Below are positions 1 to 64,000 of a stretch of 64,000 nt of DNA, in pieces (position 1 is the first letter of the stretch; the number at the start of each line of letters is the position of its first letter). A model generated the notes under the pieces. That model was not told the origin of the DNA. It saw nothing but the letters and a program-made list of their open reading frames with translations, and did no database searches. The translations under genes were made by a program, and so were the position numbers. Origin of the DNA: Lama glama (taxonomy: Eukaryota); assembly GCA_028534125.1 (NCBI GenBank), contig CM052816.1, positions 67,458,001 to 67,522,000 on the forward strand, read 5' to 3'.

Positions 1-3000
1 GTTGAAGAGTTTAGAAGAAAAGAATTAATTCAAAACGAGAAATCACAGAAAATCTAAATTAAAATTAGCTTAAGATATGATCCTGTGAGATGGTGAGTAG
101 GCACAGATGTGTGTAATGATGCCCTGCCTCAAACCAAACTTCCTACTGGATTATCTCAAAAACTAAACAAAATAAGGACTCGTAGGGACATTGCAGGGAC
201 TCTCAAAGTTCATCTGAAACTTCAAACTCTTCAGAATACAGTGTTGTTATGGTGCTTCATTTACTGTAATGCTAAAAAGGATAAAAGAACAAAGAATAAT
301 GACCTAAATAAACAAAGTGAGATAGGGTTCATCTTTCCAAACGTTAAACACACGTTAATCTACTAGAGTAAACATTCCAACTTCTTGGCTGCTTACAAAG
401 GCCCAAGATATGAAGGCTAAGAAAAATATTTTCAGGCACACAAGGACACAGACATTTATCACCAATACACAGTTTTTCTCAAGAACATAATAAAGTCAAA
501 ATGAAAATAAAGAATAATGATCTCAAACAGAGGCCAATGAAGAATACTAGAAATAGTGTTAAACAATTTAAATTTCACAGTTACTTCTAGTAAATAGATG
601 GTGACAGGCATAAATAAAACAAAAGATTCCTGATTATTAACAATACTTAAAATATAAGAGAAAATCTTAACAGTCTGGTATTCAAAATCTAAATTAAATG
701 AAACTCAGGAATCTGAGGAATAACTGGCTGATGCTGGGAAATGCTAAAGGCAGTTAAGAGTTTTGCAAGGTCAGGTCTCAGAGGAATCCAAGTGCTGAAG
801 CAGGGGCAGCTCTATCAGTACACCACAACTAAGTTCAAACATGACTGATAAAGTCATCACTGATCAAAACTAGAAGACAGAAGAGAACAGATAGTAAAGT
901 AGGCACATTAGGTTTAAGCCTCAACCAATGTAGCTCCTGACTATAAACTTCACCTTTCCTAAAAGTGACTTCTACACACTTAAGAGAAAGAGTCTGACAG
1001 TTTCCTCAAAGAGGTCTTCAGTGCAAAAAATGAGAATATCCTACAAAGAAGAAAGATGAAGCCTCAGAAAAATCAGTCATAGAAGAGAGGTGGTAAAGTA
1101 AAAAATGGTAAAGGTACCAAAACGGAGTATATAGGGCGTGGGAGGAAAGAGAAGCAGGCATAGTGCTGATATACTTACTAAGCATTCATTTTCAAACATT
1201 TTAGTACAAAGACTAAGACCATGTCCTTTTGTACCAGATCTACAGAATTTTAATACATGCTCCCACCTCACCAGTTAATCTCTCATCTGTAAAATGAAAA
1301 ACAGCATCTCCTGTCTTAGAGTTACTGTGAAATGTTTACTTTGAAACAAGTACTAGAAAAAAAAAAGTCCAGAAATGTCACGTATTATCTTCAAATAACA
1401 GGGTTCCAATCATATTTCAAATTGAAAGTGTCCCCTTTCAAGAATTTTAAACCTAAAATTTAAACCTAAAATCCATAAAAGTATGGAAGATATAACAGAA
1501 ATAAACACAACAAAGACTAACCAACGTCCTACATAACTATGCTGAAAATACTACATAAACCTGCCCATTTAAGAACGTGTTCTTAGCCTAATGAGCCAGG
1601 ATGGTGGCCCCCAGCACTGGTGTTCACATGGTGGAGTGTTCCCAAATGTGTCTGCTACCAGTGTCTATGTTCCCAGGGTGAGCTGCCACACCCCAGGGAT
1701 ACTCTCCAAGACCACCAGCTGCTGGTTGCTGAACTGCTGCTACCATGACACTGACTGACCAAAATTGAGTACTTGGACTCTAAAATCCCCTGCTTTTGAT
1801 TGATCCCCTCCCAGCTAAGAGCTTAAATTTATAAGAATGTGTCAGATGTCAATACTAGAACATATGAGCTGAAAGAAAGTATTCTTAATGTAATATAAGT
1901 AATAGAAAAGGGGAGGGCAGCACTGGTAACTTAAATTTACATCATTTGTATCTATTTTATACTACTTATAAACTGATTCATCTGTTCATAGATTATCTCC
2001 ATAAATTTCTCCTGAAACAAACCTTCTGAATTAAGTGTTTGAAGCTGATGGATTTAAACAGTATCCATTGTCTCCTTCTACACTTTCTCCATTTACTTTA
2101 TCAACTGGTCAGCTACACGAAAAAGACCCTAATTGTTCATTCTTTTAAAGAGAAAATTTATGTACTGATGAAAGACTTTAACACTTACATAAAAGAATTA
2201 AAAAGTGACTTCAGTGACTTCCTTCTGTAAGTTATGTGTTTATTATCTCAAGCTCATAAGCAGTTATTCTCATTCAAATTGCTTTAAAAATACCTGAAGG
2301 CAAATATGAGCTTTGGATTTTCAAATCATTATTTTCTTCTAACCTCACAAACAATTGTAATATGATAATAACTAACTTTAAATATCCCTTTATTATCTTG
2401 TTATTTCATGCTCTCCCAGTATCTTTGAATATGATAGTTTTGTTCCTTAAATACAAAGCCAGTGGTGGAGGGGAGTGGTTCAGTTCTTCGGAAGATTAAA
2501 GTACTGCCACACATAATACAAAGTAAATCAGTCACATGCATCAGTCAGAGCTGACATCTTAATTCCTCAATAGACCAAACGTTAGGGCCCAACCCTATCT
2601 GATTCTAAAACCAATGCACTTGACCACTATGTTATACTACTGGAGAAAATGGAAATTAAAGTATTGCTAGTCAGATACTTCAAAATGTGTACCATCCCCA
2701 ACTAAAAATATTAATAATAAGCCTATACTGAAGGGTCAAAACAAGAGGCTTATAAGCGTGCACTACCAAGTCAAGGTTCACCCTTTCCTTCACTATCACA
2801 TTGATACCAGTTACTAATTCCTCATCATCTTGACATAAGAGGCAACTTTAATATGTGAACCAAAGCATACTGCCAGATGAAGGGTAAATAGTATTTGAAT
2901 TAAGTTTTCACACTAATTTGAAGAAACTTAGTCACATTAAACATAATCATATACAAATATCAAACTCAAAGAATCTATACCACAGCAATCAAAACAAATT

Positions 3001-5048
3001 CCAAATGAACACTAATTTTAATAAAGAAACTTTTTAAGATTATTTTTATATAGACAGATGCTGCTTGAATTTTGCTGGCTTTGAATTTTTTATTTAATGT
3101 ACAAATCTTTTTGTTTTACAGCAGCATGACAGTTTTAATCACATGTGTTTCACTATTTATGTCAAAGCAATGGTATATTATTCTTTCCTTTAATAAGGTC
3201 CCCACATTACTCATATCAAGAAGAGCAAGCTTAAATAAATACACTTCTAAACTAAAAACGACTTAAATGATGAACAAGTAATACTTCTAACTCTGGCCAA
3301 ATAAAAGTTATTTGTGTCAAGTTGTCTAATCAAACTATTAATTTTTCCCTCTCTATCTTGAACACGTGTTGCATAACCTTTTTCTTCTTATTGTTATAAA
3401 TTTAACAGTTGTTTAGGATAAGACATTAAAGGAGTCATTTCAGTACATAAACAATCCACCAACAGAATGCTTCTTTACAAAGTAATTTGATAAAGATTAT
3501 TCCCTTCTCTTAATTCCATTTACAAAGTCACTTTCAAAACCACTTGTTTTCATGACCTAACCTCATTTAATGTAATCATGTCACTTGACCTGTGGCTAAT
3601 ATCATTAGAATTTTCTAGAAAACAACCTAAGAACTGGTCACCAATTTCCTATGATTTAGAATGCTAAACAAATGAAAAAAATTATTTAGAATAAGCCTTG
3701 ATGCTCTTAAGTAGTTTATCAAATATGAGCAAAAAAGCAGAAAAGTTCGCCAAATTATCAAGGAATAAACACAAATATAAATGCTGAAATGAGCTGAAAG
3801 ACTATGCTTCAAGTTAATTACTAGTGACTGAAGTTTTCCATCATTTAGTATCTTAAGCACCAAATGTCAGGCTCCGCTAATAATATGTTGCTGGCATATT
3901 ATGTCAACACAAAATAACCAGTAGGATATCTGAAACACACTAATCAATAGTTACTAATGTCTCAAATTGCATACAAACACGTCAATACAAATCATTTTCT
4001 CTTTCTCACCGCCAAATAAATCACACAACTAAGTTATTTTAAAATTCTCACAGGCACAATGAAGTGACCTGAATTTGTCTTAGTTTAAATTATTAGGGAT
4101 ATGAGAAAAATTAATTCAGTAAGTACTAACTTTATGCGTAACAACTTAATCTGATTAAGATCAAAACACTACAGAAGTCACAGATATAAGCTGCAGGGTG
4201 TTTCAATAAAGCTAATTAAGATTCTACGTAGCATTAATTTATATTTAACTAAATTTTTAATAGCTGAACTACCCTCATGCAAAGTATTTTTTAATTGGGA
4301 TATTATGTTTAGACTTGCAGTTTTTGATCTACAAAAGGACAGTTTCAGGGACAAACTAGTGGTGTTTCCTTTTTAATACATATTATATTTCCATTATTAA
4401 ATTTTGACTTACCTGGAAAGAAGTAGCACTAGAAAAGTTCTACTGAAGTCCTTCCTAAAATTCTCATGTCTTCCTCAGGAACATAGCTATTTTAAATATT
4501 GCAATGGGGAAAACAGTATTTGGGAACCCAGGGCGTAAACTGAGAAAGGAACCGTGGAGTGTAATACAATGAAAGTTTCATTGTATTCCTATGGGAAGTA
4601 CTGGGAATTTAACAGTTAACGAAGCCACAATAACCATTTCTTTCTAATGCAAACACATTTTTAAGTTTACCTAAGACACAGTAAAGAGTACATCTTCCTT
4701 TTAAACATCTTTTCAACTAGTGCTCAAAATCCTTAGACCAACCCTGAAACAGTAGAATCAAAATCTTTGTATTAATACATTTTATTCTCAATATTTTCAA
4801 AGATGTATTTGCCTGTAAATCACTTCTAAAACTATTAAATTAACCAAGGATCATTACCAATAGTATCTATAGGTAGTTTTATATGACAAATGCTCACTAA
4901 CATTCTTGATTTTTTAATTTACTTTCATTTTAATCAAATCCAAATTACTCCTAATTTCTTAGAGATTTTATTTAACACCTTTCAGGTGGTTCTATATTCT
5001 TATTGCAATCAGCTGTTCCCAGAAAAACTGAATAATAAGGAAACATAC

Positions 5049-5108
5049 CTAAGAGAGGAGCTTGGGAGATTTTTTTGGTTGGGTATGTGTGTGTCTGGGC
5101 GTGTAGGC
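5049..5108 (-). CDS. GPBP1: GPBP1 alternative cassette exon (60 nt, GLHAQTHTYPTKKISQAPLL)
   Basis: Acceptor ctctccccag|GCC and donor TAG|GTATGT, symmetric phase 1-1, no stop. The peptide matches my recollection of the 20-aa insert in a vasculin isoform. Confidence 0.88.
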   Translation of the reverse strand, partial: AYTPRHTHTQPKKSPKLLS

Positions 5109-6147
5109 CTGGGGAGAGTGGTAGAAATACTAATTTGCAATACAGAAAAAACAATGCCATTTACATGGTTCTAACAAGTGTCTGACCACCCCCACCCCCA
5201 CCCCCAAGAAGCCCTTAAATAAATTGGGAGATCAAAACAAAATAATTCCCCAGCGTATCACCCCATAAATACAGTAAAGAACAGCACAGGAAGTGGCAAA
5301 GTTTAAAATAATGCCTTTATTGTTAGGACTAGTATGCTATCATAAGCCACAATCCTTTTGTTTTGGTAAGTTATTAATTTTCAATAGAAAAATACAAATA
5401 AACATGTGTACAAGTTCCAAAGTGGATACATCACCTCTGAATTTGGTATCAAATAATTAAATTTATTTTTCAGACAGATATCAAATCTTCATAATTTAAA
5501 TTTTTCCATTATTTTAAACTTCACTTGAATCTCTAAAAAGCTAACTAAGTTGCAATATATGAGTGCAGTTTAATCTTCTGTAAGATACCATCAAATTAAA
5601 CTCTCAGCAGTTTTAAAGAAAAGGGAGTTATTACCAGAAAAAATACCATTATATTTGACAATTAAAAAGGCAAATAATCTCAAACATAACTAGTTCGACA
5701 GGCAATTATTTTGAATACTCTCCACGTATAATCATTTTCATAGGTAAAAAAATTAAGTTTATATCAATTATAAGTAAAAGCACTTATCTTTCCAGTTAAG
5801 TTTTCAACTTTGAAAAACTACAAATTAAACTAAGTTTGTTGTTTATCAGGCTGCTCTCAAAATGACATGAATTCATTAAATTAACTTATACGACCTTTTT
5901 AAAATAAAAAAACCTCATATTTGAGTGTACACAATGGTACTAACATGTGCAGATCAACTACTCAAATCAAGCTCTTTTCTATCCCCAGTATCTTTTTTAA
6001 AAGATAAGTGCTACCTTTTTTGTAGCTTAGCACATCAAAATCTGGTATTTAAAATAAAGTTTAATTCTCATCTACTATTTATTAAAAAAAAGTGAAACCT
6101 AAAAATAACATTTTATATCCCTCAAAGATAGATCAAAAATTACTTAC

Positions 6148-6214
6148 CCCAAACACCTGCAGCTAAAGATTTATTCTGATTTGGTTCTCTCTCATATTCA
6201 GGATTTAAAGATGG
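6148..6214 (-). CDS. GPBP1: GPBP1 coding exon (67 nt, PSLNPEYEREPNQNKSLAAGVW+G)
   Basis: Acceptor ttttttttag|CCA and donor GGG|GTAAGT, phase 0 to 1. Confidence 0.96.
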
Positions 6215-6504
6215 CTAAAAAAAATTAGAATAAAAAGAAAACAACAAATGTTTAAACTGCTCACATTTAACAAAAAAAAATCCTTTTAAAAGTAATCTCA
6301 ATACTGAACAAAATGACATTATATAATGAACCCCTAACTATTTTAAAGACTAATTATTCATAAACCTTACTTTCTGCTTAGCCAACAATTAAAATGGTTC
6401 TATCTACCCTCAGAGTTAGGAAAAAACAAGGGAATTGTCTTAAAATATTCTCCTCACCCCCATTTACCTGAAGAAAAAATTGTGAATTAAAAAAAAACAG
6501 AGCA

Positions 6505-6644
6505 GGGGAAAAGATGTAGCTCAGTGGTAGAGTGCATCCTTAGCATGCACGAGGTATGCACTGGGTCCTGGGTTCAATCTCCAGTACCTCTGTTAAAAAA
6601 TAAATAAATAAACCTAACTCATCCCCCTAAATAATAATGTTTTT
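6505..6644 (+). mobile_element. tRNA-derived SINE (camelid Vic-1-like)
   Basis: A box TAGCTCAGTGG, B box GGTTCAATC, A-rich tail; TSD aaaaacagagca at 6493-6504 and 6645-6656. Confidence 0.9.
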
Positions 6645-7199
6645 AAAAACAGAGCAAATGCAAAAGAATGTAGTTTTTGCATCAATATGAAAAATCATTC
6701 ATCCTTTCTTAGCATAAGGTCAAGAGCAGGGAAGAGGAAAATCAGACTGTTCCTCAGCTCTTCTCTTAGGTGTTCACTGCTGGATGCTTTAGTTATCACT
6801 CAATTCTCAATGCAAAGCACAAATTTGTATTTCAAAAAGTGACGCTCAGGGTATTAAAAAGAAAACTGAGCTGAGCACTGAATGTGTACTCTAAAGCTAA
6901 CCTTCGTATAGATACTGTCTAGAAAAGGGAAATTATTTAAATTTAATGAGGAATAAAATGACAAATTTATCTAAAGTTTTAAAAGACCACATGGTGGGAC
7001 ACAGGAATAAATGGGGGTAGGGGGTGGTAGTTTATGAACAAAAAGCCTCACAAAATCTAAGGGTTAAAAATCACTGAACCTATCAAGTGTGATGTCTGTA
7101 GAAGATGAGCTGTACTGATAAAAATCTCCTGAGAAAGAACTTGATGCTTAAATGGCACTTACAGAAACCTCGCTTGTATTAAAATTACAAGAAACTTAC

Positions 7200-7423
7200 A
7201 AAATCCTCAGCCTCAAACTGTTTGCGTTCTCTCTTGTCGTCTTTCCTCCCCGTTTCATTGTCAGGTATGTTGTTTTCATGTAGTCCTTGGCTTTTCCCAG
7301 AATGGAAAATACTGCTACGAGAACGGGAACTTCCACCATGGTATCCCCCTCGATGATTTATGTTTTCAGTACCATTTCTTCCATGTGTACGCCATCCATT
7401 TTTTTCTTTCCTTCCAAAGTTAC
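7200..7423 (-). CDS. GPBP1: GPBP1 coding exon (224 nt, NFGRKEKNGWRTHGRNG...RKQFEAEDF)
   Basis: Acceptor aaataag|GTAAC and donor TTT|GTAAGT, phase 1 to 0, open frame. Preceded by a 136-nt intron. Confidence 0.97.
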
Positions 7424-7559
7424 CTTATTTGATAATGGTAAAGTATTGTAAATTCAGAGAAGATGCTTACACCTAAAGATTCAATCATAATCAAAACAAT
7501 TCTTAAAAGAACATGAAGAAAATTATTCTTAAACTCTACTGTTCCTTAGCAAATTTCAC

Positions 7560-7683
7560 CTCCATTAGGACGTCCAATACCAGAATCAAAGCCATCGGAA
7601 GAGTTGTGTCGTCGACGATTCACATCATAACGATTTTCTGTCCATGAAAAGTTTTCAGAATGCTTCTCAAAATTCAGTGACGA
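7560..7683 (-). CDS. GPBP1: GPBP1 coding exon (124 nt, SSLNFEKHSENF...RPNG+G)
   Basis: Acceptor gatttgtttcag|TCG and donor GAG|GTGAAA, phase 0 to 1. Lies inside ORF 7546..7770. Confidence 0.97.
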
Positions 7684-7711
7684 CTGAAACAAATCATAAG
7701 CATACGGTAAA

Positions 7712-7770
7712 TATGTGTGTGTGGGTGTGTATACATATATACATATATATATATACATATACACACACAC
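7712..7770. repeat. Compound (TG)/(TA)/(CA) microsatellite
   Basis: Dinucleotide runs directly visible, about 30 nt from the exon acceptor at 7684. Confidence 0.9.
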
Positions 7771-7945
7771 CTGACAATAACTTTAAAAACTAGTTAATAC
7801 TGACTTTATTTCTAAGAATTTTAAATGGCTAAGACTTTGTAGTTATTTTCAATGTGTTTGGTAATTGGTAACATAAGATGGATGCCACTGTTTGTCTATT
7901 TTCTTCTTACATTTCTTCTCTAATGTAAACAAGAGCACCACTCTG

Positions 7946-8083
7946 TGTGTGTGTTTATTTTTATTTTTTACTTTGGGGGAGAGGTAATTAAGTTTATTTA
8001 TTTATCTTTTTAGAGGAGTTACTGGGGATTGAACCCAGGACCTCATGCATGTGCACTCTACCACCTGAGCCATACCCTCCCCC
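7946..8083 (-). mobile_element. tRNA-derived SINE (Vic-1-like)
   Basis: Reverse-complement A and B boxes; TSD aagagcacca(c/t)tctg at 7931-7945 and 8084-8098. Confidence 0.9.
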
Positions 8084-8599
8084 AAGAGCACCATTCTGAA
8101 AAAGTTCAACAACTGCATCTATTTACACAAAAACTTTAAAGGTAAAATGCCTGTAAGGAAAACAAGGCAAAATATGCATTTCTTTTATAAGAAAATGTAA
8201 TATTGTGTATCACACACTATTTGATTTAAACAGCTTACGGTTTTCAACTCAGAAAATTATGACAAAGGAAGCTACAGTTTTAAGTTCTCTACATTTCCAA
8301 ACTCCTCTTTCTCCAAAGCAAATGTTTTAACAAATTTATCAAAAAAAAAAGTAAAAACAAATTAGTACAAAGGGCACAGAATACCTCATTTAAAGAATTA
8401 GACTTCATTTAAAGAATGAGGAATGTATGAAAACAAAAATTCACAACTATTCACCTTCACTCTCTACTTTCCCATATTCCCAGCTAAAGAAATCATGTAA
8501 TCTCTTGAAAGCTTAGACTGTGGCCCTAATATGCATGTACTAAACTTCTTAGTCTGTGTCCCCACAGTGGGAAGAGGTATCCCAGTGCACCAAAATGAC

Positions 8600-10700
8600 T
8601 GATAAGAGTTCAGAAAAATTCAGCAGTAGGATAGGGAAATTAAAGTGATCTTACAGGTGGGGCCCCTAGGCTAATTTAATGTACTGTCGCTTTGTTTTAC
8701 AGTTGATGCAAATGTTATATGCTTGTATTGAAAATGCTCAAGATTCTTCCATTCAGGGAATGTCACAGGTTGACAGGTGATTCCCATTCCCTTCCAAGTG
8801 GTCTAGCAAAAACTGTATAAGCTACCAGAAAAGAAAAGAAAATCAGAGATGAGGTTGAAGACTTGATAGATACTGGAATATTCAGAGGCTACTTCCCAGT
8901 ACAACAGAGCCACCTGCCTAACACACACACCAAGTATGCTCCTTTTTAAAATGGAATGTGGCTCTTGCCCTACTGCTGACCCCTTATTAAAAAACAAACA
9001 ATTCAAACTAAGGGCTACCCAATAAAAGAGCCCAATAGGGCTCTCTTGATCAAATGGAAATTATGTGTTCAAGGGTGCAGCTAGCCTGGCCCTATAATTT
9101 TAGTTTTGCATGCAGAAGTGGCAACTACCCTTTGGAATAAACTTTATTCCCCTCTACCACCTATAACAAGCCACTGGTTCAATAAGACTCTCAAATCACA
9201 GAGATTAAGCCTGGTTAGCTGAACTAATGGTTCAACTAAGTTAAAAGATGATGGTGTCCACTGCTGCCATCCAGCCCAACAACTCTGGAAAACAAAATGG
9301 GTAAGTACCAATCAGCTCAATGGAATAAAATAAAAGCTGTGACTCTTGCCTTGGATAATATCCTTAAGGACATTTTATATTTTTCTGAGTCTTGGTCTGT
9401 TGTCAATGGCCTAGTCATCTTGTCCGTCATCCAAAAAACTATAGACTAGCAGATAAAAACACTTCTCTGGGGTCACACACTGCGGGAAATTGCAGCTACT
9501 GCTCAGACAATCTGAGTCACTCATGTTGATACAGTAAGGCTTGCTGTCTGACGAAGAGTGAATGTAATTGAGAACGACTGAAGAAAGAATACAGATCAAA
9601 TCTTTGGCACACTACCCTAGATCCATCATCACACGAGACATGGAACACACCCACTATCACAGACTGATTACAAAATAAAGGCCTATCTTTCCGATGCAGA
9701 AGCCACCACTACATGCCAACTTGTGACCCCTGCCAAAAGGTGATCCATTTGTCTCAACTGTGAACAAGAACACATTACACAAGGAGAACTACATTCAAAC
9801 CTCTGACTAATTCATGGAGCTATCCATGAAGTCTCATCACTGTTGAAACTTTTTCAGATTATAGTGTTACTGCTGCAGTCTGACAGGCTAACTCTGGTCA
9901 CACTATTGTGATTCTTGAAATTAATCCACATTCTATCATGTTTTTGGCATTCCAGACAACTAACAGACCACTAATAGTACATCTTTTGTCAAAGGGGTCA
10001 CCCTGCTTTGGTCCATTTTTCAAAGTGCTCAGTGGACATTCCATACTATCAACCACAGGCATCTGCTTTCAAAAGCATTTTAACAATCTCCTCAAAATTC
10101 AACAACCTACAACTCTGTGTCCCTCATCTCTTCACAAATCTTAGTAAGACAGTTTGGTCCATGAACACAGCGTAGCCAAAAAGAGATTATATCCTCTTAG
10201 CCACTTCCTGGGTAGTAATCGGGATGTTCTTTCTTTGTGAAGAGTTATGAGAGTATATAGACCTACATTAAAAATTCAAGACTCTGCCCTGATTATCCCT
10301 GAACATGATGTTTCTTTCTTTCTCCTAAGAGCAAATGCAGGCCAGGCCACCCCTCAGGGTAATGGCCAACCAAAAAGGAATTCAAACAATCTGGTCTGGT
10401 CACCTGGATTCTCTTGACTAAATCTGCTTGTGCACACTTCTTACCGAGTCCCCCCTAAAATACCCAATGTGGACTAAGGTGAGGGTGAGAGACCTTTATA
10501 ATAAGTCTCTGCAAATTATTTACAAATGCTCCTTCCCCACTCATGTCTGGCTCCTCTGGATAAAAAAATCTGGGTGCAGGAAGGGGATTTTTTTTTTAAA
10601 GTGAAGTTAGAGCTATGGGAATGGGGACATACCGATTTCAAGGCTGTTAAGGGGGAGCAAAAACCCTAGCACTTGCAGAAGGAGTATCTTTGACCCCAGA
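8600..10700 (+). pseudogene. Decayed ERV-L-type pro/pol (protease, RT start, tether, RNase H, integrase)
   Basis: Frameshifted translations in ERV-L order: VILQVGPLG (protease); QKLYKLP..EDLIDTGI..TSQYN (RT N-terminus); YAPF and LLIKWK (tether); TAAIQP, SAQWNKIKAV, ESWSVVNGL, VTHVD (RNase H); CDPCQ, VETFSDY, HVFGIP, QWTFH, FNNLLKIQ (integrase); EVRAMGMG (IN C-terminus). Confidence 0.85.
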
Positions 10701-11059
10701 AGGTGCAGGGAGAAAGGAGAACAATTAACGTTCTCTCTTGTCCCCTAAAATCAGCACCATTGTGAATCCAACAGCAGCTCAGGATAAACGGCTAGGTTTG
10801 TATCCCCACCCACATTTTTTGAAATTAAAAAAAAAAATTGATGTGGCCACGTACAGCCCTTACAATTCTGCTGTGCCAGATGTCAACAGCAGCTCCTGAA
10901 CACGAATGTGTAAAAAACACCCTTCAATTTAATCTATGTCATGTTTCTGGCATTCCAGACCACTAACAGTCCAATTAATAGTACATCTTTCATCAAATGA
11001 TCACCCTGCAATGGGCCAATATTCAAAGTAGTCAACAGACATTTCATATTCCCTACCTG

Positions 11060-11570
11060 CACAACTTTGTTTCGTTCTAATAAAAACTCACATGATTCTC
11101 CTAACACCTGAGTGGTCTTAGGTTATGCCTTGTACAGCAACTGAGGTTGCAACTAATGATGACATTGTGCATGTGTAACCAAGCAAATGTAACAGCAATC
11201 CAAATCAAGTTTAACAACAAATCTCAAACTGGAGTGATCTGTGTCCCTTCAGGTAGTATGCTCGTATGTGGGGGAAAATATGTGATGGAATGTCTGTCTT
11301 CTATTGAGGATGAGGGTTGCTTTTTGGTTCATCTTATTGCCCTTAAAACTGTAAGTAATATATCAAAACTCAAGTCAATTTATACTCCCTTGGGTGGATT
11401 TCAATGGACAATAGAGTGGCATTAACCATATACTGGTTGGCTTAAAAAAAAAAAAATCTACTGTTCCCCCCATACATTATTCACAATTGCTTAAATCCTG
11501 GTCTTACCATGCTACTTTGGGACATTGATAGTAGCCTTCATTAAACTGTTATAAGACAAATTAAATCCAT
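11060..11570 (+). pseudogene. Gammaretrovirus-type env remnant (SU C-terminus, immunosuppressive-domain relic, TM relic)
   Basis: ORF 11147..11425 contains ICVPSGSMLVCGG..MECL....GCFLVHL, the Cys pattern of class I env SU. MDNRVAL at 11404 continues as (D)HIL after a 1-nt shift. Hydrophobic LIVAFIK near 11527. Confidence 0.75.
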
Positions 11571-11668
11571 TTAATTTGTTCATCACATTAATCAAAATAG
11601 CTGACAGAGTGGTACAATCATGTGAAAATTCAAGTTCGGCCAAAAACATGCATGTTTGATGGGTAGAC

Positions 11669-12083
11669 TGTTGGGATTAAGCAATCCACCATGGGCCCTA
11701 AGCATCCCTGCATGTTCTTACTTGTATGCCAAAAGTCTTGACAACTCTTTCTATTGCCCATTTCTCAGGGTTATGTTCGCAGAGAACAACATTGAGGAAT
11801 AAGTGATATCCTTCTTTGAGACAAAGAGCAATATTATAAATGTGGTAGATTTCCCACCCCATGTAAGGTTATCAACAACCCGGGCCCTCCATGTCAACTC
11901 TCAAAGGGTTTAAGGGACATGAAGAACAAGTGCCAGAATCATGCATATGCTACCTGCTGTATTATGAATAGTAAAGCTGTCTCTGACCCTGCTGTCTTCT
12001 GCCAGCATCCATGAACAGCAACAGGCTAGCTTGTTACTATTACCTTGAAAGTAGGATAAAATCCCAGTAGACAGATTCTGACA
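11669..12083 (+). mobile_element. 3' LTR of the provirus (LTR40-like, ERV-L class)
   Basis: TGTTGGGA...TTCTGACA ends, purine-rich tract just upstream, TATAAA near 11835; resembles recalled LTR40 consensus. Confidence 0.75.
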
Positions 12084-12199
12084 TACAGCCAGCACAGTAA
12101 AATATGAATAAGAAATACAAGGAACAGGACTGAAAATGCAGATAGAAAACTGGTATTACTTGTGAATGAATAACTGTCCACACTTAAAAAAAAAAATCC

Positions 12200-13900
12200 A
12201 AGACATTCCAGAGTAAAAATTAATCAGGGCTGCTAGATACAACATAACACATGATACAATATATCTGCAACAAAGATTTTATAAGAAAACTTTTCAAAAT
12301 CAGCATTTAAAATAGCAACAGGTACTATAAGGCACTTGAATATATCCAGTGAAATACATGGGAGACTGAAAAATAATAATGTAACTTTAAAACATTAAAG
12401 ATTTCACACACAGACACACACACACTTCCTGAACCAACACCAAAAAAAAAAAGGCAACCCAAAAGAAATAATAAACAAAGAATGTGAACAGGCAATTCAT
12501 AGAAATATAAGCCAATGTCCAAGAAACAGTGAAAATAAATTTCATAACAAAGACTGGCAAAAAATTTAACTGATAATCTGACAAAGTTTTGGCAAGAGTA
12601 TAAAGTGAAGACAATAGTTATGCATAGCATGCAGGAGTAAAAAATCCATACACCACGTGGAAAAGCCGTTTGGCAATAGCGAACTAAATTCCAGCAATTT
12701 TTCTCCTAACTATGGGTTAAAAGAGCCTTGCTACTCAAAGCGTGGTCCATATTCAGGCAGAATCAACAGTGCTTCGAAGACTGTTAAAACTGGCACCTTT
12801 TCTGAAATCTACTGGAATTAGAATCTGCATTTTAACAAAATCCCCACGTTATTTTCATATTCATAAAAGTTTGAGAGGCAAGAGTCTAAAGAATTCTTAT
12901 TCATGTGTACAAGAAGATATTACAAGAATATTCAATGCAGTACTCTCTTTAGTAGCCTAAAGATATAAACAATCTCAATGAGTCAAGTGAAATGTGATAC
13001 AGAGGCACAAAATAGAGTACTACAGGAGTTTTAAGATAATTATACCAAATCAGCAGATATCAGCATGCGGGGAAAAATCCCAAAGATATGTAAAAGCAAG
13101 ATGCAGACATACAAATGATAATTATTTATATAAATTTTATAAACATACAGAACAATGCTATTTATTGATATCACATATCTAGTAATAATATAAGAACATA
13201 CACTGAACATACATTTCCGCTGGGGGAAAAAATGAAGACAGAAAAAAGAATATGAAGAAGTAAACAGTAAACTTCAATTGTTTTATTTCTAGAAGAGACA
13301 CAAAGCTAATAGGGCAAAATGTTAAGGATAAGTACTCTTGGGTGGTTAAGTTCATTTAATTATTCTCTATGCTTCTTTGTATGTTTAACTATTTCATTAG
13401 AACCATCTACATGCTTTTATTCTAACTTACCCAGACAGACAAGCTCTAGGAAGATATCTGCAATATATATGACAAACAAATCCCTCAATACAAAGAGTTA
13501 TTGCAAATAAATCACTAAGAAATAAATTACATTATTCTTAGTTCTTAGAAAGTTCATAACACAAATATGCTCAGCTACAATTAAACAATGCAAATCAAAA
13601 CAATCAAGCACCATTTTTTATCCAATTTCACAAAGATTAAAACATGTAAAACCCGCCAGTGTTGCCAAAACTGAAAAACATGGCCCCCCTCATAAAATTC
13701 TGCAAAGATTATAAATTGGTACAACCTTTTTGGAGAGCAATTAGCATTATCTACCAAAATGTATAAGCCTTCTAATCCATTGATTCTGCTGCTAGGAATT
13801 TACCCTACAAATATATTCAAGAGATGCCTAGGCATTCTTGCAACTTAGTCCATTAATAGGCAACTAATTAAGTAATCTATGTAGATTTCCTCAATAAAAT
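12200..13900 (+). mobile_element. Ancient L1 (L1ME-like) fragments with an embedded MER5-like hAT element (about 12724-12875)
   Basis: Degenerate L1 ORF2-end and 3' UTR motifs; ctactcaaagcgtggtcc...gaatctgcattttaacaa is MER5-like. Confidence 0.65.
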
Positions 13901-13904
13901 ATTA

Positions 13905-14093
13905 CAGTTTACAGCTGAACAACACACGGGGTTACAGGTGCCAACCCTCTGCACAAACATCCATGTATAACTGACTGTACAGTTGAACCCTCCGTATCTA
14001 CAGATTGTGTAGTACTATAGGACATATTTATTGAAAAAAATCCACTTAAGTAGACATGAACAGTTGGAACCCATATTGTTCAAGGGTCAACTG
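13905..14093. mobile_element. Tigger-family MITE (MER8/Tigger2-like)
   Basis: CAGTT...GTTCAAGGGTCAACTG terminal inverted repeats with TA on both sides. Confidence 0.8.
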
Positions 14094-14284
14094 TATGTAA
14101 CCACTGAAGTTAGATATTGGAAATGCTATATTTGAAGAAGAAAAAAGCAATTTCATTTGTTTATACAAACCAGGATAAAAATATACTCTGGTGTAAGCAT
14201 AAAAACACCCTGGTATTTCACTTCTAAAAATTAGTCTACTACCTGATAATCAAGAAAAGTTATTAAACTGGTAAAATTTTTATA

Positions 14285-14460
14285 GTCAGGCACACATGGG
14301 TTCCTATCCTAACTCTAGCACTTTGGGGACAGGTTACTTATCTCTCTCAACTTCAGTTCCCTCATATGTAAGTGGGGGAATAAACAGTATTTTATATCTT
14401 ACAATTTTTGTTAGCCTTTATAAACTGTTTTACATAGTGACTGGCATGTAGTAGTAATTC
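14285..14460 (+). mobile_element. MIR
   Basis: Core motif gttacttatctctctcaacttcagttccctcatatgtaa. Confidence 0.7.
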
Positions 14461-16487
14461 AAGGTGCAATAGTTATTACATTTTAAATCTTTTTCTGAAT
14501 TCCTTTTAAAAAGTTTAGCAATTTTTTTCTGATTCCCAGAATATCTGAATTACTAGTTAACAAAAACTACACAGTAAACAAGTAGTTTTAATGAAATCAG
14601 CTACCAATCTGACTGAATTTTCTGATCCTCTTAGACTAAAGTTTAAATAGCAAGCATTTTCAATGCTGACATTGCTTATATTACTAAAGGGAAGTAAATA
14701 CAATGTTACTTTTCAAACTGCAGGTCAGGACCCCTTACAGAGGGTAAAGAAATCAGTAGCAATTTGCATTTTTTATTGGAATTAAAAAAGAACAGAAGAT
14801 CACAAGAGAAAGAAAACCACAGGTATATGACTTTTTGTTTTAGTTATACGTATGTGTATATAAAAGCATTATGTAAAATTTGCTTCTTTACTGGGTCCCA
14901 ATCAAAAGCTAATGCTCTATTTCACAGACATAATCAACCACATGCAGTTTAAAATATTACCACATGATGGGGCTAAAATTCTGCACACCTAGGAAATCTA
15001 CTCAGGTGCAGTACTAAAAAGTTACCCTTAACTCAAATCCTCATATAATTCCTTCAAACAAATAAAAAAGACTTCCACTAAGTTGAAATAGAGAACACAA
15101 TAATAATTAATCTCTGCCCCATTTAGTAAGGATAAGATTAAGAGCGCTGGCAGAAAACAAGAGGTTAATTATAAATGAGAATCCATCAATAGTGATTTTG
15201 AGTGATGAAAGGACAAGACAGAACTAAACTAAAGGTGTGTATTTGTATTTGTTTGTCAAAACCTCTCGGAGCAAGGTTTAAAGATATAGTTTCAAATATT
15301 GTTATTTAACAATTCAACTGACAGCATTTTCTGGAGGTAATTTAGAATAAAGCAGAATAACTGAGAATTTAGAATAGGCAATCCCAAATCTCAAAATCAT
15401 CATCTTCATTCCTGAGGGCCTGTATCCAGATCAAGAGTCTGGTTCTAGAGAGCAGTAAGGATTTTCACCACACTTAACAACAGCAATCAATCTTCATCAA
15501 CCTCAGATTAACATCTGAATGAAGACAAAAATTATTTTCAAGCTTTTTTATGTTCGTAGCTAACTCTCTAGGTGCTGGTTATTTTTTATTGATATGCTTA
15601 AAAATGAAAACAAGTCAGAGAAAATGAATTAAAGAGAAAAAGGAAACAAAGGGAGGAGCAGAAAATTCCTACGTATGCAGGTTCTGAAGTAGGCTGGGGG
15701 TGCAGTGAAATGAACCCAGGAAAAGCACGGGGGAACAAACAACAAAGAAGCATATTCCAGAGACCTAAACATAAGAGGAAAGGAGGCAAAGAGTCTAAGA
15801 AGTGATCTCAGTTGCTTAACAGTGGTAGTCTACATTTTCTAACGATTCTGATTCCATTTTAGTCTGTGAAATAAAATGTTTAAACATTTTACAAAATTCC
15901 AAAATTAATCCTATGAAAATACAGAACAGAAAATGCATCCTAAATTCCAGTCTAGGTTCACACTAATTACATGAAAAAAGCAAGTCAATTAACCTTCCAG
16001 AGAATTCATCACAATAGTAAAATAAAGTCAGGTCACATGATCATTAAGAGCCATTTTCAAACATTAAAATTCCCTTGTCTAGGAGAATTTTATTACTCCA
16101 GGGCAGCTTTTTCAACATATTATGGGCCAAATTTATTATAATCTGACAAGTCTTTACTGGGGAGTAACTTTCCAAATTATAAAATTGTTCCCATGAACTG
16201 TTTTAATGAACTTTTCATAAGAACTGTGTATACCCCTAAAAGGTCCTAAAAGAATGCCTTAGCATGCATGGCAAAGCTTAATTAACAGGCAAGCTGATCA
16301 AGACCCTCTTTTGATTTCTCTGCACTATGGAAAAAACAAAGTGGAAGACAGCTATTAAGCTAGAGAGATCGAGTCTCATCAATTCCAAGGTCCCTCTTAA
16401 CACATCTAATAAGTAAATGACAATTTCAATGCCCACCAGGTCTTATACAAATCATATTCTGTTTTAGTTACTTAAAATGAACATTTT

Positions 16488-16783
16488 TATATAAAACACA
16501 AACAGACTCATAGATATAGAATACAAACTTGTGGTTGCCAGGGGGGAGGGGGGGTGGGAAGGGACAGACTGGGAGTTTGAAATTTGTAGATACTGACAGG
16601 CATATATAGAATAGAACATACTGTATAGCACAGGGAACTATATACAAGATCTTGTGGTTGCTCACTGTGAAAAACAATGTGAAAATGGGTATGTGTATAT
16701 TCACGTACGACTGAAAAATTGTACTGTACACCAGAAATTGACACATTGTAAACTGACTATAACTCAATAAAAAATAAAAAAAT
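16488..16783 (+). mobile_element. 5'-truncated lineage-specific L1 3' end
   Basis: Artiodactyl-type L1 3' UTR with G tract and A tail; TSD aaaa(t/c)gaacatttt at 16474-16487 and 16784-16797. Confidence 0.9.
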
Positions 16784-17281
16784 AAAACGAACATTTTAAA
16801 ATTAGTGAGTCCTGATATGTAACAATACTGCAAAGTTCTCATCACTCCTGAAATTTCACTAATATGCCTTTCAAAGTCTTATTTATTTGAAAAAGAAGTC
16901 TTTCCAGTTATAAGGAAAGACTTCAAAAACCTGGCTTTTTTTAAAAAACATATTATCTATAGGAAAGTAAGTAAAGGAAGTTATCAGAAGAATAGTATAG
17001 GAAAACAAAATGCAAAAGTAATGTTCAATTATTTAACTGGCTTGAATTTTAAAATGCAGCAATCTGATTAACACAAGAGACAACTTTTGAAGTAAATAGT
17101 TTAGTTGTTGATGGTATATTGAAAACTGATTTTTTAAATAAAAAGCAATAGATTAAATATGAAATAACTTAGAATCTAAAAAGTATTTCTATGCAAAAAC
17201 ATTAAGCTTTCAGTTTAACTACGTCTGTACAGAAGATGAACTAGATGCAGACAGAAAGAAAAGAGATGCAAGAAAGAATAC

Positions 17282-17344
17282 CTTTGTTGATGATGGTGGG
17301 GTAGGAAAATTAAGCCAGGCTGGAGCAAAGTCATGCTGCGCCAT
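17282..17344 (-). CDS. GPBP1: GPBP1 first coding segment (63 nt, MAQHDFAPAWLNFPTPPSSTK)
   Basis: ATG at 17344-17342, 21 codons, donor AAG|GTATT at 17281, phase 0. Not in the ORF track; read directly. Confidence 0.97.
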
Positions 17345-17401
17345 TTAGGTCCAGTCTCTCCAACTCAGCGAAACAAGGCTTCAACACCTCATGGCAAGTC
17401 C
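17345..17401 (-). other. GPBP1: 5' UTR part of the start-codon exon (whole exon 17282-17401, 120 nt)
   Basis: Acceptor ttttatatgacag|GGACTT with AG at 17403-17402; implies at least one upstream non-coding exon. Confidence 0.8.
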
Positions 17402-17499
17402 CTGTCATATAAAAATGGAAGACATTAGATCTGTATAGCTCCTGGACAAAATTACCTTTTTATCACCCCCTTTAAATTACAATGAGTCAACTACTACAA

Positions 17500-18600
17500 A
17501 ATTTCAACTATAATGAAATTCTAGAGAAGACAAAAATATAGTGATAAAAACTAGATCACTGGATTCGGGGTGAAGGGTCTAGGGAGAAGGGAAACGACTG
17601 CAAAGAGAAGGAGGCAATTTTCAAACTATGGGGTATCTACCCTAATTGTGGTGATGGTTTTACAAATGTACACACTTGTCAAAACTCATCAAATTGTGCA
17701 CTTAAAACTGAATAATTTTATTATAAACATAGTTCAAAGAATCTTATTTTTTAAAATTACAATGACTTTATCACAAACAGACTAACTAGCAAATGTCTCC
17801 TGATGTGACACGAGAACATGCAGGCCGCATTATCTATGATGCATTCTTTCTCCCATCTCATATGGAATCTGAAATCTGATGTAACTACCAATTAGTTGGA
17901 AATTCAACATAGAAGAACAAGTTAAAGAACACCTGAGGGAAGTAATCCACCAAATGCAGATCACAAGATATTCTACAGGTCAAATGATCTGGTTTCTTCA
18001 ACAAATAAATGACTTTCATAAGCAGATCAATCAAATACAACACGTGGACCTTACGCAGATCCTTACTCAAACCAACCAACTTTTAAGAAGTGAAAATTAA
18101 GCAACGGTCAAAAATTTGAACATGAACTATTAAATGACATTAAGAAATTATTGATCATTTTAGATGTGGTAACAGCAGGATAGTGGTACAGTGGACCCTT
18201 GAACAACATGGGTTTGAGCTTGAGCTGTGAGGCTTCACTTCACATAGATTTTTTCCACTCAATACATACCACAGCAATAAGCAACCTGATGTAGGTCGGA
18301 TCCAAGAATGAGCAGCAGGTGTAGAGGGCCAACTGTAAGGTTATAGTCAGACTTTCAACTGCATGGATGGACAGTACCCCAACCCCCCCACTGTTCAAGA
18401 ACCAACTGTATATAAAAGGACGTACACTAATTTACAATCTTTACAATTAAATGGATACATCTGGAATTTGCTTTTAAAATTAACCAGGGAATACTGAATA
18501 AAGATATAGTTGAAACAAGATTGTCCATATGTTAATAAGCATTAGTACAAGGAGGTGTATAAATATTCTACTTAACATGTTTGAAAATTTCCATAATTAA
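17500..18600 (+). mobile_element. Old L1 (L1MB/L1MC-like) 3' fragments
   Basis: ttgtggtgatggttttaca...tgtcaaaactcatcaaattgtgcacttaaa and related L1 3' UTR motifs. Confidence 0.65.
18189..18408. mobile_element. Tigger-family MITE (MER8-like)
   Basis: ta|CAGTGGACCCTTGAACAAC...GTTCAAGAACCAACTG|ta inverted ends with TA TSD. Confidence 0.82.
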
Positions 18601-18628
18601 AAAGTATTTTTTAATTATAATCATCACA

Positions 18629-18760
18629 GTGGGGAGGGTACAGCTCAGTGGTAGAGTGCATGCCTAGCATGCATGAAGTCCTGGGTTCAACCCCAGTACC
18701 TCCATCAATAAGTAAGTTAAGTAAGTAAGTAAATAATAAACCTAATTACCCCCACAAAAT
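18629..18760 (+). mobile_element. tRNA-derived SINE (Vic-1-like)
   Basis: A and B boxes, TAAG-rich tail; TSD atta(t/c)aatcatcaca at 18614-18628 and 18761-18775. Confidence 0.9.
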
Positions 18761-19234
18761 ATTACAATCATCACAATGAGCGTTCACTGCTCTTCTGCAT
18801 TCTAAATTTAACTTTTGGGGAGCTTCTCTCAATAACATCAATAAAAGTTTCAAGTTGCCAACCCAATCTAAACATAGTAAATTTTTAATTTTTTTAAATG
18901 AGGCAGAAGCCAACTGGGCAACTGTACTCATTTCAACATAGTGCTTAGACTAGTAGTCAATGAAAAAACTCTTATTTTCTCAACATTAAAATGTCTCAGT
19001 TTACTAATAAATGTTTTATATTTACAATTGCATAATAATCTCAAAAGTGAAATTTTAAAAAGCAAAATGATCAATACCATCGTAAGTCTTCCTTTCTCAA
19101 AATTCTTTCAAATATAAGTGCTATGGCAGAATTTTTTTAAAGTCATATCAATTTCTTAAAACTCTCAATATATTACAGAAACATTCTACTTCTTCTATCC
19201 CAAACTGTACTGGTTTATAAAGGTTAAGAATGGC

Positions 19235-19645
19235 CAAAAGGCAAAGCTACAGAAACAATAAAAAGATCGTGATTTCCAGGGGTTTACGGAGAGGAAGGGA
19301 GGGAGGAACAAATAGATGGAGCACAAGGGATTTTTAGGGCAATGAAATTATTCTATATGATACTATAGTAGTGGCTACATGTCATTATGCATTTTTCAAA
19401 ACCCACAGAATGAACAAAATCAAGAGTGAACCCTAATGTAAACTGTGGACTTTGGATGATAATAATGTGCTCATGTTGGTTCATCGATTGTACCATGTAT
19501 GCCACACTGATAAGGGATGTTGAGGGTAGGGGAGTGTGTCTGTGTGGGTGGGGAGGGCTACGTGCAAACTCTGTATTTTCTGCTCAGTTCTGCTGTGAAT
19601 CTGAAACTGCTCTAAAATTAAAGTCTATTAATAAAAAAAAAAAAG
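19235..19645 (+). mobile_element. L1MC/L1MD-like 3' end with poly(A)
   Basis: gagtgaaccctaatgtaaactgtggactttgg...ctgctctaaaattaaagtctatt followed by an A run. Confidence 0.85.
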
Positions 19646-19795
19646 GCCAGATACAAGAAAGAGATACAGATGGTTAACTCACTATGGTAATGAAAATGTT
19701 TAAATGTTCAATTACATGTTCATGTGTCAGGGATTAAAAAAAACAGAAAGAAACCTTGATACAATTTATGAATTCCAATAAAACACTTATGAAAC

Positions 19796-19961
19796 GGGGG
19801 GAGGGTATAGCTCAAGTAGTAGAGCACCCACTTAGCATACACAAGGTCCTGGGTTCAATCTCCAGTACTTCCTCTAAAAATAAGTAAGTAAATCTAACTA
19901 CCCTCCCTCACCAAAAAAATAAATAAATAAATATTTTAAAAAAAACAGAAAAGCAAAAAAC
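19796..19961 (+). mobile_element. tRNA-derived SINE (Vic-1-like)
   Basis: A and B boxes; TSD cacttatgaaac at 19784-19795 and 19962-19973. Confidence 0.9.
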
Positions 19962-20576
19962 CACTTATGAAACAAACGCAACATTTTAAGAGTGTCTCTA
20001 AATCAAAATGAACTATGCAAAAATTCAGACATTTTGAGCTCTAATTCTACCATCACTTTACATTATATTTGGAAGTCTTGTGAAATAAAAATGAGAATAA
20101 AAGTGTTGTAGGATTTATAAAAGACTTTTATTATCTACTTTGACGTGAAGCTAAATACTAACTGCTTTGTGGTGTTTGTAATAGGATGTTACTTTTCCAA
20201 CAACTTTTCTCTGGAAACTCTTTAAAACCTTAAGTCCAATAACTCAATGAGAATGAAAAATTGTTTTTACATCTTGTTCCAAGTAACAATTCACAAAAAA
20301 CTCCAAAGAACCTAAATAAAATAACCAATAATTTAAAGTTTATCATTTTAAACAGGGTCTCATTCAAGATGATGGTTAAATGAGAAGTTAAATACTAAAA
20401 TCTATCTCTGGGAGGCAAACCACCACTATTAGCTCTTCATTTCTGCAATGTCTTTATGAATTCTAATTTAAATCTATCTTAAAGAAAAAAGCACGGATAG
20501 CTCATGGCATAAGTTTTCCTGTTCAGGAAAAACGTAAAAAATACTAGTTAATATTAGGACATTTACACAACAAGTG

Positions 20577-21064
20577 TGTAAAGGTATCAGGATATGCCAT
20601 CCCCAAAATACGCCACTTTGATGTAAGAAAAATTAAGCTGAAAGCATGTGAGTACCTGAAATCCCTTGTCTACCTAAAAGCAGAACCTCTCCCCAAAATT
20701 TATCAATCCCCTTCTCTGAAGCAACTCTAACCTTCTCTTCTGGGAGACTCCCCTCCCCCACCCAAAAACTTCAGCACCACACCCAGACATTGTCACACTC
20801 CTAAAGGCCCATTTATCTACCTTTCCTAGAACTCCTTTGCTTTTCCATTTAAATAAATGCCCTTTTCCCCCTACGAAAACAGAGGTACAGAGATTCCAAA
20901 GTCTAATCATCTCTTTGAGTTAGTCATCTCTAGATATTGCCAGATATGAGTACATGCTAATAATCTTTTTGTTGTTGTTGTTGTTAGTGTCTTTGTCAGT
21001 CGAATACAGGGCTCCAGCCAGAAAATTTAGGAGGGTAGAAGGAAAAAGAAACTACTCCCCTACA
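20577..21064 (+). mobile_element. Solo LTR, MER34/MER39-like (ERV1)
   Basis: TGTA...GATATGCCATCCCCAAAATACGCC start and CCCCTACA end. Confidence 0.75.
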
Positions 21065-21159
21065 TGTGCAAAGGCAAGTTAAAGTTTAAAAGCTCCACCC
21101 TATTTTCTTTTAACAGTGCTTTGTGACATCTGACTTCATTTAACCTTCCTTTCTCTGTA

Positions 21160-21547
21160 TGTTACATGCTGAATTGTGTCCATTCCCTTGCCCCAAAATC
21201 TCATCATGCTGAAATCTAGTATACCTTAGTTTGGAAAGAAGATCTTTAAAATAGATGATTAACTTAAATGGGGCTGTTACAGTGGGCTCCTATTCCAATC
21301 TTGTGTCCTTTTAAGAGGAAGGAACCTGGATACAGGAGAGACACCAGGGTGGCACATACACAGAGAAAATATCACATGAAGAAGTAGCAAGAAGTTGGCA
21401 AGCCAAGGAGAGAGGCCTCAAAGGAAATCAATCCTGCTGGCATCTTGATCTTGGACTTCTAGCCTCCAGAACTATGAGAAAATAAATTTCTGTATAAGCT
21501 ATCCAGTTTAAGCTATTTTGTTATGGCAGTCCTAGTAAGCTAATACA
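21160..21547 (+). mobile_element. MaLR solo LTR (MLT1-like)
   Basis: TGTTA...tgaattgtgtcc start, ggacttctagcctccagaactatgagaaaataaa, and CTAATACA end. Confidence 0.85.
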
Positions 21548-22949
21548 AACAGCAATAACAGAAATATACTAAATATGTTTATGGATTTCCTTTACACATA
21601 TCAACCAGCACACACAGAGATGACTACCAAAGGGGATAGGGATGGAGAGGATGAGGAGGTGGGAAAGTCAGCAACCCCAGTAACACCCCACGGATTCCAG
21701 CTTATTAGGAATCTTCTACCAGATTCCATTATAAGGCCTGAAAGCCATATGTGTGGATATATAAAGAGTTACTATTTTTTAAATGCTGCCATTTAAAACT
21801 TTAATGAAAATCCTAATTTCCCATCTTGCATCCAATTTACAACTTGTTCAGCACCGACAGTAGAAATTCACCAGGGGAAAACTGGTTCTGAAATAATCCA
21901 AATGTAAACTCTGTGTATTTTTAAGTGTCCATGTCTAATTTAAAAAAAATTACTTAGAAGTTCCAAATATGGCTCTTTGAATTAAAAAAACAATATACTT
22001 TGGCAAAAAATACACAAATAGATGGGATTTTCCTATTTCTGGTTGTCTTACTTCTAAATCCACCAATTAGTGCCAAATATTTTCTCAATAAAAAACTTAC
22101 TCAGTCCCCCCACCAAAAAAATTTTAAAAAAAAAAACTTAGATTGACTTCATCAGAATGATCAAACTTACTATCTTTACAATGGTTTATATTTCAAATAA
22201 ATAAGCTTTAAAAGTCATGAAGTCTGTAAAAACACCCCCAATCAACCAACAGCTAAGGCATTCTAACTAGAGGGATAGTACAGATTATTTAAAAAAAGAA
22301 CAAGGGCTTCAGAATCTAAGAGGCCTGTTATTCAAATCAGCTCAACCAATTACTAGGCTGGATGACCTCGGCTATTTAATAACATCAGAGTCTCAGTTAC
22401 TTCTAAAATTAAGATAACTACTACTTACCTTAAAAAATTCATCCTGAAAACCATTAAGTTATTAAAACACTAGTAAACTTCACCACCAGACTATCTACAT
22501 AACAACCCTGAATAAGGTCAGGGTTTCAAACATAAGCCAAACTGCTAATATTCCTTCATTAGAAAGACAAGAACCAGACAACCACTATTCATATTCATCC
22601 TTAATTCTCTTAACAGTAAACCTGGGAAATATTCCTTTAGTGTAAGCTTAAAGTATTAACAGATTTCACTTAAAAAGTGAGTCTTCTTCCCAACTTAGGC
22701 CTAAAGCCATTACATGCGGCAAAGCACAGGAGCCAAGGAAGGGTCAAAATTAAGTTTAGAGCCAGAGGAGAGATGAGAAGGTATCAACACATGGCCCAGC
22801 ACAGGGTGTCAGCATCAAAGCAGGGTGAGAAAGGATGTCCATACAGAGGGATATCCAGGAATGCGGCACTGAGCCCAAAAAGAGGCAGGCATCATGTGGT
22901 AGGAAGGAAGCTGCTAAACAGTGAGTCAAAAGATTAAACACAGAGAGAA

Positions 22950-25900
22950 GGGTATCCACGTGAAGGTGGTGGCAGCAGCTACAATTGGTTATATACAGGG
23001 GAAATGATCAAATAAGTAAATACATTTAGAATAATGAAAACTAGTAAGTTTCATACTGCTAAAGAAGGCAGTAACTAATAATGGAAAGGGTGAAAATTTG
23101 AATGCTGTGCTGCACTGTGTCAGTATGATTAATGATTAATTCAAGTCACATTAATATTAGGATACTGATGTTCCTATATACTATAAAGATAAATACTTCT
23201 GTTTATGTGTGTATGTATCTATATGTGTGTGTGTGTGCGTGTATATTTCCCTCTTTTCTCCCCCAACTCTGTGCACCGAGAGGGCCAGGTCTGAGAACAG
23301 TGACATTCCAATAGCAACGAGCACACTTAACATCCAGGTCTTGTCTTCTAAAAATCAGTTTCCACTAAAAGAAGCCAGCTGAGAAATAAACAGCTGATTC
23401 TACGGCTAGTAAAAGTCTGGAACATTTTGTTGTGGCAAAAACCAAGGAAATGTCTAAATAATGATTGGGAAATATCAAAAGGACACAGAAAACAGCTTGA
23501 ATGGGTTCACATTGGCCAAATCAGGGACAATTTGAGCATTTAAATGAGAAAAAATACAGGAAGGATACAGATGGCGAAATACAGAAATCCAAGAGCTTAC
23601 CCCTCCATATACACACAGACACAAAAAAAAAATCAAGCGAAGTCTGTCAGAATCAACTTTATCACAACTCTGAAAAAAATCAAAGGTATTCAGCAATTAA
23701 GCAAATACTGAATCAAGAAAACGGAAACTTTTTAAATGATAGTAAAGCTCTGTGGCATTTTTCACTTGCTCTTGATCTACATCTCTCCCAGGCACATCTC
23801 TCCAGGAGATTTTGAAGACCCAGTGGAGGACTCTGGTCTCTGGTTCCACAGTGAGCAGAGTAAACCTTATTCTCACAGAATGTTTGTATAAACCTGTGTA
23901 GGGGCTACTTAAGGACTGAAGAGAGGAACTTGCCTTTGTTTTGTCTAACAGGGAAGCAGAAGTAGCCAAGCAGAGAGCAATCCTCCAAAACATTGTAAGG
24001 CAAATGAACAACCTTCACCCCCAACGCTGCCAGGGACAAAGGTTTACAATTCAGTAAACAACAGCATACCCAAAGCCTGGGAGGGAATTTTGGGGGGAAA
24101 TTATAGCATTGCAAAAAAAATCCCTTTGATCAGGAAAATTAGAAAACCACACAATTGCCCAGAGCAAGATGCATGCTCAGGTAAAAAACAAAACAAAACA
24201 AAAAAAAACCTGAGAAAACCCTACGCTTTCACCCCTGCCTGATACTCAAGATTCAGCAAAAGCAGTAGTAAGTGAAGGCTAAGACAGAATTACAAACGGT
24301 GTGGCTGAACATTAAAAAAATGCCCTAACACAGATCCCAAGAAGCAAAGACTGGGATAGTTCTTATTTTTTTCCTTTCTCTTTTTTTATTCCCTTTTGGC
24401 TCCAGACATGCATCTGCAACAAAACACTAGAATAAGGTAAAGATGGCTCTTGTTTGAAGAGCTCTAAGAACAGCAGTATCCATGGACAAACAGAATAAAA
24501 CTGCTATAGTACTGCACTGAAAACTACTTTCTGTAACCACTGAACTTTAGTAAAATCTTATTAAAGACTGCAACCTGTCTCAACTGTGATAAGCTAGTTT
24601 CTTGCTTGGCCCATGTGTGAAGGATTTACAAACTTCAGACAAGATAATATAATAATCCTAGTAATTTTACACTTTTTCATCGTGGGTTTTTCACATTAAT
24701 TTACATTTCATTAAAATATTACTTATCTCAACAATAACTAAAAACACTAGGGGATCACAATCTTCAGAAACTACCCAAGACAAAGAATACACTTTACAGA
24801 AACAGTTTAGAAAAATCACTAGATCAAATACACAACCACAACCCACAGCAAGCAATTCCAAGGATGGGAGTAAAAATATTTGATTCCTAGAGTCTCCAAA
24901 TTACAATATTCAAAATGTTCAATTTTCTAACAAAAATTATAAAGCATGCAAAGAGACAATAAAATATAATCCTCTCGGGGTTGGGGGTGGGGGGGTGGGG
25001 CTTGTGGTATTAGCAGAAACTGTGCCTGAGGAAGCACAGACATCAATTGTCTTAAATACAAAGAGCTAAAGGAAACCAGGAGAACAATGTCCCAACAAAT
25101 AGAATACCAATAAACAGACTAGAATTACAGAACGGAATCAAACAAATTCTGGAGCCAAAAAGTACAATAACTGAAATAAAAATTTCACTAGACAGTTTCA
25201 ACAGCAGATCTGAGCCAGTAGAAAAGACAATCAGAGAACTTGAAAAGGTCAATTAAAATTATCAGTCTGAGAAACAGGAAGAAAAAAAGAAAACTGAACA
25301 AAGCTGAAAAGACCCGTGGGACACCATTCAGCATACCAACATACACATAATGAAAGTATCAGGAGGAAAGGAGGGGAGAAAGAGTATTTGAAGAAACAAT
25401 GGTGAAACACTTATGAAATTAGCTAAAGACACAGACTATATATATCCAATAAGCTAACCAAACTCCAAGAAAGATAACACAAAAAGATTCACACTAAGAC
25501 ACATTATAATCAAACCATCAAAAGACAAATACAAGAGAATCTCCAAAGGCAACTCGTATAAAAAGGATCCTCAAATCAATGCGCCACATTAACAAAATGA
25601 AGGGAAAATACCATATGATCATCTCAGCTGGTGCAGAAAGGCACTGGACAGAATCTAACACCCTTTCATGACAAAAACACTCAAACTGACAAAGAACATG
25701 TATAAGAAAACCACAGCTAATATCATATTCAATGGTGAAAGACTAAAAGCATTAATCCCAAAATCAGGAACAAGACAAAGATACTTTGCTTTCACCACTA
25801 TACTCTATTCTATTCTACTCTATTCAACACTGTATTGGAAGTTCTAGCCAGCACAATTAGAAAAGAAATAAAAGGCATCCAGACTGAAAACAAAGAAATA

Positions 25901-27480
25901 AAACTATACTTATTCACAGATAACATGATCTTATATATGGGAAATTCTAAAAGAACCTAATGAAAAAACTAGCTAATAAACTCAACAACATCACAGGACA
26001 CAAGATCAACACAGAACACTCAGTTGTATTTCTATACATTAGCAGTAACAATTTAAAAAGGAAATGAAAAAAAAAAAAAGCCTATTCACAACAGCATCCA
26101 AAACATCCAGAAATAAATCTAACCAAGGAGGTATAAGATTTGTTCACTAAAATATACAAAATGTTGCTACAGGAAAATTTGAAAGACCTAAATTAATATA
26201 AAGACAAGCTAAGTTCAAGGACTGGGAAACTTAAATATTAAGATAGAAAAACTACCCAAAGTGATCGATAGATTCAACATAATCACTATTTAAATTCCAC
26301 TTTTTTGCAGAAACAGAAATGAATTTTCAAATTCATCTCGAACTGCAAGAAGTCCCAAACATCCATAACAATACTGAAAAAGGAGAATACAGTTACAGGA
26401 TTCATATATCCCTATTTCAAAACTTACTACAAAGCTACAGTGATCAAAACAATGTCTTAACTGGCATAGGGATAGATATATAAACCAATGGAATAGAACT
26501 CAGAATCCTGAAAAAGTCATACATGTATCGCTGATTTTTTTTTTCCAACAAAAGTGTTAAGATCATTCAATGAGGGGAAGAATAGTCTTTTCAACAAATG
26601 GGCTGTGACAACAATCCAATGGACCCCTATTCATACCTATTACAAAATTCATACTTATTACATAAATAAATCTACTCATACCTATTACAAAAATAAACTC
26701 AAGATGGATCAAAGACCTATAAAAGTTAAAACTATAAAACTAGCAGACGAAAACATGGAGGTAAAGCTTCTTGACCTTGGCTTTGGCGACAGATTTTTTG
26801 ATACGGCAACAAAAGCATAACTAGCAATAGAAAACAGAAACTGGACTTTATGAAACTTTAAAACTTCTACACAAAGGATATTATCTAGAAAGTAAAAAGA
26901 TAACTGACAGAATGGGAGAAAATATTTGCAAATCATATCTGACAAGAGTCTAATATCCAGAATATATAAAGAATTTTTATAACTCAACAAAAAGACAAAC
27001 AACCCAATTTAAAAACAGGCAAAGGACTTAGACATTTGTGCCCACCCTAAAAAAAAGGTAAATAACAAGTGCTGGCAAATATGTGGAGAAACTGGTACCC
27101 TTGTACATTATTAACGGGAAGGTAAACTGGTACAAGCACTGCAGAAAACAGTTTGATGATTCCTCAGAAAGGTAAACATGTAACATATGACATAGCAGTA
27201 CCACTACCACGTATGTACAACATAAAGAATTGAAAATGAGTACTCAGATACTTGTACACCAATGTTCACAGCACATCTACTCACCCTAGCCAAGAGGTGG
27301 AAATATCTCAATGTACACCAACAGATAAACAAATGAGGCAGGCACAAGAGACTTGGGGATGCTAATAAATGGTGTTAACACAGTGTGTTCTTTTTGAGGA
27401 TGTATCGAAGCTGTACACTTAGAACTTGTGCATGTTAGTGCGTGTGTGTTGCCATTAATAAAACATTCAAATGAAAACTT
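22950..27480 (+). mobile_element. Old L1 cluster: an L1 3' fragment (about 22950-23560) followed by a long, internally deleted L1 (5' region, ORF1 about 24900-25570, ORF2 about 25575-27300, 3' UTR)
   Basis: Recognisable ORF1 and ORF2 DNA, e.g. catatgatcatctcagctggtgcagaaaggc, ttattcacagataacatgatc, aatagtcttttcaacaaatgg; many stops and frameshifts. Confidence 0.88.
24431..24740 (+). pseudogene. Probable 5'-truncated retrocopy of an unidentified mRNA 3' end, nested in the L1
   Basis: Perfect 10-bp TSD aaaacactag at 24421-24430 and 24741-24750; ATTAAA at 24710-24715 followed by a decayed A-rich tail. Confidence 0.55.
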
Positions 27481-27519
27481 TTTTTGAACAGAAAACCGGG
27501 AAAAAAGTTCCCAAGAACT

Positions 27520-28075
27520 ATTTAGTAACAATGAGCTAATCACTTGGGTCCAATGATTTAATCATCTCGCCTAGTTGATGGGCCCCCATAAAAACCTTAA
27601 AAGAAGGGGTACAGGATACGGAGAGCTTCTAGGCTGGTGAACATGCCTACATGCTGAGGCAGCAGCACACACAAAACTTCACAGGGACCCTTCCAGATCT
27701 CACCCTACGTACCTCTTCACCTGTCTGACGTCCTTTATAATAACCTTTACAATAAACTGGTAACAGCATTTCCCTGAATTCTGTGAGCCATTACAGCAAA
27801 ATATCAAAGGAGGGGTGGGGAGGGGAGAGGAGGAATGTGTCTGTGGGACTTCCAATCTGCACCCAAATGGGACAGAAGTGAGGGTGACATGAGAATCTAC
27901 TACTTAAGACTGGTATCTGAAAGTGGGGGTAGAGAGGCAGTCCTATGGGACAGAGCTCTTAACCTGCAGTCTAAACTAATCCAGGTAATTAGTGTCACAA
28001 AATTCTAGTTGAATTAAATTGTAGAACATCCAGTCATATGTCCACAAAAAACTGGAGAACTGTTTGGTATATGAA
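27520..28075 (+). mobile_element. MER21-like LTR fragment
   Basis: ggagagcttctaggctggtgaac, gggacccttccagatctcaccct and aataaactggtaa...ttccctgaattctgtgagcc motifs. Confidence 0.75.
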
Positions 28076-30459
28076 CACAGAGTATCTAACAATCACTCAA
28101 AAAAAAAAAGGGAGTGGGGTATATGCTCTAAATAAAGAGCTAATAACATGGGCACTGACACCACAAATATATTTGGTTTTTCAGGGTCCTTCAACATAAC
28201 AGACATTCAATAAGCACTGCTCATACACACAAAACTCCTAGGCAGCTTTTTTTCACCTCATTCTTAAATATGAAGTCCAAACATTTTAAGGAAGATGGCA
28301 ATAGGAAAGAGATCACTAAAAACCATGACCACAAAGGAAACAAATAATTCAAGAAATAACCAGCCAAATGGAATTTTCAGAACCCCAAAGATAAAGAGCA
28401 ACTTCCAGAGAGAAAAAAAGAGAACTTTCTCCCACCAATGAAAAAAAAGCAGATTGCATCAAACTTCTTAAAACATCTCATACTACAAGACAACACAAAA
28501 TAGCAATCAAAGTGCTGAAGGAAAAAATATTTTGGATCATGAAAGTTATACCCAAAATATCAAAAATGAGACACCTAAAAAATGAACAAAAACAAGAGGC
28601 AGATAAATACATTCTCAATCAAGCAGTTCCTAACAGCCAGAAAGAAAAAGACCAGTGATCAACATTTTTTTGCCAGCTAAATACACAGACAGTTCCTTTA
28701 AAAAATTAAATGACTATTAAACAGAAGATGCCCATCTATGCTCATAACACAGAAATACAAGTTAAAATACTGGAACTACTCACCTACCAGACTGGCAAAA
28801 ATCTTTGTTAGGGTGAATCCAAAAAAGCTTGTAGTCTAGAGTTAATTTTGCCCCACTGACTGGAAGTAATCCTTCTGAAGAATGTGCCCATACTCCATCT
28901 ATTAGGTGGTCTTTCCACCTGGGCTGATGGGAACATAAACTTTTCCTGGTCCAATGTAAATCTTTGGAATTGTTTCGCCTACTCCTTTCTGATGGTTCTA
29001 TTCCCTGGTTTAAGTAGCTTCCAGATACACTTGCGTAGGTCAGTCCTAAGTCAAACCCTTGAGTCGACTCTTCTAAGTTCTCTATGCGAATTTCCTATTT
29101 TGCTCCTCACATTCAACCTACTTCGATGTTTTCAAATTTTCAGCTGTTTCCACAACTTTTAATAAGACCACCAGGCTATGTTTGAATTCACCATCTCTAG
29201 GCTTTGACCTATTAATTTTCTTTAAGCAATGAGCTGGGGCATTTGTAAGATTCACAACCTCCTGTCATCCAATGTTTAAAGCTTAACCAATTTCACCACA
29301 AGTTTCTTACCAAAAGATTCACTATCTGTGTATGCTATTCCACTAAATGCAATTAAGCTTCCCATAAAAAAAAATCTGATATATCTGTTTTCTGAATGAC
29401 ATAATTCATCAACAAAAATGTTATTTACAGGGCAGATACTCCAAACCAGTGCTTTAAACAATACTCTCCACAAGAACACATACCAGTAGGGAATGAAGGA
29501 CTGAAGGAAGAACAGGAGGGAGTGAGGGTGTGAAATGAGCTCATTCTTCCCTGGTACCAGGAGTGGCCATTACACGTTAAAAAACAAGGGTGCAATAACG
29601 GTAATAATTATCCTCAAACTACAAAAATGTGAAATCCATCAGATTAAACTACAATGAATATGATATCAATTTAATTCCTAATTGGTTACTTTGTGCTGAA
29701 ACTTCGCATCAGTAGATTCATCAGCAATGAATAGTAGATCTTTTTGACTTTCAGGACTGAAAGAGGTAGAGACAGAAAAAACTTTACATCACAATTACTC
29801 CTCTTAGTAACAAAAGGTATTTTAATTCCCATTTTACAAATTAAAAAAAAAAAACTTTAGCTTAAAGAGGTTGTACCCAAGGTGACACAGCTAGTTCCTA
29901 ATGAGTTTCAAATAAAAATGCCTTGCTCCAGTCTTTTCATCTAAATTATGGCAGAGAATCTTTTAAAATTTAACTTTCCTGTCTGATTTGCTGAGACCTC
30001 AGTGTACCCCCTCTGTCTTCGATGTCCTTGGACTCAGGTGGCTAGCAGCCCTCCTGGAGCTCAGAGCCAGCCCCTCTGCATCATGTCAGCATGAGCATCC
30101 CACAACGTCCCACTGATGCACATTTATGTCCCACTGATGCAATTTCCTCAGTATTTTCAAGAGTGCCTGTTGCACACCTGCCAGCATTGTGGGCTATTCT
30201 TTTAGCTGGTTTTTTTTGCAGCTTTAAGACATTGAATGCTGTGTGGTTGGGGGGTGGGGGGGAATATATACCTATGTCTATATATATATAACTTTCCTAT
30301 TTACAGAATGGGCTCAGTAACTTGCATGTCAAACTTTCCAGAATTAGGGAATCGTAAACACTAAGAATAGTCTCCTTAATGCCAGATTAAAGGCCTAAAC
30401 ACCTTTTTATTTAGCATAACTCCTTTTTTTTGGTATATGAACCTAATAATAGAGGTTTC

Positions 30460-31085
30460 CATTTTTTTTAGTTGAAGAATAGTTGATTTACAATGTGTTC
30501 ATTTCAGGTATACAGTGAAGTGATTGTTTTCTATATATGTGTATATTTATGTATATATATATTCCTTTCCAGATTCTCTTCCATTATAGGTTATTAGAAG
30601 ATATTTTGTTCGTTTTCATTTGGGGGTGGGATGGTGATTAGGTTTATTTCTTTATTTTTTGAATGTAGGTACTAGGGATTGAACCCAGGACCTCATGCAT
30701 GCTAAGCATGCACTCTATCACTGAGCTGTACCCTCCCCCCAGGTTATTACAAAGTACTGAACATAACTCCTTATGCTATACAGAAGGTCTTATTACCTAT
30801 TTTATATATAGTAGTGTGTATCTGTTAATCTTAAACTCTAAATTTATCCCTTTCCTCCCCCACCGTTTCCCCTTTGGCAAGCTATAAATTTCTTATATGT
30901 CTGTGAGTCTATTTCCATTTTTGTAAGTAAGTTCTTTTGTATCATTTTTTAAATTCCACATATAAGTGATGTATATTTATCTTTCTGTCTGATTTCCTTC
31001 ACTTAATATGATCATTTCTAGGTCCATCCATGTTGCTGCAAATGGCATTATTTCATTCTTTTTTATGGCTGAGTAATATTCCTGT

Positions 31086-31117
<32 letters not shown>

Positions 31118-31165
31118 ACGTACACACCTTTATCCATTCATCGATGGACATTTAGGTTTCTCCCA
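30460..31165 (-). mobile_element. Artiodactyl-type L1 3' end containing a SINE and a (TG)n run (31084-31116)
   Basis: atagttgatttacaatgtg...tctaggtccatccatgttgctgcaaatggc. Confidence 0.85.
30604..30740 (-). mobile_element. tRNA-derived SINE nested in L1
   Basis: Reverse A and B boxes; aggttatta duplicated at 30588 and 30741. Confidence 0.88.
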
Positions 31166-31169
31166 CATA

Positions 31170-32220
31170 TGTTTCCACTTTAAAAGCCAGTGATTAAGAC
31201 ACCATAGCATTAATATGTGAATAGAAAGAAGTATCAGCTGGAGAGAACAAAAGTTCATACACCCAACACATATGGAAATTCAGTATGTGAGAAAAATTGG
31301 GAAAACTTTCCTAGTTCAAAGCTTACCCAAAATAATCATCAAACGGATAAAAGATTGAAAAGGAAAAAAAGCAAAGTCATTATAGAAAAAGTAGGGGAAA
31401 TTTTTACGGTATCAGAAAGGGGAAGGGAAACCTTTCAAAGTAAGACACAGAAGTGATAAAAATATATTTACATATAAACTAAAAGAACATTTTATATGAC
31501 AAAATTCACAACCAAGGTCAAAGGAAAGACACAGCAACAAAGGAGGGAGGATGGGACACAAAGAATACCACAAAGCATATATTTTCCTTCATACATAAGA
31601 TGCTCCTACAAATCAACAGAAAAAGAACTCAATTAAAAAATGGAGAAATATAGAGGCCACAAGAAAAGATCTTATATACAAAAATTTTTCATTCTTATTT
31701 GAAAGAAAAGAGCCAACACCTGAGGAAAAAGTTTGATTCCCCATTAGCACTGGAAATTTAAGACTGCTATGGAGAACAATTTGGCACAGCACTCAAATTA
31801 CACTCAAAAATTCCACTTATCAAAATGTACTCCACATTTACAAGATATTCACTAGCATTGTTTATAATAGTATAGAAAAGAAAGATGAAACAACTTAATG
31901 TATACTACCAGTAGCAATCAGTTAAGTATTATGCGGCCAATAAAAGAACGGGTTAGCTTTACGCATATTAATATGGAGTAACTTTCAAGGTATCTCCTTA
32001 AGTAAAAAGATCATAGAGCAAGGTGGATCATGCTACTTACTCAGAAAGAAAAAATATTACGTGCTTATATATACATGAGGTCTCTCCAGAAAAACCCATA
32101 GAAAACTAAGAGTAGTTTCTTCAAACAATTACTGCTGAGCAATAGGAAAGAGGGTGACTTTTCTCTAAAAACTCTTGTACTATTTGTCATTTGCACTGTG
32201 TGCATGTATTCAAAGTAATT
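31170..32220 (+). mobile_element. Ancient L1ME-like fragments
   Basis: Degenerate ORF2-end and 3' UTR motifs, e.g. gatattcactagcattgtttataatag. Confidence 0.6.
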
Positions 32221-34069
32221 TTAAATTCTTAGTCTGACTCAACTTTACCACTTCTTGAATCCTCAAATTCTAACATAATCCATCTTTTTCTGAAGCCAAA
32301 TTAGGCTGAAGAGCAGGATCCCAAGGGAGAAGACAAGTTTCAACAAATGAATTTTTAAAGTAAGCCTAATCCTATGAAAAAGCCAGTTCACAAAGTGGTA
32401 ACAGATATAGGATCCTTGATATGAAATCATGATTGATATGGTATGAAAGATTTGGAAATTCAGGTACCTTACTTTAAGGACATAAATGGCTATGAAGATA
32501 AAAATATATACTGAACATACATATGAATAAATACATACACATATGCATGCATGCGTGTGCACGCACACACTACTTGCTAGACAATTTGCTTAGGGCTTTA
32601 TAAGCATTATCTCATTTAGTCCGCACTACATCCCCAGGAGGTTGATACTACCTTTTCTTCAAAACAAGAAAAACAGGTTTCACATAGATGTAAAGCACAT
32701 TTTCCTCTAAAGTTGCCAGAGCCACAGTACTACTCGTCAGTGGTAGCTCAAATTCTTAACCACTATACGCACCCTACACATACTGTAAATAACCTAAGAT
32801 ACATTAGGTAGAGATCTTACATTATATAAAACACTAGCTTTAACAAGTATGTCTCTAAATTTTGAATTTAAGCTTTACTCTTACCTGTCAGGCACTGTCC
32901 TGAGCTACAGCTTTATATCAAACCATACAAAATACAGATCTCAATCTCCTAGACAAGTCTTCTAGGATGGAGAGGACAAGTAGTTTGAGCTACTACAGCA
33001 TTTGCAACTTGCTTTTCACCAACCCAGCCAACTTTGTCTCTATACAGACTCCTGTCCTCTCATCAAATTCAGTTCTTGGGAGGTCCTAATTTAAAGGACT
33101 AAGGTGAAAACATTTTTACTCACTTGTCCTCATTTCCACAATATGCCTATAAAAGAAATTCGTTTTAAATGAAGAGAGACCAAAGAGTATTTCTTGTGAA
33201 AAATCTGAAAACTACTAGTTGAGTTAAAGAAGAAAAAAAAATGAGGCAACTAGGTTTGCATAGGAAAGTCCTTAAGACACCTTGACTATCAGGGGAATCC
33301 ATTTCTCAAGTAGTTTTCAACCTGGCTAGTGTGCATAAAGCAATGATTTCATCACTCACCTAATGATTTAAAGTTTAACATCCTGCTAGAGCTTTAGTAA
33401 AAAGCCTCCTTGCAAGGAATCTGTAAGGTCCAAAGCAAGACCAAACAGAGAATCTGTAATACTAAAAACAAAGCTCTGTGAGCATAAACCTGCATTTGCA
33501 TCTTTGCAGAGGAAATGTAAAAGGATGTTTCCTTCTCAAATAAAGACACCAATTAATATAAATGAATTGTCATGGCGTTTCTGATTTCTGAAAATGAGAA
33601 GCCTAAATTGGCCACCCACATATTTCAAAGACACTCCTTGAAATTCAAAGCCTGTTTTACCTTTTTAAACATGAGAGGGCAATTTCACTAGATTTTAATC
33701 CCTCTGATTGAACACTTCAAAACTGGGGAAGTTTTTTAAAAGGCAAGGGTCATAATAAAAAAGTCTTTATCAGGCAGTCCCTTCAGAAAGGTTATAGCAA
33801 ATCCAAAGTCAGCCTTGAATCTAGTAAACAGACTAGAAGCTCATGTAACAATTATTTAAGTCTAGGAAAATAAAACAGCTTCTTTATGATCAGAAAACAA
33901 AGAAACCTGGCTGTAAAGAATCCTCTAACAAATTTCACCTAGGCCCCAACCCCAAGCAGTTAAACAGCAGTTATATAATAAAAATACCAACTGCATATAC
34001 TCAATTCTGGGGGAAGGCTACATTACCTAAGATGTTAACAATTCTTTTGCTCTGCAAGTAACTGCACTG

Positions 34070-34960
34070 AGCGCATTAACAAGTGAGACAAGGTAAATGC
34101 CTTAGAAGTTTATGCAACAAAGATGAGTGAGAGTAAGTAAGATAATTAAAAGACTGCTTTGAATAAAATACATAGGATAATATAGAGTAACGAGAAATCA
34201 AAGGATACAGTAAGGGGGTTGCTCCCTTTACACAGAATGGTTATAGAGAGTCGCTCAGAATGTAACACATGAGCAAAAACTGAGCTAACATGGAAAAAAA
34301 CAGAGGAAGATGGAACAAACATAAAGGCCCAAATAAATAAATTAATTAATTAATATTTGTTAAAAAAAAAAGAACACAAAAGGTCCAAAAACAGGAAGGA
34401 AAATGCCTGGTGTGTTCAAGGAAGAGAAAGGCCAAAGGTCTAGGAAGACGGCAAGCAAGGTTGCAGAGAAAGGAAGAGGACAATGTGGATGCTTGTAAGC
34501 TGCATGTTATCAAGTATAATGGAAAGACACTATGCTGTGTGAATAATGAACTATAGAAGTGCAAGAATGGCACATTAACGAAGTTACTAGTAATTTCACG
34601 TAAGAGAAGATTAGTGGCTTGGATAAGCCCAGCGGCAATGGAATAGAAATGGATGTATTTGGGAGATTTGAAATAGAATAGAGCAAATAGATTTGCTAAT
34701 TGGTTAGATGGGAGGAAAAGAACAAATCACAGGTGATTCCTTGGTAATTTAGCTCGAATAGGTGGACAGTGTATCCATTTATTGAACTAGGGAAGAAAGG
34801 AGGTAGTATGGGGCCAAGAAACCCCAAGTGCACTTTGGGGTATATTAAATTTGTAAACTAAATGGAGAAGTCAAGGTTAGTCAAATTACAAGAATAGAAA
34901 ATGGGGTAGAGGTCTGGAGATTTAAATTTAAGATAATTTGCATAAAGATGCCATTTAAAA
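34070..34960 (-). mobile_element. L2 fragment
   Basis: Purine-rich antisense L2 motifs, e.g. tgcctggtgtgttcaaggaa and gatttgctaattggttagatg. Confidence 0.65.
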
Positions 34961-36290
34961 CTATGGTACCATATCACAGGTTAAACAAAAATTACGTTAG
35001 AAGACTAATGCATCATGGTTCAACAATTTTAAACATGTTATAAAATGCAATCTAAATACAGCTGGTTTCTGCTCAGTGTTGTCCCTTCAACTTACACTTA
35101 CCTATTTCTCCCATCTAGTCTCCCTTCTGGTAGATCATATGGTCCCCAACCACTAGTATCTATGTAACCCAGCCATAACAACATTACTAGCAATGTTTAT
35201 CAATTTACAATTTCAAAGCATTCAGCATTCATTATTTCACTTGATTCTAATGAAAACTTTGTGAAGCAGTAGCAGCTTTATTAGAGAAGGAAATAATAAT
35301 CTTATTAAGGTTGGCCTAGCCAACATCAAATAGCTATTATTTCCTAGATGGGATGAAACCAGGATTCAAATTCAGGAACTGTTTACTCTGTATTCACAGA
35401 ACTTCAGAGCTAACAAACTACAAGAGCTCAGGAATTTTACATTTTTGCCTTGTTTGCTATTAAATGCTCAGCACCAACGAAAGTGCAGGCACATTATAGG
35501 CACTCAAACATCTACTGAGGCAATGAACATCTTCTCTAGCACGAATTAGTACTCAAGAAATAAAAATCTCAGATTCACTAGAGTCAATGTTTTACATTTA
35601 ACATATTAATACTACTTTCTCCTTTCCAGTATAGAAATGCCATTTATTTTCCAAGTATGTTTAAGTATAAAATTAGGTAATATCTAACATTCCAAGCCAC
35701 TCAAAAGAAGATTGTTCTACAAATTAAAGATGGCATTATTTTGCAACAGGTCTTATTTCACATACCCATAAAAACAATTCTCCCCTTTCAATCCAAATTT
35801 CCTATAAAAGAATTTAGGAAAGAAAAGATGTCCACCAGGTTTTAAAATAAAGTAAAAAGAAAAAGCCAAATGCTACCATTTCTGTTTATCAGCTACTGTT
35901 CTACAGATTTGACATGATACATAACTTATCAAGGAAAAGGTCACAAATAGTCCCACACATGTAAGTTCAATTGATATTCAACAGAGGTATTTCAATGTGA
36001 TTCAGCTGGATAAAGAGTCAAACTCATTTGACACAACACTGTAAAATGATTATGAATCAATAAAAAATGTAAAAAAAAAAAAAAGCAAAACTGCATTGAC
36101 AAAGTCAGGTCAATCTTACTTAATAAGACTTAGACAGGTTTTGTTTGGAGACTGCAATTTCCCCAGTGATAGATATATTCAACCATAATTTTCCTTCACA
36201 TTCTGTACTGAGTTTTGCTGAATCCAAATATGTATATAGAAGGCATGTATTCACTATGTACAACTGAATATTAATAAACACATAGGTATC

Positions 36291-36790
36291 NNNNNNNNNN
36301 NNNNNNNNNNNNNNNNNNNNNNNNNNNNNNNNNNNNNNNNNNNNNNNNNNNNNNNNNNNNNNNNNNNNNNNNNNNNNNNNNNNNNNNNNNNNNNNNNNNN
36401 NNNNNNNNNNNNNNNNNNNNNNNNNNNNNNNNNNNNNNNNNNNNNNNNNNNNNNNNNNNNNNNNNNNNNNNNNNNNNNNNNNNNNNNNNNNNNNNNNNNN
36501 NNNNNNNNNNNNNNNNNNNNNNNNNNNNNNNNNNNNNNNNNNNNNNNNNNNNNNNNNNNNNNNNNNNNNNNNNNNNNNNNNNNNNNNNNNNNNNNNNNNN
36601 NNNNNNNNNNNNNNNNNNNNNNNNNNNNNNNNNNNNNNNNNNNNNNNNNNNNNNNNNNNNNNNNNNNNNNNNNNNNNNNNNNNNNNNNNNNNNNNNNNNN
36701 NNNNNNNNNNNNNNNNNNNNNNNNNNNNNNNNNNNNNNNNNNNNNNNNNNNNNNNNNNNNNNNNNNNNNNNNNNNNNNNNNNNNNNNNNN
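36291..36790. other. Assembly gap (500 N)
   Basis: Run of exactly 500 N. Confidence 1.
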
Positions 36791-36955
36791 ATTTTGCTAA
36801 TTTGTGCTCTCTCTTTTTTCTTCTTTGTGAGTTTGGGCAGAGGTTTGTCGATTTTATTTACTTTTTCAAAAAACCAGCTTTTGGTTTGATTGATTTTTTT
36901 CTATGGTCTTGTTAATCTCTATTGTATTTAATTCCTCTCTGATCTTTATTATTTT
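36791..36955 (-). mobile_element. Low-divergence L1 ORF2 fragment abutting the gap
   Basis: aggtttgtcgattttatttactttttcaaaaaaccagcttttggtttgattg is antisense L1 ORF2. Confidence 0.85.
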
Positions 36956-38099
36956 TGAGCTACTTTTCTAACCTGCCTTCCACTAGAAAAGGTTTCTGAT
37001 CCTCTTAAGCTCCACTCAATTTAACCATGATTATAAATTTAAATTTACCAAGCATTTTCTCCTTTTGATGATTTTTTCAATTGTGTGTAGAACTCATTTC
37101 TGGAGAATTGACCACTTACTTCATAATCAAAGTCGATGTGTGGGTTGACAAATATTCCTCCTGGCTCCAGTTATAGGGGGCCCAGTTTCCCTAATTGGCA
37201 CTTCCACATCTGTGTTTCTCCCTCTTTACTAGGAGGTATGGAGGAACACCATTAGCATGAGCACAACTATCAACAAAATTTTTAAATGTTCTCTTCAATA
37301 TGTGACATTTAAAACACAGCCTCTTCTTGTGACATCTATAATTTTAAAGCTACAGTAGGAATATAATGTATGTAAATTGTAGTAGATAAAGTGAAGAAAA
37401 CGTTTTGCAGTGTTTTTTAAAAAATTGTGATCTATTTCAACATATTGTTTCCCCTGTCATCGTTGGAAATGGAATACAAGGAACCCTAGAGATGTAATTT
37501 CCACCACCCCCTGCACCTTGTTAATGACTGGGTGAGATGAGAGAAACTTGAGTCAAGAGCTGGGCTACTTTTGCTACCTCCTGACTCTAGGTACAATAAA
37601 TATGTGGGACACTGCTTAGGAATAGTCTCTGTGATGGAATTTCCCTAGTATTATCCTCTTAGATTTCTAAGTTCATTTTTGGGGAGCACTCTCCACTTTG
37701 GGCTCTGAATACCCATTTTATGATAGGAAATCCATCATGTACTTTAGAAACTTCAGTGAATCAACAGCTTCCTAGTGCAACTGAGTGGCAGTCCCGCCAA
37801 ATCATTCTACTTAAGTGCATCAATGCCTCTTGTAATACTGAGTCTAATTGCCTAATGAGCATATAGGGTTACAGACTGGAGGTTAAATGTCATGATCAAA
37901 AGCCAATCAAAGTATATCAGATATGGAAGTAAAACTAAAGATTTCTCCTTTTGATACCTATTATTCAGCCTTTAATTTTCAGAATTAGAGTAATCATAGA
38001 TTACTTCAACTTCACTAAGACTAGAAGCTGTGTTCACACTAACCGCTGGCTTTTCTTAAAATTCATAGGAATTAATATAGTAATAGTTTATGTTATTAG

Positions 38100-40090
38100 G
38101 GTATCTTTGTATTTTCACTTTTTTCTTCCTATTTTAATTATGAAATTAATGCAAGTTTGTTATAAAATCAAACAATACAAAAGCCTGTAAATTAGAAGTA
38201 AAACCTTAATACACCTCCAGAGTTAAAACTTTTGTGAAGTTTGCTGTGATCCTTGCAGATGTCTTCCTCTGTATACATGTGTCATACACATGTATTTTTT
38301 AAAAATTGGTCTATACATACTGTTCTGCAATTTCTTTTTTCAACTTAGTAATATGTGGACATCCTTCTTAGTCAGTACATTTGGTGCTAACTTATTTTTA
38401 AGACTTGTGTAATAATCCATTGAAAGAATTTCTTATTTAACCAGTGCCTTATGGAAGAACATTTAGAGTATATCTAATTTCTCCTACTATAAACTGTATA
38501 GCAATGAATGTTTCTGAATTTAGCAAGTGTGTTTGGAGAGGAAGGAAAGGAAAGTGATAGAAAAATTATGGTAATATGGCAGTGGGTGACCTATTGAGCC
38601 GAGAATGGTAGTTTAAAAGGAAGATTTGGCAAAATAATATTATTTACTGGGTACTTACAATGAACCAGGTCCTAGTTAGATGTGATACACGCTGCCATTT
38701 TTCTTTAATAGTATTACTATTTTTACTTTAATAGACTCAGATTTATCTAGATTACACATAGTAGTGGAAAGATCATGGGCTTTGGAATCAGGCAGACCTG
38801 GTCTTAAATACTAGCTTAATTCAATTCTGATTTAACTGTACTAGGTACTGTTGCTATGCTATCTGTTGGAGATACAGAAATGACTGAGACACAATCTGTC
38901 CTCTAGATTCTTACAGCCTGAGGGATAAAATTGACATAATAACTATTTTGTTCACTGCTGTATCCTCCAGTGCCTAGAACAGTGCCTAACAATAGTAACC
39001 ACTCAATATTTGTCAGGTGAGTGGATTTCAAGACTTTGTGCCAAGTGCTATGTTGGAGGCATGCACAGAGGGCTGTGAGGTAGCTTTCCAAGAAGAAGGC
39101 TTTTAAAAAGCTGAGTCTGATGAGTTGAACAGAATTCCAGGAGGGGAGGGCCTTCCAGTTAGAAGCTGCATCACGGCCAGAGGTGCAAGGATGAAAATAA
39201 GCTAGAGCAAGGCATTTCCAAATATGCAAAAGAAGCAACTGCCATCACATAGACTGCTGAGAACCAAGAGGGAGGGCCGGAGAACAACACAGAGACCACA
39301 TCCCATGGGCCTTGACCTAGGGAGATTAGGCTTTTATACTGAAGGCTTTGGAGAGTCTTTATCTTAAGCAAGAAAGAGACATGTTTGGATTTATACTTTA
39401 CAAAGAGCCTCCTTGTGATCCTCTGGAGAAGAGATTAGGAAAATGAAACTCCAGGAAGACAAAAGCTAAAATGCTATTGCAGTAATCCAGGTGAAAGATG
39501 ATGCCCTGAAACTGCCCTGGCCATCTTTCAGTTTCACCTGTACACCGTAGTAATTCTCCATGATTCTTTTAACTCCCCGTGGTTGTGTGAAGGATCATCA
39601 CACAAACAGTTCCTTTTGGCAGGAACACGTTTATCTCCTACTTTCTGCCACCAATTCTTACAAGCTTTCAAATTTCGGCCTAAATGTCACTTCCTTAGGC
39701 AGTCTTCCCTGATCCCCTAGTTCCTCCATATTCTCCCTTATAGCAGTGATCATAATTATAAATTGAACAGTTATTTTTATGGCTATTTGTTTCATATATG
39801 CCTCACTCACTGAACTCTAGATTTCATGAGGAACTGAGTGAGTGAATAGGTGAATGGACAGGGAAAGATATGAACAGATTCAAGAGTGGATACAGAGAAT
39901 GTTATGTTTAAATGTTTGTGAAAATAAGGCAAGAAAAAACTGGTTTCTAATTTGGTCACCTGTGTTGATGCTGGTGGCATTCCCTGAGTTAGGAAATCAA
40001 GGCAGAGAAACAAATTAGGTGGAAGATGGAAATTGCAGAATCAATTTGGGACATGAAGTGAGTATGAATTTCATAACATAAATTCAAGTG
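38100..40090. mobile_element. Mixed ancient L1ME, MIR and L2 fragments
   Basis: L2 3' end ttgttcactgctgtatcctccagtgcctagaacagtgcct, MIR head atgggctttggaatcaggcagacctgg, and antisense L1ME motifs. Confidence 0.65.
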
Positions 40091-41829
40091 GGCAAGAAAT
40101 AAAACTCAGCTAAGTTTCCATAATAAGCCCTAAAATCCCAGTGTTAATTTCAGTCATTTCCAGCACTGACTCCAGTGATAACTAAGGCTACTGATTGTCT
40201 CAGTCATAGCTATGCTTCTTCACTGTTGGAGTTAACTCTACATCTATTTTATTTGTGTCTTTTTATCCATTTTTCTTCTTGCTTTTTCTTTCTAATTCTC
40301 TTTCCAAGCCATAAAGTCTTTAAAGCAAAGTTCGTCACAGCTGTTTGACATCTCTATCAAGATTCCAACAAAAGTAAATGTGCTTATAAATTAGAGCATG
40401 AGTGATTATGATTGGAAATAAAGAGATGATTTCTGATAGGAATTTAGTAAATATTGGAATGGATATGAGAGTAGTTTGAGGAATTGCCATTTTTAAAGTT
40501 ATCAAACTTGAAAGATGTTTCAAATAGAGACCTTTAAAAAAAATATTGGGAGAGGGGCCTGACCAGTACTTGTTTCACTTGAAAACAGAATGTCAGTTTC
40601 TTGAAGGAACCCACTCTGTGAGCCCCACCTCATTAGCCATGCCCCTCCCCACCCCTCAGTTCCAAGTGTGGATCTGGGGCCTTGACCTGACTAATTGGAA
40701 TACTATCTCAATGGTCTCAGTGTTGATTTGGAGCACCTGACTCAAGCTAGATCCATCAGAATCTTCTCTGAGACATTTCTACAGATGCTGTCAGAAAAGC
40801 ACTCTCTTTCTATTGGGGTTACTAGAACCCAGAGAGAGTGTAAATTTGGAATTTCCAGTGGAAAAACTCTGGAATTTCCATCCTGCCAACCAACTCTCAA
40901 GGCAGTCATAATGAGAGCCCTAACATCCTTTAGTCCTTGGATTGAGTCCTTCCTGAAGCAATGACCATCTCTGGACTTCACAGTAAGGCAAGCAAATAAA
41001 TTTCCTATATTACTTTACTAGTTTGTGCTACTTTTATGTCACTTTCAGTCTAAGGAGTAGCTATGAATTCAGGGTCTTTGTCCTTAGGCTGACTGATACT
41101 ATGCAATGTTTTCTTTCATTCGTGATAGCCAAAGTCAATTGTGGAAGAGCTTCAGTTTCTGGTAAAGGAACTGATCATCTGAAACAACCAATAGGGTAAA
41201 TGTAACAGTTCTGGTGTTTTCCTCTCTTTTTGTGTCAACACTGTGGCTGGCCCAAAGAAGAATCACAGTCACTTATTCTATCTATAAATAAGTTTCCCTT
41301 TAAAGCAGGATTTCTTTTGTGGAAAATAAATTGAAAAGGAAGCAATTTATTCTATCCAATTTTTCTCTATCATCCAGGGCAGAAGCTCTTTTCACTTCAT
41401 CGGAATGAAAAGGGAATCTCTGAAAGACTCTGGAAGTCTCCCTACAGTTAGCATTCTTTTCTACTGCAAAGAATGAATTCAGCCAAACTTCTAGAAGTAA
41501 AATAAATAGGTGAAGGAGGGCAATCGCTTTGAGGCAAAAAGTTAGTGACTCAAAGAGTGAGAGAAAAGAAGAATTGGAATAAGAAAATAAAATTGGTAAG
41601 AGAGAAAGAAAACAAACAGAAAGATAACCTTATTTAAAATTTTCTTTATTCTTTGCTTTAACTTGCATGCAGAAAATTTGCCAATGGCATATTCATTCAT
41701 TCATTTAAAAAAAAAGTCATATAAAGCCTACTCTGACCTAGGCACAGGGCTAAATGCTGAGGATGCAAGAAGGAATAAGATACCCATGGCTCCATATATA
41801 TTTATAAAAGTCAAAATTTGATTGTAGGC

Positions 41830-42705
41830 ACGGTTGAGGAGAGGACAGAAATAGGTGAGGGAAATTAAGAGATACAAACTTCCAGTTACAAAATAAGTCG
41901 TGAGTAAGAAAAGTACAGTGTGGAAAGTATAGTCAGTAATTATGTAATGTCTATGTATGTTAATAGATGGTAACTAGGTTTACCGTAGTGATTTTTTTTA
42001 CGTATTTTACATAATGTATATATAACATATATTACATAAAATATACATTGTATACTAATATAATCTAGTATCATACCTGATTATGTGATCTATATATATA
42101 TAGATTATATGTATATGATTATATATAATAGATTATATGTATATGTGTCTTTATATATAACTTTGTACCCAAAAAGGCAGTATTACACATACTTTCAAGC
42201 ATATTTTGAACATCACTGAAAATCATCAAATATTAGGCCATAAGGAAATTTTCAACAAATTATTAAAAAACTGAAATCCCAGTCTTAGTTTGTTTGGGTC
42301 ATTATAACAAAATACCATGGACTGCGTGGCTTATAAACAACAGAAATTCATTTCTTAAGTCCTAGAGACTGAGAAGTCCAAGATCAAGTCACCAGCAGAT
42401 TCAGTGTCTTGTGAGAGCCTGCTTCCTGGTTCACTGTGTCCTTACATGTTGGAAGGGCCATGGTGATCATTTTGAAATGTATAGAAATATAGAATCACCA
42501 TGTTGTGTACCAGGAGTTGTATTTCAAAAACAAACAGACTTATAGAAAAAGATCAGATTTGTGGTTACCAGGGGTGGGAGGTGGGAGAGGTAGGGGGAGG
42601 GGGAATTGGATGAAGGTAGTCAAAAGGTAAAAACTTATAGTTATAAGATAAGTAAGTCCTAGGAATGTAATGTACAACATGATAAATATAATTAACACTG
42701 CTGTA
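41830..42705 (+). mobile_element. L1MA9-like 3' end interrupted by a composite insert (about 41993-42457)
   Basis: L1 3' UTR runs to 41992 and resumes at 42458. The insert holds TA-rich DNA, an L1 endonuclease-region fragment and an MLT1-like start. Confidence 0.7.
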
Positions 42706-43054
42706 TTGTCATCGATACCAGCCTATGAGAGCTAAAGGATCCTTACCTTATCCCTGTGCTTGTTTCCAAAGCACCTGGTATTTGACATAGATATTTTGCA
42801 GCTGTGCTTTAAGAGCTATGCCATGGTCAACTGCTCTGAACCAGCCAGCTCTGACTTGACCACGGGAATGTGCCTGAGCAGAGGAGACCTGTAGGTGTCT
42901 GAGAGTTACCTTTGCTTCATTACCATGCTAACATTCCCACCCAAGAGGGGCAAGAATTTGTAATCTGCTTGGCACAATTTGTGCCATGTGCAAAGAATGA
43001 CCCAAGATGACCACCTGGAAGAGTGTGGTGACTTCAGCAGAGAGATGGGTCACT

Positions 43055-43601
43055 GGAAATCCCTGAAACTACCAAAGAAAAGCAAAATTGGACACTAAAT
43101 TTGTAAGGACAAATTTTAATCAGTACTATCCTAATGCAATAGGGAAGAGTCCAGTGTGAACTGAACTCAGCTTTGAGTTTGTACAAAGGTGCATTGACTG
43201 GGCATTTTAAAGGGAGAATGAGGGAATAGGGAGAGGGGAGAGCAAGGGGCTTAGTGGAGTTAGGGAAATGAAAAATTATAAAGAACTGGAAGGGTGGGTT
43301 GGTTCCTGTGAAACCCATCTGTATTTGTTAACTGGCCCTTATCAGTTAGATGTCTACCCTTCCGCAGAAACTGGGAGACAGGGCTTTATCTTCAGGTGTT
43401 GGCTGGAACAGTTAATTCTTTGGCAGCACTGAGTTTTCTAGGGAGGCACTTTAAGGGGCCGAGGCTCATCCTAGAGATATGGCCTTGAGCTCTTAGAAAC
43501 TATGTATTTGTTCAAGTCTTTATAGGCCAAGGTTGAGGCCTACTTGAGAGAGAGTTCAGAGGTGCCTGGCTAGAGTGTGGTCAAGGAGAGAATCCTTGTC
43601 A
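43055..43601 (-). mobile_element. ERV1 solo LTR (MER31/MER67-like)
   Basis: Ends ggtcaaggagagaatccttgtca (TGACAAGG on minus); gcaatagggaagagtccagtgtgaactgaactc motif. Confidence 0.65.
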
Positions 43602-44393
43602 AAACCAGGGGTCAAGGGAGGATGGCACATGGCCAGCTAGAGGAGCCAGCTGGAGCCTACAAATCAGGTTTTTAACGTGTCTCAAAGTGGGAAGGATTTA
43701 CTAAGTATCTAGAAAAGCATTCTGTGGGAGAGAATCAGCATTTGGAATCTGTCCAATCCAGAGGGCAACAACACCAGATTAGAACTATGAGACCTTCCTG
43801 CCCCTTGTCCCTGTTTCTTCTCCCCAACACCCCTCTCAAAAAAACAAGGGGCAATGCAACCTTGACATCAAGGATAAGAGAAGTAGAAGGTAGTGAAGAA
43901 ACTAACTATACTCCTCCCCCCATCAAAGGTTTAAAACCTGAAAAGATTAGAGCTTGAGGAAGGAGAGAACTTGAATAGGTGAGAGCTTGAAATATAGATC
44001 ATTGGACTGCACTAGCCTTTTTATTATCTGAAATTGACAGTAAAAATACTCTGGAACATACCCAAGATTTTGTCCTAAGACAAGCAAGAACCATTCTAGA
44101 GAGAGGGTTTAAATACACAAGACTGCAAAGGAATAAAGTTGTTTTCTGTTTATACCCTAACAAGTCTAGCTTATTTATTAAACTATGTACACGCCCTCCA
44201 AATTCCCCTTAAGAAAGACTCTATTTGCATATATTAAAGCATAGGGTGCCTGTGTAAATGTTTATGATTATATGTAGACTTAAATGAAGTCTCCTGGTTT
44301 TCATGATGTTCTGAAAGGGTCTATTGATCCCAAAGTGAAAAGATCTTACACTTGGGCAGTAGGTCTCAGCTCTACATACCTACACCCTCCTCC

Positions 44394-44591
44394 TTTTTTT
44401 TTTTTTTAAGAATTAGGAAAGAACAGCTTTATTGCTTTGCCTGGCAAAGGGGAGTCACAGCAGGCTAACGCCTTAGGGCCTGAATCCATCTTGGGGTTGG
44501 GGTCCTGAGGTTTTATAGAAAAACTGTATGGAACAGAAAGGTGACAATAATCAGGGTATTTTCTGGGGTGCTGTATTCTTCTTAATCTTTT
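44394..44591 (-). mobile_element. Polyadenylated LTR (U3-R) fragment
   Basis: T14 at 44394-44407, minus-strand AATAAA at 44428-44433, minus-strand TATAAAA near 44511-44517; flanked by tcctcc(c)tttt. Confidence 0.55.
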
Positions 44592-44732
44592 TCCTCCCTT
44601 TTAAAAATAATAAATATTTTGTGTTGCACCTTTGATAAACTGGAAGTAATTTATAATGAAGCATGGTTCAATGTGTAAATGCTTAGTCAGAGTTTCAATG
44701 GAATGCATAAAGAAATAGTCATATATCTGTAC

Positions 44733-45116
44733 TGATAAAAAATAAAACAACAGGCCCAAAATGGAATCACTGATGCCAAGGCCCACCTTGCCAAACCAAG
44801 ACTTACTTATGGTTTCTGCTTTCCCAGAAGTGGAATCTTAAACCAGTCAGTCAGGAATCACCTGATCAGCACTAGTTAGGTAATCTGCCTCGTAGACCAC
44901 TGCCATCCACAGAAGGAAAGTAACCTTGCAACAATAAACAACTTTTTTGCCTTTTATAATTTCCTGGTTCCCATACCCTTCTGCTGCTAAAAGTCTTTCA
45001 CGTTGTCCAGCTTCTCAGAGCTCCTTTCTGTCTGCTAGATTGGACGCTGCCTAGTTCTTACCAATTTTTGCTCAAACTCTTAAAACTTTTAATATGCTTC
45101 AGTTTATCTCTTAACT
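44733..45116 (+). mobile_element. ERV1 solo LTR
   Basis: TGATAAAA...caggcccaaaatggaatcact start; 4-bp flanks gtac/gttc. Confidence 0.7.
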
Positions 45117-45419
45117 GTTCCCATATGTATTATTATTGACTGCAAAAGGTACAAGTGCAGAGGAAAACAAGTGTATTATATTGATTTAAATGACATTAGG
45201 TGACATATTACTACTGGTATTATTTAGAAAGTTCTGAATGTTTCTTGGTAAAGTTCTCCATAAAAAGAGGTACATTTTCCCTTCAGTTTATTCATTAGTT
45301 TCATTCTTAGAAAATTCAATGTACATTAAAGCCAAGGAAGAAATATTTAGTGTTTATCTTTTAAAGGAAGTTACATTGATTAAATCTATCTTTACTAAAC
45401 GCTTTATTATTTTTTTCTT

Positions 45420-45600
45420 CTTTTTTTTGTTTTTTGGTTTTTTAAAGTGAAATATAGTCAGTTTACAATGTGTCGATTTCTGGTGTACAGCATAGTGTCT
45501 CACTCATACATATACATACATATATTCCTTTTCATATTTTTTATGAGAAGTTACAAGATATTAAATACAGTTCTCTGTGCTATACAGAAGAAACTTTTTG
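45420..45600 (-). mobile_element. Short lineage-specific L1 3' end
   Basis: T tail followed by tatagtcagtttacaatgtgtc; same family as 16488-16783. Confidence 0.85.
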
Positions 45601-46408
45601 TTAAATACTATCTTTGTAACAATCAAAAAAAATACCCTCAGAAATTTCCAGCTCACCCTCAGGGAATGATCCTGCCCTGGGGTATTGTTGCCCTGGGAGG
45701 TCTGTGAAGGTTATCCTCTCCTCCCTCAGGCCTTCTCAGTTCCTGCCTACCCCTCCCTCCTACCTTTCTAGCTTAAGGGGAATTCCTGGACTAAAGAGAG
45801 ACTTCTTTGTAGTATTTTTTTCCCTTAGAAATGCTAATGAATTGAGGAGATTGCTAGATCTGATTGTCTAATAAAGCCAAATCTTGACTGTATTTTAAAT
45901 GCTCTTAAACTCCCCAAGTCTCGCAGGTTCTTAACCATTCCTTTGTAGTGATTTTATTTTCAGAGGATTCTCTATATTTTCTATAGGGACTCTCCAGTAG
46001 AAAAATCCCAGAAACATGCTGAGTGACCCTATTACAAATTTACAAGTTTCCAATTTCAGTTCTCGGTCTATGTCTTTTCTCAGGTCAGCTTCTCCTGTTT
46101 CTCTCAGAATGATCCCCAACCCTTACTTCTTTCTTGAAGCCTTCTAACCCGTCTATTACTCTAGCTGAAAAACTCAGTTCTTACCTCAGTGAGGTAAAGT
46201 TACATGATCCTTCCATTTTCTTGCTTCTCTCACTTTCCGAAAGTCTGTACAGCAGCGTGCATCCTGGCACCTCATCATGGAGGAAAATAACAGAGACCCA
46301 AGATGGAGTGCTGAATGGAAGTTTTTACTGCCGGGCAAGAGGATCCCTTATCAGGACAGTGTTGCTGTGAGCTAGCACTGAGTGGGGCTGGAGGGCAGGC
46401 ATCCTCTG

Positions 46409-46510
46409 TGTTTTTTGTTTGTCTGTTTAATGCAGATACTGGGGATTGAACCCATGACCCTCTTGCATGCTAAGCGTGCGCTCTGCCACTGAGCTATTAC
46501 CCTCTTTCCT
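46409..46510 (-). mobile_element. tRNA-derived SINE
   Basis: Reverse A and B boxes; TSD catcctctg at 46400-46408 and 46511-46519. Confidence 0.88.
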
Positions 46511-47649
46511 CATCCTCTGCATTTTGGGGGTTTCTGTTGCAGAAGCAAAATTTCCAGCTGCCTTTGCTTCAAGCTACGTGGCCAAACCACGATTCGAAAC
46601 CCCCTTCCTTCTGGTGAAAACGCCATGCTTTTGCCTCCATCTAGAAAGAACCAGGAGTATAATTTTGGTCACCCGAGAGGTCCACTTGGGTCAGAGGAGG
46701 TAGACAAACCTGCAGAAATTTCCGTAGAGATAACTTTATTACTCATAAATTGGGTGAAGTAAATTTGCAAAAAGCATTTTGCTACTTACAGACCCAAAAG
46801 AAAAGTAAAATTGTTTTATGAGAGTGGATATTTTCTGAAGTAAATGGCTCTGCTAATTAGAATGTCAAAGTTCTGAAACATGTTCATATAGAATTAAAAG
46901 TGTTGTATAAATTGTTACCATTGTGTTGTAATACTCTGATTGCCTTAAAATTTTACCCTTCTGCATCTGTGTCAAGTACCCCTGTATAGCTCCTGATTTA
47001 TTCTGAAGGATCTGATATCATTTATTTTCAAGTGCAGTACTTTCCTCTGCTTGCAGGTGGCACCTCTTTAATCTTCATAAAACCCTTAGATGGTTAACCC
47101 ATTTTCCCTTCACTAAGAAATGGATAAGCAACCTCTAGGTGGTCAAATTATGAGTAAGTTATTTTACTATTCTGTATTTTCCAGGTTTTAAGTAATAAAT
47201 ATGTATTTTTTTCTTTTTTGAAAGATGTTAAGTACAGAAAAGTGCAAAGAAAAACATAACTAATACCTGTGTTCCCATAATCCAGAGCTCATTTATAACA
47301 TTTATCATTAACAAAGTAATACTAAATTAGTAGCAGTTACGGAATGGAGGCATGAGATGATGTGCTTACCTGACAGCTTCAAATCCACTGGGTGGGCTTT
47401 CAGCGTGAGCTCCAGCCCTATAACCTTGGCGCTGCTGACTTTTTTCCTCATTTTTTTCTAATTATAAACAAAATAAAACATTATCTTGTATTACATTATG
47501 TAAAGAGGCAGACTGATAGTGAAATCTGAAGACAGAAGTGTACTAAATGTATAAAAAGTAAAACAGTATTTTCTCAAGCCCAGATACTCCAGAGAGTAAA
47601 ATCACCAGTAAGGAATAATTTTAAAAGATGATGAAGATGCCTTTTTCCT

Positions 47650-47885
47650 GAAAATAATGGTATACAGCTTACTATGTGCTAGATATTGTTCGAGTGCTCA
47701 TTTAACCTCGACAACAATGTGGTAGGGTTATCATTGTCATTATTGTCCTATTTTATGGATGAAGAAACTGAGGTATAGAAGGTATAAATGGCTTGCCTAT
47801 AGTCACACGACTGGTAGATAGTGGAACTGGGAATATTAACCAAGAGAATCTAATTCCAGGGTCTATATGCTTAACCTCTATTCTC
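47650..47885 (-). mobile_element. MIR
   Basis: cctattttatggatgaagaaactgaggtatagaagg core. Confidence 0.8.
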
Positions 47886-47964
47886 TACAGACCTCTCATA
47901 GGTGAAAATGTTAGAATCCCAGTCCTAAATCATGTCCACCTTTCTCCCAGTATAACCCAAGGAA

Positions 47965-48950
47965 TGTACCAGTTATCTACTGACTCATTAAAAACCATGC
48001 CAAAACTCAGTGGTTATAAGCAACGACAGTCCTCTATTTGGCTCACAAGTCTGTAGTTTGAGTAGGGTTCAACAAAGGCTCATCTCTGCTCCATGCAGTG
48101 CCAACTAGAACAGGTCATCTAGAAGCTAAAAGATTCACTTCCAAGATGGCTCATCCTAATGGCTGGTTGGTTGGTGCTGACTGATGCTAAGATTCAGCTA
48201 GGGATGACAAATGGGGGACATGGTTCCTTTCCACGTATGCCTCTCCACAAGCTGCTTCAACTTTCTTATAGCATAATGGATGGGTTTGTGAATGAAAAAT
48301 ACTGCAAACCATATCAGTAAACAAAGAATGCTGAAACCATCAAGTCATCAGCGGCTGCCTGCCGCTGCCCCGCCAGAAGCCAAGCCTGCAGCCCAGCTTC
48401 TGCAGCCATTCACAATGGTGCACTCTGAGGGGAACTCAGAATAATAAAGGGCAAGATACTGGCCCTAGATAGCTAGATGCTTGTCAAAGGAATGAATTCA
48501 ATGAGCCCAAATGTTTGCTTCCTCCCATATGTAGAAAAGCACTAAATTCTTTAATTGAGATGCCTGGTTTTCTTTAGATAACAATCTTTTATTGTTCCAG
48601 CTACCTGGTATTTGTTGTAAAGCTCCTATATATCCTAGCTTCTCCCCTGCCTCTTCAGGGCAGTCCCTCAGAGCCATCTGAGAGGCTATCATCCTGGCTC
48701 GAGTTCTCTCGCCAAATAAAACATAACTCTCAACTTTTAGGCCGCACATTTATTTCAGTTGACAGGTTCCAAGGGCCAGCATCTCAAAGAGAAAGGAAGT
48801 GGAGTCTGCCAGGGGCTGGAAACTGTTATAGCATCATCTCTGCCATATCCCGTTGGTTGAGCAACCCAGAGCCCAGATTCAGGGGTGGGGACGTGAACCA
48901 TACCTCTCAATAGGAAAAGTGCCTAAGCATTTGGGACCATGTTTTAAAAC
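47965..48950 (-). mobile_element. MLT1-like MaLR LTR split by a younger LTR
   Basis: ccaaaactcagtggttataagcaac...ttccaagatggctca; the element resumes after 48764. Confidence 0.7.
48287..48764 (+). mobile_element. Intact ERV1 solo LTR (478 bp)
   Basis: TG...CA ends, perfect 4-bp TSD ggtt, TATATA near 48627, AATAAA near 48715, retained CpGs. Confidence 0.88.
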
Positions 48951-49955
48951 CTCCTCAGTACCTATTAGAGTTCATCTCCAGGTTTGTATAGCTGGGATCC
49001 CTCAGCTTTTGTTGACCCTTTGGCTCCCAGTTAAATGAGCTGATCTCGGACTCTGTTGTTGCCTCCATACTAAAGTTATTCCTCTCATCCACACCCTGGA
49101 GACCTCATAAGCAGCATCCCACTCTGGGAAGGAAAAAGATCCACCAGCCCCATGCTCCACCAGTATTGACAGTGGTGTTAGAGCTCAAGCCTTAGACCGT
49201 GCCTCCTGCCACTCACAACAGTCCTCTTGTAGACTTCTCTGAAGTGTTCTGTTAGTTTCTCACAATATCCGGTCAACGCCATCATCTTAGAAGATGACAC
49301 AGGAAGAAAGAACACACAATACTACTCTCAAAATCAAACTGTTCTCTGACTATTACCAGTCTTCCCCACCCCTGCTTGTGTTCTCTAACCCTCTTGCGTC
49401 AGGATGAATTCCTCCTGCAGTTGAGGCACTGAGTCTGTGAGGTTAAGAGGGGCCCCTAGGTGCCACCCCACCCCATCTCCCCATTTTTCTCATTGTTGCC
49501 ATCTTTACCCAATACACATCTTGTTTGAGAGCCTCAGCTCCAGGCAACACAGACTACATAATTTGAGAGGCCCAGTGCAAAAAGAAATGGTGGGACCCCT
49601 TGATCAAAAAGCAAAAATAAGTGCCCTTCAATGTGCCAAAATATAAAGATTTTCTTTTCTTCAGTCTCTCCTGACTCATCATGGTGTTTTATTGTTGTAA
49701 ATAAAGAAAAATTAAAATAAATTATTGGCATGAATTTTACCATTCATTTATGTAGATGCAATGTTAGTTTTAAATGCAAATATAAGAGCATTTACTTGCA
49801 TGCAGAATCACCAAAATTTCACAATTCATATTTCATGGTCTGTATTTGCATATGTTTTTTTTTCTTACCAGACAGTGAAACACTGAACAAAACTAACTCA
49901 ACTGTTTTTATTTTACTTCTTTTTTTAAAAATATGTAATTAAAATCCAGATTCTT

Positions 49956-50059
49956 GTGCTCGCCTCGGCAGCACATATACTGAAACTGGAATAATATAGA
50001 GATTAGCGTGGCCCTTGCACAAGGATGATGCACAAATTCGTGAAACATTCCATATTTTT
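49956..50059 (+). pseudogene. RNU6: U6 snRNA retropseudogene (full length)
   Basis: GTGCTCGCCTCGGCAGCACATATACT...TTCCATATTTTT; ACAGAGA box mutated; A-rich tail to about 50101; TSD ccagattctt at 49946-49955 and 50106-50115. Confidence 0.95.
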
Positions 50060-50142
50060 AAATGAAAAATAAAAAATTAATTAATTAATTAAAAAAAAAA
50101 ACCCACCAGATTCTTTTATTCATTTCCAAACAGAAATTAGAG

Positions 50143-50272
50143 GTGGGTAGGGTATAGCTCAAGTGGTAGAGTGTATGTTTAGCATACACAAGGTCCTGGG
50201 TTCAATCCCCAGTACCTCCTCTAAAAATAAGTAAGTAAACCTAATTACCGCCCAGTCCACCGCCAAAATTAA
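50143..50272 (+). mobile_element. tRNA-derived SINE (Vic-1-like)
   Basis: A and B boxes; TSD agaaattagag at 50132-50142 and 50273-50283. Confidence 0.92.
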
Positions 50273-51299
50273 AGAAATTAGAGAGCAAATGTAGATAAGA
50301 GTTTCAAATGACTGCTTCTCTGGGTACAGGGGTTCTTTTGGAGTGAAAGAAATGTCTTAGAACTAGATAGGGGTGATGGCTGCACAACTATTTCACTTTT
50401 TCATATACATACATTCTACCAACATGGTCTACCTTCAGCTTTCCAATGGCTAAGGAATGACTAAAAAGGAAAGCAAAAAGCAAAAAATGAGTTACCTATA
50501 TTTCCCTTTCATGTCATCATTCTCACTTGGCTAATACAAGGATTAACATAGGTAAGAAAGGGTATGATAAGGTTCCTTGGTGATTCTTATTTGTTAGAAC
50601 ACCACTGCCTTTTTTTTTTTTTTCTTTGTTTTGGAGACAAATTCTGGTTCAAGCAGATAACATGGCCTCTGGGGGCTGCGATGGCCTTCCTCGTTACTCG
50701 GCCATAGATGCGATATGCTGCCTTGCACTTGCTTGGAGTCTATAGAGCTGTCCCCCCACCCCTTGTGAATCCACAGAAATTCTGTGCCTGTGGGCGTCAT
50801 GAATAGTATGTGCAACTGGAACAGCAGTAAAGAGCAGACACATATATTGTGCATGTCTCCTCTGTTGCTGTGCGGCTTCTTTGTGCCAACAAACTTCACT
50901 TGCAAAACACAAGTTCAAAGATAGAATTATTAAGAATTTGAAGACTGCACAGCAGAGCATTAAACCTAGTGTGGAGCATTTCTGAGCTCAGGGTCTTGTG
51001 CTATTGGGTATGTTGTAAGTCTATGAAGCCCATTCTGGTTCCAGGGCCCAAATGCAGCTTCTCAGGGTGTTTATCATGTGCTGAGCAAAAGGCAGAGCCT
51101 GGGAAAGTACTGCGATATTTGGGGACATCATTTGGAATTAAAATCAATTTTCTTAATTATTTAATTTCTAAATGGCATGGATTATGCAATAGCATTATGG
51201 GTGGGGAACTTAGACGTTTTCTAACTGGCAGGTCTCTTCTATGGCCCTATCTATCATTGTTTGATTTTCTAATTTTCTCTTCTTTATCTGTTCTGTCTC

Positions 51300-51890
51300 T
51301 AGTTTACAATTATAATTACCATTTAGTAAAATGCACAGGTCTTAAGTGTCCAGCTCACTGACTTTTTACCTATGTATACACCTATGTAACCACTGCCTGG
51401 GCATGATATGGAATATTTACATCACCCCAGATAGTTCTCTTGTGCCCATTCTCAGTCAGTAACCACCAATCACTCACCAAAGTTTGCCACTCTTCTGATT
51501 TCTAGTACTCTAGAATAGTTCTGCCTCCTTGTCTTTTCGATAACTTTATTTAAAAAAAAAAGGAATCAAACAGTGTATATTCTTTTGTGTCTGCTCTGCA
51601 TAATGTTTTTTGAGATTCATCCAGGCTGTTGCAGGTAGAATTTATCTATTCCAGTGTTAATGAACATTTGAGTTATTTCTAGGTTGGGGCTATTATCAAT
51701 TAAGCTGCTCTAAACATTCATGTTAAGTCTTTATGTGAACATTTGTTTTCTTTTCTCTTGGGTAAATACTTAAGAGTGAAAATGCTGAGTCATACAGTGG
51801 CAGATATTTTACTTGAGTAGAAACTGCCACAGAGTTTGCCGAAGTAGTTATACAATTTTACACTCTCACCAGCAATGTATGAGAACTCTC
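51300..51890 (-). mobile_element. Old L1 (L1MD/ME-like) 3' region
   Basis: ttttttgagattcatccaggctgttgc and caccagcaatgtatgagaa antisense motifs. Confidence 0.8.
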
Positions 51891-52944
51891 TTTTCTTTTG
51901 CTTCTTCCTTTTTCTGTTTTGCCTCCTTGCTTACCCAGCCTCATAATTGTTCCCATATAATTGAGAAGAGAGCTGTTAATTTAGGAACAAACTATGGTTA
52001 TAGCTAAAGAAGAGAAGGAACTGAAAGTCTGAGAAGGTCCTCAGCAATTTAGTAGTATCTTAGTACTATCGCAAAGAAAAAAAGTGTGTGTGTGTGTAGA
52101 GGAAATGTGTATTCTTCACGTATTCTTAGATAATTTATGGGACCAACTAGGAACTGGGAACTTTAGGAACATTGAACTTATTCCCCTGCTCTTTATATTT
52201 CAATGTAATCTTAAAAAATTAGCCATCCCAGAATAATGGGAGTCATTATTTTATTTAAAAAATCTGAGATATTTACAGATGGTTATGATGTGCAGCCTAC
52301 ATGTGACATTTGTAGAAGAGATAACTTAACAGATAGTACCGGATAATATTATCTGTTTTTATTGAATTCACTGAATAGTTTATTATTTAAGAGGCCTTAG
52401 CATTTCCTTTATATTTTCTTCAACAAAATCTTCCTTGTTTGTAAAATAGCTACAACATTTAAGATATGAAAAAACAGATACAGATATGTATACTATATAT
52501 ATATTTAAAATAACATTGCTAAGATCCTATGTCAAAGATAGAAGATAGCCCTAATATACAGCTGTGATTACCTGACCTGTCCAGTTTAAAGGGAAGCTGG
52601 GACATTAGGGGTTGCTGGTCAACAATAAGTGGCTGAGGGACCTGATCCCAGAAGAGGGCAGCCAAGAGCTTAGGAGAGACTGGGCTGAGACCCAGGGTGA
52701 CTATGAAAGCCATTCTTGTCCATTGTGGAAATTCCCGGGGAGATGTAAGACCAATTTGGGGCATAATGAACTCCAACTTGACTAGACTAGGAATTAAAAT
52801 TAGCAGAGGAAGCTAAGAACCAGCCCGAGCATCCCAGAATGAGAGTAAGAAAAAGCAGAAAGTTGCTGGCATGTGTCAAAGTCAGGGGCAAGAGAGAGAT
52901 GATAGATCAAGATCCACGAAAAGAACAGATTGACTCACAAGTTT

Positions 52945-53045
52945 TTCTATTATTTTTATTATTTTAATGGAGGTACTGTGGGGATTGAAGCCAGGTCCTC
53001 GTGCATGCTAAGCACACTAAATATGCTGAGCTCTACACACTCCTA
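52945..53045 (-). mobile_element. tRNA-derived SINE (more diverged copy)
   Basis: atggaggtactgtggggattgaagccaggtcctcgtgcatgctaagcac. Confidence 0.8.
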
Positions 53046-54475
53046 TCCCTGCTGCTCTTTCTATTTTTTAAAAAATATTTTCCCTTTAAAATATTCACAA
53101 TCATTATGATACCCTGGAAATTATAAGAAAGGTTCATTCTGATGATGAGTTTGGGGGCACTTTTAGGGATGGAAGCCAGAAGAAAGTTGTGATATACCAT
53201 TGTACCAGGCCTTTAGTCTCTCTTGAAGTACTTTTGAGAGTAAGGGCTAATGCTCAATTAAAAGCCATCTAGTTGGTAGCTGGAGTCTCCTATGTTACAA
53301 AACCTAGACAGGATTGGCCTGAATGCTCACTGCTTACTGTGGGAAGTCCAAAGCCCCTTCTGAGACTTCTGTGAATCTCTGGGAGCGAGGAGGCAGGTGT
53401 TGGGTATTACAGTCTTGTGGTCACCCTTATGTATGTAAAGCAAAGCATTTGGAACAAATCTTGGCACGCTTTACAGGTGATCATTATTTCCCCCTCTTCA
53501 TCTTCTTTCTCCTTCTCTTTTGCATCCTCCTCCTCTTTATTACTGTGATGACCTCTGACTCTGAGTTCCTGCTTCCACTGGACACTGGCCAGTCAATGCA
53601 CTGTCTCATCATTTCTTACTCAAGGTTACACATTCTGCACCACTTGGATCCATTGGTGAGTTCCATTCCCTTTCTCAGTTGATACACACTCAAAACCCCA
53701 CAACGCCCGTCTCCCCCCCAACACACATGGGTGTGTATATCTGTTAACTTGAAATCTTTTTCCTTTTATCAGAATTTAGTGAAAATTTGGGGTGACAAAT
53801 GTGATATGAATACTTCCAGCTCAGCAATGAACTCCTTCCACTTGAAAACTAGGCACTTCTTAAAAGCCCTTTCCCCAGGAGCTGTTCTATTGGCTTCCCA
53901 TCCATATAGAAGCTCAGCAACACTCTGGCTGACTTGTTTCTCTTCCTTTCTCCTGGGTCCTTTCTCTTTAGCACACTCTCCTTCCTGATTGCAGTCCCAT
54001 ATGCAAATTCTTATGCAGAGTACATAGTTCTGGCTGGTGTCTACTTCCAAGCTAAGGTCCAGACCCACTTTTGCATATTCAAACCCATCCAAATATTCAG
54101 CAGAATGAAAAGGCTTTTATTTACCATGCTCTATTCTCCTTCTCAGGACATTGGTGATTGTAAATTTCATTTTCTACCTCTTCTTTGCACAAGGCAGGTA
54201 GAGTGAGGGAGATTTAGTAGGAAGGTACTGGGAGAAAGACAAACTGGGATAGAAGTGGAGCATCCTAGGGAAGAGATTAACATTTGGAGAATAAGTATCC
54301 ATAGTAACATGGCAATTTCAGTCTGGAAACTCCAAACTTAGAGGAATTCCATTTGTAGGGAATTGAGGCATACTAAGAATTCTATCCAAAACAAATCAAA
54401 GGAGAGGAAGAGTAGAGACAAGACCCCCTCCAAACGGGGCTAATGGCTAAGATAGTCAACCAACTCCACACAGTT

Positions 54476-54600
54476 ATAGTCTTCTCTTGGTATTCAAGGG
54501 GTATTGGTTCCAGGACCCCCTGTGGATATTAAAATCTGGTCATGCTCAAGTCCATTATATAAAATGGTGTACTACAGTTGGCCTTCAGTATCTGCAGATT
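54476..54600. mobile_element. MER2-like Tigger fragment
   Basis: attggttccaggacccc...atgctcaagtccattatataaaatgg. Confidence 0.75.
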
Positions 54601-54979
54601 ATACGAGAGGACCTGATAAAACTTGCCCATATTCCTGGCACCTGTGTTGTGGGGCCTGAAGAAAACGTATGGAAGAAACCCCAAACTTGAAAAATCCACA
54701 TGAAAAGGACTTAAGTAAACATCCTAGCTGCTTGATATGGATCTGAAGATGCTCTGACACCTATGGTATAAGTAGTATTTTTTCCTTTTAGGGAAACAAC
54801 TGTGATTAAATAAAACTTACTGCTATCACTCTTAAAGAAGTTGTGCTAATCACTATGTACTTCCCCTTCCCACAAAATAAATTATACCTATTACAACAAG
54901 GATAAAGAAAATGTAATGGTAATATAATTTCACTGAAAATGTCTGATAACGATAGTATAGAGCTCATGTAGGAAGACAA

Positions 54980-55891
54980 ACGGACCAATGTAACAGAATA
55001 GGGGTCTTAGAAATATAGGGAAATTTGATATTTGACAAAAGTGGCATCACAAAACAACGTGGAAAGGATAGATTGTTTCTTAGGTAGCATGAGAAAACCA
55101 GATCACTATACAGAGAAAAATCGAGCTTGATCCTGAATTTTTTACTACATGCTAAGGGGACTCAAAATGGGTTTTACAACCTACTAAGGGAATAGAAGAT
55201 TCAGGGACTATCTTTATGAACCAGGGGAAAATATTTAAGCAAGACCGAAAAATACAAACATGAGACCAAAAAAAAAAAACTATTATAACCTCAAAAAATT
55301 TAAGGATTCCTATTTAATGAAGTACAAACTTAGGAGATAGATGACTGACTAGGAGAAGATATTAGCAATGACTAAAATCTACAGGGCATTAAAACTAGAC
55401 TATACAAAGAGTTCCTGAAAATCAGCAGGAATAAAATTGGAAACTGAATAGAAAAAGAGATAAAAGATATGAATAGGCAAGTTGAAGCAAGGGAAGCCCA
55501 AAGGGCTAACAAATAATGAAAAGATACTCAACCTCACTAGTAAGCAGGTTAAAAAAATTTAAAGCAAAAATGATACACCATTTTACACTCATCAAATTGG
55601 CAAAAACTGGAAAGGATGATACATATCAGTTTGGCAAGGTTATGAGGAAGAAGTGCAAACTGGTACAGGTATTCTAGAAAGCATCTGGCAGAACTCAGTG
55701 AACATAAATTAGTGCATGCTTCAGCCTCAGTTATCTCAGGGTATACAAATACCAGAGAAATTCTTGCAGGGATCTGAAGGAGAGTTACACAAGGATATTC
55801 ACTGCAGTGTTTATGTTAGTGGTGAGCCAGAGGAATGCTAGCGAATGGGTACATAAACGTGGTGGATGTGAAATGCTATGCATGTAGAAGC

Positions 55892-55926
<35 letters not shown>

Positions 55927-56930
55927 ACAGCAATATGGATAGATCATAAAAACATAAAAACTTAATACTGAGGAGGAAAGAAGAAATAGAACAGAATACA
56001 TAACACATATCATTGATGTAAATTAAAACAGAGACATGCAATACAAAAGTATGTATTTTACAAGAACATATATATTTTATAACCTGTATCAAACACATTA
56101 GAATAAGGAAAGGAAAACTGGATTTGAATTGAGGTTAAAAGAAACTAAAATAAACCAGTAATAGGCATTGCATAGCTGGACTTGATGTTAAACAATGAAT
56201 TGAGAGGAATGATTAACTAAATTTTCTGTAGCTGAGGTCTAATATGAAAGGAAAAAAACGAATAAATGAAAACAGTTTATGCTTATCCAGCATTAATCAC
56301 CTTGCAAATATTATGATTAAAGTAATAGATAATTAAAATACAAACACATTTAGGAACAACCGCATTACTGCATATTTAACGATGATATGAATTAGAGGGT
56401 TTTGGAAGGGGAAAAAAGAAAACAAAACGAATAGCACAAGAATGTTATTCTGTCCAAGTGAATTTATAACTTAACATCATTCCAGTCAAAACATCAATAG
56501 GATTTTTCTTAGCACTAGATAAAGCTGATGGAAAGTTCACTAGAGTGTACTAAACAGGTCAAAGTATCAAAGAATAGCTTCAAGGCCCAACCAGCCCCTA
56601 GGCATTTTGGCTATCCCAGCTGTGAGTGATTTTGGATCAGCCAGTCCCAGGTGCACGTCTAGCTTCAAAAAGAAGAGCAAAGAGGAGACAAGTAATTTTC
56701 AAGATGCTAAAGCACATAATGATACAACAGTAATTTATTTAATGGCACAAAATAGATCATGTAACTGAATAGAAACTTAGAAATAAAACATTATTACATA
56801 CCATAATTTAATATAGAATAAAAATGAAACAAAGGCAGAGGAAAGGATGATTTCATAAGACAACTAGATGATAACCTAGAGAAAATTAACCTAGAACCAT
56901 ACCTTATATATGTACCACAATAAGTCTGAA
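54980..56930 (+). mobile_element. Ancient L1ME-like fragments with (CA)n at about 55895-55923
   Basis: Degenerate ORF2 C-terminal and 3' UTR motifs. Confidence 0.7.
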
Positions 56931-58049
56931 GGATATTTTCCTTTTTAAATCAACTCTGCTAAACATTTTACATGTAGTATTTCATTTACTCTTTACAATA
57001 ACTGTAAGGTGGGTATAATCATCATAATCATTTTATAGATGAAAAACTGAGACAAAAATTTAAAAACTATTCCTCATCAAACCACTAGTATGTGGCAGAG
57101 TCAGGATTTGAACACAAGCTATATAATACCAGAAATTTGTTTTGTTTTTCAGAAATCTGCTTTTATCCAATGCATTATGAAGAGCCTACTGTCTGCCAGG
57201 CCCTGTCCTCAGCACTATATAAACATTATCTCATATAATCTTTGTGGTAGATTGCCTGCAAAGACAGCCAAAATTCCTCCCATCCCTGGAGGTGCTTACC
57301 ACTCCTCCTATCAAGAGGTGGAGTCTATTTCCTCTCCCCTTGAATTTGTACTGGCCTTATGACCTATTTTGGCTAGGTGCTTTGTGAGTTGTTTGTGCCT
57401 TTGCCTTCCATGGAACAGAAGAGAACACAGGAACATTTTTTTAAAGAAGAAATGATAGCATCAAAAGTATATCACATGTCTGTTAGCTCATGGCCTCAGT
57501 TTCCCATCATGCACTTAACTTTGCTTCCAAAAGAATTAGTGGCTTATAATTTAAAAATATGGAAATATATTTATAATGCATTTTATAATACATTTAACCA
57601 AGCATTTATCAGGTGTCACTGAAATTGCAGGTTTGAAAATTCTCTCTTTCTTTTTTGGGGAGAAAGATTAAAATGGAAGTATTGTGGGTGAAAACTAGAA
57701 CAAGATAGAAAGAACTGATACAATACGATCAATAAGGCTAAAATCACATTTGCATGGGAATTATAGCAAGGTACACTTTCCAAATTAAACTTAATGAGAA
57801 ATGAAATGAGGTAGATTCAAAATGTAATGGATGAGTTCATCCACTTGTATAAATGATATAACAAAGAAATTGTTCAACTATTAACTGAAGAATTTGGAAA
57901 ATATCCAAAAGGAGGCTTGTGTTAATTTCAGGGAGGCATGTTCAATGTTGCAACCAAGAAAATATCAGCTAGGGGTCAGAAATTCAAATTCAAATGCCCA
58001 AAGGGACCAGGCAGGTAATAGAAATAGATATATCAAACTTAGCTTTTTT

Positions 58050-58660
58050 TTAAAAAAAAAAATAGCAACCTATGGACTGGAATAAAATATTTGCCAATCA
58101 TAGATCCTATAAGGGAATAATCTCCAGAATATATTTTTTAAAAAACTTCTACAACTCAACAATGATTGAAAAATAATCTGATTTAAAAATGGGTAAAGAA
58201 CTTGATTAGACATTTCTTCAAAAAAGATCTTTACATGGCCAACAAGCACATGAAAAGATGCTCAACATCATGAGTCATTACAAAAATGTAAATCAAAACC
58301 ACACTGAGATAGGTTTTCACATCTATGAGAATGGCTGTTATCTAAAAATCAGAAAATATCCAATGCTGACAAGGACGTGGAGAAATTGGAATCGCTGTTG
58401 GTGGAAATGTAAAGTGTAGTCATTATTGAAAACAATATGGTGGTTCATCAAAAAATTCAAAATAGAATTACCATATGATTCAGCAATTCCACTTCTAATG
58501 CCCAAAATAATTGAAAGCAGGGACTCAAAAGATATTTGTGCATCTATGTACATAGCAGCATTATTCACAACAGCCAAAAGATGGAAGCAACCCAAGTGTG
58601 ACAGGTGAATGGATAAGCAAAATGTACTATATATGCAAAATATATTATTCAGCCTTAAAA
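58050..58660 (+). mobile_element. L1MA/MB-like ORF2 3' fragment
   Basis: ORF 58426..58608 (IELPYDSAIPLL...AALFTTAKRWKQPKC) is the L1 ORF2 C-terminus. Confidence 0.9.
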
Positions 58661-58806
58661 GGAGCCTTGTCTTATGATTGTTCCTTCCGCCGTGGTCTCA
58701 GAATAGGGCTGAAAAAGGAAGGCTTATTGGACTTGAATGACTTAGGAGATGAAGCAATGTGACTTTTCTTAGAGTTTGGAAACCAGACAATGGGTTATAT
58801 TGTTTC

Positions 58807-59238
58807 TGTGGTGGATACTGTCTTGCACCACCTAGAGCCCCTTTCAGAAACGAAGGACTTATTCCCCCAGCTGCCACGAGTGTTGTGAGCAGTCAGCGCT
58901 CAGCTGCCAGCCCTCTCTGGTGATTGCCTGGGTTTGAGAAAACTGCCTCGCCTAAGATCACCTGTCCTTTCAGGGCTGGCCTGCAGCCAGTAACTAATAA
59001 ATGTGAAGCATAGAGGCTGACTCTCTCTCCTCAAGTCTGGACAACTCTGAAGGGCCATCAGTCTGCAGAACAACCTCATGGGCCAGCTGAGGCCTTTGTT
59101 GGGCCAGCATCTCAGCTAGATTTCCTAATTCTGCTTTCTGCCTTTCCTTCCTTAGGGGTTGATCCTGAGAGCACGCCCTAACAAGGAAATTAGCTCATTT
59201 CTGTCACAGAGTCTCTATCTGGGAAACCCAACCTAAAA
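58807..59238 (+). mobile_element. LTR16-like ERV-L solo LTR
   Basis: tgtggtggatactg...gaaggacttattcccccagctg...ctgggaaacccaacctaa. Confidence 0.75.
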
Positions 59239-59969
59239 AAGGTTTCATATCAATTAGCTACTATTTTCCTGTAAATTTACTGCTGTTTGTACAGACAGTG
59301 TAAATGTCAAATTCACATTAATTATGTTTATTTTGTAATATAAATTAAGTGAAAGAATAAAAGGGAGGAAAGATGTAGGAGTAGGATAGGAAAATAGGTA
59401 GTAATTATTGAACTGTGAAAGAACATAAATTAGTATCATGAATTTAAAATTGAGTTTATGACTGTTTTGGTTCCATGAAATAACTTGGGTTAGTGATCAT
59501 TTTAATAAAATTAACATTGTGCCCAGCAAAGATTTACAGAGCATTCTAGCTTTTGTGCTGCTTGCTTTACGTCTCTTCTTCCATTGTCTTCAGTAAACAG
59601 CTCTTTGCTTTAAAGGTATGGGTTTAGGTTTGTTACCAGGTGCATCTAGAACAAACATCTTTGGGCGCAGGGAGGAGGTAAGCTTAAGTGAATTCCCTTT
59701 CAGTTGCTTCATCTCTAATGTGCTTGACAAAGATAGGGAAGGACTCATCTCTGTCAAGCAAGTGGGCAACAAAGATGCTGGCAAGATCCTTTCCCCTTGT
59801 TTTGCTCTCAACTGTGAGCCATAAGTAAGCAGAGATAACATGAAAGCAGCCCCATAGGCTAATGGTGAGCAGGGAAGTGCTGAAGACCAGGGAAGGAAGG
59901 GCTCACAGCGACAAGAGGTGGAGGGGACAGAAAAGGCTAGGGTGTCAACTGGAAAATTGTAAGCTCTTC

Positions 59970-61130
59970 ATTATTAACATTTAAGGGTACCGGTTCTGGA
60001 TCAGACTGCTTGGATTCAAAATCCTGGCTCTCTCTCAAGCTGTGTGACCTTGAACAAAGTCACTAAACTCTTCTGAACTTCTGTTTCCTGAAACTAAAAA
60101 TAGGGGGAAGGATAATTCTTACCCCACAGACTTGTCAAGATGAGTAACTGAGTTATTACCTGTAAAGCACCTAGAGCAATGCCTGGCCATGAAATTGCTT
60201 AATGAATGTTAAGCCTGGCCCTTCTAGACTGGGTGTTGGGGGCTGAACTCCTCAGACCCCCAGGAATGACCAAAGTGCATTGGAAATGGCATTAGCAAGA
60301 GCAGGAGAAAACAGCGTATCTTTTATTATATATTTAATTCAACAGACATTAATTAGCACCCAATCAATGGGGTGACCTGTGGGGACACAAAGATAATTCA
60401 GAGAGACCTTATGCCTCAAAAGCCTATTGGCAGGTGAGGAACACGTGGTCACCTGGCTTATGGTAAGTGGAGACTTATCCTTTGTGATTCACAGTGGAGT
60501 GAGTGGCGGGGTGGCATGCCACAGGCCAGTGGTCATTCTATGTAGAAAGCTCTCCTTGCATAAGGCTAGTGGTATAGGGTAGACAGCACAGGTATTAGAG
60601 TAAGACAGGCCTGACTTTGAATCTCTGATCTGCTTTGGGCAAGTTTGAGCATTGCTGAGCCTCAACTAGCTTCATCTGTAAAACGGGGATGATACTTACC
60701 TTATAGATTGTTGTAATAATTGAGATGATGCAGAGTAAATGCCTGCACAGATACTCAGTGAGTGTTAATTCACTGAACAAGCATTTATTGAGAACCTCTT
60801 CTTTCAGGTGCAGGATGGTGGAGATGTCAACCAAAACAAAGCATAACAAAACAAAAAGGAAAAAGATCTTGTTTTTAGTGTACTTGGGAAGGAAAAAAAG
60901 AAAAAAAAGAAAAAGAGAATATGTCCAGAAAGGCTTGCTGATAATATTTTAGAGTGCTTACTGTTGCTAAGAGCTATGGCAAGTTGAATGCTCTACACAG
61001 CTTAACTCGTTGGATTTTTACATAGTTGTGAATTGATCACTGTTATCCCCTAGTACTCCCATTTTACAGGTGAGAGACTAGAGAAGAGGCAAGACAGGTA
61101 GATGGTATTCAGATTGCACTGAACCTCAAA
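59970..61130. mobile_element. Cluster of MIR and L2 fragments
   Basis: MIR cores near 60040, 60640-60690 and 61060; L2 3' ends near 60335 and 60770. Confidence 0.7.
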
Positions 61131-61572
61131 GCAGAGGTCATGCAAAAGGTTTGAAGCCTGTGCTGGGCACTGTGATTGTCCTTCTCAGTCCACTCTTCAC
61201 CCTGCTCTGCCCCTCTCATGGCCCAGCAGGTAGACCTGGGAGGCCTAGAACAAGGACTGTGTTCCTGTCTTCCACTGGGCTTCAGCCATTGGTTATCCCA
61301 GAAGAGGACACAGGGATGAGCCAAGGTCAGGGCACTGACTCCCCTGACTCCCTCCCGGTGAGCTGACCTTGAACTGGTTGTGTTCCTCACTGAAGGCCAC
61401 ATCTTTTCTAAAGGAGGCCAACTTCACATGATTCTCTCCTCTTGGTTCTAGTTAATACTCCTTCCCCTCAAATCTCTACACTTGAGGAAACTACATCCAG
61501 GCTGCCACCAGCAGTAGATCACTGCACTATCCCTCATGGGTTTCCCCATACCCACACATTTGTAAACAGTTC

Positions 61573-61939
61573 TGTCAATGACAAAATTAATCAGTCTGTG
61601 AAAGAAATGGAAAACTTTATCTGAGCCAAACTGAAGATTATAACTCTAGGAACAGCCTCTCAGGAAGCTATGTTAGAGGTCAAAGCATAGTTATATAAGT
61701 TTTTGAGTCAGAGGGCTGTACATTAAATGACGTATTAGTGACAGTTTACACAATCCAGATCTACAGATACAAAGCAGGTAGTGGGTCATGGGTCATCGGG
61801 GCCCCTTACAAGATTAAGAAGGAATGTTATCTCCTAAGGAGTTCTGGTTAATACAGAAGCACAACACACACAAACAGGCACAGAAAAATTTTATGTTTAC
61901 ATTTTTCTCACCTTGCCATAAAATGTAAATTCTATCTCA
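61573..61939 (-). mobile_element. ERV1 solo LTR inserted in an older LTR33/LTR16-like fragment (about 61140-61570)
   Basis: TG...CA bounded; actttatctgagccaaactgaagattataac resembles antisense U5/R of ERV1 LTRs. Confidence 0.6.
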
Positions 61940-62559
61940 TACCTTTTAAAAGAAATCCATACATTTTCCTTCTCTGCTGCTATTTCCCCAGTCCAGGCTG
62001 CCCCTTCACTAGGTGACTAGTAGCATTCTAATTTGTTTTACTGTATCTGTTCTTTTTTGGGAAGGGGTGGCAGGAGGATTGAGGGAAGGAATAAAAATGA
62101 AATGATATCCTTCACTCTTCAGTCTACTCTTGACATCCTTCAATCTATTCTCTGGATGACAACCAAGTGATTAAAAAAAAACTTAAATCTGATAATATCA
62201 CCACTACCCTTCCCTCCCCTCCCACGCTTAAAAACCCTCAGTTGTGTCCTGTGGTTCTAAATCCAAAGATCAAAATCCTCATCATAGTATACAGGAAACT
62301 GCTTATCCATTTTCATTGCATTACTTTTACCATATTCCACCCACCCTGGCCTTCTCACCATCTCTTTCAATCACATGCTCCTTCCTTACTCAGCGCTCTA
62401 GAGTTCAGTATTTCCTCTGACTGGGACATTCTTCCCTCCTCTCCTTGCCTAAGTAACTTCTGCTTCTCCTTCAGATCTCAGATCACCTTCGTTCCTTAAG
62501 GAAGCCATCCCTGACTGCCCAGATAGGATTCTTTACTCTTTCAGTTCCAAGTGACAAGA

Positions 62560-62581
62560 AGGGAAAGAAAGTAAGAAAGAA

Positions 62582-62616
<35 letters not shown>

Positions 62617-62646
62617 GGGAAGGAAGGAAGAAAAAAAAGAAAAAAA
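62560..62646. repeat. (GAAA)n/(GGAA)n purine microsatellite
   Basis: Directly visible. Confidence 0.95.
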
Positions 62647-63007
62647 TCAATCACTTCATCAAACTAGCTTAAGTAGGAAGAGGGGACTGAGCTGGCTCAC
62701 ACCCCTAAAATGTTTATTGATACAAGGCTGGGTCCATGTGTTTAACTAATATCCTTGGACTCTCTTTCTTGGTTCCACCCTCCTCCGTTAGCTTCATCCT
62801 TAGGTTGTATCTGCTGTCTCAGGTTGTTCTCCTCATGTCGTGGCCACCGGCAGCCTCAAGTACATAGTTTGAGCTTCTCTGGTCAATTGAAGAAGTGCAT
62901 CTTATTCTTAATGGTTCCAGGAAAAGCCCTTGTAGCACTCTGGTTGGCCTGGCCTGAGTCACATGAAGCATTCTTGAACCAGTCGCTGTGGGTATGGGGG
63001 TGCAGTC

Positions 63008-63318
63008 CAGGCATACCTCAGAGATATTGGGGGTTTGGTTCCAGACCACCACAATAAAGTGAATATTGCAATAAAACAAGTGATAAATTTGTTGGTTTCT
63101 TAGTGCATGGAAAAGTTATGTTTACACCATACTGAAGTCTATTAAGTGTGCAATAGCATTAGTCTTAAAAAACAATGTGCCCTAATTAAAAATAATCCTG
63201 GAAAAGGCTGATCATCATCTGACAGTGCAGGGTTGCTACAAACCTTCAATTTACAAAAAAAAAAATATGCCATATCTGGAAATGCTATAAAGTGAAGCAC
63301 AATAGTGAGAAAGGCCTG
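63008..63318 (-). mobile_element. Internally deleted Tigger1-like element
   Basis: CAGGCATACCTCAGAGATATTG at the left end and ...GCCTG|ta at the right end. Confidence 0.85.
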
Positions 63319-63499
63319 TACTTTCACTAATCAGGACTAGGCCATGTGACTGTCAACGAAGTCAGTGGCGGGGTGAGTCCAGCCTGAACTGCATTGTCAG
63401 AGGATGGGGAAGGCGTGGTTTGCCAGAGAGAAATTGAAGGGCAGTTTCTAGGAGAAGAGGAAGATGTTGGACAGGGGAAGATAGATGTCTACTCTGTTA

Positions 63500-63960
63500 G
63501 GTTAGATCCTTAGTACACACTCTTGTAGCACCATGGACTTTTCCCTCATGGTACTACTCACAACTGCAATTTTACATTTATTTGTATGATGACTGTGTAT
63601 TCTTCCATTAGGCTGTACACTTCACAAGGCAAGCATGTTTTTGTTTTGTTTTACCTTATTAATATATCCCCAGCAAGTGCCTGCCTCCTGTGGGAGCACA
63701 ATAAATACCTTTTGAATAAATGAATGAACTGTGTTTTGGATATGTGTTTGGGTGTCATGGTGTCATTGAGTGTCATTATGTCATGGTGATTTTGGAGTTA
63801 GACGAATCTGAATTTCAGTGTTGGCTCCGTCACTAATTTGCTGTTACAGTAGTTAATAAATCGACTTTACTTTCCACATCTATGAAATAGCAGTAATAAC
63901 TGGTTCATTGGACTCTTTTGAGGATTCAGTAAGATAATGAAAGCAAAAGGTTGGTATATT
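63500..63960 (+). mobile_element. L2 3' end followed by MIR
   Basis: caataaataccttttgaataaatgaatgaa; ttggagttagacgaatctgaattt. Confidence 0.7.
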
Positions 63961-64000
63961 GTAGGAACTGATTATGCTTTCCCTCCATCCATTGCCGGGA

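Follow-up and report, generated by a model that had tools for sequence, protein, structure and literature searches.

A decayed class III-like provirus with a putative gamma-type env remnant in an intron of the llama genome

Introduction

The pairing of a class III pol with a class I env has been described for several endogenous retroviruses (ERVs), namely HERV-S (HERV18/HERVL18), HERVL32, HERVL66 and HERV-L chain 4244 (PMC4724089), as well as XtERV-S and, in crocodilians, ERV3 elements (PMC4299795). All four of the former are missing a dUTPase and retain a recognizable immunosuppressive domain (ISD) in env (PMC4724089); HERV-S is associated with LTR18 and HERVL66 with LTR66 (PMC5753468). The non-mammalian examples (XtERV-S, AnERV8 and the crocodilian elements CrocERV16, 17 and 41) combine a class III gag-pol with an env that is gamma-like in XtERV-S and AnERV8, and XtERV-S, an intact element, has identical LTRs and a dUTPase. 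Canonical ERV-L elements, in contrast, are devoid of env and carry a dUTPase after integrase (with MLT2 LTRs in the case of HERV-L), and the env that they lost has been called unidentified (PMC4724089). The env-bearing ERV3 elements named in PMC5753468 are HERV18, HERVL32 and HERVL66, but not HERVL40 (HERVL_40; LTR40A/A1/B/C), an ERV3 group left unclassified in Table 4 of that study. Among class I elements, HERV-W provides an example of an intact, co-opted env (Syncytin-1).

Here, we describe an ERV fragment in a 64,000-nt stretch of the Lama glama genome (hereafter, the window), which an earlier sequence-only reading had interpreted as an ERV-L-type pol joined to a gammaretrovirus-type env, relying on the established premise that some class III lineages such as HERV-S carry a gamma-type env (PMC4724089).

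Results

The element occupies a GT-AG intron of 9,598 nt (17281-7684) in a minus-strand gene, between the first coding stretch (17282..17344, 21 codons from the ATG, with a GT donor at 17281-17280) and the next coding exon (7560..7683, with an AG acceptor at 7685-7684), the two being in phase. This gene is presumably GPBP1; an Atlas look-up returned a chordate cluster with no gene name. The intron contains the whole element, all parts of which lie on the plus strand together with a single LTR, so that the antisense intronic insertion proposed earlier is borne out.

The recognizable 5' end of the element is a protease remnant (8504..8800, plus strand) with an active-site-like LDCG identified by eye (Asp at 8516). 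The previously reported series of pol motifs is real, but it begins near 8504 rather than at 8600. Landmarks placed by eye and compared in spacing with Table 2 of PMC8278194 are collinear, running from the protease Asp (8516) through the RT Asp (8978) and RNase H (9226-9530) to the integrase His (9624), in agreement with the proposed plus-strand order of protease, RT start, RNase H and integrase. The RT start (8806..8990, plus strand), also recognized by eye, is followed by a deletion: the RT-to-RNase H distance is 83 codons vs. 411 in ERV-L, and approximately 330 RT codons are gone, which confirms that most of RT was deleted. The end of the tether domain and an RNase H remnant (9020..9535, plus strand) match other decayed copies (phmmer E-values from 6e-7 to 4e-4).

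The assignment of this pol to class III draws on spacing and on one motif. The protease-to-RT distance of 154 codons is close to that in ERV-L (156), followed by XtERV-S (167) and foamy virus (193), whereas all nine class I Pols compared have 204-207 codons. The integrase motif IERWNG around the catalytic Glu, present in a paralogous protein (P0016) and in MuERV-L, is decayed in the window's own copy, and it occurs in none of 19 class I and II reference Pols, 18 of which have a VER-type motif (the remaining one is without the region). Judging from these features, pol looks class III. In this respect the element resembles MuERV-L and HERV-L, as it does in the HX4H start of its integrase and in the by-eye collinearity of the integrase core and tail.

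Database searches with pol were sparse in yield. Six matches at E<=0.001 among 1.84 billion proteins were obtained for the RNase H-integrase frame (9252-9842), one of them a 96% near-self copy; Pfam RNase_H was matched by one of five others scanned (E 0.0059, below the family cut-off), and none of eight further cluster members matched any retroviral family. Pfam scanning of the window detected no retroviral family in three whole frames or 16 fragments. PDB searches with the pol pieces, an alignment (A1) and P0016 retrieved nothing relevant, a word-based search with A1 against longer proteins gave 0 of 4,849 candidates, and profiles of class I and class II Pols yielded no significant pol match (best iE 3.0, at 9297-9527). 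Likewise, no related locus was confirmed among viral or metagenome contigs, no Telescope annotation of an orthologous human copy was found, and motif searches of sequence collections with class III references gave a single candidate locus (L010).

Integrase is represented by more than one piece. The first copy (9612..10216, plus strand) comprises the zinc-binding part (HX4H) and the catalytic core in shifting frames; it is matched in tblastn by P0016 (E 7e-10), and by-eye comparison shows it to be collinear with the C-terminus of MuERV-L Pol (PMC4724089 supplement 2). Its catalytic positions, placed by eye at 9787, 9970 and 10073, are spaced by 61 and 34 codons vs. 59 and 36 in ERV-L. A C-terminal tail remnant (10553..10680, plus strand) was recognized by eye against the MuERV-L C-terminus, and the stretch from core to tail measures 164 codons vs. 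about 200 in MuERV-L by our own count (PMC4724089 supplement 2). Where ERV-L has its dUTPase, a plus-strand stretch (10250..10490) shows a faint by-eye likeness to this enzyme with no above-background score: with a profile built from 14 dUTPases of phages and betaretroviruses (none from ERV-L), its score is equalled or exceeded by 68 of 114 decoys and by 60 of 100 shuffles. Pfam dUTPase has no match among the window fragments, and a PDB search with the frame at this position returned nothing relevant. The dUTPase initially seen by eye is unsupported by profile scoring, and none is detectable in the element, an outcome compatible with the dUTPase-less HERV-S, HERVL32, HERVL66 and chain 4244.

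A second copy of the integrase core (10860..11057, plus strand), overlooked in the first reading, duplicates 9867-10054 and lies immediately 5' of env. The two copies align over 182 nt with 76% identity (K2P 0.28; 0 of 300 shuffles as good; blastn E 2e-22). They differ by 18 transitions and 25 transversions, compared with 216 and 186 in eight other repeat pairs, a non-significant excess of transversions (Fisher p 0.15). A segment at 10840-10905 considered as a piece of RT was rejected, as DNA alignment shows it to be integrase core. Nothing in the element matches the spacer at 10691-10850. The plus-strand segment that follows the second core (11060..11205) has two candidate readings, either mid-SU env or another pol-derived duplicate; the latter, an alignment of 9140-9313 with 11063-11223, is significant under one of four scoring schemes.

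The strongest env signal comes from a block of 43 codons (11210..11338, plus strand) corresponding to the C-terminal cysteine block of a gamma-type SU. In a blind search, its best PDB match is Syncytin-1 (residues 250-290; E 0.0058 and 0.027), ranked first among 177,635 sequences. Two gamma-type env profiles free of syncytins (7 and 13 sequences) place it first among 1,248 tile-frames with E-values of 0.6-0.8, which are non-significant alone, and its score is reached by none of 300 shuffles. A profile of five beta-type env sequences has no match in the element. Pfam env families were detected in neither whole frames nor fragments of the window, while a word-based search with env gave 0 of 124 candidates against longer proteins and one of six, a 98% near-self fragment, against proteins of similar length.

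Downstream, an anchor-like stretch (11400..11570, plus strand), hydrophobic from 11486 (KD 2.39), is the probable TM membrane anchor, although without gamma specificity: its score is matched by 27 of 196 decoys with the gamma profile and by 7 of 196 with the beta profile, and a PDB search with this part returned nothing relevant. The spacing from SU to anchor is 62 codons vs. 181-190 in seven references, which indicates a deletion of approximately 120 codons. A furin site, an ISD and the CX6CC motif are absent in all three frames, their region falling inside this deletion. The absence of CX6CC is therefore uninformative on the ancestral env, and the env subgroup is unreadable because the ISD region (still recognizable in HERV-S, HERVL32, HERVL66 and chain 4244) is deleted here. 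Similarly, CXXC occurs in none of the three frames of 11060-11640, and the SU N-terminus is missing from the element. The resemblance of env to the upstream flank was dismissed as a chance effect of low complexity. We ascribe a gamma-type env remnant to the element with moderate confidence. The class I env formerly assigned to 11060-11570 is statistically supported at 11210-11338, but the rest of that span is without such support.

The 3' LTR (11669..12083, plus strand) is present as proposed, with a length of 415 nt, TG...CA ends, TATAAA at 11835 and AGTAAA at 11970; presumably, it is LTR40-like. The preceding polypurine tract (11654..11668, plus strand) does abut the LTR as expected, but it is weak (9 of 15 purines). 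No second LTR copy is present in the window at E<=1, nor any internal LTR in the element, and neither gag, which in class III ERVs is devoid of zinc fingers, nor a primer-binding site is recognizable in the window, consistent with the reported lack of a 5' LTR and gag. A 21-nt LTR pattern occurred at 0, 1 and 0 loci in three collections; the one candidate relative examined (L009) was rejected as a chance match, having only a 21-mer in common. Class III ERVs generate a 5-bp target-site duplication (PMC4299795 Table 1). The 5' end of the element is missing; in 8201-8700, the 5 nt that follow the LTR are found three times and the 6 nt not at all.

Discussion

The most probable interpretation of this locus, which we consider likely, is that of a single, now dead provirus. 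The ancient mammalian lineage behind it would be class III (ERV3), probably HERVL40/LTR40, with a class I (gamma-type) env in its genome. In contrast to env-less canonical ERV-L, the element holds an SU cysteine block at 11210-11338. Compared with HERVL40, to which a class III-looking pol and a putatively LTR40-like LTR would tie it, it has neither a 5' LTR nor gag, retains little of RT and carries a duplicated integrase core; compared with XtERV-S, it is a decayed fragment. Syncytin-1 is merely the nearest solved sequence to its SU block, and there is no sign of co-option or close kinship in the element.

Because the integrase duplicate precedes env, pol and env may share an origin in one recombinant genome or stem from a fusion of two class III copies. 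In the latter case, pro-pol (8504-10750) would belong to one element and the part from integrase copy 2 through env to the LTR (10860-12083) to another, the two having been inserted in tandem or one inside the other and then joined by a deletion. Env would even so adjoin a piece of class III integrase, but the main pol need not belong to the env-bearing family. We regard such a fusion as unlikely, even though a second integrase core, 24% diverged and immediately 5' of env, fits two fused elements equally well, and the missing 5' end means that neither a target-site duplication nor an LTR pair attests a single insertion. The changes between the copies do lean to transversions, but the excess is non-significant, and their K2P distance would be within the range for identical copies decaying since early placental times. 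Moreover, the two parts are not separated by an LTR remnant, the spacer has no matches in the element, and the possible third pol-derived piece, whose non-canonical order would favor fusion, holds under only one of the four schemes.

It is considerably less probable that the env call is false and that 11210-11570 is a non-coding 3' leader or unrelated sequence in an ordinary env-less ERV3 copy. The missing Pfam family and env motifs, and the lack of any relative beyond the near-self match, would be expected in this case, and miscalls of a HERV-L env from a hydrophobic stretch before the polypurine tract have been reported (PMC4724089 supplement 2). Nevertheless, the blind PDB ranking, the concordant first rank under both syncytin-free profiles, the shuffling result and the location of the SU block at the expected place of env all argue against it. 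Least probable, to the point of being remote, is that an env-less ERV3 copy received the env scrap through a separate class I insertion, or that pol is itself class I. Old ERVs often contain secondary insertions (PMC4724089), and alignment scores fail to separate class I from class II Pols for this pol family, so that by score a class I pol is conceivable; however, no class I LTR or repeat pair was found around env (the signature by which a separate nested element was to be recognized), env is in sense at its canonical place before the polypurine tract and LTR, and the protease-to-RT spacing and the integrase motif of the paralog are unlike those of all nine class I Pols. Compatible with the preferred interpretation, and possible though somewhat doubtful, is the view that no lineage-specific capture took place: class III would have had a gamma-type env from early on, or ancestrally, and canonical mammalian ERV-L would have lost it. 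Env is encoded by all three ERV3 groups of crocodilians and by further ERV3s of both clusters, its lack being read as a derived state (PMC4299795), and XtERV-S and AnERV8 pair an ERV-L-like pol with a covalent-type env, but class III envs cluster with varied class I groups (PRIMA41, HEPSI, MER50-like), pointing to repeated captures (PMC4724089).

For the favored single env-bearing provirus, the following history may be envisaged. An env-bearing class III virus would have become endogenous in an early placental mammal, and template switches in reverse transcription could have produced a defective genome with the integrase core repeated before a cut-down env, which then presumably integrated in the observed antisense orientation into the host intron. 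In this orientation, the poly(A) signal of the LTR leaves the host transcript uncut. Two gaps relative to P0016, of 12 codons after THVD and of 6-7 codons in integrase, are common to the window and a further copy (P0005); assuming orthology, some pol deletions would predate the split from the P0005 lineage. The 5' LTR and gag would have been lost afterwards, the remainder decaying neutrally. The longest stop-free run in the element is 106 codons, a length reached by 16 runs in the window; the element has no coding capacity and does nothing today, in keeping with the earlier view of a decayed fossil rather than a working gene. The claim that this locus records an env capture could not be upheld, given that the pol-env junction is broken by the integrase duplicate, the TM markers are deleted and the architecture is already published.

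With the pairing of class III pol and gamma-type env already described, the locus is mostly ordinary, adding one more probable case to the pattern that credible class III envs are without exception class I-like (PMC4724089). Its significance would rise if HERVL40 is not yet catalogued as env-bearing, as it would then bear on ancestral env loss vs. repeated capture in class III, and an old, apparently shared insertion could date the lineage. A bolder proposal, which we rate as rather improbable, is that LTR40/HERVL40 represents an uncatalogued env-bearing class III virus of early placentals, and that the duplicate marks the junction at which env was imported from a second class III genome. Such a virus would have had an ERV-L-like pol and perhaps a dUTPase, now decayed, unlike HERV-S, HERVL32 and HERVL66; among mammals it would correspond to XtERV-S, and its env would be a candidate for the one lost by canonical ERV-L.

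An assembly artefact is excluded because 14 DNA sequencing runs, seven of them flagged as a possible source of the DNA, contain 95-98% of 381 sampled words. In addition, five RNA runs contain 20-43% of the words and another one 6%, in unstranded contigs, which is compatible with intronic pre-mRNA.

Pol Region of the Provirus

The decayed provirus at about 8504 to 12083 (+ strand) is, with moderate confidence, a dead class III-type (ERV3/ERV-L side) fragment carrying a short gamma-type (class I) env remnant, a combination already described for other lineages. Its pol is real, though badly decayed: the RNase H-integrase frame (9252-9842) matches 6 of 1.84 billion proteins, all gene calls on contigs that presumably represent other decayed copies in host DNA. 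No retroviral Pfam family was found in three whole frames or 16 fragments, and a PDB search with pol gave no retroviral match. One of five scanned pol relatives, P0006, matched Pfam RNase_H (E 0.0059, below the family cut-off), and eight further relatives yielded no retroviral family match. With a profile built from 19 class I/II Pols, 9297-9527 ranked first, at an iE of only 3.0. Landmarks placed by eye, the first a protease-like LDCG at 8513 and the last an integrase tail near 10680, keep the canonical order, as the sequence-only reading had it, although its start at 8600 lies about 100 nt inside the element. Most of RT is deleted, as also proposed there, and only its first part is left (83 codons between RT and RNase H landmarks, by eye, vs. 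411 in ERV-L). The proteins P0004 (52 residues) and P0020 (90 residues) are gene-caller products on chance ORFs of the fossil (9297-9440 and 11156-11422) and are no evidence of a gene. Elsewhere in the window, tblastn with the RNase H paralogs P0007, P0008 and P0015 gave weak matches at 31707-31820 (E 0.06-0.33), which may reflect chance or another decayed ERV piece.

Three lines point to a putative class III pol. The protease-to-RT spacing of the element is 154 codons (landmarks by eye); Table 2, in the available part of PMC8278194, lists 156 for ERV-L, 167 for XtERV-S and 193 for foamy virus, and the class I Pols have 204-207 (9 of 9). A paralog, P0016, whose RNase H and integrase align with the window (E 7e-10), carries the motif IERWNG, as in MuERV-L, and this motif occurs in none of 19 class I/II references (one of them without the region). 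By-eye comparison also finds the integrase core and tail collinear with the C-terminus of MuERV-L given in supplement 2 of PMC4724089. The earlier assignment to an ERV-L-type pol is supported as probable by layout and by the P0016 motif. Against it, alignment scores, in a comparison with class I and class II references, fail to tell those two classes apart for this pol family. A faint dUTPase-like patch, noted by eye near 10340-10420 where ERV-L has its dUTPase, is equalled in score by 68 of 114 decoys under a 14-sequence profile built without any ERV-L dUTPase. In the same Table 2, the foamy virus and MLV integrase rows look interchanged, and only the ERV-L integrase values were used.

Probable Env Remnant and Order of the Element

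Support for env comes from one block, 11210-11338. In blind PDB searches, Syncytin-1 (residues 249-290) was the best of 177,635 sequences, with E 0.027 for a 156-residue frame; a 52-residue part, picked once the block had been noticed, gave E 0.0058. Two gamma-type env profiles, of 7 and 13 sequences and excluding syncytin, placed the block at the top of the 1,248 tile-frames in the window (iE 0.6-0.8), and its score was reached by 0 of 300 shuffles; these tests are not fully independent, all scoring the same 43 codons. A five-sequence beta-type env profile had no match in the element. From the block to the hydrophobic stretch there are about 62 codons, as compared with 181-190 in the 7 of 13 references having both landmarks. 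The furin site, fusion peptide, immunosuppressive domain and CX6CC would have lain in the lost portion, and none of them was found in the three frames. The anchor part is not diagnostic for env type (27 of 196 decoys score as well against the gamma profile, 7 of 196 against the beta profile), and PMC4724089, in its accessible portion, reports false env calls in HERV-L from a hydrophobic stretch before the PPT. Of the class I env remnant previously proposed, the 43-codon SU block carries the support, and TM contributes neither markers nor a diagnostic anchor; we regard the env reading as very probable.

Along the + strand the order is pol, the integrase core again, 150 nt of unassigned sequence, the env block, the anchor, a weak PPT and the LTR (11669-12083). 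This second core, directly before env and absent from the sequence-only reading, repeats 9867-10054 at 10860-11057 (182 aligned nt, 76% identity, K2P 0.28; blastn E 2e-22, 0 of 300 shuffles as good). Its transversion excess relative to eight other repeat pairs of the window is not significant (p 0.15), and 11063-11223 also matches the RNase H start (9140-9313), in non-canonical order, with significance under one of four scoring schemes. The duplicate is compatible with a single insertion of a template-switch product and with two class III copies joined through a deletion. Either way env adjoins an integrase piece of class III, which speaks against a stray insertion of class I. No LTR piece was found inside the element. 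The proposed env capture would be an event in the history of the family, and this one copy is no proof of it.

The relative P0005 (cluster P0010-P0013) matches 9389-9971 and shares with the window two gaps relative to P0016, of 12 codons after THVD and 6-7 codons in integrase. It is probably, judging by these sequences, the same insertion in another mammal; alternatively, the shared gaps would mark a deleted subfamily rather than an orthologous insertion.

Relation to Described Families

The element, whose LTR resembles LTR40, is a likely candidate member of HERVL40. It is built in the same way as HERV-S, HERVL32 and HERVL66 and, unlike canonical ERV-L, which has no env, carries an env block. 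In the available text of PMC5753468, HERVL40 appears with LTR40 among the unclassified ERV3, and HERV18, HERVL32 and HERVL66 are described as ERV3 whose env is ERV1-like. According to the sections seen of PMC4724089, every credible class III env found there is class I, env snatching is frequent among class III elements, and the original env of HERV-L is still to be identified; PMC4299795, likewise in part, reports that all three crocodilian ERV3 groups have env and takes its absence to be derived. Excerpts of PMC8278194, PMC10536682 and bioRxiv 10.1101/2024.07.05.601823 describe frog elements that combine class III pol and gamma-type env. Going by the listings, no paper found in the literature, including a search on GPBP1 with ERV, describes HERVL40/LTR40 with env; Dfam and Repbase, outside this search, may well record one. 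The accessible portions of PMC9604959, PMC7649802, PMC12907019 and PMC7499964 hold nothing on the HERVL40 family, and Figure 2 of PMC4299795, which by the part available marks env-bearing ERV3 families, may cover it together with supplement file 6. It appears improbable that the element stands for an ERV-L-like mammalian lineage that bears env, is uncatalogued and shows its recombination junction.

Genomic Setting

A minus-strand gene harbours the + strand element in a GT-AG intron of 9,598 nt (17281-7684), bearing out the antisense insertion proposed earlier; the exons on either side are in phase. The host gene is putatively GPBP1, as in the sequence-only reading; protein clustering gave only a chordate cluster. 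At the word level, individual junctions aside, the element sequence is no assembly artefact: 95-98% of 381 sampled words occur in 14 DNA runs (6 study codes, 6 organism codes), of which 7 carry a flag for possibly being the source of the window DNA and 2 come from the same sample as one of these, leaving 5 runs in 3 studies. RNA contains 20-43% of the words in 5 runs, with strand absent, and intronic pre-mRNA explains this content. CpG is depleted to the same degree as in the flanks. Nothing suggests a working gene, and the description as a fossil holds, the longest stop-free run being 106 codons, a length reached by 16 runs in the window.

Short tRNA-like SINE copies, presumably of a camelid type, which they resemble, occur on both strands at 6505-6637, 7950-8086, 18629-18738 and 19796-19944, with more copies of the family at 30591-30742, 46411-46525, 50129-50278 and 52948-53097. 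A 500-N assembly gap (36291-36790) lies beside sequence of very high AT content (36001-37000 has GC 0.15).
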